Assembly: GCA_963674695.2 (NCBI GenBank)
Contig: CAXXGI010000002.1
Location: 1 to 64,000, forward strand
Source: a bacterium
GTDB taxonomy: Bacteria; UBA10199; 2-02-FULL-44-16; JAAZCA01
Direction: 5' to 3'
Length of the DNA: 64,000 nucleotides
Shown: piece by piece, positions 1 to 64,000 of the stretch
How the letters are laid out: each line of letters starts with the position of its first letter
Numbering within the stretch: the first letter of the stretch is position 1
Notes under the pieces: generated by a model
What the model saw: the letters and a program-made list of their open reading frames with translations, nothing else
Databases searched by the model: none
Told to the model about the DNA's origin: nothing
Position numbers and translations under genes: made by a program

Positions 1-479
1 TTGCAGAGACGTCGCAGCGGCTTTTCGTTGAGAAACCCCGCCGTCACCAAGACGTTGCGCAGACCCTGGCCGCGCGCAAGTGCGCTCGTGTCATAGGCAT
101 ACTCGTAGAAGACATTCGGGTCGGTGTAGGTATACGCGATCGACGGCGCTTGCGCCTTCTTCGTTTCACGCACCACCGCCGCGGGCGGCAGGTCGATGTT
201 CTTCGTCTCCTCCGGGCCGCGCTGACTGATCTCCCAGTTCTGGCAGTAGAGACAGTGGCCGTTGCATCCAGCGGTGGCGATCGAAAAGATGCGCGTGCCG
301 GGCAGGAAGTGATAGAGCGGCTTCTTTTCGATCGGATCGAGATGAACGGCACAGGGCTTTCCATAGACGAGCGAGATCAGTTCGCCATCGCGATTGTAGC
401 GCACACGGCAATCGCCGCGCTCGCCCGGCGGGATGGTGCAGAAGCGAAAGCAGAGTTCGCAGCGAACGAGGTCCTTCAT
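1..479 (-). CDS. amrS: AmmeMemoRadiSam system radical SAM enzyme (partial, runs off the window start)
   Basis: Not in the ORF track. Manual translation gives MKDLVRCELCFRFC...GDCRVR...HLDPIEKKPLYHFLPG...AGCNGHCLYCQNWEISQ...IAYTYTDP, with the CxxxCxxC motif and the family DPIEKKPL motif. Its ATG overlaps the upstream TGA. Confidence 0.9.
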   Translation of the reverse strand, partial: MKDLVRCELCFRFCTIPPGERGDCRVRYNRDGELISLVYGKPCAVHLDPIEKKPLYHFLPGTRIFSIATAGCNGHCLYCQNWEISQRGPEETKNIDLPPAAVVRETKKAQAPSIAYTYTDPNVFYEYAYDTSALARGQGLRNVLVTAGFLNEKPLRRLC

Positions 480-763
480 TCATGCACCTTTTTTTCGAAT
501 GCCGCGGGATGGTCGGAGAGTTCCCCTTGCTCGATCAGACGCTCCGTCCGGTTGCGATTGCGGCCCCGACGACGCCTGCGTTTTCCGTTCTCCATGCGCA
601 GCTCTGTTTCAATTGCAACGGGCGCCTCGATCGCACCCTTCGGAAGCGAAACGGAGGGCGCATCCGTGATCTGTGGATCGCGCGCCGCGACCGACCAGGC
701 CGTGGCGCCGAAGACGACGCCGACGATCAGGGCGAATACCAGATTATGAACACGTGGGGACAT
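476..763 (-). CDS. Small membrane-anchored protein, possibly the frameshifted N-terminus of amrS
   Basis: MSPRVHNLVFALIVGVVFGATAWSVAA hydrophobic N-terminus. Its end (SDHPAAFEKKV) resembles the segment that normally precedes VRCxLC in AmrS. Confidence 0.5.
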   Translation of the reverse strand: MSPRVHNLVFALIVGVVFGATAWSVAARDPQITDAPSVSLPKGAIEAPVAIETELRMENGKRRRRRGRNRNRTERLIEQGELSDHPAAFEKKVHE

Positions 764-1924
764 CCTTCCTCCGCGAGCGATGATGAAGGGCATGACGCAG
801 CTTTGCGCCGACGAGGGCAATGAGATCCAGGACGAGTCCGGTCGGGCAGAGAAACCGACACCAGACGCGTCGCACGAAAAGCGCGGCCACGAAGACGATG
901 CCCGTCAAAACGATGACCGGCGTAGGTGGCGGCCAGGCGAAACAGAGCGCGAAGGGCTCGATCGTCCGGAAGGCGAAGCTCCCGAGTGCGGCAATGCCAT
1001 AGATGGCGACGATGAGGACCACCCAGCGCAACCAGCGCAGGTTGCTTGAAAGCCTCTCCGTGGGACGACAGGTTGGCAACGGCAGGCGTGCGAGCCCCTC
1101 CTGCAGGGCGCCGAAGGGACAGAGGTAGCAGCAGTAGAGATTTCCGCGCAGGAGGCAGGCGAGGAAGGCAAAGATCAACAGGATGATGAGCGGCAGGCGC
1201 GACCAACCCGGCAGGATGCCGCTGCGCAAATCGAACTGAGCGTGTCCAGCGAGATCGGCGCGTTCAGCCAAAAACCGATCACGGCAATGGAGAGGCCGAG
1301 CGCCGCCCATCGCAGCCATCGTCGGCGAGGCCGCAATGCCGCAAGCGTCGCCAGGATCGCAAGCATCAGGACGGCACCGCCACCGATCACCGGGCGCCAC
1401 GACATCGTCGAAACGACACCGCCAGTCGTCGCCTCTCCGCGGATCTCGCGCGCCACGGCTGTTGCGGCCGTCTGCACGTCGTCGCGGATCGCCTCGGAGG
1501 AGATGGTCGCTCCCGTCACCGCGTGGATGTCGGAGAAATCGGCACCCCCACGCCGACCGAGGAATTGCTCGAGGAATCCAGAACCGATGATGCGCTGCAT
1601 GAACTCCACCGTCTCGCCATGCCCGACGACCTCGATGACGGTGATCGTGCCATCGACGCGCATGCCGACGAGCACATCGATCTCTCCGCGATAGCCCGAC
1701 ACCGGCGGCGGCACGCTTGAGGTGATGAACGCCGCGCCGACGAGATTGCCGCGCGCATCGGCGAGACGCCAATGGTCGACGGGTTTGAGGACACGTTCGG
1801 CGCTGGCGGCGCCGGGGACGAGGGCGATGAGTTTCTGTGGAGAAGGGAGGGAGACGGCGGCGACGCGCGTCGCACCCACCAAAGCCATCGCTGCAACTAT
1901 GATTACCTGAATCGCTCGACGCAC
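744..1924 (-). pseudogene. FMN-binding (flavinylated) domain plus 4Fe-4S membrane protein, NosR/RnfG-like, split by a frameshift at about 1237
   Basis: The first frame (GTG 1924 after GGAGGG) has SGYRGEIDVLVG and the flavinylation motif AVTGATISS. The second frame continues FDLRSG...YCCYLCPFGALQE...WCRFLCPTG, two CxxxCP motifs. Confidence 0.75.
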
Positions 1925-2001
1925 TTTTCCCTCCGGAGGAGTGTGGATTTTGCGCCCCCGCTCCCCGGGTGTCAAGCGATGCGACTGCCTGGAAAGTGTG
2001 C

Positions 2002-2031
2002 AAAAAAACGCCCCGGTGGAAACCGGGGCGT
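2002..2031 (-). terminator. Intrinsic terminator after the lipoprotein gene
   Basis: ACGCCCCGGT-TTCC-ACCGGGGCGT hairpin followed by a T run on the minus strand. Confidence 0.75.
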
Positions 2032-2049
2032 CGTGAAGAATCGAAATCT

Positions 2050-3620
2050 TCAGATCTCCTCAGGCGCAATGCACAGCTGAGGAAGCTTCCTAAAAAAATC
2101 TCAAATAAAGGGACGAACTCTCCCGCACCATCGACCTCCAACTCGATGATCTTCTCCTTAAAACAACTATAGGCATTGGATTCCGCGATGCACGCGTTCA
2201 CACTTGAGAAGCAATCCTCATATGGAAGAGACTCCACCATCTCTCCGCAAAACACATCGATCTTCTCCTTCTTGCACGCCTCATACGCCTCTTCTTCCGG
2301 AGATGGCTCCTCATCCTTGATGACGATCGTCTTCTCATCATCCGATGCCACCTCGAAGAGGCTGAAGATTCCGTGCGCCGCGGGGGAGAGCGCGCCGATG
2401 AGCTCGATCTTCTTGTCGATCTCCACCGTGGGATCGTTGCGCAAGCGCATGAGCGAGCGCAGGTAGGGATCGGCCACGGCGCCGGTGAGCAGGAGCGGAT
2501 CCTGCCCCTCGGAGGCATCGACGGTATAGAGAGTGAGCCCGACCAGGAGTTCGCTCGTCACCTCCACATCGAGACGTATGCCGAACGGCGGAAACGCGGA
2601 CACGTCCGAAGGTTTTTCCTTGTCCTTATCGAACATCGTCGGCCTATTCGAACTCCCGGTGATCAGCGTGTTCAAATCGAGCCCCAGGTTACTCATCATG
2701 CGGGGACTCGCCGCACCCGTCAGATCGCTCGGTGGCGCGCTCAGGATCTCGATGAATGGCCCGACAGTCGGATCGTCGGCCATCTGGGCATACTGCACGA
2801 ACTTCGGCGTCCCGATGACAATCATCCCCTCACCCGTCTGGGTCGCATATGTATCCCGACCGAACGGATAGATCCCCTCCTTCTCCTCGGGAAAGAGCGT
2901 CGCGAGAACCGCATCGGGATCATCCGGATCGACCAGGGCGGAAATGATATGCAGGATATCCTTGAGCGTCTTGTTCCCCTTCGTTTGAATCACGAACGCA
3001 TACCCGCTGCAGCGATCGATGAGCCCGCGGCTGGCGTCCTTCTCCGTCGTGACGATCACCTCCCCATCCTCAGACGTCTCCCCGTCCTGATCCGGCACGA
3101 TGATGGTCATCGCCTTCTCCTGATCCTGATCCTTCAGGGCACACCCGATGGCAAACGCGCTGATCTCGCTGGGGGGAAGCGCGGATGCCGTCTTGGGAAG
3201 CTCCAGACCGGACTTCGTCTTCATATCGAGGTCGGGCATGATCCCCTCGAGGGCCTGCAACACCACCTGCGAATCGCTGAGCACGCTCATATCCAGGCCG
3301 ATGAAGATGTCGATATTCGGAGGAAAGAGAGAGGCGCTGCGCGGGTAGTGCGAAACCGTCGCCTCGGCGCTTTTTTGCTGTGCATCTCCCTCGCAGACAT
3401 TCTTGTAGACCTCGGTCACCTCCGGCGGAACGGTTGCGCTGTCCACGGGGGAGAGAAAGCCCGCCTCCCCGGAATCGATCGAGAGCTCGCCGCCGCCATC
3501 CCCTTCATCCCATTCGCCGCCGGTGATCTGGCCGCCGCTTTTGCAGGCCGAACCGAGGAGGCCAAAAGAGATGAGGAGAAGACAACAGACCAGGAGACGA
3601 AGATGATAGATTCTGTTCAT
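2050..3620 (-). CDS. Acidic hypothetical lipoprotein of about 520 aa; probable frameshift near 2095 before the likely stop at 2050
   Basis: Signal peptide with lipobox LLGSA-C and a Cys-containing C-terminal domain. As given, the frame reads through a terminator; the adjacent frame gives FFRKLPQLCIAPEEI* just before it. Confidence 0.6.
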
Positions 3621-3650
3621 GGTTTTTGCCCCTTTCTCGAGGAGAAAGAG

Positions 3651-3666
3651 AGCAAGGATCGTGCCA
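3651..3666 (-). promoter_or_regulatory. Sigma54 (-24/-12) promoter for the lipoprotein gene
   Basis: Minus strand TGGCACGATCCTTGCT matches the TGGCAC-N5-TTGCW consensus, 30 nt upstream of ATG 3620. Confidence 0.8.
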
Positions 3667-3893
3667 ATGAATGGTTAAGATAACCCCTTGATATCATGCT
3701 TCATCTGATATCCTCTCGCCCTTTCAGAATGAGAATGACACCCCATGAACGTCAGCTTCTTGACGGCCTCGTCATGGGCATGAGAAGGAAGGGCAACAAG
3801 CAGATTGATGACAAACCCTGGCTTTATCATTCCCGCTTTTGCGGGAATGATAAAAAATCTCTATACTCGACATATTCGAAGAGAGGGCCATCG

Positions 3894-5342
3894 ATGACCT
3901 GGGATCGAACGAAACTGCAGGAGCTGCCCACCGTCGGCAGCGTCATCGCTGCGGGGGATGAGCGCATCAAGACCTACAGCGAGGATACGATGATGACGGG
4001 GCATCCCGATGCCGTCCTTATCGCGCGGGATGCAAAGGAGATCGCTGAGGTGCTCGCCTTTTGCGACGGCCATCGCATCCCGGTCACGCTCTGTGGATCG
4101 CAGACCTCCATGACCGGCGCCTCCGTTCCACAGGAGGGGCTGCTCATCTCGACGGAGAAGCTCGAGGGCCCCGTCGATATCGTCGAAGAGGACGGAGAAA
4201 CGCTCGTGGTGACTGAACCCGGGATGATCACGGCCGACCTCCAACGCGCTGTTGCCGAGGCCGGGCACTTCTACCCCGTCGCACCCACCTCGCGCGATGA
4301 ATGTCGCGTCGGGGGGAATGTCGCCACCAACGCGACCGGCGAGGACTCCTTCAAGTATGGCCCGGTGCGCCGATATGTGAAGCGCCTCGAGATCGTCCTC
4401 CCCGATGGCGAACGACGCACGCTCGAGCGCAAACCGGGTGACGCCATCAACGACGAGCGCAACCGCGCCGGCTATCTGGTCGACTGGACAAACCCGATCG
4501 ATCTCATCATCGGCTCGGAGGGAACGCTCGCCTTCGTCTCGCGCATCTGGCTCAAGCTGCTTCCACAGGTGCCGTCGTTTTTCTCGGCGCTCATCCCCAT
4601 GCCCTCGAATGAAACCGCACTGAATCTCGTCGTCGAAATCGCCTCGGGAAAGACGCCGATCGCTCCGCGCACGCTCGAGCTCGTCGACAGCGGCGCGCTC
4701 CAGATGATGAAGACCGCCGAGGGCTTTCCCGCCATCCCGGATACCGTCGCCGCGTTTCTCTATATCAAACAGGAATATGCGAATGAGGCCGAGCGCGATT
4801 CGTGGCTCGAACGCTGGTATGAAGCAGTACTACCGCACGTGGGTGAGGAACTCATCGACCACCTGCTCGTGGCGATGACGCCGACCGAGCAGGAGCAATT
4901 CCGCCTCTGGCGACACCGCATCCCCGAGGCGGCAAACGAACACGGCCGCGAATACTGGGCTGCGGGTGGGGGAAAGATCGGCAGCGATTGGTGGGTCCCG
5001 ATCGATCGACTCGTGGAGATGATGCACTTCTTCTATGATGTGGCGAATGCGTCTACACTTCCCTGGATGGGATATGCACACATCGGCAACGGGCATCCGC
5101 ACACGAACCTCCTGGCCAAGACGGCAGAGGAAAGGGCGCGGGCGCACGATGTGCTGATTCAGTGCTGCCGTAAGGCGGTCGCGCTCGGCGGAGGGGTTGC
5201 GGGCGAACATGGCGTCGGCAAGATCCATACCGACTTCATGCCGATTCAGCACGCGCCGGAGGTGATCGAACGGATGCGCACCTGGAAGCGCCAGTACGAT
5301 CCCCATCTCATCCTTGGGCGAGGCAACCTCTTCCCGGAATAA
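3894..5342 (+). CDS. FAD-linked oxidase (GlcD/D-lactate dehydrogenase family)
   Basis: GSQTSMTGAS, GGNVATNATG, LIIGSEGTL, HIGNGHPH and AGEHGVG motifs. Confidence 0.88.
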   Translation: MTWDRTKLQELPTVGSVIAAGDERIKTYSEDTMMTGHPDAVLIARDAKEIAEVLAFCDGHRIPVTLCGSQTSMTGASVPQEGLLISTEKLEGPVDIVEEDGETLVVTEPGMITADLQRAVAEAGHFYPVAPTSRDECRVGGNVATNATGEDSFKYGPVRRYVKRLEIVLPDGERRTLERKPGDAINDERNRAGYLVDWTNPIDLIIGSEGTLAFVSRIWLKLLPQVPSFFSALIPMPSNETALNLVVEIASGKTPIAPRTLELVDSGALQMMKTAEGFPAIPDTVAAFLYIKQEYANEAERDSWLERWYEAVLPHVGEELIDHLLVAMTPTEQEQFRLWRHRIPEAANEHGREYWAAGGGKIGSDWWVPIDRLVEMMHFFYDVANASTLPWMGYAHIGNGHPHTNLLAKTAEERARAHDVLIQCCRKAVALGGGVAGEHGVGKIHTDFMPIQHAPEVIERMRTWKRQYDPHLILGRGNLFPE

Positions 5343-5376
5343 AAAAAACAGCGGTCCCGAAGGCCCGCTGTCTTTG
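5341..5376. terminator. Terminator between convergent genes
   Basis: A-run, then ACAGCGG...CCGCTGT hairpin, then CTTT. Confidence 0.55.
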
Positions 5377-5392
5377 CTCGTATGCATTTTTC

Positions 5393-5743
5393 TCAGTGCC
5401 GCGGACGAACCTCGCCCGGCATCGTCTCCTGAATCGGGCTCCATCTCGGCGCGCCAATACCGTCCCGAAACCCCGGCCCCGGATAAAACGACCGCTTCCC
5501 GGAGGGCACTATCAGTTTTTTCCGCTGTTGCATCTCCTTCGGCGAGACCTGGACGTAGGCGCTCGTCCCGCTGGAAATGATGCCATTCACGTGGCTCTCT
5601 CCCGCCAGGTCGACATAGGCCACGCGCCCATCGGCGAGCGTCGCATTCGGCGTCGCCACGATCGTTCCATCGGGGGAAGCATAGGCCTCGGTTCCATCGG
5701 CGAGCGTCATGTTGGGTTTGGGGATGCTGATCACTTCCGTCAT
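5393..5743 (-). CDS. Hypothetical protein with an internal duplication (NMTLADGTEAY / NATLADGRVAY)
   Basis: AGGAGG RBS; preceded by the sigma28-like motif; no signal peptide. Confidence 0.7.
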   Translation of the reverse strand: MTEVISIPKPNMTLADGTEAYASPDGTIVATPNATLADGRVAYVDLAGESHVNGIISSGTSAYVQVSPKEMQQRKKLIVPSGKRSFYPGPGFRDGIGAPRWSPIQETMPGEVRPRH

Positions 5744-5783
5744 CTGACCCTCCTTGTGTGGCTGCCTCCCTGCGTCATCATCT

Positions 5784-5810
5784 GTATCGTCAGATCACCA
5801 TAAAAGTTGC
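5784..5810 (-). promoter_or_regulatory. Sigma28-like promoter 1
   Basis: GCAACTTT-tatggtgatct-GACGATAC. Confidence 0.7.
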
Positions 5811-5889
5811 GTACAAAACGATCAAGCAATGATCGCGCACGCGGACAGTTCGATAATGCGATGGGAAAGGGGGAAAATAGGGGTGGATC

Positions 5890-6447
5890 TTACCAGGAGC
5901 GAACGGGGCCGACATCGATGTGCACGAAGGTACTGCGGCGATAGACGCCAACGCCGCCGGCGCGAAGCGCGCGGGCATATTTTCCGAGCGTACGCTTTCC
6001 TACGCCATCGAAGCGAATATCCATGGCCATGCCGCGGATATGATGGCTGTCGTGCGCAACGCGACGCAGGCGACGGCGCAGACGCGCATTGTGCTCCGGG
6101 CTGCGATAGCCGGAGACGACGCGCACGTTGGGCACGTCAAAGTGGTCCTGCATATGGTCGATCAATTCGATGAGTTTGAGCGAAATCGGATGGGTCTTGC
6201 CCGCCCCATGGCAGCGCAGGGTATGGTCGATCGCCTCGAGCGCCGCATCATCATAACGCCCCTCGTCATCGCGGTAGACGATGGCGATGCGCTCGCCAGT
6301 CTGGACGTCGTGGATCGCCAGCTGCCCGTCGCCCGTAAACTGAAAGGGAGAATCGTGCAACGCCGCCGTCTCGAGCCTTCCCGTCGGCAACAACAGGAAG
6401 CCGAATCCGACCACGATCATGATGATAGACTGGATGCTTGCCCTCAT
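5890..6447 (-). CDS. YcbK/DUF882 (peptidase M15A, MepK-like) protein
   Basis: VVSGYRSPEHN, SHHIRGMAMDI and GVGVY...FVHIDVGPVRSW; hydrophobic N-terminus. Confidence 0.88.
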   Translation of the reverse strand: MRASIQSIIMIVVGFGFLLLPTGRLETAALHDSPFQFTGDGQLAIHDVQTGERIAIVYRDDEGRYDDAALEAIDHTLRCHGAGKTHPISLKLIELIDHMQDHFDVPNVRVVSGYRSPEHNARLRRRLRRVAHDSHHIRGMAMDIRFDGVGKRTLGKYARALRAGGVGVYRRSTFVHIDVGPVRSW

Positions 6448-6464
6448 ATGCCCCTCATGCTTAT

Positions 6465-6492
6465 GTATCGGCAGCGCGGAGGCAAAAGTTTC
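6465..6492 (-). promoter_or_regulatory. Sigma28-like promoter 2
   Basis: GAAACTTT-tgcctccgcgct-GCCGATAC (12-nt spacer). Confidence 0.55.
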
Positions 6493-6531
6493 GTCCAGAC
6501 TTGAATTGGCACCCCCGGAGGGCATCGCCGG

Positions 6532-7428
6532 ATGAATCGTAACTTCTTGTATTTCCTCTTGTTTATACTATTTGCCGGGCTGCCGGGCAGCATCGCGCAG
6601 GCCTTGGAACCCCTCAAAAATGATGGGAAAATTGCGATCTTCAACTACCATGAGCAGGAATTTTCAGAAATCTCCTACCGAAACGGCAAATTCTATCAAA
6701 AAGATGGGCTCAAACAGATCGATCAGCTCCTCCGCTCGCGCGATGGAAGGGTGCATTCGATCGATCGGCGCCTGATCGAGCTGATCGACCACCTCCAGGA
6801 CCACTTCGGCGCGGAGACGGTGGAGGTGATCTCGGGATACCGCAGCCCCGCTTACAACCGATCACTTCGGATGAACGGCCGCGACGTCGCGGGCGAGAGC
6901 CTTCATATGAAGGGGATCGCCGCCGACATCCACATCGACGAGATCGACGAAGAGACGCTCTTCGACTACGTGCGATCGCTGGGCTTGGGCGGGGTCGGCC
7001 TCTATCCGCGCTATGCCTTCGTCCACATCGACGTCGGCCCGGTGCGCACCTGGCGGGGAAAGCCGGTGGAGAAGCGGATCCTCGTCGGAACGGAGAACAA
7101 TCCGAATGCGGCCTGGGCAGCCATCACCGACCGCAATCACTACGTACGAAACGAAAAGCTCACCGTCGCGGTCACCAACAACGGCTATGAACGCGAGCGC
7201 CTCACCCCCATCGTCTGGATCGAACGCTTTCGAAAGGGGCGTTGGGGCGATCAGCGCAAGATTCGAAAGATGGCATCCGCTCGCCTCAAGCCCGGCCAAT
7301 CACAGACGCTCACCTGGACAATCCCCGAGGATCAACCACTGGGCAAATACCGCCTCGTCATCTTCCCGAGCACGGACTTCACCACCACTCCGCCGATGTT
7401 CTCGAACGAATTCTATGTGCGGAAATAA
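6532..7428 (+). CDS. YcbK/DUF882 peptidase M15A with a C-terminal Ig-like domain
   Basis: Signal peptide; ISGYRSPAYN, SLHMKGIAADI and FVHIDVGPVRTW; beta-rich C-terminus. Confidence 0.88.
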   Translation: MNRNFLYFLLFILFAGLPGSIAQALEPLKNDGKIAIFNYHEQEFSEISYRNGKFYQKDGLKQIDQLLRSRDGRVHSIDRRLIELIDHLQDHFGAETVEVISGYRSPAYNRSLRMNGRDVAGESLHMKGIAADIHIDEIDEETLFDYVRSLGLGGVGLYPRYAFVHIDVGPVRTWRGKPVEKRILVGTENNPNAAWAAITDRNHYVRNEKLTVAVTNNGYERERLTPIVWIERFRKGRWGDQRKIRKMASARLKPGQSQTLTWTIPEDQPLGKYRLVIFPSTDFTTTPPMFSNEFYVRK

Positions 7429-7469
7429 CGCATCATACGAAAAATGATTGGAAAAGCCGCCGCCGCTGT

Positions 7470-7540
7470 TGTCATCCCCGCGAAAGCGGGGATCTCGATG
7501 TTCCCTGACAACCGAGATTCCCGCTTTCGCGGGAATGACA
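7470..7540. repeat. REP-like palindrome (GTCATCCCCGCGAAAGCGGGGATCTC...GAGATTCCCGCTTTCGCGGGAATGAC)
   Basis: Two internally palindromic units in inverted orientation; the family recurs elsewhere in the window. Confidence 0.85.
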
Positions 7541-7545
7541 TTCCT

Positions 7546-8154
7546 TCAAATCTGCGAATACTCAGAATCCTCCGAGGGGGGCTCTTCTTCCGAACTCTCC
7601 GTCACCGCGCGTCGAACGATATAGCAGCGCTCTTCGAGGAGTTCGCCATTCACGCCGTAGAAGCGCACACCGAGATCCGGGCGATTGGCCTCGATGATCG
7701 CAAAGCTCGCGGGGGCGCCACGGTCGTGATCGCTCTTTAAGTGTCCCGGATTGATGACGATGAGGCCGTCGACCGCATCGGCCGCCCGATACTGGTGGGT
7801 ATGTCCGTGCAGGAGGACATCGACGCCGTAGCCTGAGCGCGCACGCCCCGGGTTGATGTCGCCGATCCGATCATGTTTGTCGCGACCCGGCGTGTGGCTG
7901 AGCATGAAGACGATGCCGCCGAACTCCTTGATGAGGCGATGCGGAATGCGCGGATCGTTCCAGGCATCCTCATACATTCCCGGAACGGCATAGACGCGCC
8001 GACCGCGCGCATCGAGCTGGAGGGCATCGGCATAGTCATCGCCCAGGTGGAGAATCGCCTCCACATCGAAGGCCTCGATCATGCGATCGGCCGCCTGCTG
8101 CATGCGAACGATCTGCCCGTGCGTGTCGCTCATCACTCCGATGATCATCACCAC
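7546..8154 (-). CDS. YfcE-family metallophosphoesterase
   Basis: SDTHG, HLGD, HGHTH and INPG motifs. Confidence 0.85.
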   Translation of the reverse strand: MVMIIGVMSDTHGQIVRMQQAADRMIEAFDVEAILHLGDDYADALQLDARGRRVYAVPGMYEDAWNDPRIPHRLIKEFGGIVFMLSHTPGRDKHDRIGDINPGRARSGYGVDVLLHGHTHQYRAADAVDGLIVINPGHLKSDHDRGAPASFAIIEANRPDLGVRFYGVNGELLEERCYIVRRAVTESSEEEPPSEDSEYSQI

Positions 8155-8301
8155 TCCCTTGATGCGATGCCGAGAGAAAACACGAAGCCACCTGAAATGA
8201 CAATGAAATTCATAACTGCGCTAGAAACTGTCGTCACCGGGAGATAATCACACATGTAAGAATGTCGTGCTTTTTTGGGCCCTCCGCCCTATAGCACCGG
8301 C

Positions 8302-9144
8302 ATGCGCGACCGAAAGCCACAACCCACCACCGTCGCCCTCATCCAGATGGATGTCGGCCCGGAGCGCGCCGACAACCTTGCGCGCGCTCGCGCGCTGCTG
8401 GCCCGCGCCGCAAAGCGCGGCGCGCAGATCTGCTGCCTGCCGGAACTCTTCTCGTATATGGGCTCCTTTCACGATCCGAACGCCGTGGCCGAGGACGAGC
8501 GCGGCCCGACACTCACCATGCTGCGCACGGCCGCGCGCGAACATCGGATGACGATCGTCGGCGGCTCGGTCCTGATGCGACAGCGCCGAGGGCTTCCGCG
8601 CAACACCTGTTTTCTCCTCGATAGAAACGGCCGCATTCGTGCACACTATTCCAAACTCCACCTCTTCGATATCGAGGTGAAGGATAGGATTCGTTTTCTC
8701 GAATCGCGCTTCATGCAGGCGGGCACACACGCGACGGTGGCAAAAACTCCAGCCGGGGTGGCGGGCTTTGCCATCTGCAACGACCTGCGCTATCCGGAGC
8801 TCTTTCGAAAAATGATCACGGCAGGTGCACGCATTATCTTCCTGCCCGCTGCCTTCACGAAGTTCACCGGTCGCGACCACTGGCTCGCCCTCACGCGCGT
8901 GCGCGCGATCGAGAACCAGTGTTTCCTCATCGCCGTCAATCAGAGCGGTCGCAATGTCGACCATGTTCGCTTTTTCGGCTCGAGCGTGGCCATCGACCCG
9001 TGGGGAAAGGTGATCGCCGAAGGACCCGCACAGGGGGACGCAATCGTCATGGCCCAGATCGACCCAACCGCGGTCGATCGCATCCGCCGCGAGCTCCCCG
9101 CGCTAAAAAAGATCCGCCGCGCCATTTTGGTCAAACGCTTCTGA
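8302..9144 (+). CDS. Carbon-nitrogen hydrolase (Nit1/YbeM-like)
   Basis: LPELF, YSKLHLFD, ICNDLRYPE and RAIENQ, giving the E-K-C triad. Confidence 0.9.
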   Translation: MRDRKPQPTTVALIQMDVGPERADNLARARALLARAAKRGAQICCLPELFSYMGSFHDPNAVAEDERGPTLTMLRTAAREHRMTIVGGSVLMRQRRGLPRNTCFLLDRNGRIRAHYSKLHLFDIEVKDRIRFLESRFMQAGTHATVAKTPAGVAGFAICNDLRYPELFRKMITAGARIIFLPAAFTKFTGRDHWLALTRVRAIENQCFLIAVNQSGRNVDHVRFFGSSVAIDPWGKVIAEGPAQGDAIVMAQIDPTAVDRIRRELPALKKIRRAILVKRF

Positions 9145-9178
9145 AGTAAGCCCGGCCCTCGGCAAATCTAAAGAGCGC

Positions 9179-9205
9179 GCAACTTATCCCCGCTCCCGAC
9201 GATAC
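9179..9205 (+). promoter_or_regulatory. Sigma28-like promoter 3
   Basis: GCAACTTA-tccccgctccc-GACGATAC. Confidence 0.7.
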
Positions 9206-9242
9206 AAATCAGTGCAACCAGCATTACCATAGGGAGCAGACC

Positions 9243-10241
9243 ATGGGCGTCGATGAGCTGACCCAACGATACTACTATGACTGCGACACGCTTGGGCTTA
9301 ATCGATTCAAGCGTGATTGCCGCAAGAAGATCGATACATGCGATCGCCTCGCCCAGATGCACGCGACCACATTTCTTGTCGGCTCGGATGAACTCGATCA
9401 TCCCCTCGCGCTGGATTCTCGCGAGGCATGCATGAGCTGGGTCTGGCGCGTCATGAAGCGGTATCATAGCGGCGTCACGGTGAAGGGGAAGGGTTTTCAG
9501 AAACCGAAACCAAAAGCAGAACCGAAGCCGCCTTGCATCGGCGATTTCATTCACGACATCGAAGACACCTTTTTTCTCTTCACGGCCTTTCGCAAGCCGA
9601 TCTATCGATTGATCGAAGTCTGGGACGAAATGAAGACGACCGAGACCAACCGCATCGCCGCCATCGACGTCCTGCGCAAACAACGCGATCGCACGTTCAA
9701 CAAGTATCCCCCGTTCGAGATGTATGCAGCGGGTCTCGTCCTGGGCGATGAAACGGTCTCCACCGACAAGGCGCGTCGTTTCTTCATCCAGGCCCGTCAG
9801 GTCGACAGCGATTACTACCAGCAGGGGGTGAGCACGGCGCTTGCCTGGCGCGTTCGCTACGGAGCGCACAAGGGAAAGACGATCAAGGATCTGGTGGGCG
9901 TCTCCGCCACCCCTCCTCCCTGCGAACTGACCAAAATCGATTTTGCGACCGGCGCCGCGCTGAGCACGGAGGCCAAAAAGATCCTCGACGCCAACATCAT
10001 GTGCCTGGAAGCGCTCGCCTATCCGAAGGTCACGATCACCGGCCACTCCGATCATTCGGGGTCGACGGATGCGAGCATGCGGATGTCGCGCCGACGCGCT
10101 ACAGCCGTGGAGCGCTATTTCAGGGCACACGGCGTCCCGCCGGAGACGATCACCGTCGAGGCCAAGGGGGAGACTGAATTGGATCAACGGTTTTCTCCGG
10201 ATTCAACGATGCAGCGCCGCGTCGAGATGGTGATCGAATAG
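9243..10241 (+). CDS. Protein with a C-terminal OmpA-like peptidoglycan-binding domain and no signal peptide
   Basis: IDFATG...ITGHSDHSGS...MSRRRATAVERYF...AKGE...RRVE; Cys-rich, hydrophilic N-terminus. Confidence 0.82.
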   Translation: MGVDELTQRYYYDCDTLGLNRFKRDCRKKIDTCDRLAQMHATTFLVGSDELDHPLALDSREACMSWVWRVMKRYHSGVTVKGKGFQKPKPKAEPKPPCIGDFIHDIEDTFFLFTAFRKPIYRLIEVWDEMKTTETNRIAAIDVLRKQRDRTFNKYPPFEMYAAGLVLGDETVSTDKARRFFIQARQVDSDYYQQGVSTALAWRVRYGAHKGKTIKDLVGVSATPPPCELTKIDFATGAALSTEAKKILDANIMCLEALAYPKVTITGHSDHSGSTDASMRMSRRRATAVERYFRAHGVPPETITVEAKGETELDQRFSPDSTMQRRVEMVIE

Positions 10242-10265
10242 AGAAAAACACCGTCATAAAATCAC

Positions 10266-10292
10266 GCAACCTTTTGGCCGACCTGACGATAT
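10266..10292 (+). promoter_or_regulatory. Sigma28-like promoter 4
   Basis: GCAACCTT-ttggccgacct-GACGATAT. Confidence 0.7.
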
Positions 10293-10329
10293 ATATGCTG
10301 CAAAAACATTTTCTTTCAGGAGGGGTCGT

Positions 10330-11094
10330 ATGGGCGCAGACAAAGTCCTTCGAACACAGCTCAAACGGTGCGCTTCGCTCTCGAGTGTGGAGGGGGCGAT
10401 CAAGCCGAGCGAGTGCAGAAAACACATCCGCAGCTGTAATGAAATCGATCAAAAGGGTGACAGCTCTTTCCGCATCACGACGGACGACGGATTCGATAAA
10501 ACCGTCGGATCACGAAAGGCATGCTTCTCGCAGATCTATACACAGGCCTCTCTCGGAAAGCAGGGGATCGAGGTCTCCGAGGGTGAGGAGAAATGCACGT
10601 TCAAGCGGAAGGGAAAGATCCATACCGGCTTTGGTGAGGTCTGCGAGGAGATCGCCGCGATCGAGGATGAGATCGAATCGACCCCGGACACCGTCGGGCG
10701 CACCGAGGGTGGGTCGGGTTACCAGCGCTGCATCAGCGAGGACATGAGCGATCAGCGCCGCAGCTGTCAGCGACGGAATCAAAACGTCCCCTCCTCGCGC
10801 AAGGGAAACCGTCTGCTCTGGAAGGGATCGGCATCCTGCTCTGCCGATCGCCGAGCCGCCGAGCGACGCTGCTCGCACCTCGAGCCGAAGACGATTCGTC
10901 AGGACAATACCGGCGAGAAATCAGCGCTCGAGGAGAGGCGCGACGCCCTCATCAAAAAGCTCCCCAGCAAGAAACTCAAGACAACAAAGAAGAAGCGTCG
11001 GAGGAAGCGCCGAGCCGAGTTCGCTCCGATGACACCCCCCACGCATGCGCTCGCCCGTCTGTATGAAGGGATAAAGACAGCGTTGTTCGGCTAG
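10330..11094 (+). CDS. Cys-rich basic hypothetical protein
   Basis: AGGAGG RBS; N-terminus resembles that of the upstream OmpA-domain protein (CRKxIxxC). Confidence 0.7.
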   Translation: MGADKVLRTQLKRCASLSSVEGAIKPSECRKHIRSCNEIDQKGDSSFRITTDDGFDKTVGSRKACFSQIYTQASLGKQGIEVSEGEEKCTFKRKGKIHTGFGEVCEEIAAIEDEIESTPDTVGRTEGGSGYQRCISEDMSDQRRSCQRRNQNVPSSRKGNRLLWKGSASCSADRRAAERRCSHLEPKTIRQDNTGEKSALEERRDALIKKLPSKKLKTTKKKRRRKRRAEFAPMTPPTHALARLYEGIKTALFG

Positions 11095-11171
11095 GAGCCT
11101 GTCGGAAAACCCGCACACAATGCCCCCTCTGCCCTATTTGGACAGAGGGGGATTTTATTGTGATCGCCCAC

Positions 11172-11198
11172 GCAACTTTTGAAATTTTCAGCCGATAA
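11172..11198 (+). promoter_or_regulatory. Sigma28-like promoter 5 (canonical -10)
   Basis: GCAACTTT-tgaaattttca-GCCGATAA. Confidence 0.78.
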
Positions 11199-11231
11199 TA
11201 AGAGTAGAGGGGCTGTTGACGGGAGGCCAGA

Positions 11232-11405
11232 ATGCTCGCACCGGAGATCATCGATCGCATCCGCCGTGAACGCGAGGAACGCTTCGAGCGCGACCGCCCC
11301 GCGCTCCAGCTCCCGCTGGAGGTCGAACGCCTCCCCGCACCGCACAGCGATGAGCCCCCCCGCACCGAGGAACCCTCGCGCGCGATCGTGATCGATCTGG
11401 CGTAA
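11232..11405 (+). CDS. 57-aa small protein [30 protein letters not shown]...RAIVIDLA
   Basis: Absent from the ORF track. GGAGG RBS, its own promoter and a downstream terminator. Confidence 0.7.
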
Positions 11406-11425
11406 GCCAATACCTCGATTGATAC

Positions 11426-11460
11426 AGAAAGGGTCGGCAGAGATGCCGACCCTTTTTTAT
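11426..11460. terminator. Bidirectional intrinsic terminator
   Basis: AAAGGGTCGGCA-GAGA-TGCCGACCCTTTTTT. Confidence 0.8.
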
Positions 11461-11477
11461 TTCATGTGCCCTGTCAC

Positions 11478-13553
11478 CTACATCAGCAGCGGTGAGATCA
11501 CGAGCGAGAGGACGCTCATGAGCTTGATCAGGATATTGAGCGAGGGGCCGGCGGTATCCTTGAAGGGATCGCCAACGGTATCGCCGGTGACGGCCGCCGC
11601 ATGCCGCGCGCTCCCCTTGCCGGTTCCTGCCTCGGCATCCTTGGCCTCGCCCTCAATCTGCTTTTTGGCATTGTCCCAGGCACCGCCGGAGTTGGACATG
11701 AAGATGGCCATCATCACACCGGAGACGGTCACGCCAGCGAGCAGACCCCCGAGTGCGGAAGCATCCCCCCAGATCGCCTTCGAGCCGAACCCGACGACGA
11801 TCGGCGTGAGGATTGCCAGCGCCCCCGGCAGGATCATCTGCTTGATCGCTGCGGCGGTGGAGATGTCGACACAACGCGCATAGTCGGCGCGTGCGGTCCC
11901 TTCCATGAGTCCCGCGATCTCACGGAACTGACGACGGACCTCCTCGATCATCTCGTTGGCCGCACGCCCCACCGCCTTGAGCGCCATGGAGCTGAAGAGG
12001 AACGGCAACATACCGCCGATGAGCAGCCCCGCCATCACATCGGGACGGGTGAGGTCGAGCACGTTCAGGCCCGACTGCTCGCGAAAGGCGGCGAAGAGGG
12101 AAAGCGCGGTGAGTGCAGCCGAACCGATGGCGAACCCCTTTCCGATCGCGGCGGTCGTGTTGCCGACGGAATCGAGCGCGTCAGTCCGCTTGCGAACCTC
12201 TTCGCCCAAGCCGCTCATCTCCGTCACACCACCGGCGTTATCGGCGATCGGCCCGTAGGCGTCGACGGCGAGCTGAATGCCGGTCGTGGAGAGCATGCCG
12301 AAGGCGGCGATGGCGATGCCGTAGAGACCCGCGAGCTGATAGCTGAGCAAGATGGCGATGGCGATAGCAATCAGCGGCAACGCGGTGGAACGCATGCCGA
12401 CGGAGAGCCCGGCGATGATATTGGTCGCAGCGCCCGTCTTGGAAGCGGTCACGATCTCTTCGACCGGTGCCTTATTCATCGCGCAGTAGTGCTCGGTGAT
12501 GAGCCCAACCGCCACACCGGCAGCGAGCCCCACGACGACCGCGCCCCAGATCTGTACCGGAGCGATCATCTGGCCGGCCAACACCACGCCGCCCGGGAGC
12601 ACCGCGGCGATCACCGGATAGGCCGCACCGACGAAGAGAATGGCGGCGAGAAAGGTCCCGATGTTGAGTGCGGTCTGCGGATTGCCGCCCTCCTTGGTGC
12701 GCACGAAGAAAGTCCCGATGATCGAAACGACGATGCCGATCGCGGCGAGCGCCAGCGGCAGCGTCACGGCGGCCAGCCCACCCGAAACGCCGAGGATCAT
12801 GGCGGAGACGAGGGCACCGACATATGATTCAAAGAGATCGGCACCCATGCCACAGACATCGCCGACGTTGTCGCCGACGTTATCGGCGATCGTGGCCGGG
12901 TTGCGCGGATCGTCCTCGGGGATGTTCTTTTCGACTTTACCGACCAGATCCGCGCCGACATCCGCCGCCTTCGTATAGATGCCGCCACCCACGCGCGCGA
13001 AGAGCGCGATGGAAGATGCGCCAAACGAGAAGCCGGCGACGATGGGAAGCACCGTTCCCTTGAGCGCGATCGTGTGCGATTCGAAGAGCGCAATAAAGAG
13101 GAGGAAGAGCGCGCCCAAACCCAGAACGCCCAGTCCCACCACGCACAATCCCATCACGGCGCCACCGCGGAAGGCGACGGTGAGCGCTCGGTTGAGACTC
13201 TCACGCGCGGCGTTGGCCGTGCGCACGTTGGCCAGCGTCGCCACGCGCATGCCGAGAAAACCGGCCAGCGCCGAACAGAATGCGCCGACGACGAAGGAGA
13301 CCGCGACGAGCTTGACCGCCCCCTCGTTGACGAAGGCGAATATAATCGCCACGACGACGACGAAGATGGCCAGCACCTTGTACTCGCGCGTGATGAAGGC
13401 CATGGCCCCCTCGCGAATCGCGAGCGCGACTTCGCGCATCTTCTCGGTCCCCGCGTCCTGTTTCTTGACGTTCGCGGCGAGAAGTCCCGCATAGATGAGG
13501 GCGGTGGCGGCCATGCCGAGGGCAAGCCAGACGATCAACAGTTCGGTCTGCAT
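11478..13553 (-). CDS. hppA: Membrane-bound ion-translocating pyrophosphatase, K+-dependent, probably Na+-pumping
   Basis: [41 protein letters not shown] and [11 protein letters not shown]. Confidence 0.95.
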
Positions 13554-13574
13554 ACGAAAATCCTCCTTTGATGA

Positions 13575-13706
13575 AGGCTAGTCAGGCTAGTCAGGCTAGT
13601 CAGGCTAGTCAGGCTAGTCAGGCTAGTCAGGCAAAAAACGAACGCTTCTCAAACAATATTGTCAACCTGTCTAGCTTGACTGGCTTTTCTCGCCTGACTC
13701 ACTCAA
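13575..13706. repeat. 9-bp tandem repeat (AGGCTAGTC)x6 followed by a degenerate inverted arm
   Basis: Six perfect units at 13575-13628; CTAGCTTGACTGGCT and GCCTGACTC lie downstream. Confidence 0.85.
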
Positions 13707-13747
13707 TCAGCGCAGTCCTCTAACAATGTCGGCCAACAAACGCAAGC

Positions 13748-14155
13748 CTACAGGAGAAAGAGGCAGACGAACGAGAAGACCGCATAGGTCTCCGGCATGG
13801 CTGCGGCGACGATGCCGTTGCCGAGCGTGTTGCGCTCCTCGCCGATGGCCCGCACGCCGGCCGCACAGACCTTGCCCTGATAGATGGCGCTGATGAAACA
13901 GGCCACGCCGACGAGCAGCAGAAGCCCCCCGATAGCAGGGTTCTGCGCGAAGGCGTCCTTCTTGAGGATACCGCCGAGCAGGGAGTAGATCCCCTGCGTG
14001 GAGGGGAGCACGGCCAGCGGCAGGACCGCGAAGAACTGCTTCTGCCCGATGCCGAGCGCCGCCTGAAAGGCGACCGAGAGCCCCCACGCGGAACCGGCCA
14101 GCCCCAGGGCCACGCCGAGGTAAAAACAAATGTTCATCGTACTGTTGAGATCCAT
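13748..14155 (-). CDS. ntpK: V/A-type ATPase subunit K (4-TM proteolipid)
   Basis: LPSTQGIY, SAIYQGKV and MPETYA; GGAGG RBS before ATG 14155. Confidence 0.88.
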   Translation of the reverse strand: MDLNSTMNICFYLGVALGLAGSAWGLSVAFQAALGIGQKQFFAVLPLAVLPSTQGIYSLLGGILKKDAFAQNPAIGGLLLLVGVACFISAIYQGKVCAAGVRAIGEERNTLGNGIVAAAMPETYAVFSFVCLFLL

Positions 14156-14171
14156 CGACTCCTCCTTTTTC

Positions 14172-14311
14172 GTAAACAGTGAACAGTAAACAGTAAACGG
14201 TAAACAGTGAACAGTGAACAGTGAACAGTGAACAGTGAACACAATCGTAGCATATTCTCAAATTCACCGTTTACCGTTCACCGTTTACGGTTCACGGTTT
14301 CACCGTTTCAC
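14172..14311. repeat. 7-bp tandem repeat (GTRAACR)x10 plus an inverted arm (CGTTYAC)n
   Basis: Direct arm at 14172-14241; inverted arm at 14263-14311. Confidence 0.9.
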
Positions 14312-16060
14312 CAACGGCCGATAGGGCGCGCCGGTCAACTCCACACATTTGGGCAGGGCCTCAACGGCATGGAGACGGGCCGGATGCACCAGTGCCCCGA
14401 TGATACCGATCGCAAAGTTGAAGGCGTGCCCCCCCGCCAAGACCAGGATCGCCAGGACGATCCCGACCACGGGCACCGCGTCGCGCACCTGCCCGGCGAG
14501 CATGTTGACCACCGAGGCGATCGCACCGGAGGCCAGGCCCAGACCGAAGAGTCGCGCATACGACATCACATCCCCCAGAAGCCCGGTCAGTCCATAGATG
14601 TTCCAGAGTCCAAGCCCTACGCGGGCGAAAGGATTCTTCGCCTCGGCCGAGAAGAAGAGGATCGCGCCGAGGCCAGCGCCGAGCAGGAGATACCAGTGCG
14701 GCATCTTGAGGACGGCGAGCACCCCACCCCAGAGGACGGCGACCATGCCGAGCTTGGCGATGCGTTGCCCCCAGGTGGCCGCACCGGCAAAGGCCATGAA
14801 GAAAGCGACGGTCAGGTGCAGGATGCCCAGGCCCACCGCAATCTTGAAGAGCAGCATCGGATCGCCCGAACTGGAAGAGACGTCCAGCAGAATCCAGGAA
14901 CGGTCGTGAAAGGCATAGCCGAAGACCCCGCCGGTGAGGATCCCCCATATAATAGTAGCAATGCCGAAGAGCAGCGTCATGTTCGCCACGGGGATGATCC
15001 CGGGCACGCGTCCGCGCAGGAATCGACGCAGCACCCAGGAGGCCAGGAGCATGAGCAGACCGTAGCCCGCATCCCCCAGGCAGATGCCGAAGAAGAGCAT
15101 CATAAACGGCGCGAAGAAGAGCGCGGGATCGAGGCCGCGATAGCGGGGCTGGCCCAGCAGGTGCAGGAGCGGCTCGAAGGTGCGCACGAACCAGGTGTTG
15201 CGCGTCTTGACCGGCGGCGTCTCTTCGGGCAAGGGATCGCGCGCCTCGACGATGACCGGCGTGGGAAAGGTGCGCAGCCCCTCCTTCACGGATTCCACCT
15301 CCGGCTCGGGGACCCATCCGGCGAACGCACGGAGCCATTCATTGCCGAAGGCCCGTTCGAGCACGACGGTGAAGTGGTGTTCCTGATGAAAGCGATCATT
15401 CTCCGCCGTGAGCGTCGGCAAAAATCGCGCCGCGCCCTTGAGCAGCTGAGCCATCTCGGTCTGTTGTCCGCGTAGCTCGTCGCGCTCGGCGATGAGTTCG
15501 CACAGCGGCTGATCCGGAAGCGCAACCGATTCGGCGCGATCGATCGCCAGCGCTTTCCCCTGCACGATGGTACAAAAGCTCATCCGCTTCCCGCGCACGA
15601 CCACCTGCACCACCGCCCCCTCGGGCGCACGCCAGGCAGCAAACGGCTTTCGCTCCATCTGCCAGAGCTGCACCTGCATGCCGTTTTCCGAAAGGGTGCG
15701 GATGTCATTCGGATCGAACGATCCCCAGGGAGACTGCTGTGTGATCTGCCGATCCAGCCGAGCGAGCTGCTCGCTCAATCGCCGCTCCTGGCCGATCCAG
15801 CCATGGATCTCGACGTAGCTGGGCGACGCCTCATCCGGCCCGGGCGGGGGGGCCTTCGTCTTCCACTTCTGATCGAGGTCACGCAGGACTGCGCGCTGCA
15901 CATGCAGCGCCCCTTCGATCTTATTGATGCGCTCGCTCTCGCGCTCATCGCGCAGGTGCTCCGGATGGAGCACGCCCAACTCCTGCAGCCGACGCAGGAG
16001 CGCCTCGCCCTCCCGGGCGAGGGTCGCAACGATCACGCGTTTCATCGGTACGATTGCCAT
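14300..16060 (-). CDS. ntpI: V/A-type ATPase subunit I
   Basis: FFGICLGDAGYG, GDVMSYARLFGLGL and HPARLHAVE. Confidence 0.92.
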   Translation of the reverse strand: MAIVPMKRVIVATLAREGEALLRRLQELGVLHPEHLRDERESERINKIEGALHVQRAVLRDLDQKWKTKAPPPGPDEASPSYVEIHGWIGQERRLSEQLARLDRQITQQSPWGSFDPNDIRTLSENGMQVQLWQMERKPFAAWRAPEGAVVQVVVRGKRMSFCTIVQGKALAIDRAESVALPDQPLCELIAERDELRGQQTEMAQLLKGAARFLPTLTAENDRFHQEHHFTVVLERAFGNEWLRAFAGWVPEPEVESVKEGLRTFPTPVIVEARDPLPEETPPVKTRNTWFVRTFEPLLHLLGQPRYRGLDPALFFAPFMMLFFGICLGDAGYGLLMLLASWVLRRFLRGRVPGIIPVANMTLLFGIATIIWGILTGGVFGYAFHDRSWILLDVSSSSGDPMLLFKIAVGLGILHLTVAFFMAFAGAATWGQRIAKLGMVAVLWGGVLAVLKMPHWYLLLGAGLGAILFFSAEAKNPFARVGLGLWNIYGLTGLLGDVMSYARLFGLGLASGAIASVVNMLAGQVRDAVPVVGIVLAILVLAGGHAFNFAIGIIGALVHPARLHAVEALPKCVELTGAPYRPLVKR

Positions 16061-16063
16061 AAC

Positions 16064-16657
16064 CTATGCCATCTCCGACGTGTGTTGCTGGCCGATGCGT
16101 TCGGCCTGGGCGATCTTGGCCACGATCACGGAGGAGCGCTCGCCATCCTCGAGGCGACCGCGGATGTACCGGATGTCGGCCTGCGCATCCGGAATCAATC
16201 GTTTCTCAAAGAGATTGATGCGCTGCGTGGTGACGATGAGCTCTTCGTTCAAGATCTCGAGGGCGCGCTCCTTGTAGCGCAGCTGCTCGCGCGCCTCGAT
16301 CAGCTCGCGAGAGAGGGCCGTGAAGGCGTCGAAGGAGGGCGGCGTGGCGAAGAGGCTGTAGCGCACCGGATGAAAATGAACGACATCGACGACGGTGAGC
16401 ATGACGCCGGCGATGTTGACCTCCTCGGTCTCCACGCGATCGACGGTGACGATTCTCTCGATCTCCGGATAGGGACTCTGCGCCATCCTCCGATCGAGCC
16501 CCTCGACACGCGCGATGAGTTCTTCCAATTCCTCTTCCCAGTTCAGGATTTCGCGATTGAGCTGCTTGCGACGCAGGTCGAGGGTGGGCACCGCACGCGA
16601 GAGTTTGTCCACGCGCAGCTTGAGAATGCGTACCTGCCCTTTGGAAACGGTCGGCAT
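16064..16657 (-). CDS. ntpD: V/A-type ATPase subunit D
   Basis: PTLDLRRKQL and TTQRINLFEKRLIP. Confidence 0.9.
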   Translation of the reverse strand: MPTVSKGQVRILKLRVDKLSRAVPTLDLRRKQLNREILNWEEELEELIARVEGLDRRMAQSPYPEIERIVTVDRVETEEVNIAGVMLTVVDVVHFHPVRYSLFATPPSFDAFTALSRELIEAREQLRYKERALEILNEELIVTTQRINLFEKRLIPDAQADIRYIRGRLEDGERSSVIVAKIAQAERIGQQHTSEMA

Positions 16658-16676
16658 CTCCAGCCTCCCGATCACT

Positions 16677-16790
16677 CACTTCGTTCGCTTAGACGAAGGG
16701 CGATCGTTCACTTCGTTCACGAAGGCGAAGGGTGAAAAATCTTTTTCGTCCCTCACCCTTCACCCTTCGCTTCTCGCCCTTCATCCTTTG
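16677..16790. repeat. Degenerate 7-bp repeats (CACCCTT/CGCCCTT, with inverted GAAGGGY) at the B-D junction
   Basis: CCTCACCCTTCACCCTTCGCTTCTCGCCCTTCATCCTT overlaps the 3' end of subunit B. Confidence 0.6.
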
Positions 16791-18105
16791 TCGTCACCTC
16801 GCGTGGCTTGTAATACTGATCGAGCAGCTCCTCCTTGATGCGCAGGACGCGTCGCGGGAGGATGCCGATGAGCTTCCAGCCGAGATCGAGCGTCTGATCC
16901 ATGGTCAGATCCTGATCGGCCGGGAGAAAGCGTTCCTCGAATTCGTCGGCAAAGGCCAGATAAGCCAGGTCGACTTCGTCGGTGATCGAAAAACCCATCT
17001 CGCGCTGTTCGCGCAAGCTGAGTGCGTTGGCATAGGCCGAGATGCAGGCGTCCATGATGGGACCGTGATCGGGGCGCGTCTCCTTGCCGACGACCAGACC
17101 CTTCAGGCGCGACAGACACTTCATGACGACGAACTTGCCGCGCTCGACCGGCAGCTGCCCCTCGGTGATGTAGCCGGTGAGATTGGCCACGATATGGGAG
17201 AGGTCGTTGTCCGGAACGGAGTTCACGCCGATGATCGTCACCGACCCACGATCGCCCCCGAAGTTGACCGCGCGCTCGTAGATGCGCGCAAGCTTCGAGT
17301 AGAGGTCGCCCGGATAGCCGTCGCGACTCGGAATCTTGCCCTGCGCATTGGAGACCTCCATGAGCGCATCGGCATAGCGCAGCATGTCGGTGATGACCAC
17401 GAGCACGTGCTGGCCGATGAGGGCGAGCTGCTCGGCGAACGCACAGCAGATGTGCGGGACGTTTAAGCGCTCGATCGGCGATTCGCTGCCGAGGTTGACG
17501 CACATGATCGTGCGCTCGGCCGCCTCCTCGAGGACATCGCGGAAGAAGAGGTACTCCTCGTTCAAGAGCCCCAAGCCCCCAAAGACGACGCTGAAGTTCT
17601 CCTGTCCCGCCACGCGCGCCTGTCGAATGATGCGCGCGACGATGCCGTTGATGTCTTCGCCGGGGAGCTTGTAGATCGGAATCTTCTGCCCGCGCACGAT
17701 CGTGTTGGCGCCATCGATGGCTGGGATGCCGGTCTCGATATAGCCCTGCCCCATCGCGCGGCGCGCGGGGTTGACCACCGGGCCCTCCACCGGGATCTCA
17801 ACCCCCTGAATTTCGGGACGACCGTCGCGCGGACGTCCGATGCCATCGAAGACGCGCCCCATGACGAGCTCCGGATCGAAAGGGAGCTCGAAGGGGTGGC
17901 CCAAGAATTCGGTGCGCTGCGTGGTGACTACGCCCAGGCTTCCGGCCAACGACTGCATGTAGACGGTGTCGCCCTGAATTTTTACGACCTTGGCATAGCC
18001 AAAACCGGGGAGCAAAGCCTCCTCGCCCATGCCGACGTCGGTGACGCCGCGCACCTGGAGGATGGGACCTTCGATATTGACGATATCCGTATAGACGATC
18101 TTCAC
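16753..18105 (-). CDS. ntpB: V/A-type ATPase subunit B
   Basis: ETGIPAIDG, RGQKIPI, GYPGDLYSKLARIYERA and TGYITEGQ. Confidence 0.92.
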   Translation of the reverse strand: MKIVYTDIVNIEGPILQVRGVTDVGMGEEALLPGFGYAKVVKIQGDTVYMQSLAGSLGVVTTQRTEFLGHPFELPFDPELVMGRVFDGIGRPRDGRPEIQGVEIPVEGPVVNPARRAMGQGYIETGIPAIDGANTIVRGQKIPIYKLPGEDINGIVARIIRQARVAGQENFSVVFGGLGLLNEEYLFFRDVLEEAAERTIMCVNLGSESPIERLNVPHICCAFAEQLALIGQHVLVVITDMLRYADALMEVSNAQGKIPSRDGYPGDLYSKLARIYERAVNFGGDRGSVTIIGVNSVPDNDLSHIVANLTGYITEGQLPVERGKFVVMKCLSRLKGLVVGKETRPDHGPIMDACISAYANALSLREQREMGFSITDEVDLAYLAFADEFEERFLPADQDLTMDQTLDLGWKLIGILPRRVLRIKEELLDQYYKPREVTTKDEGREAKGEG

Positions 18106-18127
18106 GTCACAACCTCCTCAGAAAAAC

Positions 18128-18176
18128 CGTAACTCGTAACTCGTGACTCGTGACTCGTAAACGGTGAACAGTGATC
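18128..18176. repeat. 7-bp tandem repeat (CGTRACT)x4 plus degenerate units
   Basis: CGTAACT CGTAACT CGTGACT CGTGACT CGTAAAC GGTGAAC. Confidence 0.8.
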
Positions 18177-18179
18177 CGC

Positions 18180-19958
18180 TTATCGGAGCGCATCCAAGAT
18201 CTTCTGGTAGGCCGATTCATAATCGGCGGCATAGTTCGCCTGCACCGTGTCAAAGATGAGCTGCTCCTGCGCACGTCGCATCGTCTGCTTTTCCGTCAGC
18301 GGAAAGATGTCGAGCGTATGCACGAAGTAGCGCATCATCGCATAGTGGCGTTTGAAATTCGTCGAGCGGTCGTGCTCGTCGAAGGTATTCTGATTGAGAT
18401 AGGCGCGCTGCGCGAGTTCCCCGAGCAGGTAGATGCGATATTCGCGATCGCCGATCCCCTTCTCGCCCAGGATCTCCATCTGCCCCTTGATGCGCTCGCC
18501 CTCGACGACGAGCCCTTTGAGCGTCTGCACATATTTGAGCCAGAGCGGAAGCTCCTGCGCGTCGAAATAGTGCTGCAACTGCGCGACCGAGGTGTCGAGA
18601 TATTTCGAGTGACACTCCATCGGATCGAAGGCCGGGAAGAGGCGCGCGCTGGCACGCTTGCGCGAAAGGATCAGCGTCACCTTCGCCGTCTGGATCGCCG
18701 CCTGCGTCGGAGGATCGCCGGCGATGTCACCGCCGTCCGGCGAGAGCGCCGCAACGATCGTGACGGAACCGCGGCGATCATCCCCGCGCTCGCTCGCACA
18801 GACCACGCGGCCGGCACGCTCGAACCATCGCGTGAGGTAGGCGTTCATATAGGCGGGGAAGGCCTGCGGCCCCGGGATCTCGCCCAAGCGTCCGCTCATC
18901 TCGCGCATCCCCTGCGCCTGGCGCGAGAGGGAGTCGGTCAGGAGCAGGACGTCGTACCCCATGTCGCGAAAATATTCGGCGACGGTGGCGCCGACGAGGA
19001 TCGAACCCTCGCGCGCGGCGACCGGCATCGCCGAGGTATTGACGAAGAGCACCGTGCGCTCCATGAGCGGACGCCCGGTGTCCGGATCGATGAGTTTCGG
19101 AAATTCCTTCATCAGCTCCACCATCTCGCCGGCGCGCTCGCCGCAACCGACGTAGACCACGATCTTAATGCGACTGTGGCGCGCCAGATCGTGCTGGCAC
19201 ATCGTCTTGCCCGTGCCGAAGTCGCCCGGCGTGCAGGCCGTGCCCCCGAGCATGATCGGGTTGAATCCATCGATAATGCGAATGCCGGTGTTGAGCATGT
19301 CGGTGAGTTTCAAGCGATGTTTGGCCGGTCGCGGCGCGCGGATCGGCCAACGCTGCATGAGCGCGAGGGAATGTTCCTCCCCCTTCTCATCGACGAGCGT
19401 CGCGATCTTCGCTTCGACGGTGAACGATCCCTTCGCGATCCCCTGAACGGTTCCCTGGGGATATTGCGGCGGCACCATGATGCGGTGTTCGACCAGCTCC
19501 GTCTCCTGCACCACGCCGATCAGATCGCCGGGTCCGATGGTATCGCCGTCGGCAACCAGCGGTGTGAACGCCCACTCCTTTTCGCGATCGAGCGAGGGGA
19601 CCTGTACGCCACGCGGGAGAAAATCGCCGTAACCGTCGAGCGTATTGCCCAGGCCATCGAGCGTGTTGCCGATGAGGCCCGGGCCCAGTTCCACCTGGAT
19701 GAGGTGCCCCGTGAGCCGCACCTCCTCGCCGACCCGGAGATCGGTCGTCTCCTCATAGCACTGCAGATCGGCATGCGAGCCACGCACGCGGATCACCTCG
19801 CCGCGCAGTTTGAGTGGACCGATAAAGGCCTCCTCGTTCATCATGCAGGGAACCCCGCCGCTGCCCATGCCGTGCAGATCTACGACGACAAGGTTATCAT
19901 CGACCATCACGATTTTGACCGTACGCTCTTTCACCGATGCACCCTCCCCACTGATCAT
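18180..19958 (-). CDS. ntpA: V/A-type ATPase subunit A
   Basis: Walker A PGDFGTGKT, GCGERAGEM, NTSAMPVAARE and FPAYM...FERAG. Confidence 0.94.
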   Translation of the reverse strand: MISGEGASVKERTVKIVMVDDNLVVVDLHGMGSGGVPCMMNEEAFIGPLKLRGEVIRVRGSHADLQCYEETTDLRVGEEVRLTGHLIQVELGPGLIGNTLDGLGNTLDGYGDFLPRGVQVPSLDREKEWAFTPLVADGDTIGPGDLIGVVQETELVEHRIMVPPQYPQGTVQGIAKGSFTVEAKIATLVDEKGEEHSLALMQRWPIRAPRPAKHRLKLTDMLNTGIRIIDGFNPIMLGGTACTPGDFGTGKTMCQHDLARHSRIKIVVYVGCGERAGEMVELMKEFPKLIDPDTGRPLMERTVLFVNTSAMPVAAREGSILVGATVAEYFRDMGYDVLLLTDSLSRQAQGMREMSGRLGEIPGPQAFPAYMNAYLTRWFERAGRVVCASERGDDRRGSVTIVAALSPDGGDIAGDPPTQAAIQTAKVTLILSRKRASARLFPAFDPMECHSKYLDTSVAQLQHYFDAQELPLWLKYVQTLKGLVVEGERIKGQMEILGEKGIGDREYRIYLLGELAQRAYLNQNTFDEHDRSTNFKRHYAMMRYFVHTLDIFPLTEKQTMRRAQEQLIFDTVQANYAADYESAYQKILDALR

Positions 19959-20663
19959 TTACGGCTCACTCACTTCCTGTTTCACCCCACTCGCCTCCAC
20001 CTGAACGACGAAACGCGCGACATATCCCAACAGCTCGTCCAGATCGAAGGTGTAGATGGGAGCAATCGCCTGCAACTGAGCCAGGCGCTGCTGCGCCACA
20101 TAGCGGTCCGCGTCCTGCGGCTCCTTTGCGCTCGCCTCGATCGAGTCGAGCCCCTCGATGAGCATCTTGAATTCCTGCGCCCCGCGATGCGGACCCGGGT
20201 CGACGAGCGCGGCCCCTGCCTCCTGATGGAGATGCCCGGCGCGCTGCCGTACCAAGGCATTGCGAAAGCCCACGTCCCAACGCAACCAGGTGCGCAGGAA
20301 TGAGCAGTCGCACGTATCGCTCAGATCATAGAGCCACGCGTAGTACGTCTTCCAAACGAGATCGAAGGGAAGGGCGTGGCTCTCCCCCTCGCGGCGAAGC
20401 GCATCGTCGAGCCAGTGCGGCAGGCCCTGTCTTGCCGCGAGCGCTTCGTCGCTGTAGACGGCACCGATACCCGCCTCGGCACCGATGGCCAGACGGGAGA
20501 GCACGTGTAGATCTACCTTCAGGAGCAGCGCGCGTCCGAGCCGATCGGCCACGCCCCCCTCTTCGGCCAACACGCGCGAGAGCTCGCGCGGCGCAATGGC
20601 CGGAATCGCCCCCGGTTCATCGTCGAGCCGAGGCAGGCGGGAAAAGAGATATTCGTAGGCCAT
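19959..20663 (-). CDS. V/A-type ATPase C-like subunit (DUF2764-like)
   Basis: Lies between E and A; N-terminal YEYLFSRLPRL and C-terminal FDLDELLGY pattern. Confidence 0.7.
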   Translation of the reverse strand: MAYEYLFSRLPRLDDEPGAIPAIAPRELSRVLAEEGGVADRLGRALLLKVDLHVLSRLAIGAEAGIGAVYSDEALAARQGLPHWLDDALRREGESHALPFDLVWKTYYAWLYDLSDTCDCSFLRTWLRWDVGFRNALVRQRAGHLHQEAGAALVDPGPHRGAQEFKMLIEGLDSIEASAKEPQDADRYVAQQRLAQLQAIAPIYTFDLDELLGYVARFVVQVEASGVKQEVSEP

Positions 20664-20665
20664 CC

Positions 20666-21319
20666 CTACTCCGTTGGAAGCTCACCCCGATCGAGGATGG
20701 AACGAAAGCGCTCCGAGACGAAGGGCTTGAGTTCCTCGATGATCGCATTGGTGTCGACGATCAGTTCGCCCCCCACCCCTTCGGCGGAGAGTTTGAAGCC
20801 GGACAGCCCCGCCTCAGCGTGCAGCGTGGCCGGCACGTTGAGCTTGTCGCGCATCAGGCGAATCCATTCCTTGATGAAGGCACCCTCCATCCCCTTCGGG
20901 ATGGTAATGTTGAGGTGCTGCGCCTGTTGTGAAGACTCGCGCTTGGCAAAACCGGTGATGATCTCATCGATGAGCTTCTTGATGAAGTCGGGGTCGGCAA
21001 ACGCCTCGTCGACTTTTTTGCGCAGAGGTTCGAGCGCGACGAGCGTGGTGAGCTCACCGCGCACCTTGAGCAAAAAATCACGCAGCGCGAGGGTGAGCTG
21101 CTGGTCGAGGTGCCGCATCGTCTCGGCCGCTTCCGCCTGAGCTGTCTCAAGGATGCGCTCCGCCTCCGTGCGCGCCTCCTCCACGATGCGCGTCGCCTCG
21201 CGTTTTGCATCCGCGACGATAGCATCCGACTCCTCGCGTCCACGGTCGATTCCCTCCTGCTTGAGGGCATCGATAAGCCCTGCCAGTTCATCCGTGCGTT
21301 CGATCGATTCGCCTGCCAC
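20666..21319 (-). CDS. ntpE: V/A-type ATPase subunit E
   Basis: LIDALKQEGIDRGREE coiled coil, GFKL motif, first gene of the V-type operon; AGGAGG RBS before GTG. Confidence 0.85.
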   Translation of the reverse strand: MAGESIERTDELAGLIDALKQEGIDRGREESDAIVADAKREATRIVEEARTEAERILETAQAEAAETMRHLDQQLTLALRDFLLKVRGELTTLVALEPLRKKVDEAFADPDFIKKLIDEIITGFAKRESSQQAQHLNITIPKGMEGAFIKEWIRLMRDKLNVPATLHAEAGLSGFKLSAEGVGGELIVDTNAIIEELKPFVSERFRSILDRGELPTE

Positions 21320-21335
21320 GTGGGCCTCCTAATAA

Positions 21336-21460
21336 TGGTGATTGGTGATTCGTAATTGGTGATTGGCAAAAACACAATCGATTCAGGCTAGTGATTTGTG
21401 ATTGTTTGTTTGAATTTCACCAATCACCAATCACCAATTACAAATCACCAATCACTATTC
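21336..21460. repeat. 7-bp repeat (GGTGATT)n followed by an inverted arm (AATCACC)n
   Basis: Direct arm at 21336-21366; inverted arm at 21414-21460, overlapping the atpC 3' end. Confidence 0.85.
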
Positions 21461-21716
21461 GCTTGGCCGAGGTGACGATGACGCGCATGGCGTCTCCGGT
21501 CACCTCCGCACAGCCGATGCCGATGTCGAACAGGACGGGGGAATCCTCATCCCCGCGCCGATAGAAGAGTCGCCCTTCGCACAGCAACATCGCCGTGCGA
21601 TCGTGATCGGCCATCACGGTGCGTTCTCCGTCGTAAGCCGGAACCGTCACCGATGCGACCGCCTCGGTCAGGACGAGCCGCCCCTGGGTCACGATGGTCA
21701 GCTGAAATGGTTTCAC
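21438..21716 (-). CDS. atpC: F1 epsilon subunit, short form (beta-sandwich only)
   Basis: Follows atpD; FQLTIVT...VTVPAYDGERTVMADH; 92 aa. Confidence 0.75.
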   Translation of the reverse strand: MKPFQLTIVTQGRLVLTEAVASVTVPAYDGERTVMADHDRTAMLLCEGRLFYRRGDEDSPVLFDIGIGCAEVTGDAMRVIVTSAKRIVIGDL

Positions 21717-21725
21717 CCCGAACCC

Positions 21726-24007
<2,282 letters not shown>

Positions 24008-24039
24008 ATTTTTCCTAAACAAAAACTCATGTTCGCATG

Positions 24040-24128
24040 GTCATCCTGAGCAGAGCGAAGGATCTCCATAAAATCCAAGGGATCCTTCGCGGAGCCTGTC
24101 CTGAGCAACGTCGAATGGCTCAGGATGA
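24040..24128. repeat. REP-like palindrome, GTCATCCTGAGC...GCTCAGGATGA class
   Basis: Terminal inverted repeat with inner GCGAAGGATC/GATCCTTCGC; lies between atpA and atpG. Confidence 0.75.
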
Positions 24129-24138
24129 AAAACATCGG

Positions 24139-25701
24139 CTATGCTCCATCTCCCAACGCCCCGCGGCTGGAGACCGCCGACGCGCGCAGATCGATGGGAA
24201 CAAACTGTCGACGCTGCTCCAGAATGATCGCATCCAACTCAGCCGCCGTCTCCTCGGAGACCTCTCCGCTCGTCCGAATGCGCTCGAGCAGGTCCTGGCA
24301 ATGCTCCTCGAGGTGCCGCGACAAACCGTCGAGGAACGGACGCACCTGTTCGACCTCGAGCGCATCGAGATCGCCCATCACCCCAGAAAAAATCTGCGCC
24401 ACCTGGAGGGCCGTCGACATCGGGCGATATTGTCCCTGTTTGAGCAGCTCGACCAGTCGTTCGCCACGACGAATCTGCTGACGCGTGGCCTCGTCGAGTT
24501 CCGCCCCAAACTGGGCGAACGCAGCCATCTCCCGATACTGCGCCAGATCAATGCGCAGCGTTCCGGAAACGCGTTTCATCGCCTTGGTCTGCGCCGCACC
24601 GCCGACGCGCGAGACGGAGAGCCCCACGTTGATGGCCGGGCGCACGCCCGCATAGAAGAGATCGGACTCGAGATAGATCTGCCCGTCGGTGATCGAAATG
24701 ATGTTCGTCGGAATGTACGCCGAGATGTCCCCGGCCTGCGTCTCAACGATGGGGAGCGCGGTCAGCGACCCACCCCCCGCATCGTCGGAGAGCTTAGCCG
24801 CGCGCTCGAGCAGACGCGAGTGCAGATAGAAGATATCGCCCGGGTAGGCCTCGCGGCCTGGCGGGCGTCGCAAGAGGAGTGAAATCTGCCGATAGGCGAC
24901 CGCGTGTTTGGACAGATCGTCATAGACGAGCAGCGCATGCCGCCCCGAATCGCGAAAGGCCTCACCCATGGTCACGCCGCTATAGGGAGCGAGGAACTGC
25001 AACGGCGCCGGATCCGCGGCACCGGCGACGACGACGGTGGTATATTCCATCGCGCCATGCGCGCGCAGCACATCGACCACGCGCGCGACCGTGGAGACCT
25101 TTTGACCGATCGCGACGTAGATGCAGAAAACCCCTTCGCCTTTCTGGCGCAGGATGGCATCGATGGCGATCGCCGTCTTGCCCGTCTGGCGATCGCCGAT
25201 GATGAGTTCGCGTTGCCCGCGACCGATCGGCGTCATGGAATCGACCGCTTTGAGTCCCGTGTAGAGCGGTTCGCTCACCGGCTGTCGCGCGACGATTCCA
25301 GGCGCGCGTTCTTCGACCGGGCGCAGCACATCGCGCTTGATCTCGCCGCCCCCATCGATCGGATTTCCCAGCGCATCGACGACGCGACCGACGACGGCAT
25401 CGCCCACGGGAACCGATGCGATTCGTCCGGTACGACGCACCTCATCCCCCTCGCGCAGATGCACGTCGTCGCCCATCACCGCAATGCCGACTGAATCTTC
25501 TTCGAGATTGAGAACGATCCCCGCAACGCCACCGGGAAACTCGACCAGCTCTCCGGCCATAACGCCGGCGAGCCCATAGACGTGCGCGATGCCGTCGCCG
25601 ACCGAGACGATCGAACCGGTCTCGTCGGTGGTCGGCGACACATCGTATCCGGCGATACGATCCTTGATGATGCGACTGATCTCATCGACTCGAATCTGCA
25701 T
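24139..25701 (-). CDS. atpA: F1 alpha subunit
   Basis: GDRQTGKT and [12 protein letters not shown]. Confidence 0.98.
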
Positions 25702-25716
25702 CGACGCCTTCCCCCT

Positions 25717-25744
25717 GATTGACCTGACTCGCCTGACTCGCCCC
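25717..25744. repeat. Short 9-bp repeat (CCTGACTCG)x2-3
   Basis: Related to the reverse complement of the 13575 repeat. Confidence 0.5.
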
Positions 25745-26286
25745 TATGCCAACATCTGTTCCTTCATGCGATCGAGCCCACCCTTCAGGCTCGCATCGAA
25801 CTGCGTATCCCCGATCGCCATCACAAAGCCGCCGAGAATCGATGGATCGACGATCACATCCAAGGTGACCTCGCATCCGAGCAGGTCGCACAGGATGGTC
25901 CCCAACTGTTTTCGTAGCGCATGAACAGCATCGCCGTCAAACACCCAGGCCCGCGCGCGCGCCAGGTGTCGAATGGTGCGCACGCGATCAGCGACGTCCT
26001 CGAGCACGCGCGGTATCAAGTAGACGCAATTCTTTTCGATGAGCAGGCAAAGCGCATTCACCCAGATGGAATCGAGCTGCAGCGACGCCCCGATTTCGCG
26101 CGCGGCGCTCATGCGCTCAGGGAACGAGGCGCGTTCATCGGCCAGGCCACCGATCAACGCGGGCACCGCCGCGATGGCCTCGATCAGATGCACACGTCCC
26201 TCGTCGATGCGATCGACACATCCCCGCTCGATCGCCAGCTCGACGATCGCCTTGCTATAGCGTTTTGCCTTAACTCGATCGCGCAT
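25744..26286 (-). CDS. atpH: F1 delta subunit
   Basis: AKRYSKA and VDPSILGG...GDTQFDASLK. Confidence 0.88.
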   Translation of the reverse strand: MRDRVKAKRYSKAIVELAIERGCVDRIDEGRVHLIEAIAAVPALIGGLADERASFPERMSAAREIGASLQLDSIWVNALCLLIEKNCVYLIPRVLEDVADRVRTIRHLARARAWVFDGDAVHALRKQLGTILCDLLGCEVTLDVIVDPSILGGFVMAIGDTQFDASLKGGLDRMKEQMLA

Positions 26287-26298
26287 GCAGCTCCTCGA

Positions 26299-26829
26299 TC
26301 AACGCTGATGCTGGGGGGTGCGTTCCACCATCCCCTGTGGATGAAACCCGGACATTCCGGCCAGATCGGCAAGCCCTCGGTCGATGAGCGCGCGATCCTG
26401 CTCCGGGCGAATGCCGGCGCGCAACAGCCGCTCGGCGCGCTCGAAGGCATCGGTGAGCAATCGTTGCCCCACCAGATCAGCTGCATGGGCACGCTCGTCA
26501 TCGGCGCGCTGACAAGCCTTGGCAATGATCCGCTGGACGCGAGCGCCCGCTTCATCGAGTATATGCGCGCGCTCCTGCTGCGCGCCTCTGTCCACCATCG
26601 CTCGGCGGGAAGCGATATCTTCTTCCAACGTTACCTGCATGCGACGACTGCGCGCGACGTGGACGCGCGCCTGCCGCAACTCCCAGACGGCACTGGTCTC
26701 CTCCTTGCGCACGCGCATGGCACGTGCGTAGAAAAAGTTGCGTGAGGCTCGACGCAGCAGCAGATAAAAACCGCCGACGAGCAGTCCGAAATTGATGACG
26801 CTGAGAATGAAGCGTATCGGTGTCGACAT
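26299..26829 (-). CDS. atpF: Fo subunit b
   Basis: INFGLLVGG transmembrane segment then coiled coil; operon position. Confidence 0.78.
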   Translation of the reverse strand: MSTPIRFILSVINFGLLVGGFYLLLRRASRNFFYARAMRVRKEETSAVWELRQARVHVARSRRMQVTLEEDIASRRAMVDRGAQQERAHILDEAGARVQRIIAKACQRADDERAHAADLVGQRLLTDAFERAERLLRAGIRPEQDRALIDRGLADLAGMSGFHPQGMVERTPQHQR

Positions 26830-26846
26830 GCCGCGTTTTCCCCTTT

Positions 26847-27296
26847 TCAGCGGCCGCCAAGAAGACGGTCGACGATGCCCTGTGAGATCCGCCCGACCTG
26901 ATCGTTCATATCCTGAACGATAGAGACCTCGGAGGATTCGATCGAGAGATCCGCCGACGCCTCGATCTCCTTGCCCTGTGCGCGGGCCTCGGCGACCATC
27001 TCCTCGGCCTCCTTGTGCGCCTCGGAAATGCGGCGAACGCGATCATCGTGCGCTACGCGCAGAGCCGCAGCGATGGTGGCGGTCCGTTCATCGTCCAAGC
27101 GCGCCGCCTCGAGACCAAGGGATGCCGCCTCGGCTCGCGAACTGTCGGTATATTCATGGCGCCAATCGAGCACCCGCATCGCCGGCTGCACCACCAACCG
27201 GTTCAGGATGACCAACGCCAGGAGAAAGATGACCAGCTGCAGAAAGAAACTCACATCCGGCAGCAGGTGGATGGTAATCGATGCGACCGGCAGCAT
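26847..27296 (-). CDS. atpF: Fo subunit b'
   Basis: PDVSFFLQLVIFLLALVILNRLVVQP followed by coiled coil. Confidence 0.78.
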   Translation of the reverse strand: MLPVASITIHLLPDVSFFLQLVIFLLALVILNRLVVQPAMRVLDWRHEYTDSSRAEAASLGLEAARLDDERTATIAAALRVAHDDRVRRISEAHKEAEEMVAEARAQGKEIEASADLSIESSEVSIVQDMNDQVGRISQGIVDRLLGGR

Positions 27297-27308
27297 CCGC
27301 ACTCCCCC

Positions 27309-27752
27309 TTACATCATCAGCGAATCCTCGCCATCGTTCTCTTCGTAGTAGGTTCCCTCTTCGCGCGACCCTTCGGGCGCGGTCGTCTCGAGGGTGGCCT
27401 CCCCCTCCATGCCGGCCGCCATCTGCGAACGGCCCTGAAAGATGGCGCCCTCTTCGATGACGAGCGCGGGCGTGTTGATGTTGGCCACGAGCTCCGCGCC
27501 GCGACGCAATTCGACGCGCTGCTTGGCCTCGATGAGGCCCTGCACATGCCCCTCTATAATGATAGTGTCGACCTGGATGCGGGCATCGACCTTCGCCTCA
27601 CTCCCCACAACGAGCGTTCCATCGGAAAGGATCTCACCGCGAAAATCGCCGTTGATCTGCACCGTTCCATCGAACGCCAGCTTCCCCTCGAAGCTGCAGC
27701 CGCGATCGAGCAGGCCATTGATCTGACTGTAATCCTTGTTGTTGCGACCCAT
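27309..27752 (-). CDS. Bactofilin (polymer-forming cytoskeletal protein)
   Basis: FEGKLAFDGTVQING...LVIEEGAIFQG beta-helix repeats. Confidence 0.9.
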   Translation of the reverse strand: MGRNNKDYSQINGLLDRGCSFEGKLAFDGTVQINGDFRGEILSDGTLVVGSEAKVDARIQVDTIIIEGHVQGLIEAKQRVELRRGAELVANINTPALVIEEGAIFQGRSQMAAGMEGEATLETTAPEGSREEGTYYEENDGEDSLMM

Positions 27753-27807
27753 ATTCTCCTCCTCCGGTATGCCCTGCGTAGCGGGGCGAGGCTCCTTCAT
27801 CCTGCGT

Positions 27808-28665
27808 TCATCGGGTGATGTGTCGATAGATCCGATCGAGATCCTGTGCCGAATAGTATTCGATGGTGAGCTTCCCGCCCTTTCCCGTCGGCTCGATTCG
27901 TACCTTTGTGCCGAGCGCCTGTTTGAGCGACTCACTCAGGGCATTCATCTGCGGCGTCAGCGGTGTCTGCGAACGTTTTTTTCTTGTAGCACCGGCCGTT
28001 CTCGACTGCACCATCTTTTCCACATCGCGAACGGTCGGCATCTCGCGCACGATGCGCTCGCGCATCTTGAGTTGCTCATGCAACCCGGGCAGACCCAACA
28101 GGGCACGGGCATGCCCCGCCGAATAGCGCCCAGAGGCAACATCGTCCTGGACCAGGCGCGGAAGCTTGAGCAGACGCAGCGTATTCGCTACCGCAACGCG
28201 CGACTTGCCCACCTTCGCGGAGGCCTCCTCCTGCGTATAGTTGAATTGTTCGATCAGCTCCTGATAGGCGCGCGCCTCCTCGATCGCATTGAGGTCCTCG
28301 CGCTGGATGTTCTCGATGATGGCCAGCGCAAGCAGCCCCTCGTCATCGGCGGATTTGACGATGACCGGAACTTCATCGAGCTCCGCCATGCGCGATGCGC
28401 GCAGCCGTCGTTCGCCCGCGATGAGCTCATAGCGCCCATCCGGCATCGCCACGACGATCAGCGGCTGCAACACCCCCTGCGAACGGATCGAATCGGCCAG
28501 TTCCCGCAGTTTTTCCTCATCGAAGACCGTACGCGGCTGCAACCGGTTGGGCACAATCGCATCGACCGAAACCGTGCGATAGGGCTGATCTTCCGCTCCC
28601 CGCTCCTTGATCGGGGGCGGGATGAGCGATTCGAGACCGCGACCAAGACCACGCTTTGACTGCAT
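27808..28665 (-). CDS. parB: Chromosome partitioning protein ParB
   Basis: RGLGRGL, IAGERRLRA, ENIQREDL and an HTH. Confidence 0.96.
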   Translation of the reverse strand: MQSKRGLGRGLESLIPPPIKERGAEDQPYRTVSVDAIVPNRLQPRTVFDEEKLRELADSIRSQGVLQPLIVVAMPDGRYELIAGERRLRASRMAELDEVPVIVKSADDEGLLALAIIENIQREDLNAIEEARAYQELIEQFNYTQEEASAKVGKSRVAVANTLRLLKLPRLVQDDVASGRYSAGHARALLGLPGLHEQLKMRERIVREMPTVRDVEKMVQSRTAGATRKKRSQTPLTPQMNALSESLKQALGTKVRIEPTGKGGKLTIEYYSAQDLDRIYRHITR

Positions 28666-28747
28666 GACAACCTCCTCGCCCGGGGATCTCACGATCGATC
28701 GAACCGGGGAAAATATCAACATACATCAATAATAACAAACGGTTACG

Positions 28748-29557
28748 CTATCCGCCCGGCACGGCTGGCACGGCGGGGGCCAATCCATCCGCCTGCTTTG
28801 GCAGCGCCAAAACCTCCCGCGCGAGATCAAAATAGCTCTGTGCACCGCGCGAAGAGACGTCGTAGAGGAGAATCGGTTTGCCGTGACTCGGGGCCTCGCT
28901 CAGGCGCACGTTGCGCGGGATGACGACCTCAAAGACGGCGTCCTTATAATGGTGGCGCATTTCATCCTGGACCTGGTGCGCGAGCTTGTTGCGCGCATCG
29001 AACATCGTCAGTACGATGCCACGGACCCGGAGATCGGGATTGAGCTGTCCCCGAACGAGACCGATCGTCCGCTGGAGATCCGCGATCCCCTCCATGGCAA
29101 AGTATTCGCACTGTACGGGAATGAGGACCGATGTCGCGGCAACCAGGGCGTTGAGCGTCAGGAGACTCAGCGAAGGGGGACAATCGATGATGATGAAGTC
29201 AAAATGGCTCCGAATCTCTTCCAGACGATCCTTGAGAATTGTTTCACGTGAAACCGTCCCGACCAACTCCACTTCAGCACCCACGAGCTGTGTATTCGAG
29301 GGGACGATTTTGAGGCAGGCGAGCTCCGTCGAACGCATGACCGTCGCCACGTCCAGATTATCGAGCATGACGTCATAGATGCTGTGTTCGACGCGGTGCT
29401 TATCGATCCCCATTCCCGTCGTTGCATTCCCCTGGGAGTCGAGATCGATCAGGAGGGTTCGTTTCTCTGCCGCAGCAAGCGATGCGGAGAGATTGATCGC
29501 CGTCGTCGTCTTTCCGACGCCGCCCTTCTGGTTGCAGATCGCTATGATTTCCGCCAT
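28748..29557 (-). CDS. parA: ParA/Soj ATPase
   Basis: NQKGGVGKTT, IDCPPSL and NVRLSEAPSHG. Confidence 0.96.
   Translation of the reverse strand: MAEIIAICNQKGGVGKTTTAINLSASLAAAEKRTLLIDLDSQGNATTGMGIDKHRVEHSIYDVMLDNLDVATVMRSTELACLKIVPSNTQLVGAEVELVGTVSRETILKDRLEEIRSHFDFIIIDCPPSLSLLTLNALVAATSVLIPVQCEYFAMEGIADLQRTIGLVRGQLNPDLRVRGIVLTMFDARNKLAHQVQDEMRHHYKDAVFEVVIPRNVRLSEAPSHGKPILLYDVSSRGAQSYFDLAREVLALPKQADGLAPAVPAVPGG
29240..29255. promoter_or_regulatory. parS site inside parA
   Basis: TGTTTCACGTGAAACC (15/16 match to consensus). Confidence 0.8.
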
Positions 29558-29628
29558 AAACCCCCCGCCAGCAGGAGACGACCCCCGTTGATTACGCCCA
29601 CCGGGGGAAAAGTGCAATCATAAACCCC

Positions 29629-29644
29629 TGTTTCACGTGAAACA
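29629..29644. promoter_or_regulatory. parS site
   Basis: Perfect palindrome TGTTTCACGTGAAACA. Confidence 0.93.
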
Positions 29645-29686
29645 ATTGGGCATGCCCAGACCAGACATGCAGACTTTGTCTAATGA

Positions 29687-30295
29687 TTACAATGGCTTAT
29701 CATTGTTTCGGAAGAGGAGTAGACATCGCTGCTCGCCGGAGAAGAGGGAATATTCATGGACGCGCTCGAGGCTTGCCCGGAGGGAGGCCTGCGTCGCCCC
29801 CGCGTCGGAGAGCTCTTCTTGCCACTTTGGGCCCTTCATCGCGATAATCTGCCCATTCGGCCTGACAAACCGCGATGCCATCCAGAGATACTCCTTGAGC
29901 GCCCAGGTTGCCCGAGAAATGACGGTGTCAAATATCCCGACACTTTCTGAGGCCTTTTTGTCCTCAGCACGCGCACACACCGTCTGAATACCCGAAAGCC
30001 CAATACGTCGGATAACCTCATCACAGAAGGAGACCTTCTTTCGGGTCGCATCCAGGAGGGTGACGTCCAGATCGGGGCGCTCGATTTTGAGGATCACTCC
30101 GGGCAGCCCTGCCCCCGTGCCCAGGTCGATGAGGCGCGCCCCCAGGGCGATGTGGGGCAGGACGTGCAATGCATCCTCGACGTGTGTCGACCAGAGGGCA
30201 TCGTCAGCGACGGAGGTGAGGTTGATGCGTGCATTCCATTTACGCAACAACTCCAGAAATTGCTCGATCTGTTCGGGATGTATCGGTGCAACCAT
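29687..30295 (-). CDS. rsmG: 16S rRNA m7G527 methyltransferase
   Basis: WNARINLTS, DLGTGAGLPG, RAE and SRA; lies upstream of parA. Confidence 0.93.
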   Translation of the reverse strand: MVAPIHPEQIEQFLELLRKWNARINLTSVADDALWSTHVEDALHVLPHIALGARLIDLGTGAGLPGVILKIERPDLDVTLLDATRKKVSFCDEVIRRIGLSGIQTVCARAEDKKASESVGIFDTVISRATWALKEYLWMASRFVRPNGQIIAMKGPKWQEELSDAGATQASLRASLERVHEYSLFSGEQRCLLLFRNNDKPL

Positions 30296-30303
30296 CGCTA
30301 CCT

Positions 30304-31155
30304 TCAGAGATTGATGCGCAGACCTTCTCGCGCCAGATCCACGCGCAGCCGACCCTTGCGGGCACGGACCCATGCGCGCGCGCGCCCGAGAATCTCGCGC
30401 AGATGTCGGTCATCATCCTCGGGATCGAAGTGAAAGAAATAGAGATGCGGGATCCCCGCCTCGAGCGCCAGCGTGAGCGGATACGTAAAGGGGGAGTGTC
30501 CCCAGCCCTCATGCCGCCCATATCCCTCGGGCGTATACTGCGCATCGTGGATGAGGACATCGGCCCCTTCCATCCAGCGCGTGAGGCGACGCACCTCCTG
30601 CTTCGAATCCGGCTCGTTGTCGGTGACGTGCACAAGCCGACGTCCATCCGGAAGGGTGAATCGCCATCCGAGCGAACCGCCCGGATGATGCACGGCATGC
30701 GGCTTCACGCGAATGTCGCCCACACGAAAGGCGCGCTCGGTCAACGTCTTCGTCGTGAGGTCCGAAGGAATCGCGGAGAAGGGAACCGGGAAGTAGGGCG
30801 GCGCCATCGCGCGCTTGAGCGCGGCACCAAAGGTCATCTCCTTCGCGCCCGGACCGGCGATGACGAAGCGGTTGCGCTTCATGTAGAGCGGCTTGAAGAA
30901 GGGGAGCCCTATATAATGATCGAGGTGCAGGTGCGAGAGCAGAATCGTCGCATCGATCGGCTGCTTCTTGAGTCGCCGCATCAGATGCAGGCCACACGCG
31001 CGAATGCCGGTGCCCGCATCACAGATGATGCGGCTCTGGCCCGACTCGATCTCGAGGCACGCGGTGTTGCCACCGAAACGAACGGTGCTCGCCCCCGGCG
31101 TCGCCATCGACCCGCGCACACCCCAAAACGTGATCTGTACCTTTGGCTTGGCCAT
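30304..31155 (-). CDS. MBL-fold metallohydrolase
   Basis: FWGVRGS, GGNTAC, SHLHLDH, HDAQY, GWGHS and FHFDP. Confidence 0.9.
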   Translation of the reverse strand: MAKPKVQITFWGVRGSMATPGASTVRFGGNTACLEIESGQSRIICDAGTGIRACGLHLMRRLKKQPIDATILLSHLHLDHYIGLPFFKPLYMKRNRFVIAGPGAKEMTFGAALKRAMAPPYFPVPFSAIPSDLTTKTLTERAFRVGDIRVKPHAVHHPGGSLGWRFTLPDGRRLVHVTDNEPDSKQEVRRLTRWMEGADVLIHDAQYTPEGYGRHEGWGHSPFTYPLTLALEAGIPHLYFFHFDPEDDDRHLREILGRARAWVRARKGRLRVDLAREGLRINL

Positions 31156-31348
31156 CGCGACGCAAAAGGTACCACAATCCTTGATGCGGGAAAAGCAATT
31201 CAACCCAACCAACATCACGGTGGCACTGTGCCATGTACTCAACATTCGGCAGGGTCATCTTTGGGGACCGCCGCATCATTCAACCAACGGACATGCCTCA
31301 TGTATGCGTTGATTGAACCATGCAAAAAACAAAAGATGATTTCTTGAA

Positions 31349-31494
31349 GCCATCGTTTGGGACGCTATTGCGAGGGGATCTCTTCATTCATCGCCATCAA
31401 AGCCTTTGATGCTGCGATGAATGAAGAAAAAGCCGTCGAGGCGGCGTATGAGCCGAGACGGCGGTCCCCTCGCAATAGCGTCTCAAACGATGGC
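31349..31494. mobile_element. 146-bp MITE-like element with about 30-bp terminal inverted repeats
   Basis: GCCATCGTTTGGGACGCTATTGCGAGGGGA...TCCCCTCGCAATAGCGTCTCAAACGATGGC, with an inner hairpin. Confidence 0.55.
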
Positions 31495-31569
31495 CCTCGA
31501 TTTCTCGCTCTATTTCTGGTCAGCGATTAGTCGTCGACAGGGTGGGGCGCTCTCATTATAATCGCCGCC

Positions 31570-33069
31570 ATGGATGCCTTCTTTCATGGCCTGCGCGAGC
31601 TCTTCGTTCACCCCTGGTCGATCGCGGCCACGATCGTCGTTCTCGTCGCCTATCGATATGCGGCATCGAAGGGGCGCATGCCCAAGATCCCCGTCGGGAT
31701 GCTCATCCTCTATCTCATCGTCGTCCTCATCCTGATGACCTTCCCGGATTCAATCGCGAGCCTTGAGCATCGCTGGGTGCGCGTGGGGCTGTCCATCACG
31801 CTCTATTGCGCCATCGCGCACCTCATCCTCGCCTTCATCTATGATGTCTATTACGGCTGGTGGAAAAAAACGAGGGTTCCCAAGATCACGCGCGACATCA
31901 CGCTCTTCGCCGTCTTCGCCGTCGTTGCGCTCTATGTCCTGCGCACGCGCGGCGGGGTGAACCCGCTCGGAATCGTCACGACCTCCGCGGTGCTGACCGC
32001 CATCGTGGGTCTGGCCGCACAGAACTCGCTGAGCAATCTCTTCGCGGGGCTCTCCATCCAGATGGAGCGACCCTATGCGATCGGCGAATGGATCCAATAT
32101 AATGATACGATCGGCCGCGTGATCGGCGTGGGATGGAAGTCGACGCGCGTGCGCACCTTCGACGATGAAATCGTCTACATCCCGAACCTCGACATCGTCA
32201 AGACGACGGTGACCAATTTTTCGAAGCCAACGCCCATGCACTACATGAACGTCTCCATCGGCGTCGAATATGGCGCGGCGCCCAATCATGTGCGCAAGGT
32301 GCTCCTGGAAGTCTGTCGACACGACCCGCGCGTGCTCGCGCACCCGGTGCCGGAAGTACGCCTCGTCGATTACGGTGATTTCGCCATCACCTATGATGTG
32401 CGTTTCGCCTACAACGGATACGGCCAATCGCCGCGCCTGCGCTCGGATATTCAGTACCGTTTTTGGTATGCCTTAAATCGCGTCGGAATCCGCATTCCCT
32501 TTCCGATTCGCGACGTGCATCATCGACATATCGAACGCCGCATCGAAGAGGAAAAGAGCAAACAGGTGCGCCTCGAAGCACGGGGGGAGATCGATCGCGT
32601 GCCCATCGTCGAACCGCTCTCGGTTGCCGAACGCGACCTGCTCGGCGCCCGCATGCAGATCCAGACCTTCGGCGATAATGAAACGATCGTCGCTCAAGGG
32701 GACGCCGGCGATTCGCTCCACATCCTCCATGACGGCGCCTGCGATATCTTCGTTCGCAATGAACGGGGGGGACAGGCCAAGGTCAGTCAACTCACGCCCC
32801 CCGCGTTTTTCGGCGAGATGAGCCTGCTCACCGGAGAGCCGCGCTCGGCCACCGTGCGCGCCGTGGGCGATACCACCGTCTTCACGATCGACAAGGAACT
32901 CTTCGGCGAGATCCTCACCGCAAACCCGACCGTCTCGGATGCACTCGCGCAGGCGCTGGCCAAACGCTCCGACGACACGCGCGAGAGCGTCGGGCGCTCC
33001 AACGAGGACGAACGCCGCCGCGCCTCACAGCTCAAGGCAAGGATTAAGAAGTTTTTTGGAATGGGGTAG
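31570..33069 (+). CDS. MscS mechanosensitive channel with a C-terminal cNMP-binding domain
   Basis: GLAAQNSLSNLFAG, IRIPFP and FFGEMSLLTGEPRSATVRA. Confidence 0.92.
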   Translation: MDAFFHGLRELFVHPWSIAATIVVLVAYRYAASKGRMPKIPVGMLILYLIVVLILMTFPDSIASLEHRWVRVGLSITLYCAIAHLILAFIYDVYYGWWKKTRVPKITRDITLFAVFAVVALYVLRTRGGVNPLGIVTTSAVLTAIVGLAAQNSLSNLFAGLSIQMERPYAIGEWIQYNDTIGRVIGVGWKSTRVRTFDDEIVYIPNLDIVKTTVTNFSKPTPMHYMNVSIGVEYGAAPNHVRKVLLEVCRHDPRVLAHPVPEVRLVDYGDFAITYDVRFAYNGYGQSPRLRSDIQYRFWYALNRVGIRIPFPIRDVHHRHIERRIEEEKSKQVRLEARGEIDRVPIVEPLSVAERDLLGARMQIQTFGDNETIVAQGDAGDSLHILHDGACDIFVRNERGGQAKVSQLTPPAFFGEMSLLTGEPRSATVRAVGDTTVFTIDKELFGEILTANPTVSDALAQALAKRSDDTRESVGRSNEDERRRASQLKARIKKFFGMG

Positions 33070-33100
33070 GGAAAGCAATGGTCGGTGAGGTCGTATCGAT

Positions 33101-33988
33101 TCACCACGAACGGGCGGCCGATAGGTCGATAAGCGGCCCGATCTGCTCCTCGAGTCGCCCGACCCCCTCGCGCTCCGGGCGGGGGACCTCCTCGGCGTTC
33201 CTATAATCCTTCACGGCACCCTTGATCGTCATCGCGGTAAACTGGCGCCCGCCCTTCTCGAACGTGAACGATCGCGCTGAGCGCAGCGCCTCATGCGCCG
33301 CCTCCCGATGGCGTCCCGTGGCACTCAGAACGGCCGACATCAGCATATGTCCACATGCGACTGAGACGCCATGCCCACCGAGATGTCCCACATAGATGAT
33401 GCGCGACAGGAGCGTCCGAAGAAACATCTGTTTCACCGGATTCAGGGAGTGCAACAGGTCACGCTGCTGGGAATCATTTATCTTGGATGAAAAACAGGGC
33501 ATCTCCAACACCGTTCGATGCCATGAGCGAGCGACCGCTGCGATCGCCGGTCGATATCCTTCGGTCGTTCGGCACCCTTCGGCGATCAGCTCCGAGACGA
33601 GCGCCGCCGACGTAAAACGCCCCTCCTCCTCCAACAACATCTTCACCCGTTCCAGCGCCGAACCCGATGGCGTCCCTTCATCGCTCCTGTCTCGGCCGGC
33701 ACTCTTCATGATGGTCCGATGCAGATCTTCCCTCGCCCGCTCGCCCGGGAAGGAAAAGGACCTCCCCCCGAAGGTCCCCCGCAGGGGAGACTGCATCAGC
33801 GGCTTGAGCGGCGTCATCGACGACGTCGCATCAGGTTCCGACGACGGCGGGGTATAAGCGATCTCACCGGTCACCTCATCGATCGCCTCGGGGGAAAAGC
33901 CGATCCCATTGTCATTGAAGAATTGATCGATGGCCGCGCGCGCACCGACCGAGCCAACAGTCATGTTCGATGAAGTGAGAAGAGACAT
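33101..33988 (-). CDS. Orphan helical protein, paralog 3 of the tandem family
   Basis: Shares IDQFFxDxxIG...PxxID...Y(T/A)PP and AALxxEL...AAHEALRSAR with its two neighbours. Confidence 0.75.
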   Translation of the reverse strand: MSLLTSSNMTVGSVGARAAIDQFFNDNGIGFSPEAIDEVTGEIAYTPPSSEPDATSSMTPLKPLMQSPLRGTFGGRSFSFPGERAREDLHRTIMKSAGRDRSDEGTPSGSALERVKMLLEEEGRFTSAALVSELIAEGCRTTEGYRPAIAAVARSWHRTVLEMPCFSSKINDSQQRDLLHSLNPVKQMFLRTLLSRIIYVGHLGGHGVSVACGHMLMSAVLSATGRHREAAHEALRSARSFTFEKGGRQFTAMTIKGAVKDYRNAEEVPRPEREGVGRLEEQIGPLIDLSAARSW

Positions 33989-33991
33989 CGA

Positions 33992-35244
33992 TCATCCTCC
34001 CTTTCCCGTCTGTGCGTCGCTCGACCCGTCGCCCCGCGAGGCGTCGAGAATGTGTTCGATCTCCTGCTGCAGCTCTTTGATCCCCTCCCGCTCCTGCGGG
34101 GAGGCTTCCTCCGCCTCTTCATAGTTCAGCACGGCGTTGTCGAGCATATCCGCAACCGCGTCCGCCGACTTCCCGGAACGGGCAAAGACCTGGGCGGCGC
34201 GCACCGCCTCGTGCGCCGATTCCCGATAGCGCGCATCGTTGTAGAGGGTTATCGCCAGGAGCGCCTGCGCATTTCCGATGAAGGCCAGCATCTCCGGATC
34301 CTCCGAAACGCCCGAATACCCTTCATAGATCGCCCGGGAGAGAAGGATCTTCATGAGGACGATCTCCGGCGTGCTCATGCGGTCCCATGCCGCATCGTCT
34401 TCTCTCTCTCCGGAGAAATAGGGCATCGCCTCGACCAGCCGATACCAGGATAAGGCAGCTTCCACCAGGTACCACGACGTGTACTTCCGATTGCCGATCG
34501 ACTGAAATCCGGCAGCGGTCAGCTCCGAGATGAGCGCCGCCTCCGCATGCCAGCGCACCGACTTGGCCCTCTTCACCGCGCTGTCCAAACAGCGCAAACT
34601 CGAATGCGTCTCGAATCGACCGCTGTCGCCCACGGCGCGGATCGCGCTGTCCAGGAGGGCCTCGATCGTCCCCGTCACCAAGACGGGGTCGTCGCCGCGC
34701 ATCTGCTGTTCGAACTCCTCCAGCGGGATCCGCATCTGAATGCGCGACGGAAGCTTCGTCGCCCTGGTGATCGCCATGACATCGCCAATCTTGGTGAACC
34801 CCAGGGCCATCTCGACGTCCACGTCCTCGGAGGGGTGTTCGGCATCGAAGAGCCGCTGCGAGTGCTGTGCCGCCATCTCATAGAGCATCCCTTGCAACTG
34901 AAACCACGTCCGGGGATAGGCCCCGACGACGGAACGCGATGCGAGTTCCTGCGCCGCAGGCCGCATGATATGGGCATGGATAAGATCGGCACCGCTTTGA
35001 TACGCCCCGGCGAGCCTCGCATCCGCCGCGGGGACGGGCAGCGCCAGGAGAGGTTCGGGCGGCGCCAACTCCGGCATCGCCTCGAACGCCGCGGGGTCCG
35101 GCGGCGGCGCATAGTCGACCTCGCCCGTCGTCCCGTCGTCCCGTCGAGTTCCTGCGGGATGAGGCCGATGTTGTTGTCGACGCAGAACGTGTCGATGGCC
35201 GAAACCAGGCCCGTAGCTGCCGGTGGCGGTGTGATGAGCGTCAT
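33992..35244 (-). pseudogene. Orphan paralog 2, frameshifted by an 8-bp tandem duplication at about 35124-35146
   Basis: ATG 35244 follows GAGGAGG. Removing one GACGGGAC unit joins ...PQELDGTTG to EVDYAPPP...MPELAPPEPLL, matching the paralogs. Confidence 0.8.
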
Positions 35245-35274
35245 AATGGTGGTCTCCTCCTCAGATCATCCTCT

Positions 35275-35301
35275 TCATCGCGGCGGGCGCAAAAAAGTTG
35301 C
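35275..35301 (-). promoter_or_regulatory. Sigma28-like promoter 6
   Basis: GCAACTTT-tttgcgcccgc-CGCGATGA. Confidence 0.6.
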
Positions 35302-35338
35302 CCATTTTTATCCCAACCGTCGGTTCCTCTCCGGTGTG

Positions 35339-36505
35339 CTATTTCTTTTTGGGAAAGAGCTGCCGGGCCTGTGCGATGAGCGCGGTCATCGCCCGGCACT
35401 CAGTCGGTGAGACGCTCGGCACACACTCCAGCTCCCCCGCTGCATCGACGATGAGTTTCAGAACGACATCGCCAATGGACTCGACGTCCAAGGGCCAATC
35501 GGAGGACGCATCCCTCCTCGTCGCCAGCATGTTCCGCGCCGACCGGAGGGTTTCATACGCCGCGTCCCGATGCCGCCCCTCAGCGCTCATCATCATGGCC
35601 GACGCCTGCTGGGCCCTGGCAAGATAATACCGGGTGACGCCGTGCGACCCTCCGAGATGTCCGTTTAAAATAGCGTGTGAGATGATCATGCGCTGGAGTG
35701 CCGGTCCGATCCGGCCCATTTCGGAAGGGGGCAGCAGTTGTGAGAGAAAAAACCACGCTCCGGCAGCCTGGGCGGAGGCCTCCGCGAATCGATCCGCATG
35801 CCCCAACGCCCGCCATCCCGACGCCGCCAGTTCCGTCAGAAGCGCCGCGTCCGAAAATCGCTCCGAGATGGTCGCAAACGACGACGCCCCCATCAGCAAT
35901 TCGAGGACGCTTTCCTGTTCAAATCGTCCATGGTGTCCGGCCATATCGATCGCCGCCAGAAGGCGTGCATTCATCGCCAAATTCGTGGCGAACGCATTCC
36001 CCTCCATGGCCTGGCGATGGAGTTCGTCGACATCCCCCTTCGGATCCACCTCCCTCGGCGTGTGAGTGAAAACCCTCATCGCGAGAAATTCGTGACTCAC
36101 GGTCTGTCCCGTGAGGATCACGACCGAAGGAGTCTCCGGCGCAGTCGTCGGGGAAAACATGCCACCCGCGCTCGAGGCGTCCGCCGCCATGGAAAAAAGA
36201 TTCCCCTGGAGTTCCAGCCATCGGTGCGGATAGTCGGCGTCGTCGGTGAAACGCGGGTTAAAATCCTTCATGTACGCGCTGGTCTCCCGATAGACCCGTT
36301 TCACCTCCGCGTCCGCCGCGGGGACCGGAAAGATGAGGAGCGGTTCGATCCAAGCGTCGACCTCCTCGGCCTCCGCTGGCGGCGCATAGACGACCCCGGC
36401 GTTATCGTCGATCGCCTGGGGATGGATGCCGATATCGCTGTCGCCGAAGAACTGATCGATGGACAGAATCAAGGCGCCAAAATTCGGCATGATCGTGTTC
36501 GGCAT
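35339..36505 (-). CDS. Orphan helical protein, paralog 1 of the tandem family
   Basis: AAGGAG RBS; shares EPLLxxPVPAADA and WxxLQGxL motifs with paralog 2. Confidence 0.78.
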   Translation of the reverse strand: MPNTIMPNFGALILSIDQFFGDSDIGIHPQAIDDNAGVVYAPPAEAEEVDAWIEPLLIFPVPAADAEVKRVYRETSAYMKDFNPRFTDDADYPHRWLELQGNLFSMAADASSAGGMFSPTTAPETPSVVILTGQTVSHEFLAMRVFTHTPREVDPKGDVDELHRQAMEGNAFATNLAMNARLLAAIDMAGHHGRFEQESVLELLMGASSFATISERFSDAALLTELAASGWRALGHADRFAEASAQAAGAWFFLSQLLPPSEMGRIGPALQRMIISHAILNGHLGGSHGVTRYYLARAQQASAMMMSAEGRHRDAAYETLRSARNMLATRRDASSDWPLDVESIGDVVLKLIVDAAGELECVPSVSPTECRAMTALIAQARQLFPKKK

Positions 36506-36629
36506 ATACGGTGCTCCTTTTCATCGTGAAATCCCGCCCTTCTCTTATGATCCGAGGGCCGAAGAATCAAATCCCGTTTAAAAATGGCATGCGATGACAA
36601 GACGCGGTGGAATCGAAAAGGAGGGGCGA

Positions 36630-38012
36630 TCACTTCTTGTACGTCGACAGAAACCGTTCCACCTCGGGGATGCCACCTTGGTAGACGAGGTAGCCGTTGT
36701 GCGGTTCGCGCTCGGTGGTCTCGCCGGCGATGGGCATGAGCATCAGTTCGCGAATTTTTTCGGGATCTTCGGTCTGCCCCAGCGTCCAACAGAGCTTCAT
36801 GTAGGCCGCTTCCGGCAACATATTTTCGCAGGGGATGACGCCGAGTTCGAGGAGATAGCGACCGGTGTCGTAGACGTTCATGTGCACGTAGCCCCAGAGC
36901 GTCTGGACCGTCATGACGACGGTCACGCCCGCATCGACCGCGCGTTTGAGCGACGGATTGAGCGCGGCGTTGACGTGCCCAAGCCCCGTTCCCGCGATCA
37001 CGATTCCGCGATAGCCGTTTGCAACGAGACTGTCGACCATGTCGGGGCGCATGCCGGGGTAGTAATAGAGGATGGAGACGCGATCGTCATAGGCGGGGAC
37101 GATCTTCACCTCGCGATCGTCGCGGCGCTTGCGATACGGGCGTAGCGCCGCGACGCGATCGCTCCAGCACATGGCGATCGGAATCTCGCCGATCGTCCGA
37201 AACGTCGAGCGATAGCTCGAGTGCATCTTGCGCACGCGCGTGCCCATGTGCAGCAGGCCGTAGTCGTCGGAGGTCGGCCCGAACATGCAGACCATGACCT
37301 CGGCGATGTCGGAGTGCCCCGCGGTGAAGGCGGCGTTCAGGAGATTGCGCGCGGCATCGGAAGAAGGGCGATCGGAGGAGCGCTGACTGCCCACCAGGAC
37401 GATCGGAACCGGCGTATTTTGCACCATGTAGGAGAGGATCGATGCGGTGTGGTGCATCGTGTCGGTCCCGTGTCCGATCACGATCCCGCGCACACCCTCG
37501 CCGATGAGTCGCCCGATCTCCTCGGCCAGGACCTTGTACTGCTCGGGCCCCATGTTCTCGGAGAAGACGCCGAAGAGTTTTTTCGTCGTCAGGTTGCACG
37601 CATCGGCCAGTTCCGGAACCGCGCCGTAGAGTTCGCCGGGTGAGAAGGCCGGCACCACAGCACCCGTCGTATAGTCGAGCCGCGAGGCGATCGTGCCGCC
37701 CGTGCCCAGGAGCGTGACATTCGGTTTGCGTTTGTCGAACGGAAACTCCTGCTCCGGGATGGAATAGTGCCCCTCGCGACGCCCGACCTTTCGAATCGCC
37801 TGAATCGAATCGACATGCACGCCGGTGTTGTATCCGCTGTCCATCTTGATGACGATGTGGAGGGGATCCTCGGTCTTCGAGCGGGGGAGAATGAGGCCGG
37901 CAAACGGCCCCTTCGGCGTGTCGATCTCGACGCGATCCCAGACCTCGACGCCAAACTTCTTCAGGACATCGAGCCCCGGAGAGCGGTACCCCTTGTGCAC
38001 ATCATCGGACAT
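36630..38012 (-). CDS. gatD: Glu-tRNA(Gln) amidotransferase subunit D (archaeal type)
   Basis: N-terminal barrel (IKMDSGYNTGV), GTGGTIASRLDYTTGAV, HGTDTM, GSQRSSDRPSSDA and VRKMHSS. Confidence 0.92.
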   Translation of the reverse strand: MSDDVHKGYRSPGLDVLKKFGVEVWDRVEIDTPKGPFAGLILPRSKTEDPLHIVIKMDSGYNTGVHVDSIQAIRKVGRREGHYSIPEQEFPFDKRKPNVTLLGTGGTIASRLDYTTGAVVPAFSPGELYGAVPELADACNLTTKKLFGVFSENMGPEQYKVLAEEIGRLIGEGVRGIVIGHGTDTMHHTASILSYMVQNTPVPIVLVGSQRSSDRPSSDAARNLLNAAFTAGHSDIAEVMVCMFGPTSDDYGLLHMGTRVRKMHSSYRSTFRTIGEIPIAMCWSDRVAALRPYRKRRDDREVKIVPAYDDRVSILYYYPGMRPDMVDSLVANGYRGIVIAGTGLGHVNAALNPSLKRAVDAGVTVVMTVQTLWGYVHMNVYDTGRYLLELGVIPCENMLPEAAYMKLCWTLGQTEDPEKIRELMLMPIAGETTEREPHNGYLVYQGGIPEVERFLSTYKK

Positions 38013-38107
38013 ATCGGCAACCTCCCGGGAAACGTCATCCCAGGGGGGTTCTCGCCGGATCGGAGCGGGTTGTCAAGACACCCTCGATCCCGTACAATTC
38101 GGATCCC

Positions 38108-39313
38108 ATGCGCAAAAACCTCCTCGTCATCCTGCTCCTCATCGGCGCCACCGCCGGCGCCCTCTGCGGCTGGTGGTTCGGCCCACGCATGGAGGCCGTC
38201 GCCTTCATCGGCGACTTCTTCCTCACCCTCCTCTGGATGCTGGTGGTCCCGCTCATCCTCTTCTCGATGATCGCGGGGGTCGCCAGCCTCGGCGACATTC
38301 GGCGCGTCGGCGGCATCGGCCTCAAGACCCTCTTCTATTATTTTTCCACGACCGCAGCAGCGGTCTTCGTGGGTCTCGTCCTCGTCAGCATCATCCAGCC
38401 GGGTCGGGGGATCGCCATCGTCGGAAGTGTGGTGGAATCGAGTGCCGTGCAGGCCGGCTTTGTCCAGATCCTCAACTCCTTCATCCATCCCAACATCGTT
38501 CAGGCGATGGCGGAGACGAAGATCCTTCCGATCATCGTCATCTCCATCGCCTTCGGCGCGGCGCTCACGACCCTGGGCGAACGGGGCCGGGCGGTCATTC
38601 GCATCTGTGAGACGATCAATCAGGCCATCCTCGTCATCGTGCGACTCGTCATGTGGCTCGCGCCCGTCGGCGTCTTCGCCCTCGTCGCGGCAAAGCTCGG
38701 GGCGAGCGGGGGAGGGGATGCCTTTCTCGCAGAGCTGGCAAAGGTCGGAAAATATACCGCCACGGTGATCATCGGTCTCGGCATCCATGCCGTCGTCGTC
38801 CTACCCCTCATCCTCTGGATATTCGGGCGCCGCAATCCGCTGACCTATGCCTGGGGGATGATCGAAGCGCTCGTGACGGCTTTTTCCACCTCGTCGAGTT
38901 CGGCCACGCTTCCGGTCACCCTCGAAGCGCTCAAGGATCGCAACCACGTGAAGGAAGCGGCCGCCGATTTTGTCGCGCCGATCGGCGCCACGATCAACAT
39001 GGATGGCACCGCGCTCTACGAAGCGGTCGCGGCGATGTTCATCGCCCAGCGCTACGGCATCGAGCTGAGCTTCTTTCAGCAGTTCCTCATCTTCATCACG
39101 GCCACGCTCGCCTCCATCGGCGCGGCCGGCATCCCGCAGGCCGGTCTGATCACGATGGTGATCGTCCTCGAGGCCGTGGGACTTCCGCGCGAAGGGATCG
39201 GCATCATCCTCGCCGTCGACTGGTTCCTCGACCGCTGCCGCACGACCGTCAATGTCTGGGGAGATTCCGTCGGCGCCGCCGTCATCGAACGCGTCAAAGA
39301 GATGCGCGGGTGA
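38108..39313 (+). CDS. Dicarboxylate/amino acid:cation symporter (GltP/GltT family)
   Basis: STSSSSATLP, GATINMDGTALY, ASIGAAGIP and DRCRTTVNVWGD. Confidence 0.93.
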   Translation: MRKNLLVILLLIGATAGALCGWWFGPRMEAVAFIGDFFLTLLWMLVVPLILFSMIAGVASLGDIRRVGGIGLKTLFYYFSTTAAAVFVGLVLVSIIQPGRGIAIVGSVVESSAVQAGFVQILNSFIHPNIVQAMAETKILPIIVISIAFGAALTTLGERGRAVIRICETINQAILVIVRLVMWLAPVGVFALVAAKLGASGGGDAFLAELAKVGKYTATVIIGLGIHAVVVLPLILWIFGRRNPLTYAWGMIEALVTAFSTSSSSATLPVTLEALKDRNHVKEAAADFVAPIGATINMDGTALYEAVAAMFIAQRYGIELSFFQQFLIFITATLASIGAAGIPQAGLITMVIVLEAVGLPREGIGIILAVDWFLDRCRTTVNVWGDSVGAAVIERVKEMRG

Positions 39314-39446
39314 TTCCCCTTGTCGCCTTCCCTCTCACCACGCGATTGTAAATCCAGGCGTGTGACCTGCCCGCCGGTTTGTTAGGCGGGGCCGAGACGG
39401 CGGTTCCGAAAAATGCCTTTCTCCAGGGGATTTCTGTCGCGCCGAT

Positions 39447-40058
39447 TTACGTCTCGCCATCTCCGCTTGCCAACATCCGCATGATCTCGGCGTCCTCGTC
39501 GGCGTTTTGTTCGGCCGCCTCATCGCGCAGGAGGAGCAGGCCGTCGAGGAGCGTGCGCTCGAAGCGATCGAGGCGCTCGGGGGCGGCCACCTGAAAGAGG
39601 ACGCGCGCGCCCGCCTCGGTCACGCGCACGGCACGCGCATGCATCGTCCCATCGACGCGATAGCACAGCTCCCTCGAACGGAGGCGATAGGCATCCCCCT
39701 GGATGGGGGCATCGACGAAATGGGTGTGATGATCGACGCCGTGTTGGTCGGGCAGTTCGCGCGCGAAGAATTCGATCACCTGCGCACGCCGAATGCGAAA
39801 GAGCTCGCCCTTTTCGCGTTCGGCCTCGCGCCAGAGCAGGATCATCGTCCCGTGCGAGGAACCGCCGCCGTCCGGGGCGTGCTGGGTATGGATGTATTCA
39901 TCGATCGCGCCGTCGCCATCGGCGTCGGCGAAGCGCTCTTCGTGAATGATGCCGTGTTCGTCCTGAAAGGAGAGTTCCAGGTATTCGTGATCTCTGGTCT
40001 GCTTGTAGACCGCATCGAGAATGCGAACCATGGGCCACCCGCTAACGCCCCCGGGCAC
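39447..40058 (-). CDS. Orphan protein with an EF-hand-like DADGDGAIDE motif
   Basis: GAGGGG RBS before GTG; preceded by the sigma28-like motif. Confidence 0.65.
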   Translation of the reverse strand: MPGGVSGWPMVRILDAVYKQTRDHEYLELSFQDEHGIIHEERFADADGDGAIDEYIHTQHAPDGGGSSHGTMILLWREAEREKGELFRIRRAQVIEFFARELPDQHGVDHHTHFVDAPIQGDAYRLRSRELCYRVDGTMHARAVRVTEAGARVLFQVAAPERLDRFERTLLDGLLLLRDEAAEQNADEDAEIMRMLASGDGET

Positions 40059-40076
40059 ACGCGCCCCTCACACCTA

Positions 40077-40105
40077 TTATCGGTTGCCGGACAGGTGAAA
40101 GTTGC
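40077..40105 (-). promoter_or_regulatory. Sigma28-like promoter 7 (spacer 2 nt longer)
   Basis: GCAACTTT-cacctgtccggca-ACCGATAA. Confidence 0.55.
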
Positions 40106-40205
40106 GTGAAATTCCAGAATTGCAGACAATTTTTCACTGCAGGGCGAACGCCGCCTCGTCATACCCCTTGCCTTGGAGCCTCCTTCATTCTATGCAGACA
40201 GCCAC

Positions 40206-41960
40206 ATGAGCGACGACCTCAAAAAACTCGGGTTCAAGTGCGGCGTGGAGATCCACCAGCAGCTGCTGACACAGAAGAAGCTCTTCTGCCGCTGCCCCGC
40301 GGGGCGCTATTCGCAGGAGCATCACGCCGAAGTCTTGCGCCACATGCGCCCGACGCTCTCGGAGATGGGCGTCTACGACGGCTGCGCGCTCATGGAGTTT
40401 AAGACCAAAAAGGATATCGTCTATCAGCTCAACAAGGAGAGTGTCTGCACCTATGAGATGGACGACACGCCCCCCTTTCCAATCAATGCCCAGGCGCTCG
40501 ACATCGCCATCGAGATCGCGCTCATCACCGGATGCTCCATCGTCGACGAGCTGCACATCGCGCGCAAACAGTACCTCGACGGCTCGATCCCGACGGGATT
40601 TCAGCGCACCGGGATCGTCGGCATCAATGGGAGCGTCCCCTTCGAGGGAGGCCAGATCCCGATCCGCCAGTTCTCGATCGAAGAGGATTCCTGCCGCGAG
40701 GTCAACGATTCGGGCCATCGCATCCATTTTCGTACCGATCGCCTCGGCATGCCGCTGATTGAAATCGTCACCGAACCCTGTTTTAAAACGCCCGAGGAGG
40801 CCGCGCGCGGCGTGCGCCACTTAGGGCGCCTCATGCGCGCGACCGGAGATGTCCGCCGCGGACTCGGTGCGGTGCGCCAGGACGTCAATGTCTCCATCGA
40901 TGGCGGCGCGCGCGTCGAGATCAAGGGCGTGCCGCGCTATCAGCTGATCCCAAACCTCACACGCATCGAGGCGCTGCGCCAAAAGGCGCTGCTCGGCATT
41001 CGCGAAGAGCTCATCCGCCGCGGCCTGACCAAAGAGACGCTCGAAACGAGCGAGCGCGACCTGACGGAGAGCTTTCGCAACACGCGCTCACCGATCTTGA
41101 GCGCGGCGCTCGAGCAGGGCCATCGCATCCGCGGCATCTGCATCCGTGGCATCGCCGGAATTCTGAACACGCCGACGCAGCCGGGCAGGATGTTCGCCTC
41201 GGAACTGGCCGGCCGTGTACGCGTCATCGCCTGTCTGGATGACATTCCGAACCTCTATCATACCGACAACTACCCCGAGTATCCGCGCACCCACATCGAC
41301 CGTCGCGCGATCCGGCTCGCCCTCAAACTCCGCGACGAGGACGTCGGCGTCATCGTCTGGGGTCCGGAGGCCGACACGATCACGGCGGCAAACGAGATCC
41401 GCGATCGCCTCGGCGAGGCCTTCGATGGCGTCCCGTGTGAGACGCGCCAACACCTGCGCGAGGGACTGACCGACTTCGAGCGGATTTTGCCGGGCGCGGA
41501 CCGGATGTACCCGGACACCGACCATCCGCCGGTGCGTATCACCGCCGAACGCGTCGAAAAGATTCGGGCCACCCTTCCGGAGCCGACAGCAGCGGTTGAG
41601 GCGCGTCTGCGCGCGCACGGCCTCCCCGAGGACACGATCGGCGACCTCGCACTCTCGACGCACGTCGCGCTCATCGATCGCCTGCATGCGGAAAAGTTCG
41701 ACATGAAGCTCGTGGGAAGGGTGCTGGGTCAAACCGCCCGGAGTCTCAAGCGACAGGGGATCAACATCGAGTGGATCACCGAGAAGAACTGGATCGCCTT
41801 TCTGCACCACACCGCGAAGGCCAAGACGAAACCCAAATACTTTGAAGCCGCCCTCATCGAATTCGCTGCCTCTCCAGAACGCACGATCGCTGAAATCCTG
41901 GACACCTTCGTTGAAGAGGGCCCTGCACTTCACGACAAAGAAGAACTGTCCGCAACTTGA
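40206..41960 (+). CDS. gatE: Glu-tRNA(Gln) amidotransferase subunit E (archaeal type)
   Basis: GVEIHQQL, KLFCRCP, DGSIPTGFQRT, DRLGMPLIEI, VRQDVNVSI, an AspRS-like insertion and LPGADRMYPDTD. Confidence 0.92.
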   Translation: MSDDLKKLGFKCGVEIHQQLLTQKKLFCRCPAGRYSQEHHAEVLRHMRPTLSEMGVYDGCALMEFKTKKDIVYQLNKESVCTYEMDDTPPFPINAQALDIAIEIALITGCSIVDELHIARKQYLDGSIPTGFQRTGIVGINGSVPFEGGQIPIRQFSIEEDSCREVNDSGHRIHFRTDRLGMPLIEIVTEPCFKTPEEAARGVRHLGRLMRATGDVRRGLGAVRQDVNVSIDGGARVEIKGVPRYQLIPNLTRIEALRQKALLGIREELIRRGLTKETLETSERDLTESFRNTRSPILSAALEQGHRIRGICIRGIAGILNTPTQPGRMFASELAGRVRVIACLDDIPNLYHTDNYPEYPRTHIDRRAIRLALKLRDEDVGVIVWGPEADTITAANEIRDRLGEAFDGVPCETRQHLREGLTDFERILPGADRMYPDTDHPPVRITAERVEKIRATLPEPTAAVEARLRAHGLPEDTIGDLALSTHVALIDRLHAEKFDMKLVGRVLGQTARSLKRQGINIEWITEKNWIAFLHHTAKAKTKPKYFEAALIEFAASPERTIAEILDTFVEEGPALHDKEELSAT

Positions 41961-41979
41961 ACTCCCCGTCGGCCGATAA
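41952..41979 (+). promoter_or_regulatory. Sigma28-like promoter 8, overlapping the gatE stop
   Basis: GCAACTTG-aactccccgtcg-GCCGATAA. Confidence 0.68.
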
Positions 41980-41997
41980 TCGATAGAGGATCCATTC

Positions 41998-42768
41998 ATG
42001 GGAGAGATCACCATCACGCCCGTCGGCGGCGCTACTCCGCTGACGACGCCATCGACCACAACGCCCGCCACAGCTCCGGTGGGGGGCAGCAGCATATTCG
42101 TGGTAACCGTGCTGCCGAAGAAAACCCCCTCGCCGTCACTGCCTGACGCGCGACGCTTTGGAAGCACCGCCGCCGATTACCAGCGCGATCTCGCACGCTT
42201 CAAAGAACACATCCCGACGTTCAGCCCGATCCTGCCCGGGACGAAATGCGCGCAGATCACATCCCTCTTTGGCAAACGACGGCGCAGAAAAAAAGAACGC
42301 GGCGTCGGTGGACCGCGCTGGCGTCGACACCAGGGGGTCGACTTCGCCGCGCTTCGCGGCACGCCGGTGATGGCAGCTGCATCGGGACGCGTCGCCTTTT
42401 CCGGATACAAGCGTGGCTACGGGTGGATCGTCATCATCGATCATGGGTTTGGATTTCAGTCGCGCTATGCGCATCTGAGGCGCAGGTCGAAGTGCCGGAA
42501 GGGCGCACACATCGAGCGGGGCGATCGGATCGGAGGCGTCGGAAACTCCGGACGCAGCACGGGACCGCATCTGCATTTTGAAATTCGAAAAAATGGAAAG
42601 CCGATCGATCCGATGCCGTTCGTGGGGGGCGAGGCCTTCATCACTCCTGGCCGGTCGTGGAGGAAGCTCTTCCGCGGAAAAGCAAACGGAAGATCCAAAA
42701 AAAGCCAAAGACGATCGCCACGCCGATCGCACCGGCCGAAAGCCCGGACCAAAAAGGCGACGCGATGA
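41998..42768 (+). CDS. M23 peptidase with a Thr/Pro-rich N-terminus and no signal peptide
   Basis: HQGVD, YAHL and GNSGRSTGPHLHFE. Confidence 0.88.
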   Translation: MGEITITPVGGATPLTTPSTTTPATAPVGGSSIFVVTVLPKKTPSPSLPDARRFGSTAADYQRDLARFKEHIPTFSPILPGTKCAQITSLFGKRRRRKKERGVGGPRWRRHQGVDFAALRGTPVMAAASGRVAFSGYKRGYGWIVIIDHGFGFQSRYAHLRRRSKCRKGAHIERGDRIGGVGNSGRSTGPHLHFEIRKNGKPIDPMPFVGGEAFITPGRSWRKLFRGKANGRSKKSQRRSPRRSHRPKARTKKATR

Positions 42769-42949
42769 AGGGAAGCGAATAGTCGGGCAACGGCGACGCA
42801 ATCACGGGCGCTTCCGAAGCGCTTTCAATAAATCCCGTCTGCTCGGCCACCCATTCGAGGCCGTCGGGAAAGGCGGAGGCAAACGCCGACGCGAGCGCCA
42901 CGACGGCGAGACAGATCGCGAGCGCGATGACGATCGATCGACGATTCAT
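42641..42949 (-). CDS. PDGLE-domain protein (CbiN/NikN-like)
   Basis: ASAFPDGLEWVAE, PLPDY and two transmembrane segments; ATGA-coupled to cbiM. Confidence 0.82.
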   Translation of the reverse strand: MNRRSIVIALAICLAVVALASAFASAFPDGLEWVAEQTGFIESASEAPVIASPLPDYSLPFIASPFWSGLSAGAIGVAIVFGFFWIFRLLFRGRASSTTGQE

Positions 42950-43569
42950 GTGAGCATCTCCGGTTTGACCTTCCCGATGAAGGCAACGACGAGCCAGGTG
43001 ATGATGCCTTCGCCGATGCCGATCACCGCGTGCACACCTGCCATCGCCGGAAGCGCGACGCGCAGCGGAACCGTTCCGGAGAGTGCGAGCTCCCCCGCAC
43101 ACGCGGTCGCGGCCACGACCACCGAGATCCAGGCGCCGAAGAAGACGCCGACGTGTCGCCACGCCGTGGAGCGCCCGAGGCGCGCGATGCTGGCAAAGAT
43201 CGCCCAGCCAACCCAGGTCCCGAGGATGGCCATGTTGAAGACGTTCGCCCCCAGGACGATGAGCCCTCCGTCCTGAAAGACCAGACACTGGACGATGAGC
43301 ACGACGGTGAGGATGAGCGTGGCCGCCATGGGACCGACCACAACCGCGGCGAGCACGCCGCCCATCAGGTGACCGGAGGTCCCTCCAGCGACGGGAAAGT
43401 TGAACATCTGGGCAGCGAAGATGAAGGCCGCCAGCACGCCCATGACGGGGATGAGCCGATCGGCGAAGCGCTTCTTGAGGCGCGCGATCGCCAGCGCCAG
43501 GCCGCCCGCCGAGAGCAGGGCGCACCCGCCGGAGACGGGGAGGTTTAAGAATCCATCTGGAATATGCAT
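42946..43569 (-). CDS. cbiM: Co/Ni ECF transporter S component CbiM/NikM
   Basis: MHIPDGFL metal-binding N-terminus, GTSGH, DGG and HAVIGIGEG. Confidence 0.9.
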   Translation of the reverse strand: MHIPDGFLNLPVSGGCALLSAGGLALAIARLKKRFADRLIPVMGVLAAFIFAAQMFNFPVAGGTSGHLMGGVLAAVVVGPMAATLILTVVLIVQCLVFQDGGLIVLGANVFNMAILGTWVGWAIFASIARLGRSTAWRHVGVFFGAWISVVVAATACAGELALSGTVPLRVALPAMAGVHAVIGIGEGIITWLVVAFIGKVKPEMLT

Positions 43570-43590
43570 GGGCCTCGGCTTTACGGTTGT

Positions 43591-43670
43591 GTCATCCCCG
43601 CATGATGGAAGCGGGAATCCAGCCTTGTGTCTTCCAGACTGGATCCCCGATAGAATCACTCGGGGATGAC
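43591..43670. repeat. REP-like palindrome
   Basis: GTCATCCCCG...GCGGGAATCCAG...CTGGATCCCCG...CGGGGATGAC. Confidence 0.75.
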
Positions 43671-43694
43671 CACTAAAATGAATACAGCTCCTTC

Positions 43695-45419
43695 TTACAC
43701 GACCACGATCTTCTTCGGGCGCCACTTCCCCTTTATGAGATCCATAAACCCGATGTCGTGGTTATACATATACTGCTGCGTCACGCTCATGACCGTGTTC
43801 ACGAGGATGTAGACCACCAGCCCCACCGGCAGGAAGAGCATGAAGGCGGTGAACATGACCGGCATGATCATCATCATCTTCTTCTGCGCCGGATCCGCGG
43901 AGGTCGACGGCATGAGTTTCTGCTGCGCCACCATGAAGACGCCCAGGAGAATCGGCGTGATGTAATAGGGATCGGGCGCCGAGAGGTCCTTATAGATCCA
44001 GAAGAAGGGCGCGTGATAGAGTTCGATCGAGTTCCACAAGACCTTATAGAGGGCGATGTAGATCGGGAACTGCAACAGCATCGGCAGGCATCCGCCCATC
44101 GGGTTCACCTTGTGCGCCCGAAAGAGCTGCATCGTCTCCTGGTTGAGCCGCTGCTTGTCGTCCTTGTACTTCGCCTGCAACTCCTTGAGCTTCGGCTGGA
44201 GCTGCTGCATCGCCTTCATCGACTTGAGCGACTTCTTGTTGATCGGATGGAGCAGGAGCTTGGCACAGATCGTCAGCAGGATGATGGCGATGCCGTAGTT
44301 GTGCACGATGGAGTAGAAGAATTTCAACACATAGAGGATGGGGACCGCGATGACCGTGAACCATCCATAGTCGATGGCGTCGTCGAGGTGCACGCCGATC
44401 GCCTTGAGATCGTTGATCTCCTTTGGCCCTGCATAGGCGGAGAAGGTGACCGTGCTGCTCGCCCCCGCCGGGATGACCGTCTGCGGCATGACCGCCCCGG
44501 CAAAGACCGCATGCGTCCCTGCGGGCGATCCGTCCGGCGCGGGTGCGGCGCCATATTCAGCGGCCAGACCCATGCCCTGCAGGCGCGGCACAATGACCGA
44601 GAGAAAATAACGGCTCTCCAGGCCCGACCAGAGCACCGCTCCTCCCTGTTCCGTACGCGGACCCATCTTGGCCGCATCCTTCTCGCGTTCAACATTGCCA
44701 TCCAGATAATAGAGCGGCGTCATGCTCTCGACGTTCGGCTGTTTCATGAAACCCAAGAGCCCACCGCTGCCCTGGGCGGGCAGAACCATGCCGCTCCAGG
44801 TCATCGCGGGACGCCCCCGGAGGACCCCTCCGCTGCGATTGCGTAGGACAATCCCCACCTCGACGAGATAGTTCTTCGGATCGAAGGCATAGCTCTTCTC
44901 GACCTCGAGCTCCTTCGAACGCCAGCGAAAGACCGCGCCGCTGGCCGATGATTCCACCAGCTCATACCGCGGCTTTTCCGGAAAGGCGAAGGTGGCCCCC
45001 TGAAAGGAGAGGGCGGTCGGCGCGGGGAGGTTCGGCACCTTCTGCACCAGTTCGATCAACGGACTGTTTGCATCGGTTCCCTGATGGTATCCCTTGATGC
45101 GCCAGGAGGCAGGAACGCCGCCGTCGGTCGTGAGCTCCACCTCATAGAGATCGTTTGTAATGGTGACCGTTTTAATCGGCAGGTTTGCCTGCGGATCGAT
45201 TGTCGTCGGCACCGCAGCAGCCGCTGTCGTTTCCGCCGGCGTCGTCGTGACGGCCGGTGCTGGCGCCGTCGCCGCTGCCGTTTCGGCCGCGACAGGCGCG
45301 TTCGTCACGGTGCTCGCCGGTGCGGTCGGCTCCTGTGCCGGCTTGATCACCGTGAACCAGAGGAGGAAGAATCCTGCCGACAGCGCAATGGCGAGAATGC
45401 CGCGATGTTGCGATTTCAT
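43695..45419 (-). CDS. yidC: Membrane protein insertase YidC
   Basis: YAGPK, IDYGWF, NPMGGCLPML and DLSAPDPYY. Confidence 0.96.
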   Translation of the reverse strand: MKSQHRGILAIALSAGFFLLWFTVIKPAQEPTAPASTVTNAPVAAETAAATAPAPAVTTTPAETTAAAAVPTTIDPQANLPIKTVTITNDLYEVELTTDGGVPASWRIKGYHQGTDANSPLIELVQKVPNLPAPTALSFQGATFAFPEKPRYELVESSASGAVFRWRSKELEVEKSYAFDPKNYLVEVGIVLRNRSGGVLRGRPAMTWSGMVLPAQGSGGLLGFMKQPNVESMTPLYYLDGNVEREKDAAKMGPRTEQGGAVLWSGLESRYFLSVIVPRLQGMGLAAEYGAAPAPDGSPAGTHAVFAGAVMPQTVIPAGASSTVTFSAYAGPKEINDLKAIGVHLDDAIDYGWFTVIAVPILYVLKFFYSIVHNYGIAIILLTICAKLLLHPINKKSLKSMKAMQQLQPKLKELQAKYKDDKQRLNQETMQLFRAHKVNPMGGCLPMLLQFPIYIALYKVLWNSIELYHAPFFWIYKDLSAPDPYYITPILLGVFMVAQQKLMPSTSADPAQKKMMMIMPVMFTAFMLFLPVGLVVYILVNTVMSVTQQYMYNHDIGFMDLIKGKWRPKKIVVV

Positions 45420-45426
45420 GAAAGCC

Positions 45427-45666
45427 TCATTTCGTTGGGGTTGATACCGTCGGCACCGGATCGACGCCGCCGGCATTCCAGGGGCCACACTTGACGAGCC
45501 GCGCTGCAATCAGTTGCAGTGCCCGCGACCAATAATGCGTTTCAAGCGCTTCGCGCGCATAGGCCGAACAGGTCGGATGAAAGCGACACCCACCTCCCAG
45601 CGCATGCACGACCGGCGAGAGAGCCACGCGATAAGCGTCGATCATCCAGATGAGCAATCGGTTCAT
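45427..45666 (-). CDS. yidD: Membrane protein insertion efficiency factor
   Basis: CRFHPTCSAY and KCGPWNAGGVDPVP. Confidence 0.92.
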   Translation of the reverse strand: MNRLLIWMIDAYRVALSPVVHALGGGCRFHPTCSAYAREALETHYWSRALQLIAARLVKCGPWNAGGVDPVPTVSTPTK

Positions 45667-46025
45667 GCTTTCTCCGGTGGTTTTCGCTTGGGCCTCGATG
45701 CCCATCGTGTCAGCGCGCTTTCCAGATCATGTCGAATGACGCTGTTGGGAAGCTCAGCCGCGCCGGCAAAGGGAATAACGACGCAGTCGCCCTGAGGAAA
45801 CCGATCGCGGTGGAGCCGAAAGAACTCTCGAACGACGCGCTTGAAGCGATTGCGATCGTGCGCTTTTCCCGCGCGCCGTGAAACCGCAAGCCCTAATCGT
45901 TGCGCGTCGCCCGCGAGTACCGCCACACGAAGACAACCGCTTCGCGTCGCGCGCCCCTGCTCGCGAACCGCAGCAAACTCCTCGGCACGCAGCAAGCGCG
46001 CCGACTTTGGGAATCGATGCGCCAT
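45663..46025 (-). CDS. rnpA: RNase P protein
   Basis: RLGLAVSRRAGKAHDRNRFKR. Confidence 0.92.
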   Translation of the reverse strand: MAHRFPKSARLLRAEEFAAVREQGRATRSGCLRVAVLAGDAQRLGLAVSRRAGKAHDRNRFKRVVREFFRLHRDRFPQGDCVVIPFAGAAELPNSVIRHDLESALTRWASRPKRKPPEKA

Positions 46026-46038
46026 GGAAACAGGGTCA

Positions 46039-46176
46039 TCAGTCGGCAGCGAGGCGGACGCGCCCCTTTGCGCGGCGGTTGTTGATGATCTTGCGGCCGC
46101 TCTTCGTCTTCATTCGCGCGCGAAACCCTAAGCGGCGCTTCCGTCGTCTGTTGCTTGGTTGGTAGGTACGTTTCAT
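46039..46176 (-). CDS. rpmH: 50S ribosomal protein L34
   Basis: Manual translation [45 protein letters not shown]. Confidence 0.97.
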
Positions 46177-46601
46177 TTTTTCACTTCCTCTTCAGGTGAT
46201 GCCCCCGAACCCTTCATGTAGAGTCAAAAAATGACGGCTAATTGCCGTCACCGCGGGAACTTCTTCATCGTCATCGACCGTTCGCGTTTGCGGCGCACAT
46301 ACATATAATTTTTCCGCCCAGAGTCAAGGCGATTTTTCGCTTATTCCAAGACGAGTTAAACCACTTATCCACTTTTTTTTGTTTTTACCTTGCAAAGGTT
46401 CACCGCTCTCAAATAGGAACAGTTTCGTCACACGATGAAAACTTCAACACGGAATGACATGCGCCCCTTCTTTTTTCACAGCCATTCACCTTCGACGATG
46501 TCCGTCAGATCCAAAAGCGCGCATGGATCGACCAAGCAGCCCCGACGCCTCTTCCGAGTGGCCGTGGAGCTATCACACTAACGCGCGCATGGGAACCCCC
46601 G

Positions 46602-46632
46602 TTATCCACACCTGTGGGTAATGCTGTGGACT
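46602..46632. promoter_or_regulatory. DnaA boxes upstream of dnaA
   Basis: Perfect TTATCCACA at 46602, TGTGGGTAA at 46613, then TGTGGACTT; also TTATCCACT near 46365. Confidence 0.8.
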
Positions 46633-46641
46633 TTTTGACCA

Positions 46642-47979
46642 ATGGCCAACTTGCTCGAACAACTCCGCAACAATATCAAGAGTAAAATCAGCGACTTAAA
46701 CTATACAACCTGGTTTCGCCCCATCATTGACGCCAACGTCAAGGATGGTGTTTTTACGCTCGTCGTCCCCAACAAATTCGTCGCCGACTGGATCAGCGAC
46801 TACTATCAGGACCTGATTCGCCAGGAGCTCTTTCGGCTCACCGAGGCCAATTATCGCATCGGCTACCTGGTCGCGCCCGAGGCCGAAATCGAGACGCCCG
46901 AGGTTGCGCCAAAACAGACGCCCACCTCCCCGGCGATGCCGCGCGTGCGCACGGTCGACCATCTCAACCCGAAGTATGATTTCGATCGCTTCGTCGTGGG
47001 AAGTTCCAATCAGTTCGCCCATGCCGCCTGCAAGGCGGTCGCCGACCTGCCCGGCGGTCATTACAATCCGCTGTTCATCTATGGCGGCGTCGGCCTGGGA
47101 AAAACTCACCTCCTGCACGCCGTCGGACTCGGCGCGCTGGCACGTCGTCCAGAGACGCAGATCATCTATGTGAGCGCTGAGAAGTTCATGAACGAGCTGA
47201 TCAACGCTATTCGCTATGAAAAGATGCCGTCCTTTCGGCAGAAGTACCGCGATCGGTGCGAAGTGCTGCTCATCGACGACATCCAGTTTCTCGGGGGCAA
47301 GGAGCGCACGCAGGAGGAGTTCTTTCACACCTTCAACGCCCTCCATGAATCACAGCGCCAGATCGTGCTGACCAGTGACAAACTGCCGCGCGACATTAAG
47401 GGGATCGAAGAGCGGCTGCGCTCGCGCTTCGAGTGGGGGCTGATCGCCGACATCCAGGCACCCGACCTCGAGACGCGCATTGCCATCCTGCGCAAAAAGG
47501 CCGAGGCCTCAAATCTCTCCTGTCCGGACGACATGTCGATGTATCTGGCCAGCTGCATCAAGAGCAACGTCCGCGAGCTCGAGGGGAGCCTCATTCGCAT
47601 CAACGCCTTTGCCTCGCTCACCGGCGTACCCGTTTCGCTCGCACTCGCCCAGGAGATCCTGGGCAACACCATCGGGCGCACGCAGGACTTGGTCGCCACG
47701 ATCGAGTCGATCCAGAAGATGGTCGCGGGGTATTACAACGTGGGGATCTCCGATCTCAAATCGCCCCGGCGCCTCAAGGTGATCGCCTATCCGCGCCAGA
47801 TCGCCATGTACCTCTGCAAGAAACACCTCAAGACGTCATTTCCAGAGATCGGTGGAAAGTTCGGCGGGAAAGATCACACGACCGTCATGCACGCCTGCCG
47901 CAAGATCGAACGCCTACTCGCTAGCGACGCCTCCCTCCAGAACGACATCGCCCGTCTCGAAAAGAGTATTCTGCAGTAG
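46642..47979 (+). CDS. dnaA: Chromosomal replication initiator
   Basis: YNPLFIYGGVGLGKTHL, LLIDDIQF, NVRELEG and KDHTTV. Confidence 0.98.
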   Translation: MANLLEQLRNNIKSKISDLNYTTWFRPIIDANVKDGVFTLVVPNKFVADWISDYYQDLIRQELFRLTEANYRIGYLVAPEAEIETPEVAPKQTPTSPAMPRVRTVDHLNPKYDFDRFVVGSSNQFAHAACKAVADLPGGHYNPLFIYGGVGLGKTHLLHAVGLGALARRPETQIIYVSAEKFMNELINAIRYEKMPSFRQKYRDRCEVLLIDDIQFLGGKERTQEEFFHTFNALHESQRQIVLTSDKLPRDIKGIEERLRSRFEWGLIADIQAPDLETRIAILRKKAEASNLSCPDDMSMYLASCIKSNVRELEGSLIRINAFASLTGVPVSLALAQEILGNTIGRTQDLVATIESIQKMVAGYYNVGISDLKSPRRLKVIAYPRQIAMYLCKKHLKTSFPEIGGKFGGKDHTTVMHACRKIERLLASDASLQNDIARLEKSILQ

Positions 47980-48044
47980 GGTTGAGCTCGTACCAATTTA
48001 ACCCTAATTCGGCAATAATTCTAGAGCAAATCTCTTCCAGCCGT

Positions 48045-48151
48045 TGTCATCCCCGCGAAAGCGGGGATCTCGATGCTCACCGTAACATCAACCAAAGGTG
48101 GACTTTGAAAACGGAAGAAACATCGAGATTCCCGCCTGCGCGGGAATGACA
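48045..48151. repeat. REP-like palindrome nested in a larger inverted repeat
   Basis: Same family as 7470; flanked by CCCTAATTCGGCAA (about 48002) and TTGCCGGATTAGGG (about 48167). Confidence 0.8.
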
Positions 48152-48260
48152 AAACAAGGGATTCTTTTGCCGGATTAGGGCTAATTATTCCAGATGGATG
48201 TCTCCATCTCAGACTGCTGACAAAGCCTTCTCGTGCTGTCATTCTTGTAAAACCAAAGAT

Positions 48261-48331
48261 TGTCATTCCCGCGAAGACGGGAATCTCGCTTTTTGCGGTA
48301 CACCGAGATCCCCGCCTGCGCGGGGATGACA
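48261..48331. repeat. REP-like palindrome
   Basis: TGTCATTCCCGCGAAGACGGGAATCTC...GAGATCCCCGCCTGCGCGGGGATGACA. Confidence 0.85.
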
Positions 48332-48384
48332 AAAACACACGTTTGTCATCAGCCTCATCGATGCCGCTCTTTTTATTCCCCAGC

Positions 48385-48612
48385 CCTCCGGGATAACCCT
48401 GTGGACTGCTGTGAATTGCGTGTTGACACTTCGCGCCTCGGTGGATTACTTCTCATCCATCAGGGGATGAGTCGGGATAAGGTGCCTTTTTCCACATTGG
48501 CTCACGGTCGAGAAACGCTTTTGTATTCACCGTTTCCCTCACTTATCCCTGTTTCCACAGCCCCTACTACGACTACTGTTCTTTCTTTTAATAAAGAAAA
48601 AAGAACTAAAGA
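48385..48612. other. oriC: oriC unwinding region: DnaA boxes, GC spacer, DnaA-trios and AT-rich tract
   Basis: Degenerate boxes (GGATAA, TGTGGA, TTTTCCACA); then TTATCCCTGTTTCCACA-GCCC-CTACTACGACTACT and an AT-rich tract before dnaN. Confidence 0.8.
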
Positions 48613-48641
48613 AGAGAGACCAACCCCCAAGAGAGGCCTTC

Positions 48642-49754
48642 ATGGAAATCAAAATCACACGTGCGGAGATGCTCAAAGGACTGGGACTCGTTCAGGGAAT
48701 CGTCGAGCGCAAGACGACGATGCCGATCCTTTCGAACGTCCTGTTCGAAGCGAAGGATAAATCGCTCGTTCTGACGGCGACCGATCTCGAGGTGGGAATT
48801 ACCGGTGCCTATCCCGCCGACGTGATGACCGAGGGGAAGATCGCGATCCACGCCCGCAGCATCTACGATATCGTGCGCGAACTTCCCGAGGAGATGGTGC
48901 ACCTCAAGGCCGTCGATGGCAATTGGGTGGAGGTGCGATGTGGACGAAGCAAATTTCGCATCGTCGGTCTCTCGCCGGATGAATTTCCCGCACTGCCCAC
49001 GAAGGGGAAGGGGGATGTGCAGCGCATCGAGGCCAGAGCCCTTCGTGAGATGATCGAGCGCACCTCCTTTGCGATGTCCACCGACGAAACGCGGTTTAAC
49101 TTGAATGGCGCCTACCTCGATCCATCCGGAACCGGGAAAGAGGCGAAGCTGCGCATGGTGGCCACGGATGGGCATCGACTCTCGATCGTCGAGCGGCCGA
49201 TCGCGGCGAAGTGGGGGCTCAAAAAAGGCGTGCTCATTCCGCGAAAGGGCGTGCTCGAGATCAAACGTCTCCTCGACGGCGTCGAAGAGGGGATCGACCT
49301 CTGGATCGATGAGAAGCACGTGATCGCCTATCGGGACAATATCACGCTCGTGGTGCGGCTCATCGACGGGCAGTTCCCTCCCTACGAACAGGTCGTGCCG
49401 AAGGAGAGCAAGCGCATCGTCCAGGTCAGTCGCCAGGAACTCATGCGTGCGCTCAAGCGCGTCTCCGTCCTCTCTACCGATCGGACGCGCGGGGTTAAAT
49501 TCTCCATCTCGCCGAAGAATATGGATATTTACGCCTCCAATCCGGATGTCGGCGAGGCGCGCGAGGAGCTCACCGCCGACTATAAGGGCGAAGCGTTCGA
49601 GGTGGGGTTCAATGCCAAATATTTTCTCGATGCGCTCGGCAGTATCAGCGACGAGACCGCCGCGATCAGTATGGGGGATGAAACGGCCCCCTGCGTCCTG
49701 CGCAGCGAGCACGATTCCGGCTTTACGCACGTGATCATGCCGATGCGGTTATAA
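48642..49754 (+). CDS. dnaN: DNA polymerase III beta clamp
   Basis: TATDLE, DETRFNLNG, VATDGHRL and VIMPMRL. Confidence 0.97.
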   Translation: MEIKITRAEMLKGLGLVQGIVERKTTMPILSNVLFEAKDKSLVLTATDLEVGITGAYPADVMTEGKIAIHARSIYDIVRELPEEMVHLKAVDGNWVEVRCGRSKFRIVGLSPDEFPALPTKGKGDVQRIEARALREMIERTSFAMSTDETRFNLNGAYLDPSGTGKEAKLRMVATDGHRLSIVERPIAAKWGLKKGVLIPRKGVLEIKRLLDGVEEGIDLWIDEKHVIAYRDNITLVVRLIDGQFPPYEQVVPKESKRIVQVSRQELMRALKRVSVLSTDRTRGVKFSISPKNMDIYASNPDVGEAREELTADYKGEAFEVGFNAKYFLDALGSISDETAAISMGDETAPCVLRSEHDSGFTHVIMPMRL

Positions 49755-49767
49755 TAGAAACAATTTC

Positions 49768-50886
49768 ATGCACATTACCTCTCTTCACCTGCGCAGCTTT
49801 CGCAATATCGGCGAGGAGCGCATCGAGTTGTCGCCTGCGTTCAATCTCTTCGTGGGTCCAAATGCACAGGGCAAGACCAACGTCGTCGAAGCGGTGGGGC
49901 TCCTCTCCATCGGCCGCTCCTTTCGTACCTCCGAATTTCGCGACATGATTCAGTGGAAATCGCCCACAGGGGCCGTGCGCGCGCAAACGGTGGGGGAGGC
50001 GGGGGGCGACGACCTTCACGTCACGCTCGACGAGAGCCGCAAGACGTTCCTGCGCAACCAGAAGCGGACGCGCCCTGGTGGATTTTCCGGCATGCGGATC
50101 GTGCTCTTTGCGCCCGAGGAGATCGGCCTCATCCGGGGCTCCCCCGCAGGGCGACGGCGCTATCTCGATACCCTTATCGGCCAGCTCGTCCCCGGCTATC
50201 GCACGACCGTGCGCAACTATGAGCGCGTCGTCGCACAGCGCAACCGCCTCCTGCAGGACGATGCTCAACCACGCAACCTGCGGGAAGCGGCGATGCCGGC
50301 CTGGGATACCCAGATCATACAGCTCGGTGCAGCGATCATCTCCACACGCCAGCGTTGGATCGGCGAGATCAATCGGTTTCTCCCCCACCGATACAACGCG
50401 ATTGCGCCAAACGATGCTCCGGCAACGCTTCACTACTGCCCCCACGACGGCGCAGGCGCGCTCGTGTTGGACGAACAGGCCCTTCGCCAGGCCCTGAGTC
50501 AGGCCCTCACCGCGCGTTGCTCCGACGAGTGGATACGCGGCGTCACGCTCGTCGGTCCCCATCGCGACGAGATCGAACCGATCATCGGCGACAATACCGT
50601 CAAACACTTCGGCTCACAGGGGCAGCACCGCACCTTCGTCCTGGCGCTCAAGATCGCCGAGGTGGAGCTGATGCGCGAGATCACCGGCGAGATGCCGATC
50701 CTTATCCTCGACGACGTGGCCAGTGAACTCGATGCTGCAAGGCGGCGCTATTTCTTCGACTATCTCTGCGCCATTCAGGGGCAGGTCTTCATCACCGCGA
50801 CGAGCCCCGATGACGTGGGGCTTGGGTCCCAGGCACAGGTGCGCTGCTTCGATGTTGTCGCTGGGCACATTGATATCCGCAAATGA
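49768..50886 (+). CDS. recF: RecF
   Basis: GPNAQGKTN, GPHRD, GSQGQHR and LDDVASELD. Confidence 0.96.
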   Translation: MHITSLHLRSFRNIGEERIELSPAFNLFVGPNAQGKTNVVEAVGLLSIGRSFRTSEFRDMIQWKSPTGAVRAQTVGEAGGDDLHVTLDESRKTFLRNQKRTRPGGFSGMRIVLFAPEEIGLIRGSPAGRRRYLDTLIGQLVPGYRTTVRNYERVVAQRNRLLQDDAQPRNLREAAMPAWDTQIIQLGAAIISTRQRWIGEINRFLPHRYNAIAPNDAPATLHYCPHDGAGALVLDEQALRQALSQALTARCSDEWIRGVTLVGPHRDEIEPIIGDNTVKHFGSQGQHRTFVLALKIAEVELMREITGEMPILILDDVASELDAARRRYFFDYLCAIQGQVFITATSPDDVGLGSQAQVRCFDVVAGHIDIRK

Positions 50887-50983
50887 TGCTATAGCAATGT
50901 TTGCGGCGATTTTCCCTCTGCCATTTTGCTTTACTTCCCCCGGTCGGTGTGGTACTCCCCTTCGCGTCTCACGCATACACTGA

Positions 50984-53560
<2,577 letters not shown>

Positions 53561-53564
53561 TTGG

Positions 53565-53635
53565 TGTCATCCCCGCGAACGCGGGGATCTCGATTGGCCA
53601 TTACGAGCGAGATTCCCGCCTGCGCGGGAATGACA
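53565..53635. repeat. REP-like palindrome
   Basis: TGTCATCCCCGCGAACGCGGGGATCTC...GAGATTCCCGCCTGCGCGGGAATGACA. Confidence 0.85.
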
Positions 53636-53674
53636 ATCTCTGTTTTGCGGGAATGGCAGGTTCAAGGGGTGAAC

Positions 53675-53720
53675 AAAAAAACGGCCGGTGGAGATCGTCT
53701 CCGCCGGCCGTTTGTGTTTT
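53675..53720. terminator. Bidirectional terminator
   Basis: AAAAAAACGGCCGGTGGAGA-TCG-TCTCCGCCGGCCGTTTGTGTTTT. Confidence 0.75.
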
Positions 53721-53736
53721 CGATAGACTCGATTTC

Positions 53737-54222
53737 CTACCCGATCTTCAGGCTCTTCAAAAACAGCTGGAACGGCTTGTAGTAGTCGTTGAATTTGTCG
53801 TCGGGAAAGCTGGCCGTCATGTTGATGGCGAGCTTCTCTTTCAACAGCGTCACCTGCACCTGCTTGACGATCTGTCCCGGCTGGACGTTCGGGGCCGGCT
53901 TGTCCGGCTGCTGCTGCTTCATCATCTCGGCCATGGCGGAGACATCCCAGCTGCAGACCATCATCTTGCCGCGCACGCCGGAGATGGCGATATCCTTCTC
54001 GTCCGAGATTTTGAGGTCCTTGATGCCGCGTTTCTGGATGGAATCTTTGATGCGGCCGAAGTAGCTGGTCAGGTCGATCTCCTGGGGCAGGTACTCCTTG
54101 GTGAGAATGACATTCGGCTTGACGTTGGGGTCCGAAGAAGGCAACGTCAGCGTCAACATCCCCTGAACGTTCCAGTCTTCGGGGGTTTGCGCGGATAGAT
54201 CACCGATTTGAATCTGTGGCAT
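53737..54222 (-). CDS. Hypothetical protein, DcrB/DUF1795(PsbP)-like fold suspected
   Basis: AGGAGG RBS; PEDW...NVILTKE...ISGVRG...FQLFLKSLKI pattern. Confidence 0.6.
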   Translation of the reverse strand: MPQIQIGDLSAQTPEDWNVQGMLTLTLPSSDPNVKPNVILTKEYLPQEIDLTSYFGRIKDSIQKRGIKDLKISDEKDIAISGVRGKMMVCSWDVSAMAEMMKQQQPDKPAPNVQPGQIVKQVQVTLLKEKLAINMTASFPDDKFNDYYKPFQLFLKSLKIG

Positions 54223-54298
54223 AAGCCCTCCTTTTTCGTGTTCGGCGACGCTAACACGGATATATGGGGGGCACAAGTGGATTTGAGGTAGGTTGCCG

Positions 54299-55507
54299 AT
54301 GGAACACCGCTTCACCGTTCCCCCGCAGGAAGCGGGCGAACGCATCGATACGTGGCTGACCAAGAAGTTGGGTCACTACTCCCGAAAACAGATCAAGGCG
54401 CTCCTCGATGGCGGCCGCATTATCGTCAACCGTCGTCGTGTGCTCATCGCCGGCTGGGAACTCGAGCCCGATGACAACATCGAGGTGCGCATTCCGCCGG
54501 GGTTTGACAAGCGGCCTGAAGGCGCCGAGGCCCCAACACCGAAGGCGCCGCGCGAACAAGCGTCCCCGTTGAAACACGAACACGGCGAACGCGTCAGCAC
54601 CTCGATCGATCGCTTCCTCGAGCGGAGCAAGGATCGCCGTCAACGAGCCGACGAAGCGGCGCGCGCGGAACGCGAGAATTCCAAGGGGAAGGCGCCGGGC
54701 GGAAGACCGAAGGGCAGAGGTGATCGCGCCAAGGAGAAGGGGCAGGGCGAAGGACGGCAGAAGGGGCGCGAATGGCTGCACGTCTATCATGAGGATCGCG
54801 ATATCATCGTGGTGGAAAAACCCGCCGGCATCCTCTCCATTCCGCCGAAACGCGAAGAGGGCAAACCCCAGGAGGCGCGCGGTGGGCGCCGGAGTCGGCG
54901 TAACAGTCGCGATACGCTCTTGGCGCAGGTGCAGCGCTATGTGCGTCGGCGTCATCCGGATGCAAAGGGCGTCTTTGTCTCGCCGCTGCATCGGCTGGAT
55001 GTGGAGACCAGCGGCATCATGGTCTTTGCGCTTTCCAATGCGGGCAAACGTCTCTCCCGTCAGTTTCGGGAACACACCATCGTGCGCGAATATACCGCTG
55101 TCGTCGGGGGGCGCTTAGAGAAGGAACAGGGCGTCATCGATCGGCCGCTCGAGAAGGGGAAGTACGCCGGAGGTCGCAAGACGCGCGAGGCCGAGTCCGG
55201 CGAGGGCCAGCGCGCGGTGACCGAGTGGCGCGTCAAAGAACGCTATGGGGATGCCACCCAGCTCATCGTGCGCGTGCGCACCGGACGCACGCACCAGATT
55301 CGCGTGCACCTGGCCGGCGAGGGCCATCCCGTCGTTGGCGACACCACCTATGGCGAGGGCGGGCGCAAGATGGCCTTCCGTCGCCACGCCCTGCACGCCC
55401 ACACGCTCTCCTTCAAGCATCCCAGCGGCAGTGCCAAGCTCAACTTCAACTCACCGCTCCCCGAAGATATGGTCAAACTCATCGACGATCTGCGCGAAGG
55501 GAAATGA
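54299..55507 (+). CDS. RluA/RluD-family pseudouridine synthase with an S4 domain and a charged insertion
   Basis: GERIDTWL, VEKPAG, HRLDVETSG, TGRTHQIRVH and ALHAHTL. Confidence 0.92.
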   Translation: MEHRFTVPPQEAGERIDTWLTKKLGHYSRKQIKALLDGGRIIVNRRRVLIAGWELEPDDNIEVRIPPGFDKRPEGAEAPTPKAPREQASPLKHEHGERVSTSIDRFLERSKDRRQRADEAARAERENSKGKAPGGRPKGRGDRAKEKGQGEGRQKGREWLHVYHEDRDIIVVEKPAGILSIPPKREEGKPQEARGGRRSRRNSRDTLLAQVQRYVRRRHPDAKGVFVSPLHRLDVETSGIMVFALSNAGKRLSRQFREHTIVREYTAVVGGRLEKEQGVIDRPLEKGKYAGGRKTREAESGEGQRAVTEWRVKERYGDATQLIVRVRTGRTHQIRVHLAGEGHPVVGDTTYGEGGRKMAFRRHALHAHTLSFKHPSGSAKLNFNSPLPEDMVKLIDDLREGK

Positions 55508-55521
55508 CAACACTTGCTGTC

Positions 55522-55641
55522 GTCATTCCCGCGAAGGCGGGAATCTCGATTTTCAAGTACTTCGAGATTCCCGCCTTCGCGGGAATGACAAAAATCAATG
55601 CGAGAACGACAAAAATCAAAGCGGGAATGACAAAAATCAAG
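55522..55641. repeat. REP-like palindrome plus three ~21-bp tandem copies of its right end
   Basis: GTCATTCCCGCGAAGGCGGGAATCTC...GCGGGAATGACAAAAATCAA, with the last segment repeated. Confidence 0.8.
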
Positions 55642-55658
55642 CTCACAAGCCTTCAAAC

Positions 55659-58600
55659 TTACCTGCGTACATCGTACACACCCAGGTCGATGACGTAGCG
55701 CTTCCATTCAATTCGATTGTTCTCATCGAGGTAGTGATAGGCCCCATAGAGGTCGACGTCGAAGCGATTGGCGTCGATGCGCGTGAAGACGAGGCCGTCG
55801 CCGGCAAGAACCGTAAAGCCCATATCAGCCCCGCCGTTCTCACCGCCGCTCGGTCCAGCATAGGAGGCGCTGTCGCATTCACCGGCACCCGTCGGATCGT
55901 CGGATCCTGCCTTGACCGCATGGTTGTGCCAGTGCATCTGCCAGCCAAAGCGGGTTGCGAGGTAGTACGATGAAGGTACATAGGCCCCATCGAACCCCCC
56001 GACGAGCGCGGCGCGCTGCTCCTTGAGCTGTTTCTTCACCGCCGGATCGCCGGCCTTGGCGATCTGCTCGTCGATGAGACGGATGAGCTTTCGGTTTTCA
56101 TCGACCGTTCCCGACGGCGCGTGGACGATCGCCAGCGGATCGTAGAGAGAAGCGATGCCGCTGCCCTGACCATCGGCCTGCACCAGATACCCGCCGTATT
56201 CGGTCGATTCATCGGCATAGTCGGCTTCGATCTGTTTGTGGATGCCCTGGACGAATGCGGGTGTGTCCAGGTTGTTGAGGACCCACTGCATCTTGATGAG
56301 CTTGGCGATCGGGAGCGATTCCAGCGTTTCGCGGCTGACCGATTCGCGAAAGTGGTAGAGGCGATTTTTTTCGCGCCGTCGGATGGGCAGCATCGCGAGC
56401 TGATCCATCAGCGATTCGACGAGCGCCGCCTTGTTCCGTTCCCCCATGACGGAGGCATAGGTTTGCTGTGGCAGGGCATGTGTGTAAAGGGCATAGTCGT
56501 GGAGCGAGAACCCGTGCTCGGGGTCGTCGTCGAAGAACCAGCGACCGTTTCGTGATTCACGCGCCGCGCGCACGACGATCTCGCCCGATGCAAACCCTTG
56601 GCGATGCGACCGGAAGAATTTATCCTGCAGATCGTGACGAAACGTCGAGAGTGCGGCGAGATCCAGCGGGATTGCCAGCTGGCTCTTGGGCAGGATCATC
56701 GGATTGCGGTATTCGTCGAAGCGCCAATCGCGAAAGCGCTCGGCGAGCGCATCGAGCATGTCGAACGCACGTTTGCGTTCCATCGGCGGACGATCGAGGA
56801 TCGCCTCGCTCCAGGTCTGAAGGAGCTGGGAAAGCGATATGCTTTTCGTAAAGCGCTCATCGAGAAGGCCTCGCTCTTTGAGGTGCGCAAGCGCCGGAAG
56901 GACATCCGGAATATCCATGAGCGCGACCGACCCAGCCGCACTCAAGGAAATGCCCTTTGTGCGGAGCTCGCCGTTGAAGCTCGACCAGCGCGCATATTGC
57001 TCCTCGGTGAGCCCCAAGAGCGATACCGCCGATGGATCGTCCCCGTGTGCCCTCAGGCGTTCGGCCTGCTTCTCGGTCAGGCCCAGGAGGACGGAGTCGG
57101 CGTAAAATCGTGAGATGCTGAGGCCCGCCTTGTCCCAAGTGCCCAGCAGTTTGCGCAGCTTGCCTTCGCCTTCTTTGCAGAAGCGATCGAAGAGCATCTG
57201 AAAGGCATTCGATGACGTGAAGCGCAGTTCATCGTGCCGCTCGACCAGGATGTCGATGAAGGCACCCAGCGCATCCGACTTCTCGACGATGATCGCGCGA
57301 AGGGTCTCGAGGTGGGAGACAAGCCGCTCTGGTCCCTCTTCATTGTGGATGTAAATCTCCAGGGTCAAATGGCGAAAGAACAGGTTGAGCAACCGCTCCC
57401 GGCTCTCTTCGGAAAGCGTGTCCAGACTGCGCTCGATGGCGACGAGGGCCTGATGGACGCGTTCGTCGTCCAGGAATGTCCGAGCGGGGATGACGCCGTG
57501 TTGCGCCTCGTTATTGCGCACGATCGACTGCACCATCTGTGCAGAAAGGGCGCGCGTGACCCGTGGTGCCTTCTGCAGAAGTTCCATCGGCGGGCGGGCG
57601 AGGAAGAGGAGCGCGATGATGGCACCCTCTTTGCGCCCTTGCATGGCGTTCGAGTCGATCGCTTCTCGCTCGATGAGGGCAAGCTCCGCATCGGAGGGGA
57701 CGCGGCCGTTCGCGCCGAGGATGAAGTGCCGGAGCAGATTTCGCTTCAGGGCCGCGTGCGCTTCGGGTTTGTCGCGCAGGAGTTCCGGCCGTTCCAAGGG
57801 GATACGGCCCGCGACGCGTTCGGTCCAGGCGTCCAGACGCGCCAGCTCCGCCTCGGTCGGCCTGGGTGCGCCTGCGGAGATGGAGGGTTCGAAGATCTGT
57901 TCGAGGTGATAGAGGGTATCCCAGATTTCACGCCGGAGTTGATCGTCGTTTTCGATCGCCTCCGGGAGATCATAGGTTTGGGATGTCGCGGCGAGCCCCA
58001 CCCAGAAGGCCTTGTCGGGGATGGAGATTGCATCGAGATCCGAATCGACGAGCTTCGGCCACGTCTTCGTCTCATGTCGCTCCTTGCCCAGGGCGGCGAG
58101 CAGGGCAAAGGGAAGACCTTCGAACCGCCGTCCGAACGTATCACAGAAATCGCCCGATCCCCGAGGAATGCACATGCCCTCGAGCGGTGCGCGGTACGCG
58201 TCCACCTGTTTGCGCCATCCGTCGAGCGTCCCTTCGAGCAGGCCCTTCGCGTCGAGTGCGATGAGCATCTTCGCGGTCTGCTGCGGATAGGCGTCGGGGG
58301 CGATCCTCGGGTAGAGCATGAATCCGAAGTACTTCGCGGACTGCACATAGAGGTGATAGATCGAGGCGCTCCCCGGGTCCCGTTCGAAGGGGATGAGGCC
58401 GAGCAGTCGCTTCGGATCGCCGCCCTGTCGTTCGATTTCGACGAAGAGGCGATAGATCGGGACGTACGACAACGAGGGCTTTGCGGTGAGGCTCAATGCG
58501 TCGTGGATCTGTCGGATATATGGTTCACCGTGTGCATCGAGCAGCTCGAGGAAATGGGACAGGCGCTGATTGAAGTCGTCGCCGAGGATGTGGATGAACT

Positions 58601-59582
58601 GATCGCCGTGCAGATCGAAGAAGTCTTTCGCGTTTCCGTCCTGGAGAAAGGGGAGGAGTTTCTCCATCGATGTATCGGCCGGGTTCGCGAGCTGCGCCAG
58701 GAGCGCCTCATCCGCGCGCTTGAGAACGCCCGCCCCCTCGAGGAGCTTCTCTGCGTCTCGGCGCTTGGCGAGCATCGTGAAAAGGGCTTCTCCCTCCTTT
58801 TGCCAGCGCGCATAGAGTCGTTTGTAGAGCGGCATCTTCTGAAAGCGAAACGTGCGCTCGAGGGTTGCGTCGACGCGCCGGATAAACGCGATGCCGTCCT
58901 GCCATCCGGCGATCGTCGCCATCGCCTCGACGGCGCGCGCAAAGCGCTCGGGCGCGCGTCCGTCGACGACAGGAATATTCGTATAATCGAACCAGCGGTT
59001 GAAGCCGCTATTGAATTCGTCGGGGAAGGCCTCTTCCAACTGCTCGATCAAGGCGATCGCCTGCTTGCCGTCGCCGGACACTTCACACAGGTCGAGGATG
59101 GCGTGCTCCACCCGGGGATGGGGCGGCAGGGCGTGGTAGCGCTGGCGCGGATCCACGCCCTTCACATCCTCGACGCGCGTCGGAACCATATAGAGGTGCG
59201 ACATCAGGCGATGCCGCACGCGCACGACATCCATCCGCCAGCGCTTGCGCTTGGCAAACATGGCGGGATCGGCCAGGAGCGAGAGCTGGCCATGCCACGC
59301 CGCGAGGTTGTCCCGCCCGTATCGGGCGACCCAATCCTGTCCCACGCCGTGCTCGTCGTCGAAGACCATCGCGATCGCATCGGCGTATTCGATCTGTTCG
59401 GCTTCTGAGAGGGAGCGCGGTTCGAGGATGAGTTCGATCGCCTGCGCGAGACGCTTGGCCTCTTCGGGGTCGTCGAGTCGGGAGTTCGGATTGACGGTGC
59501 GATCGGAGAGAAAGCGCGTGAGGTCGCGGTTGATATTCTCCGGTTGGGCAACGCTCTGACGCGGGCGAGTCGGTCCGGGCAT
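55659..59582 (-). CDS. 1307-aa orphan protein with a C-terminal JAB/MPN-like motif
   Basis: Long ORF with consistent codon usage; C-terminal STEYGGYL...WHNHA...GPSGGENGGAD; no signal peptide. Confidence 0.75.
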   Translation of the reverse strand: MPGPTRPRQSVAQPENINRDLTRFLSDRTVNPNSRLDDPEEAKRLAQAIELILEPRSLSEAEQIEYADAIAMVFDDEHGVGQDWVARYGRDNLAAWHGQLSLLADPAMFAKRKRWRMDVVRVRHRLMSHLYMVPTRVEDVKGVDPRQRYHALPPHPRVEHAILDLCEVSGDGKQAIALIEQLEEAFPDEFNSGFNRWFDYTNIPVVDGRAPERFARAVEAMATIAGWQDGIAFIRRVDATLERTFRFQKMPLYKRLYARWQKEGEALFTMLAKRRDAEKLLEGAGVLKRADEALLAQLANPADTSMEKLLPFLQDGNAKDFFDLHGDQFIHILGDDFNQRLSHFLELLDAHGEPYIRQIHDALSLTAKPSLSYVPIYRLFVEIERQGGDPKRLLGLIPFERDPGSASIYHLYVQSAKYFGFMLYPRIAPDAYPQQTAKMLIALDAKGLLEGTLDGWRKQVDAYRAPLEGMCIPRGSGDFCDTFGRRFEGLPFALLAALGKERHETKTWPKLVDSDLDAISIPDKAFWVGLAATSQTYDLPEAIENDDQLRREIWDTLYHLEQIFEPSISAGAPRPTEAELARLDAWTERVAGRIPLERPELLRDKPEAHAALKRNLLRHFILGANGRVPSDAELALIEREAIDSNAMQGRKEGAIIALLFLARPPMELLQKAPRVTRALSAQMVQSIVRNNEAQHGVIPARTFLDDERVHQALVAIERSLDTLSEESRERLLNLFFRHLTLEIYIHNEEGPERLVSHLETLRAIIVEKSDALGAFIDILVERHDELRFTSSNAFQMLFDRFCKEGEGKLRKLLGTWDKAGLSISRFYADSVLLGLTEKQAERLRAHGDDPSAVSLLGLTEEQYARWSSFNGELRTKGISLSAAGSVALMDIPDVLPALAHLKERGLLDERFTKSISLSQLLQTWSEAILDRPPMERKRAFDMLDALAERFRDWRFDEYRNPMILPKSQLAIPLDLAALSTFRHDLQDKFFRSHRQGFASGEIVVRAARESRNGRWFFDDDPEHGFSLHDYALYTHALPQQTYASVMGERNKAALVESLMDQLAMLPIRRREKNRLYHFRESVSRETLESLPIAKLIKMQWVLNNLDTPAFVQGIHKQIEADYADESTEYGGYLVQADGQGSGIASLYDPLAIVHAPSGTVDENRKLIRLIDEQIAKAGDPAVKKQLKEQRAALVGGFDGAYVPSSYYLATRFGWQMHWHNHAVKAGSDDPTGAGECDSASYAGPSGGENGGADMGFTVLAGDGLVFTRIDANRFDVDLYGAYHYLDENNRIEWKRYVIDLGVYDVRR

Positions 59583-59614
59583 AATTCATCTCCAGGACCC
59601 CCGCCCTATTCCTA

Positions 59615-59641
59615 TTATCGTCAGGAGACGAACAAAGTTGT
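59615..59641 (-). promoter_or_regulatory. Sigma28-like promoter 9
   Basis: ACAACTTT-gttcgtctcct-GACGATAA. Confidence 0.68.
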
Positions 59642-59710
59642 GTTGGAAAACAAACAACCTAGAGGTGACGTGCGGGTGCTGACGGCAAATGAACATGGCC
59701 AGGAAATCGG

Positions 59711-60853
59711 TTATATCGGTGGTGTCCAAGCCTGCGCGATCGCGACGGTGTCGTTCGATGCGATGCGTGTGGTATTCGTTTCGAGCGCGACGATGTCGCC
59801 GCGACGGACGCGATCGAAGGCGGCGTTTGTCTCCGACGCATCGCGGTCGAGGCGCCGCACGCGACGGAGTTCGCCGTTCGATCCGCACAGGACGAGTTCG
59901 ATCTTTCCCTTCGAGCGGATGGGGCTGGAGACGACACGATGGAGTGTATTATGGTGCCCCCGGTCTCGGGTCTCAGGTCTCGGGTCTCGAGTCAGAATGA
60001 GATAGGCCATCTTGAGAAACCGGTGATCCAGGCCGGTGAGCGCATCGATGCGTGCGATGAGTGGGGGACGTTTCCACTCGCAATAGAAGTGGCACCAGTC
60101 GCGCTCGTTTGCGGCGAGCATGGGGCAGGATTTCTGATGGAGGCAGGGCGCGATGACCTTCATGCCCTCCCCGGTGAGTGTGTCGCGCAATGCCATCAGG
60201 GGACGGGTCGTCTTGCGGAGCGCCGGGTCGATGATGAGGAGGCGGCCCTCCCGTTCGAGATGGTCGGCCAGGAGCGCGCGGGTAAACACGAGTGCTGTCG
60301 CCGCATCGTCGAATTCATTGAGGAGGTTGGCAGCACAGATGAGATCGAAGCGATTCATCCCGATGGCTGTGCCTGGATTGGTCGGATCGATCTGTGCTCG
60401 AATCGTTTCGAGCCCATGGTTTTTCGGTGCGACGCGATCGAAGAGTGCGCGAGCATCGGAGAGAATGTCGGCGTTCTGTTCGACGGCGGTGAAGCGAACG
60501 GCCGCATCGGGAAAGCGCTCGGCCAGAATAAGCGATGCGGCCAGTGTCACCGATCCGGGGCCGCTGCCGAGGTCCAGGATCGCAAGCGGTCGATTCGGAG
60601 GGAGCGAGAGGGTTTCGAACGCGGCTGCTAGGGCGTGCATCGCCTTTGCGGCATTGAGCAGGAGAAAACAGCCGACGTAGGCCGCACGCCGGCCGGGGTC
60701 GGCGAGATAATCCGCCGGCAGCTCGTCGCGCTCCTTGGTGAAGGCATCCGAGAGCGCCTTCACGCGCGCCGCGAGCGGCCCCACCGACCTGGCGTCAGGC
60801 AGACCCAGGTGCGCGAGCACGGCCGATTCGAGGTGATCGAGGGCGGAGATCAT
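59711..60853 (-). CDS. Rsm22-family SAM-dependent methyltransferase
   Basis: AAY, ILDLGSGPGS and APCLHQKSCPM...DWCHF. Confidence 0.82.
   Translation of the reverse strand: MISALDHLESAVLAHLGLPDARSVGPLAARVKALSDAFTKERDELPADYLADPGRRAAYVGCFLLLNAAKAMHALAAAFETLSLPPNRPLAILDLGSGPGSVTLAASLILAERFPDAAVRFTAVEQNADILSDARALFDRVAPKNHGLETIRAQIDPTNPGTAIGMNRFDLICAANLLNEFDDAATALVFTRALLADHLEREGRLLIIDPALRKTTRPLMALRDTLTGEGMKVIAPCLHQKSCPMLAANERDWCHFYCEWKRPPLIARIDALTGLDHRFLKMAYLILTRDPRPETRDRGHHNTLHRVVSSPIRSKGKIELVLCGSNGELRRVRRLDRDASETNAAFDRVRRGDIVALETNTTRIASNDTVAIAQAWTPPI
59962..59992. repeat. 7-bp repeat (GGTCTCR)x4 inside the Rsm22-like CDS
   Basis: Translated as TRDPRPETRD. Confidence 0.7.
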
Positions 60854-61144
60854 GCCGCGATCATCGGTGAGAACGACGAAAATGTCCAGGCGTGTTGGCC
60901 GTCACGATTTTTTGGCCGGGTTGAATCGGTATTGTAACAGGGATAAAACAGGCCGCAGGGGTGGGACGCCAATCGGACACCTCTCGCTATTTTAAAAAAA
61001 CATGCCGGATAATCGTTTAATATTATATGCAAATTTTGAGGCGTCGGATTTGGGATCTATTTTTTACACACTATTTCCGAGAATGGTGCGATAGCCTCTA
61101 CGTGAAATGCTCATGAGGCCGTTCATCGCAGAAAGGAGATTTCC

Positions 61145-62248
61145 ATGAACGTACAACCATTCAATCATCCGTCCTCTCTGTACATCCTGCCGGATCTCGC
61201 ATTTGGAGATGTCGTGAGCACCGTGCAAAATTTTATAGGCGACCCTGTCGACGGAGATATTCAGGGTGCGGCCGTGAGCGTACAAAATTGTTTCGAGTCG
61301 GATGCATTTTCCTATCGTTCGGACAACGACCAGGTGCAATTGCGGTTGCCGAGTTCATCGGGAGCGAAAGAATATACCCGCGCGGAATTTACGGGGGTGA
61401 TGCAGAAGGGATTTTCCCGCTGGCTCGAGGATATCGCATTGCAGCCGAGGCTGCGGGATGTTGCCGGGAAAGAAAAGCTCAATGACACCTCTCTGCCGGA
61501 TATCGTCTCGGCAGGACTTCTGACGATGGAGTCGGTGGAGATGTATAATGAAGCCCTCTTGGCCGATACGCCCTGGAATCGCTTCATCGATCCACAGCCT
61601 CAGGAGCGCACACAGGGAGGATATCTGCGTTTAGGCTCGGAGGTGATTGTTGCGGGGATGGCAACGAGCGCGATCGAGGTCTTCGCAAACACGACAAGGG
61701 TCCTGGCACGTTTGCCCCGCGCCATGGCCAAGGGATATGAGACGGCGTTTCATTCGCCGCGCATCACGCCGACGCTCAAGGTGCTCATCGCTGCCGGGAT
61801 CCCGGGTGTTGCGGTTGCCGTTCCGCCCTCGGTGATGATCACATCGGGAATGTTGGGGTGGTATCGCGGAATGTTTGCGCGCGAGTATGGCATTATGGGG
61901 GCGATCGGTTTCGGGATGAACGACGTCACGCGTTTCTGGAAAGCGAGCGGCGTTCGGAATATCGATGCCCTCTCTGTGGCGGCAATGCGCAGGCTTCCCG
62001 ATCGGCAGGAACCGATCGGCGTTCGGGAGGCGGCAAAGATGTTGGGAAGAGAATCGAAGGGGTTGGGGAGGGAAGCGGCTGCAGGAGCAAGAATGGTAAA
62101 AACGGAAGCAGTGAAATTGGGGCGAGGGGTGATCGGAGAGGTAAGGGTTCTGGGGAGGGAAGCGATGAAGCTGAGGGGAGAGATCAGAGCGTTGAAGCGA
62201 CAGGCAAGAGGCCTTCTCCGGCTAGGGTATGAATTGTGGCCATTATAA
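61145..62248 (+). CDS. Orphan protein with a hydrophobic middle region and C-terminal LGRE-type repeats
   Basis: AAGGAG RBS; LGRESKG LGREAAA...LGRGVIG...LGREAMK. Confidence 0.68.
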   Translation: MNVQPFNHPSSLYILPDLAFGDVVSTVQNFIGDPVDGDIQGAAVSVQNCFESDAFSYRSDNDQVQLRLPSSSGAKEYTRAEFTGVMQKGFSRWLEDIALQPRLRDVAGKEKLNDTSLPDIVSAGLLTMESVEMYNEALLADTPWNRFIDPQPQERTQGGYLRLGSEVIVAGMATSAIEVFANTTRVLARLPRAMAKGYETAFHSPRITPTLKVLIAAGIPGVAVAVPPSVMITSGMLGWYRGMFAREYGIMGAIGFGMNDVTRFWKASGVRNIDALSVAAMRRLPDRQEPIGVREAAKMLGRESKGLGREAAAGARMVKTEAVKLGRGVIGEVRVLGREAMKLRGEIRALKRQARGLLRLGYELWPL

Positions 62249-63154
62249 TTCTCCTATGACCAACGCCGTTGTTTTATCAGAGGAGAGAAAGGTGCGGTGG
62301 GAGGAATGGGTGTTCTCTAATAATTGTTCCAGCTCCAAATGCGTATATCGATAGGAGATGGCGGTTACAATTCTCTGACCAGGGTGGATGGATGTGCGGC
62401 GCTGTACGTCAGGAGGAATGTTCGAGACGACGAACTGCATCTCGACGCGGGAATTGTTGAAGGCAACTTCATACCGAACGGCTTCCGGATTAAAACCCAA
62501 ATTCTTGAGCGGCCCGAAGGCCACCGATTCTGTCTGTGCATTCCGATAGTGCGAGAGGATGCGTTCGGTCGAGTTGGTTTTCGTCACCAGCTCGCTGGCC
62601 AGCAGCGTCTGTCCCCGCCCGGCGGAGATCTCCTTGAGCCGGGGGAGGATCTCCTCGGGCGGAAAGTTCATGAACGTCAATCCGATCATGCAGAGGATCT
62701 CCTCCGTCCTCAGATGCGGTGCGATCAGTCGAGCGCATTCCTCGAACGAGGCGTGGATGGGGGTTGTTCGTCGTGAAAAGTCGGCCATCTCACGGGCGGC
62801 AATAGACAGGAACGGTTCGCTGATATCGACGGGATAGTAATCGAGGGCGATGCCCCTTTGCTGAAACTCGTGAGCGATCGGCAGGCTCTTGTCGGGAAAT
62901 CCGGGGCCGAGGTCGATGAGCGAGACCTCCGATGTGACGTCGTCGAGAATCTCGTCGAGGTGTTCACGGATGAGCTGAACCGTCGGGCTGTGGAAAGCAT
63001 TCACGTAGTCCGGATTGTTCATGGCATCGAGGTAGCGGTCGGACTGTTCCTCGGAGAGGTAGAGCAGGTGCGGCTCGATCAGGAGCAGGCGATCGGAATC
63101 GTGAGAATCCGCCTTGAGGCATCGGAGGGTTTCCTCGAATGGGGAATGGGCCAT
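62243..63154 (-). CDS. EgtD-like (histidine N-alpha) SAM-dependent methyltransferase family
   Basis: LIDLGPGFPDKS, YYPVDIS, GLTFMNF, RVEM and ISYRYT. Confidence 0.72.
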   Translation of the reverse strand: MAHSPFEETLRCLKADSHDSDRLLLIEPHLLYLSEEQSDRYLDAMNNPDYVNAFHSPTVQLIREHLDEILDDVTSEVSLIDLGPGFPDKSLPIAHEFQQRGIALDYYPVDISEPFLSIAAREMADFSRRTTPIHASFEECARLIAPHLRTEEILCMIGLTFMNFPPEEILPRLKEISAGRGQTLLASELVTKTNSTERILSHYRNAQTESVAFGPLKNLGFNPEAVRYEVAFNNSRVEMQFVVSNIPPDVQRRTSIHPGQRIVTAISYRYTHLELEQLLENTHSSHRTFLSSDKTTALVIGEL

Positions 63155-63176
63155 GAGAGCGCCTTTGGAACACAAA

Positions 63177-63208
63177 CGGCCGGGAAGGACATCATGCCTT
63201 CCCGGCCG
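63177..63208 (-). terminator. Hairpin after tRNA-Leu
   Basis: CGGCCGGGAAGG-N8-CCTTCCCGGCCG, followed by TTTGT on the minus strand. Confidence 0.6.
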
Positions 63209-63217
63209 GTTGCATTG

Positions 63218-63299
63218 TGCCCAGGGCGGGATTCGAACCCGCATGGGTCGCCCCACACGCCCCTCAAGCGTGCGTGTCTGCCAATTCCACCACCTGGGC
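63218..63299 (-). tRNA. tRNA-Leu(GAG), CCA not encoded
   Basis: GCCCAGG acceptor stem, GGAATTGGCAGAC D-arm, CACGC-TTGAGGG-GCGTG anticodon arm, variable arm, GTTCGAATC; usual position after secG. Confidence 0.95.
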
Positions 63300-63377
63300 C
63301 AATTTTCAAAACAACATCCGTCGGCTGCTTTTCCAACCGGCGCGTCTCTAGCACCGGCGATTTGTCTGCGCAAGCCC

Positions 63378-63746
63378 CTATTTCTTCGGTGCTTCTGTAG
63401 CCTTTTCGGCGGGGACCGCTTCCGTTGCCGGTTCGAGTTTGTCTACTTCCGCCGTTGCCGCTGCGGTTGGCGCTGTTTGCTCTGTCACCGCGGCTTTGTC
63501 CATGACCGACGTTCCCGTCTGGGTCTTGGCGATGTGCGCCAGCCAGATCGAGGTCACCAGAAATCCGGCAGCGACAAACGCCGTGGCCTTGTTGAGAAAT
63601 GTTGCGGGGCCACGACTGCCGAAGACCGTCTGGGATGCACCGCCGAAGACGGCGCCGACGTCGGCACCCTTTCCGGCCTGCAGCAGGATGACGACGATCA
63701 GAAAAAAGCAGAGCAGATAGTGTGTAATGATGAGCAGTGTTTCCAT
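63378..63746 (-). CDS. secG: Preprotein translocase SecG
   Basis: ILLQAGKGADVGAVFGG...FLNKAT. Confidence 0.95.
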   Translation of the reverse strand: METLLIITHYLLCFFLIVVILLQAGKGADVGAVFGGASQTVFGSRGPATFLNKATAFVAAGFLVTSIWLAHIAKTQTGTSVMDKAAVTEQTAPTAAATAEVDKLEPATEAVPAEKATEAPKK

Positions 63747-63777
63747 GTTATGACACCTTTCTTTCCCCACGATTGAA

Positions 63778-64000
63778 CTAATGTGCGCTGTGCACGATGG
63801 CGGCGAACGCTTTTGGATCGAGGGCGGCGCCGCCGACGAGCGCGCCGTCGATGTCGGGTTTGGTCAGGAGCTCGCGGCTGTTCGACGGCTTCACGCTGCC
63901 GCCATAGAGCAGGCGCGTCGTGTCGGCGACTTTGGCGCCGAAGGTGTCGGCCAGGTGCTTGCGGATCAGGGCATGCACCTCCTGTGCCTGCTCCGGCGTT
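63778..64000 (-). CDS. tpiA: Triosephosphate isomerase (3' part)
   Basis: [11 protein letters not shown] and [12 protein letters not shown]. Confidence 0.95.

Follow-up and report, generated by a model that had tools for sequence, protein, structure and literature searches.

A GatDE-type amidotransferase lacking the GatE tail domain in a bacterial genome that also encodes GatCAB

The 64,000-nucleotide stretch of bacterial DNA analysed here (the window) carries genes for GatD and GatE, which by sequence appear to form a true and catalytically intact pair. We found that the short GatE is genuine, and that its entire C-terminal YqeY-like tail domain is absent. As a complete GatCAB is also encoded in the genome, GatDE would represent a second, probably accessory route rather than the housekeeping one. 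On balance, we favour the reading that the pair constitutes an intact accessory Glu-tRNA(Gln) amidotransferase from a bacterial branch of GatDE, which would select its tRNA without the D-loop sensor. The locus comprises four features:

36630..38012, minus strand: gatD, the ammonia-releasing, asparaginase-type subunit of GatDE (460 aa; assigned by NF003217, Pfam and alignment with archaeal GatD)
38108..39313, plus strand: transporter of the sodium:dicarboxylate symporter family, a passenger (401 aa; Pfam SDF, 416.6 bits)
39447..40031, minus strand: acidic orphan ORF, a passenger (about 194 aa, counted from the Met at 40031)
40206..41960, plus strand: gatE, the kinase/transamidase subunit of GatDE (584 aa; cradle, GAD/AspRS-like insertion and helical domain, no YqeY-like tail)

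The gatD and gatE genes and their locus

GatD scores above the thresholds of two curated equivalog models, NF003217 (499.6 bits, cut-off 310) and TIGR02153 (494.3 bits, cut-off 324). The Pfam domain GatD_N occupies residues 23-75 (50.4 bits, cut-off 25.7) and is followed by Asparaginase and Asparaginase_C. The protein matches the archaeal GatD chains of P. abyssi (1zq1_A, 394 bits) and M. thermautotrophicus (2d6f_A, 386 bits), and its TGGTIAS, HGTDTM and RKMH motifs line up with the equivalent motifs in both. The role of each residue in these motifs is presumed, following in part PMC2330236, where asparaginases are described as using a Thr nucleophile and a Thr-Lys-Asp triad. The model for plain type I L-asparaginase, TIGR00519, gives 373.9 bits, as it would with any GatD; a plain L-asparaginase is ruled out by the higher scores of the GatD equivalogs, the presence of GatD_N and the co-occurrence with GatE.

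The longest gatE ORF spans 40173-41960 on the plus strand, and the ATG at 40206 yields the 584-aa protein. This protein scores 528.5 bits against NF003107 (cut-off 456), covering model positions 5-562 of 630, and 445.8 bits against TIGR00134 (cut-off 319.55). GatB models score only 119.8-134.2 bits, well under their cut-offs of 314.8-338, and the possibility that the protein is a GatB was rejected; the genome's own true GatB scores 607.8 bits. Among solved archaeal chains, GatE matches 2d6f_C (336 bits) and 1zq1_C (329 bits) by sequence. Its AlphaFold model (pLDDT 91.8) has 1zq1_C (TM 0.83) and 2d6f_D (TM 0.80) as top fold matches, with 36-37% identity to archaeal GatE over the structure alignment. 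The GatD and GatE genes named in the original prediction are thus genuine, given the equivalog cut-offs passed, the exclusion of GatB and asparaginase, and the matches to archaeal chains.

In M. thermautotrophicus GatE, mutation of the Mg2+ ligands His15, Glu157 or Glu184 abolishes activity, according to the relevant part of PMC2330236. In ungapped alignment blocks they correspond to H17, E159 and E186 in the 584-aa GatE, and all three are invariant across an alignment of 61 GatE sequences. Furthermore, 191 other GatE sequences define 79 columns with a conservation of 90% or more, and at none of these does the majority residue of the tail-less clade (see below) depart from the conserved one. 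An AspRS-like insertion within the cradle domain is supported by the continuous alignment with 2d6f_C and by weak matches of the GatE model to AspRS chains. The GatB_N match extends over 440 residues, compared with only 277 positions in the model. Pfam GAD falls in the expected place (residues 299-388) with 15.3 bits, under the cut-off of 23.4, whereas three archaeal representatives score 42-53 bits.

The arrangement described in the original prediction, with gatD and gatE divergent around a symporter and an orphan gene about 5 kb from dnaA, is borne out by the ORFs and by the dnaA start at 46642, 4.7 kb past gatE. The host-like composition also holds: the GC content of the region is 0.61-0.63, and the GC3 of gatD, gatE and the symporter gene (0.80-0.85) compares with 0.68-0.80 in their neighbours. 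The yidC-gatE/gatD neighbourhood was found again in nine of the 11 related loci that were excised and compared (the row for one relative, G003, is uninformative, as its gatE was dropped by the ORF picker). The locus is therefore not chimeric and the genes are long resident, as had been proposed.

The two genes between gatD and gatE are passengers. No counterpart of the symporter gene lies between gatD and gatE in 80 related loci or in the loci of the 11 relatives, and the orphan has no tblastn match among the same 80. DctA, GltP, SstT and all other substrate-specific NCBIfam models score under cut-off on the symporter. The orphan belongs to no Pfam or NCBIfam family, and a protein-atlas search gave no usable match; its minus-strand reading is protein-like, whereas the overlapping plus-strand ORF is not and looks like an antisense artefact. 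What lies next to gatD and gatE, or in the gap separating them, changes from relative to relative, and includes CbiM, an FHA protein, an unknown protein of 544 aa, and a PAS histidine kinase together with a V4R-like protein. Among the relatives compared, no conserved partner gene beside gatD or gatE points to another pathway. An Rfam scan of the window returned tRNA-Leu only, and a scan for promoters and terminators around the locus gave no meaningful excess over shuffled sequences.

Absence of the GatE tail and distribution of GatDE

The original prediction held that the YqeY-like C-terminus of the 584-aa GatE was shortened; by both HMM and alignment, the whole domain is gone. Pfam GatB_Yqey has no match in the protein even at E<=1, a tail HMM has none in the protein or anywhere near gatE, and the alignment stops at the linker that precedes the tail. 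A hidden or split tail was rejected, as the tail HMM, run against every ORF in the six reading frames of the genome, recovered only GatB and a stand-alone YqeY-like ORF. In GatE and GatB, the YqeY-like tail, with its GXXAXGX motif, acts as a sensor of the tRNA D-loop. Deletion of the C-terminal part of GatB leaves GatCAB unable to bind tRNA, as stated in parts of PMC2811023, PMC2330236 and PMC2943598.

The stand-alone ORF (C2:622169-622639, 157 aa) raises the question of whether the tail could act in trans, with the YqeY-like protein docking on the tRNA or on GatE and thereby restoring D-loop sensing. YqeY is homologous to the GatB and GatE tails (PMC2811023, in part), and this ORF, which matches the GatE-tail profile with 34.9 bits, is the sole match in the genome besides the GatB tail. 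It is, however, unlinked to gatD or gatE. Moreover, similar ORFs, some 150 aa long and matching the tail portion of the GatE model, are widespread in the class and occur even in genomes that lack GatE, so the YqeY-like protein is not specific to tail-less GatE. We consider this arrangement unlikely.

In the GatE tree, the tail is kept in all 91 leaves of the archaeal clade and in 92 of the 108 leaves of the bacterial clade. The window GatE falls in a monophyletic clade of eight leaves that lacks the tail. Within the window's order, GatE was found in 17 of 22 species genomes, always without the tail, and GatD in the same 17; in two of these genomes, gatD and gatE lie on different contigs and still co-occur. 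GatDE is common to three of the order's four families, and by its sequence distribution appears to have been inherited within the order since before those three families split.

These observations bear on whether the pair is a relic, redundant with GatCAB and decaying since the tail was lost. Such decay would fit the redundancy in this genome and the missing tail, as well as the break-up of the operon, whose genes now diverge around inserted passengers. However, the ORFs are intact, the two subunits are found in the same genomes, and no conserved column has been lost. GatD and GatE are also better conserved than YidC: in the same four related loci, identity to the window proteins is 80-84% for GatD, 65-72% for GatE and 54-60% for YidC. 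Together with the confidently modelled GatE fold and the survival of GatDE in lineages without GatCAB, this makes decay very unlikely.

The window GatE lies deep inside a large bacterial clade and its nearest relatives are bacterial, so an immediate archaeal donor is not indicated. Of the old transfer inferred in the original prediction, the age stands, as the genes are long resident and common to three families. Bacterial GatDE is in fact a large clade that is already annotated in databases and passes the NCBIfam equivalog models; with so many copies, the novelty claimed for GatDE in a bacterium is lowered. GlnRS and/or GatB are also encoded in 50 of the 53 GatDE-bearing bacterial genomes examined.

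Five relatives (G003, G004, G006, G011 and G013) encode GlnRS, lack GatA and GatB, and have kept GatDE. Where GlnRS has replaced GatCAB in this way, GatDE is the sole remaining amidotransferase. Four of these genomes (G003, G004, G006 and G013) are 94-97% complete and G011 is 78% complete. AsnRS is present in four of the five, and asnB and/or asnA in all of them. With GlnRS, AsnRS and asnB or asnA, the four more-complete genomes would by textbook logic need no amidotransferase at all. The retention of GatDE in these four is at least as consistent with a different role.

tRNA(Gln), charging enzymes and the role of GatDE

The genome encodes no GlnRS, a single GluRS and a complete GatCAB, with gatC, gatA and gatB all present, intact and above cut-offs. 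The original prediction had named glnS, gatCAB and the type of GluRS among the points to check; their inventory makes GatDE a second amidotransferase rather than a replacement for the bacterial route. As GlnRS is missing and only one GluRS is present, that GluRS is necessarily non-discriminating. Both tRNA(Gln) genes (CUG and UUG) read U1-A72 and both tRNA(Glu) genes G1-C72; the D-loop has 7 nt in tRNA(Gln) and 9 nt in the tRNA(Glu) copy that was read.

The proposal that an archaeal transfer had shifted tRNA(Gln) to A1-U72 and taken over Gln-tRNA synthesis draws on the otherwise archaeal character of GatDE in the literature and on its old acquisition, shared by three families. The U1-A72 pair of both tRNA(Gln) genes contradicts the change of identity, and the intact GatCAB contradicts the takeover. 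With bacterial relatives and a position deep in the bacterial clade, this scenario is the least probable of those we considered.

From the identity, domains, conservation and distribution set out above, we infer the substrate, activity and physiological role of the pair by homology with the archaeal enzyme. GatE would bind the acceptor arm of Glu-tRNA(Gln) made by the single non-discriminating GluRS, and would use ATP and Mg2+ to phosphorylate the glutamyl side chain. The asparaginase-type amidase of GatD would free ammonia from Gln or Asn, and the activated intermediate and ammonia would then yield Gln-tRNA(Gln). With the tail lost, the choice of substrate would have to rest on the acceptor end (U1-A72 versus G1-C72) together with the insertion and helical domains.

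A function that is new or widened is a less probable alternative, in which tail-less GatDE may amidate Asp-tRNA(Asn), as dual-specific GatCAB does, or may serve another step linked to Glu- or Asp-tRNA. With the D-loop sensor gone, the enzyme faces bacterial tRNAs whose U1-A72 pair is common to tRNA(Gln) and tRNA(Asn). The five GlnRS-bearing relatives that keep GatDE are also consistent with such a function, as is the presence of GlnRS in 28 of 30 further GatDE-bearing bacteria. Against this, the 79 conserved columns reveal no clade-specific change in the catalytic core, and no conserved neighbour suggests another pathway. AsnRS, asnA and two asnB-family genes are present in the genome, so tRNA-dependent asparagine is unneeded there, and asnA does not alternate with GatDE, as all seven asnA-bearing genomes among the order's 22 also carry GatDE. 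No credible tRNA(Asn) gene was found in the assembly by ARAGORN (with default settings or allowing introns), Rfam RF00005 or a pattern scan, and its 1-72 pair therefore cannot be read; ARAGORN at relaxed thresholds returned only thousands of spurious calls.

We also aligned 21 GluRS sequences from the order and compared the position corresponding to Arg358 of T. thermophilus, a residue used to mark discrimination. Arg occupies this position in the window's necessarily non-discriminating GluRS too, and the marker is therefore uninformative; in the same alignment, the flanking ERERG is VRVRG in three of the five GlnRS-bearing relatives.

Comparison with known amidotransferases

Archaeal GatDE, as solved for M. 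thermautotrophicus with tRNA(Gln) (2D6F) and for Pyrococcus abyssi (1ZQ1), resembles the window pair in its two subunits. In both, GatD combines the N-terminal domain with an asparaginase core that bears the Thr, Thr-Asp and Lys motifs, and GatE consists of a cradle holding the three Mg2+ ligands, the GAD/AspRS-like insertion and the helical domain. The best scores of the window subunits against archaeal ones run from 336 bits (GatE) to 394 bits (GatD). The window differs in lacking the GatE tail, in its coexistence with GatCAB, in a host tRNA(Gln) with U1-A72 rather than A1-U72, and in divergent genes split by passengers where the archaeal genes form an operon. Parts of PMC2811023, PMC2330236 and PMC2943598 describe archaeal GatDE as reading A1-U72 and rejecting tRNA(Glu) via its enlarged D-loop. 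A tail-less GatE that faces U1-A72 breaks both of these known recognition rules.

In reviews up to 2022, GatDE is presented as an archaeal signature enzyme and is argued to co-evolve with archaeal tRNA(Gln) (A1-U72, D-loop), shaping the entry of glutamine into the code (parts of PMC2330236, PMC2811023 and PMC9499178). The literature that we searched describes GatDE only as archaeal, and we found no discussion of bacterial GatDE in it. Bacterial GatDE challenges this picture, both because the tail-less form faces U1-A72 without a D-loop-sensing tail, and because GatDE persists beside GatCAB, or beside GlnRS and AsnRS. The window represents one ordinary member of its lineage, and its value lies in the lineage-wide pattern: the tail-less lineage is a natural experiment on the contributions of the tail and of the first base pair, and raises the question of why a second, or seemingly unnecessary, amidotransferase is kept. 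We tentatively suggest that bacterial GatDE, most of all in its tail-less form, may be an accessory, non-housekeeping amidotransferase with relaxed or shifted tRNA selection that is retained even where GlnRS, AsnRS and asparagine synthetases are present, and which might read U1-A72 without a D-loop sensor and either clear Glu-tRNA(Gln) made by promiscuous GluRS or amidate a second substrate such as Asp-tRNA(Asn).

Bacterial GatDE with a tail is found in MAGs labelled Ignavibacteriota, Bacteroidota, Acidobacteriota, Planctomycetota and others. Its GatE belongs to the same bacterial clade as that of the window, with 48-57% identity, and 33 of the 35 genomes checked encode GlnRS and/or GatB as well. 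These tailed forms are mostly arranged as gatE followed by gatD on one strand, whereas in the window's clade the genes are divergent beside yidC.

Bacterial GatCAB (S. aureus 3IP4, Aquifex 3H0L) contains GatB, a GatE paralogue that shares the cradle fold, the helical domain and the kinase/transamidase chemistry; the window GatE model matches GatB folds with TM 0.65-0.81, normalised to the target. GatB differs from the window GatE in that it carries a tail, lacks the insertion domain and works with GatA and GatC. In Bdellovibrio, Thermus and Deinococcus, GatCAB is reported to be retained together with both GlnRS and AsnRS (PMC4206432). This provides a precedent for G003, G004, G006 and G013, which likewise keep an amidotransferase despite both direct charging enzymes; that case, as presented there, concerns GatCAB in a predicted asparagine auxotroph, whereas these relatives retain GatDE and carry asnB and/or asnA.

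The gatD-gatE locus and its relatives

Both genes of the two-subunit amidotransferase GatDE are present in the window, and, as first noticed, a symporter-family gene and an orphan lie between them:

36630-38012, minus strand: gatD, 460 aa, NCBIfam NF003217 at 499.6 bits (cut-off 310)
38108-39313, plus strand: sodium:dicarboxylate symporter-family gene
39447-40031, minus strand: acidic orphan ORF, about 194 aa
39507-40109, plus strand: ORF of 200 aa opposite the orphan, which looks like an antisense artefact
40173-41960, plus strand: gatE, ORF of 595 aa (584 aa from the ATG at 40206), NF003107 at 528.5 bits (cut-off 456)

GatB models give the gatE product just 119.8-134.2 bits against cut-offs of 314.8-338, and Pfam recovers GatD_N, Asparaginase and Asparaginase_C domains in GatD. 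The symporter scored under the cut-off of every substrate-specific model, and the orphan is without family, atlas match or counterpart in 80 related loci. On the 3' side of gatE are an M23 peptidase gene, yidC and then dnaA, 4.7 kb beyond gatE (about 5 kb as first noticed); GC (0.61-0.63) and GC3 (0.80-0.85) are similar to those of the surroundings, in keeping with the host-like composition first noticed. GC falls to 0.56 at 46-50 kb of the window, and cumulative GC skew is lowest at about 50-52 kb, shortly past dnaA, as expected for a nearby replication origin. Directly downstream of gatD and on its strand are three consecutive ORFs without Pfam or NCBIfam family (33101-36505, minus; 295, 361 and 388 aa), and beyond these (31570-33069, plus) a 499-aa MscS-type mechanosensitive channel with a C-terminal cyclic-nucleotide-binding domain fused on.

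GatE was found in 17 of the 22 species genomes compared in the order (11 of 12 other members of the window's family, and 4/4, 1/1 and 0/4 in further families), and GatD in exactly the same 17, on a different contig in two. In 19 genomes sampled from the rest of the class, in other orders, GatE occurs in G036 alone; that copy is tailed (match to model position 611), is followed by gatD, and falls outside the window's clade. We compared 11 relatives' loci, one of them uninformative as gatE is missing from its ORF set (a twelfth, of 3 kb, was left out): gatE adjoins yidC in nine, and gatD is divergent beside it in six of these nine. This shared neighbourhood speaks against a chimeric contig. Between gatD and gatE the relatives have nothing, a PAS histidine kinase and a V4R-like protein, or a 544-aa protein of unknown family, and the window its symporter and orphan; the intervening genes are passengers.

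Loss of the GatE tail

GatE and GatB typically carry a C-terminal YqeY-like domain (the tail), which at first looked shortened in the window's GatE; we found that all of it is missing. The GatE match ends at model position 562 of 630. Pfam detects no GatB_Yqey domain in window GatE even at E<=1, against 49-88 bits in three archaeal representatives and 27.7 and 47.8 bits in two tailed bacterial ones. A tail profile, made from the 110 C-terminal residues of each of 112 full-length GatE representatives, was run on all six-frame ORFs of the genome; apart from the tail of GatB itself (60.3 bits) it matched just one ORF (34.9 bits):

G000:C2:622169-622639, plus strand (contig 2 of the window's genome): stand-alone YqeY-like ORF, 157 aa

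As the sole match besides GatB, this ORF might supply the tail in trans, which we consider very unlikely. Neither gatE nor its vicinity gave a match; the tail has thus not been split off or frameshifted. In a C-terminal alignment, window GatE and its seven closest relatives stop at the linker following the helical domain, whereas tailed bacterial and archaeal GatE run on through a helix bundle with the motif LMG..M...RG..G; the last 14 residues of the structural model of GatE are of low confidence. These five lines of evidence are concordant, and the tail is truly absent. All GatE matches in the order finish at model positions 539-567, indicating that every one is tail-less.

We placed these proteins in a FastTree phylogeny of 199 GatE sequences rooted with the window genome's GatB, comprising the window, 72 named bacterial loci and 126 representatives of 50% clusters (560-720 aa); 24 of 150 representatives were left out for length, and eight of 80 loci because they were incomplete. 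In this tree a 91-leaf clade of representatives (support 86) is separate from a 108-leaf clade holding every named bacterial locus (support 95 for 107 of its leaves; 49, weak, at its basal node). Names were obtained for four of six representatives checked in the 91-leaf clade, all archaeal (Heimdallarchaeota, Thorarchaeota, Parvarchaeota/Jingweiarchaeum, Methanofastidiosum). The window's copy is inside the clade of bacterial loci, and the tree gives no sign of a direct archaeal source for it. The tail is kept in 91/91 leaves of the archaeal-named clade and 92/108 of the bacterial one. Window GatE belongs to an eight-leaf tail-less clade (support 100) on a long stem (0.37) with tailed sisters (support 91); eight further tail-less leaves are scattered singletons, which could stem from truncated gene calls or from separate losses. 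A quick IQ-TREE run on 49 rows recovered the tail-less clade and the archaeal group (SH-aLRT 100 for each), but did not resolve the root or the deeper branches among bacteria.

Catalytic core and tRNA recognition

Window GatD aligns at full length with the solved GatD of P. abyssi (394 bits) and M. thermautotrophicus (386 bits), the motifs TGGTIAS, HGTDTM and RKMH being in register with both, and the solved archaeal GatE chains match window GatE at 336 and 329 bits. Mutation of His15, Glu157 or Glu184 in the M. thermautotrophicus E subunit is reported to abolish kinase and transamidase activity (PMC2330236). The equivalents in the 584-aa protein, counted along ungapped alignment blocks, are H17, E159 and E186, invariant across a 61-sequence alignment. 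An AlphaFold model of GatE from that alignment (pLDDT 91.8, pTM 0.90) has 1ZQ1 GatE (TM 0.83) and 2D6F GatE (TM 0.80-0.81) as its closest folds, followed by GatB chains; AspRS chains are also matched weakly, through its insertion domain. The alignment pairs the loop DVRRGLG with V-K-R-G-L-G of both archaeal GatE, and we take it to be the loop at base pair 1-72, a placement that leans partly on the S. aureus sequence. A positively charged loop in GatE is described as replacing the GatB 3-10 turn at that base pair (PMC2811023).

That the pair is decaying is highly improbable: the tail-less clade departs at none of the 79 columns where 191 other GatE sequences show >=90% conservation, gatD and gatE are co-inherited in 17/17 genomes, and in the same four related loci identity to the window's proteins is 80-84% for GatD and 65-72% for GatE against 54-60% for YidC. 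The pair is constrained and vertically inherited, and not the product of a chimeric assembly or a relic in decay.

A changed tRNA(Gln) identity had also been proposed. Both tRNA(Gln) genes (CUG, UUG) retain U1-A72 and both tRNA(Glu) genes G1-C72; tRNA identity is therefore bacterial, contradicting the proposal. Published accounts place the tail of GatB and GatE at the D-loop, state that GatB deprived of its C-terminal part fails to bind tRNA, and describe archaeal GatDE as reading A1-U72 and taking the enlarged D-loop of tRNA(Glu) as a rejection cue (PMC2811023, PMC2330236, PMC2943598). In contrast to archaeal GatDE, with its tail and A1-U72 recognition, the window's GatDE has no tail and a host tRNA(Gln) with U1-A72. 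As sensor and A1-U72 are both absent, such a GatE would either rely on the acceptor end, with its insertion and helical domains, for choosing a tRNA, or be less selective. A shifted or widened substrate is conceivable, and we regard it as rather doubtful. Judged from sequence, the most likely reading is a working Glu-tRNA(Gln) amidotransferase, because the core and the partnership are conserved and the substrate is available (a single GluRS and no GlnRS).

Co-occurrence with other routes to Gln-tRNA(Gln)

The window's genome (3.03 Mb, three contigs, 100% complete by computed estimate) encodes gatC (67.3 bits), gatA (600.2) and gatB (607.8), clustered on contig 1, and one GluRS (565.9). GlnRS is absent from the genome, the top match to its model (74.4 bits) being the GluRS. 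By textbook logic GatCAB is sufficient, and GatDE is a second amidotransferase. The genome further carries AsnRS (457.2 bits), asnA (403.5 bits) and two genes of the asnB family. No tRNA(Asn) gene was found among 43 tRNAs (ARAGORN) or 42 (Rfam RF00005), nor by pattern scan, which probably reflects an assembly gap among the three contigs.

Among the 17 GatDE genomes of the order, 11, including the window's, have GatB without GlnRS, and five (G003, G004, G006, G011, G013) have GlnRS without GatB and GatA; in G018 (83% complete) GatB, GatA and GlnRS were all not found, and a congener has GatB. In four of the five genomes with GlnRS (94-97% complete) there is AsnRS too, with asnB and/or asnA; these four should need no amidotransferase, yet keep intact tail-less GatDE. 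In all five, glnS is near gltX on the same contig (L111, L110, L096, L097 and L094, respectively), at a distance of no more than about 210 bases in four and of about 3.6 kb in G013, where gatE is about 2.6 kb from gltX; in three, the GluRS motif SERERG near the anticodon-binding site is VRVRG.

Outside the order, 35 genomes were taken from the 80 related loci; they were hand-chosen, most of them for more distant copies that are tailed and bear the label Ignavibacteriota or Bacteroidota, and so are not a random sample. GlnRS is present in 32 and GatB in 17 (16 above cut-off); two, of unknown completeness, showed no GlnRS, GatB or GatA. Overall, 50 of 53 GatDE-bearing bacterial genomes (the order, G036 and these 35) have GlnRS and/or GatB; kin are not independent, and absence from a MAG is weak evidence. 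Persistence beside GatCAB, and beside GlnRS with AsnRS, argues for an accessory role: back-up, clean-up of mischarged tRNA(Gln), or widened specificity. On balance we lean slightly towards the classical reaction, performed in such a role.

Bacterial GatDE genes are already annotated in databases, since they pass equivalog models. In open-access papers and bioRxiv we found no description of bacterial GatDE, nor that phrase, and GatDE is called archaeal in two reviews (2008 and 2022) and in a paper of 2009. New here are the order-wide, single-origin tail loss, the exact co-inheritance of GatD and GatE, and the count showing that GatDE is nearly always accompanied by another route. One outside genome (G041, of locus L045), which has GlnRS and tailed GatDE, also encodes a 312-aa ORF (G041:C1:574136-575002) whose match to the GatB model (481 positions) is confined to positions 6-296 (380.8 bits), a cradle-only, tail-less GatB-like protein.
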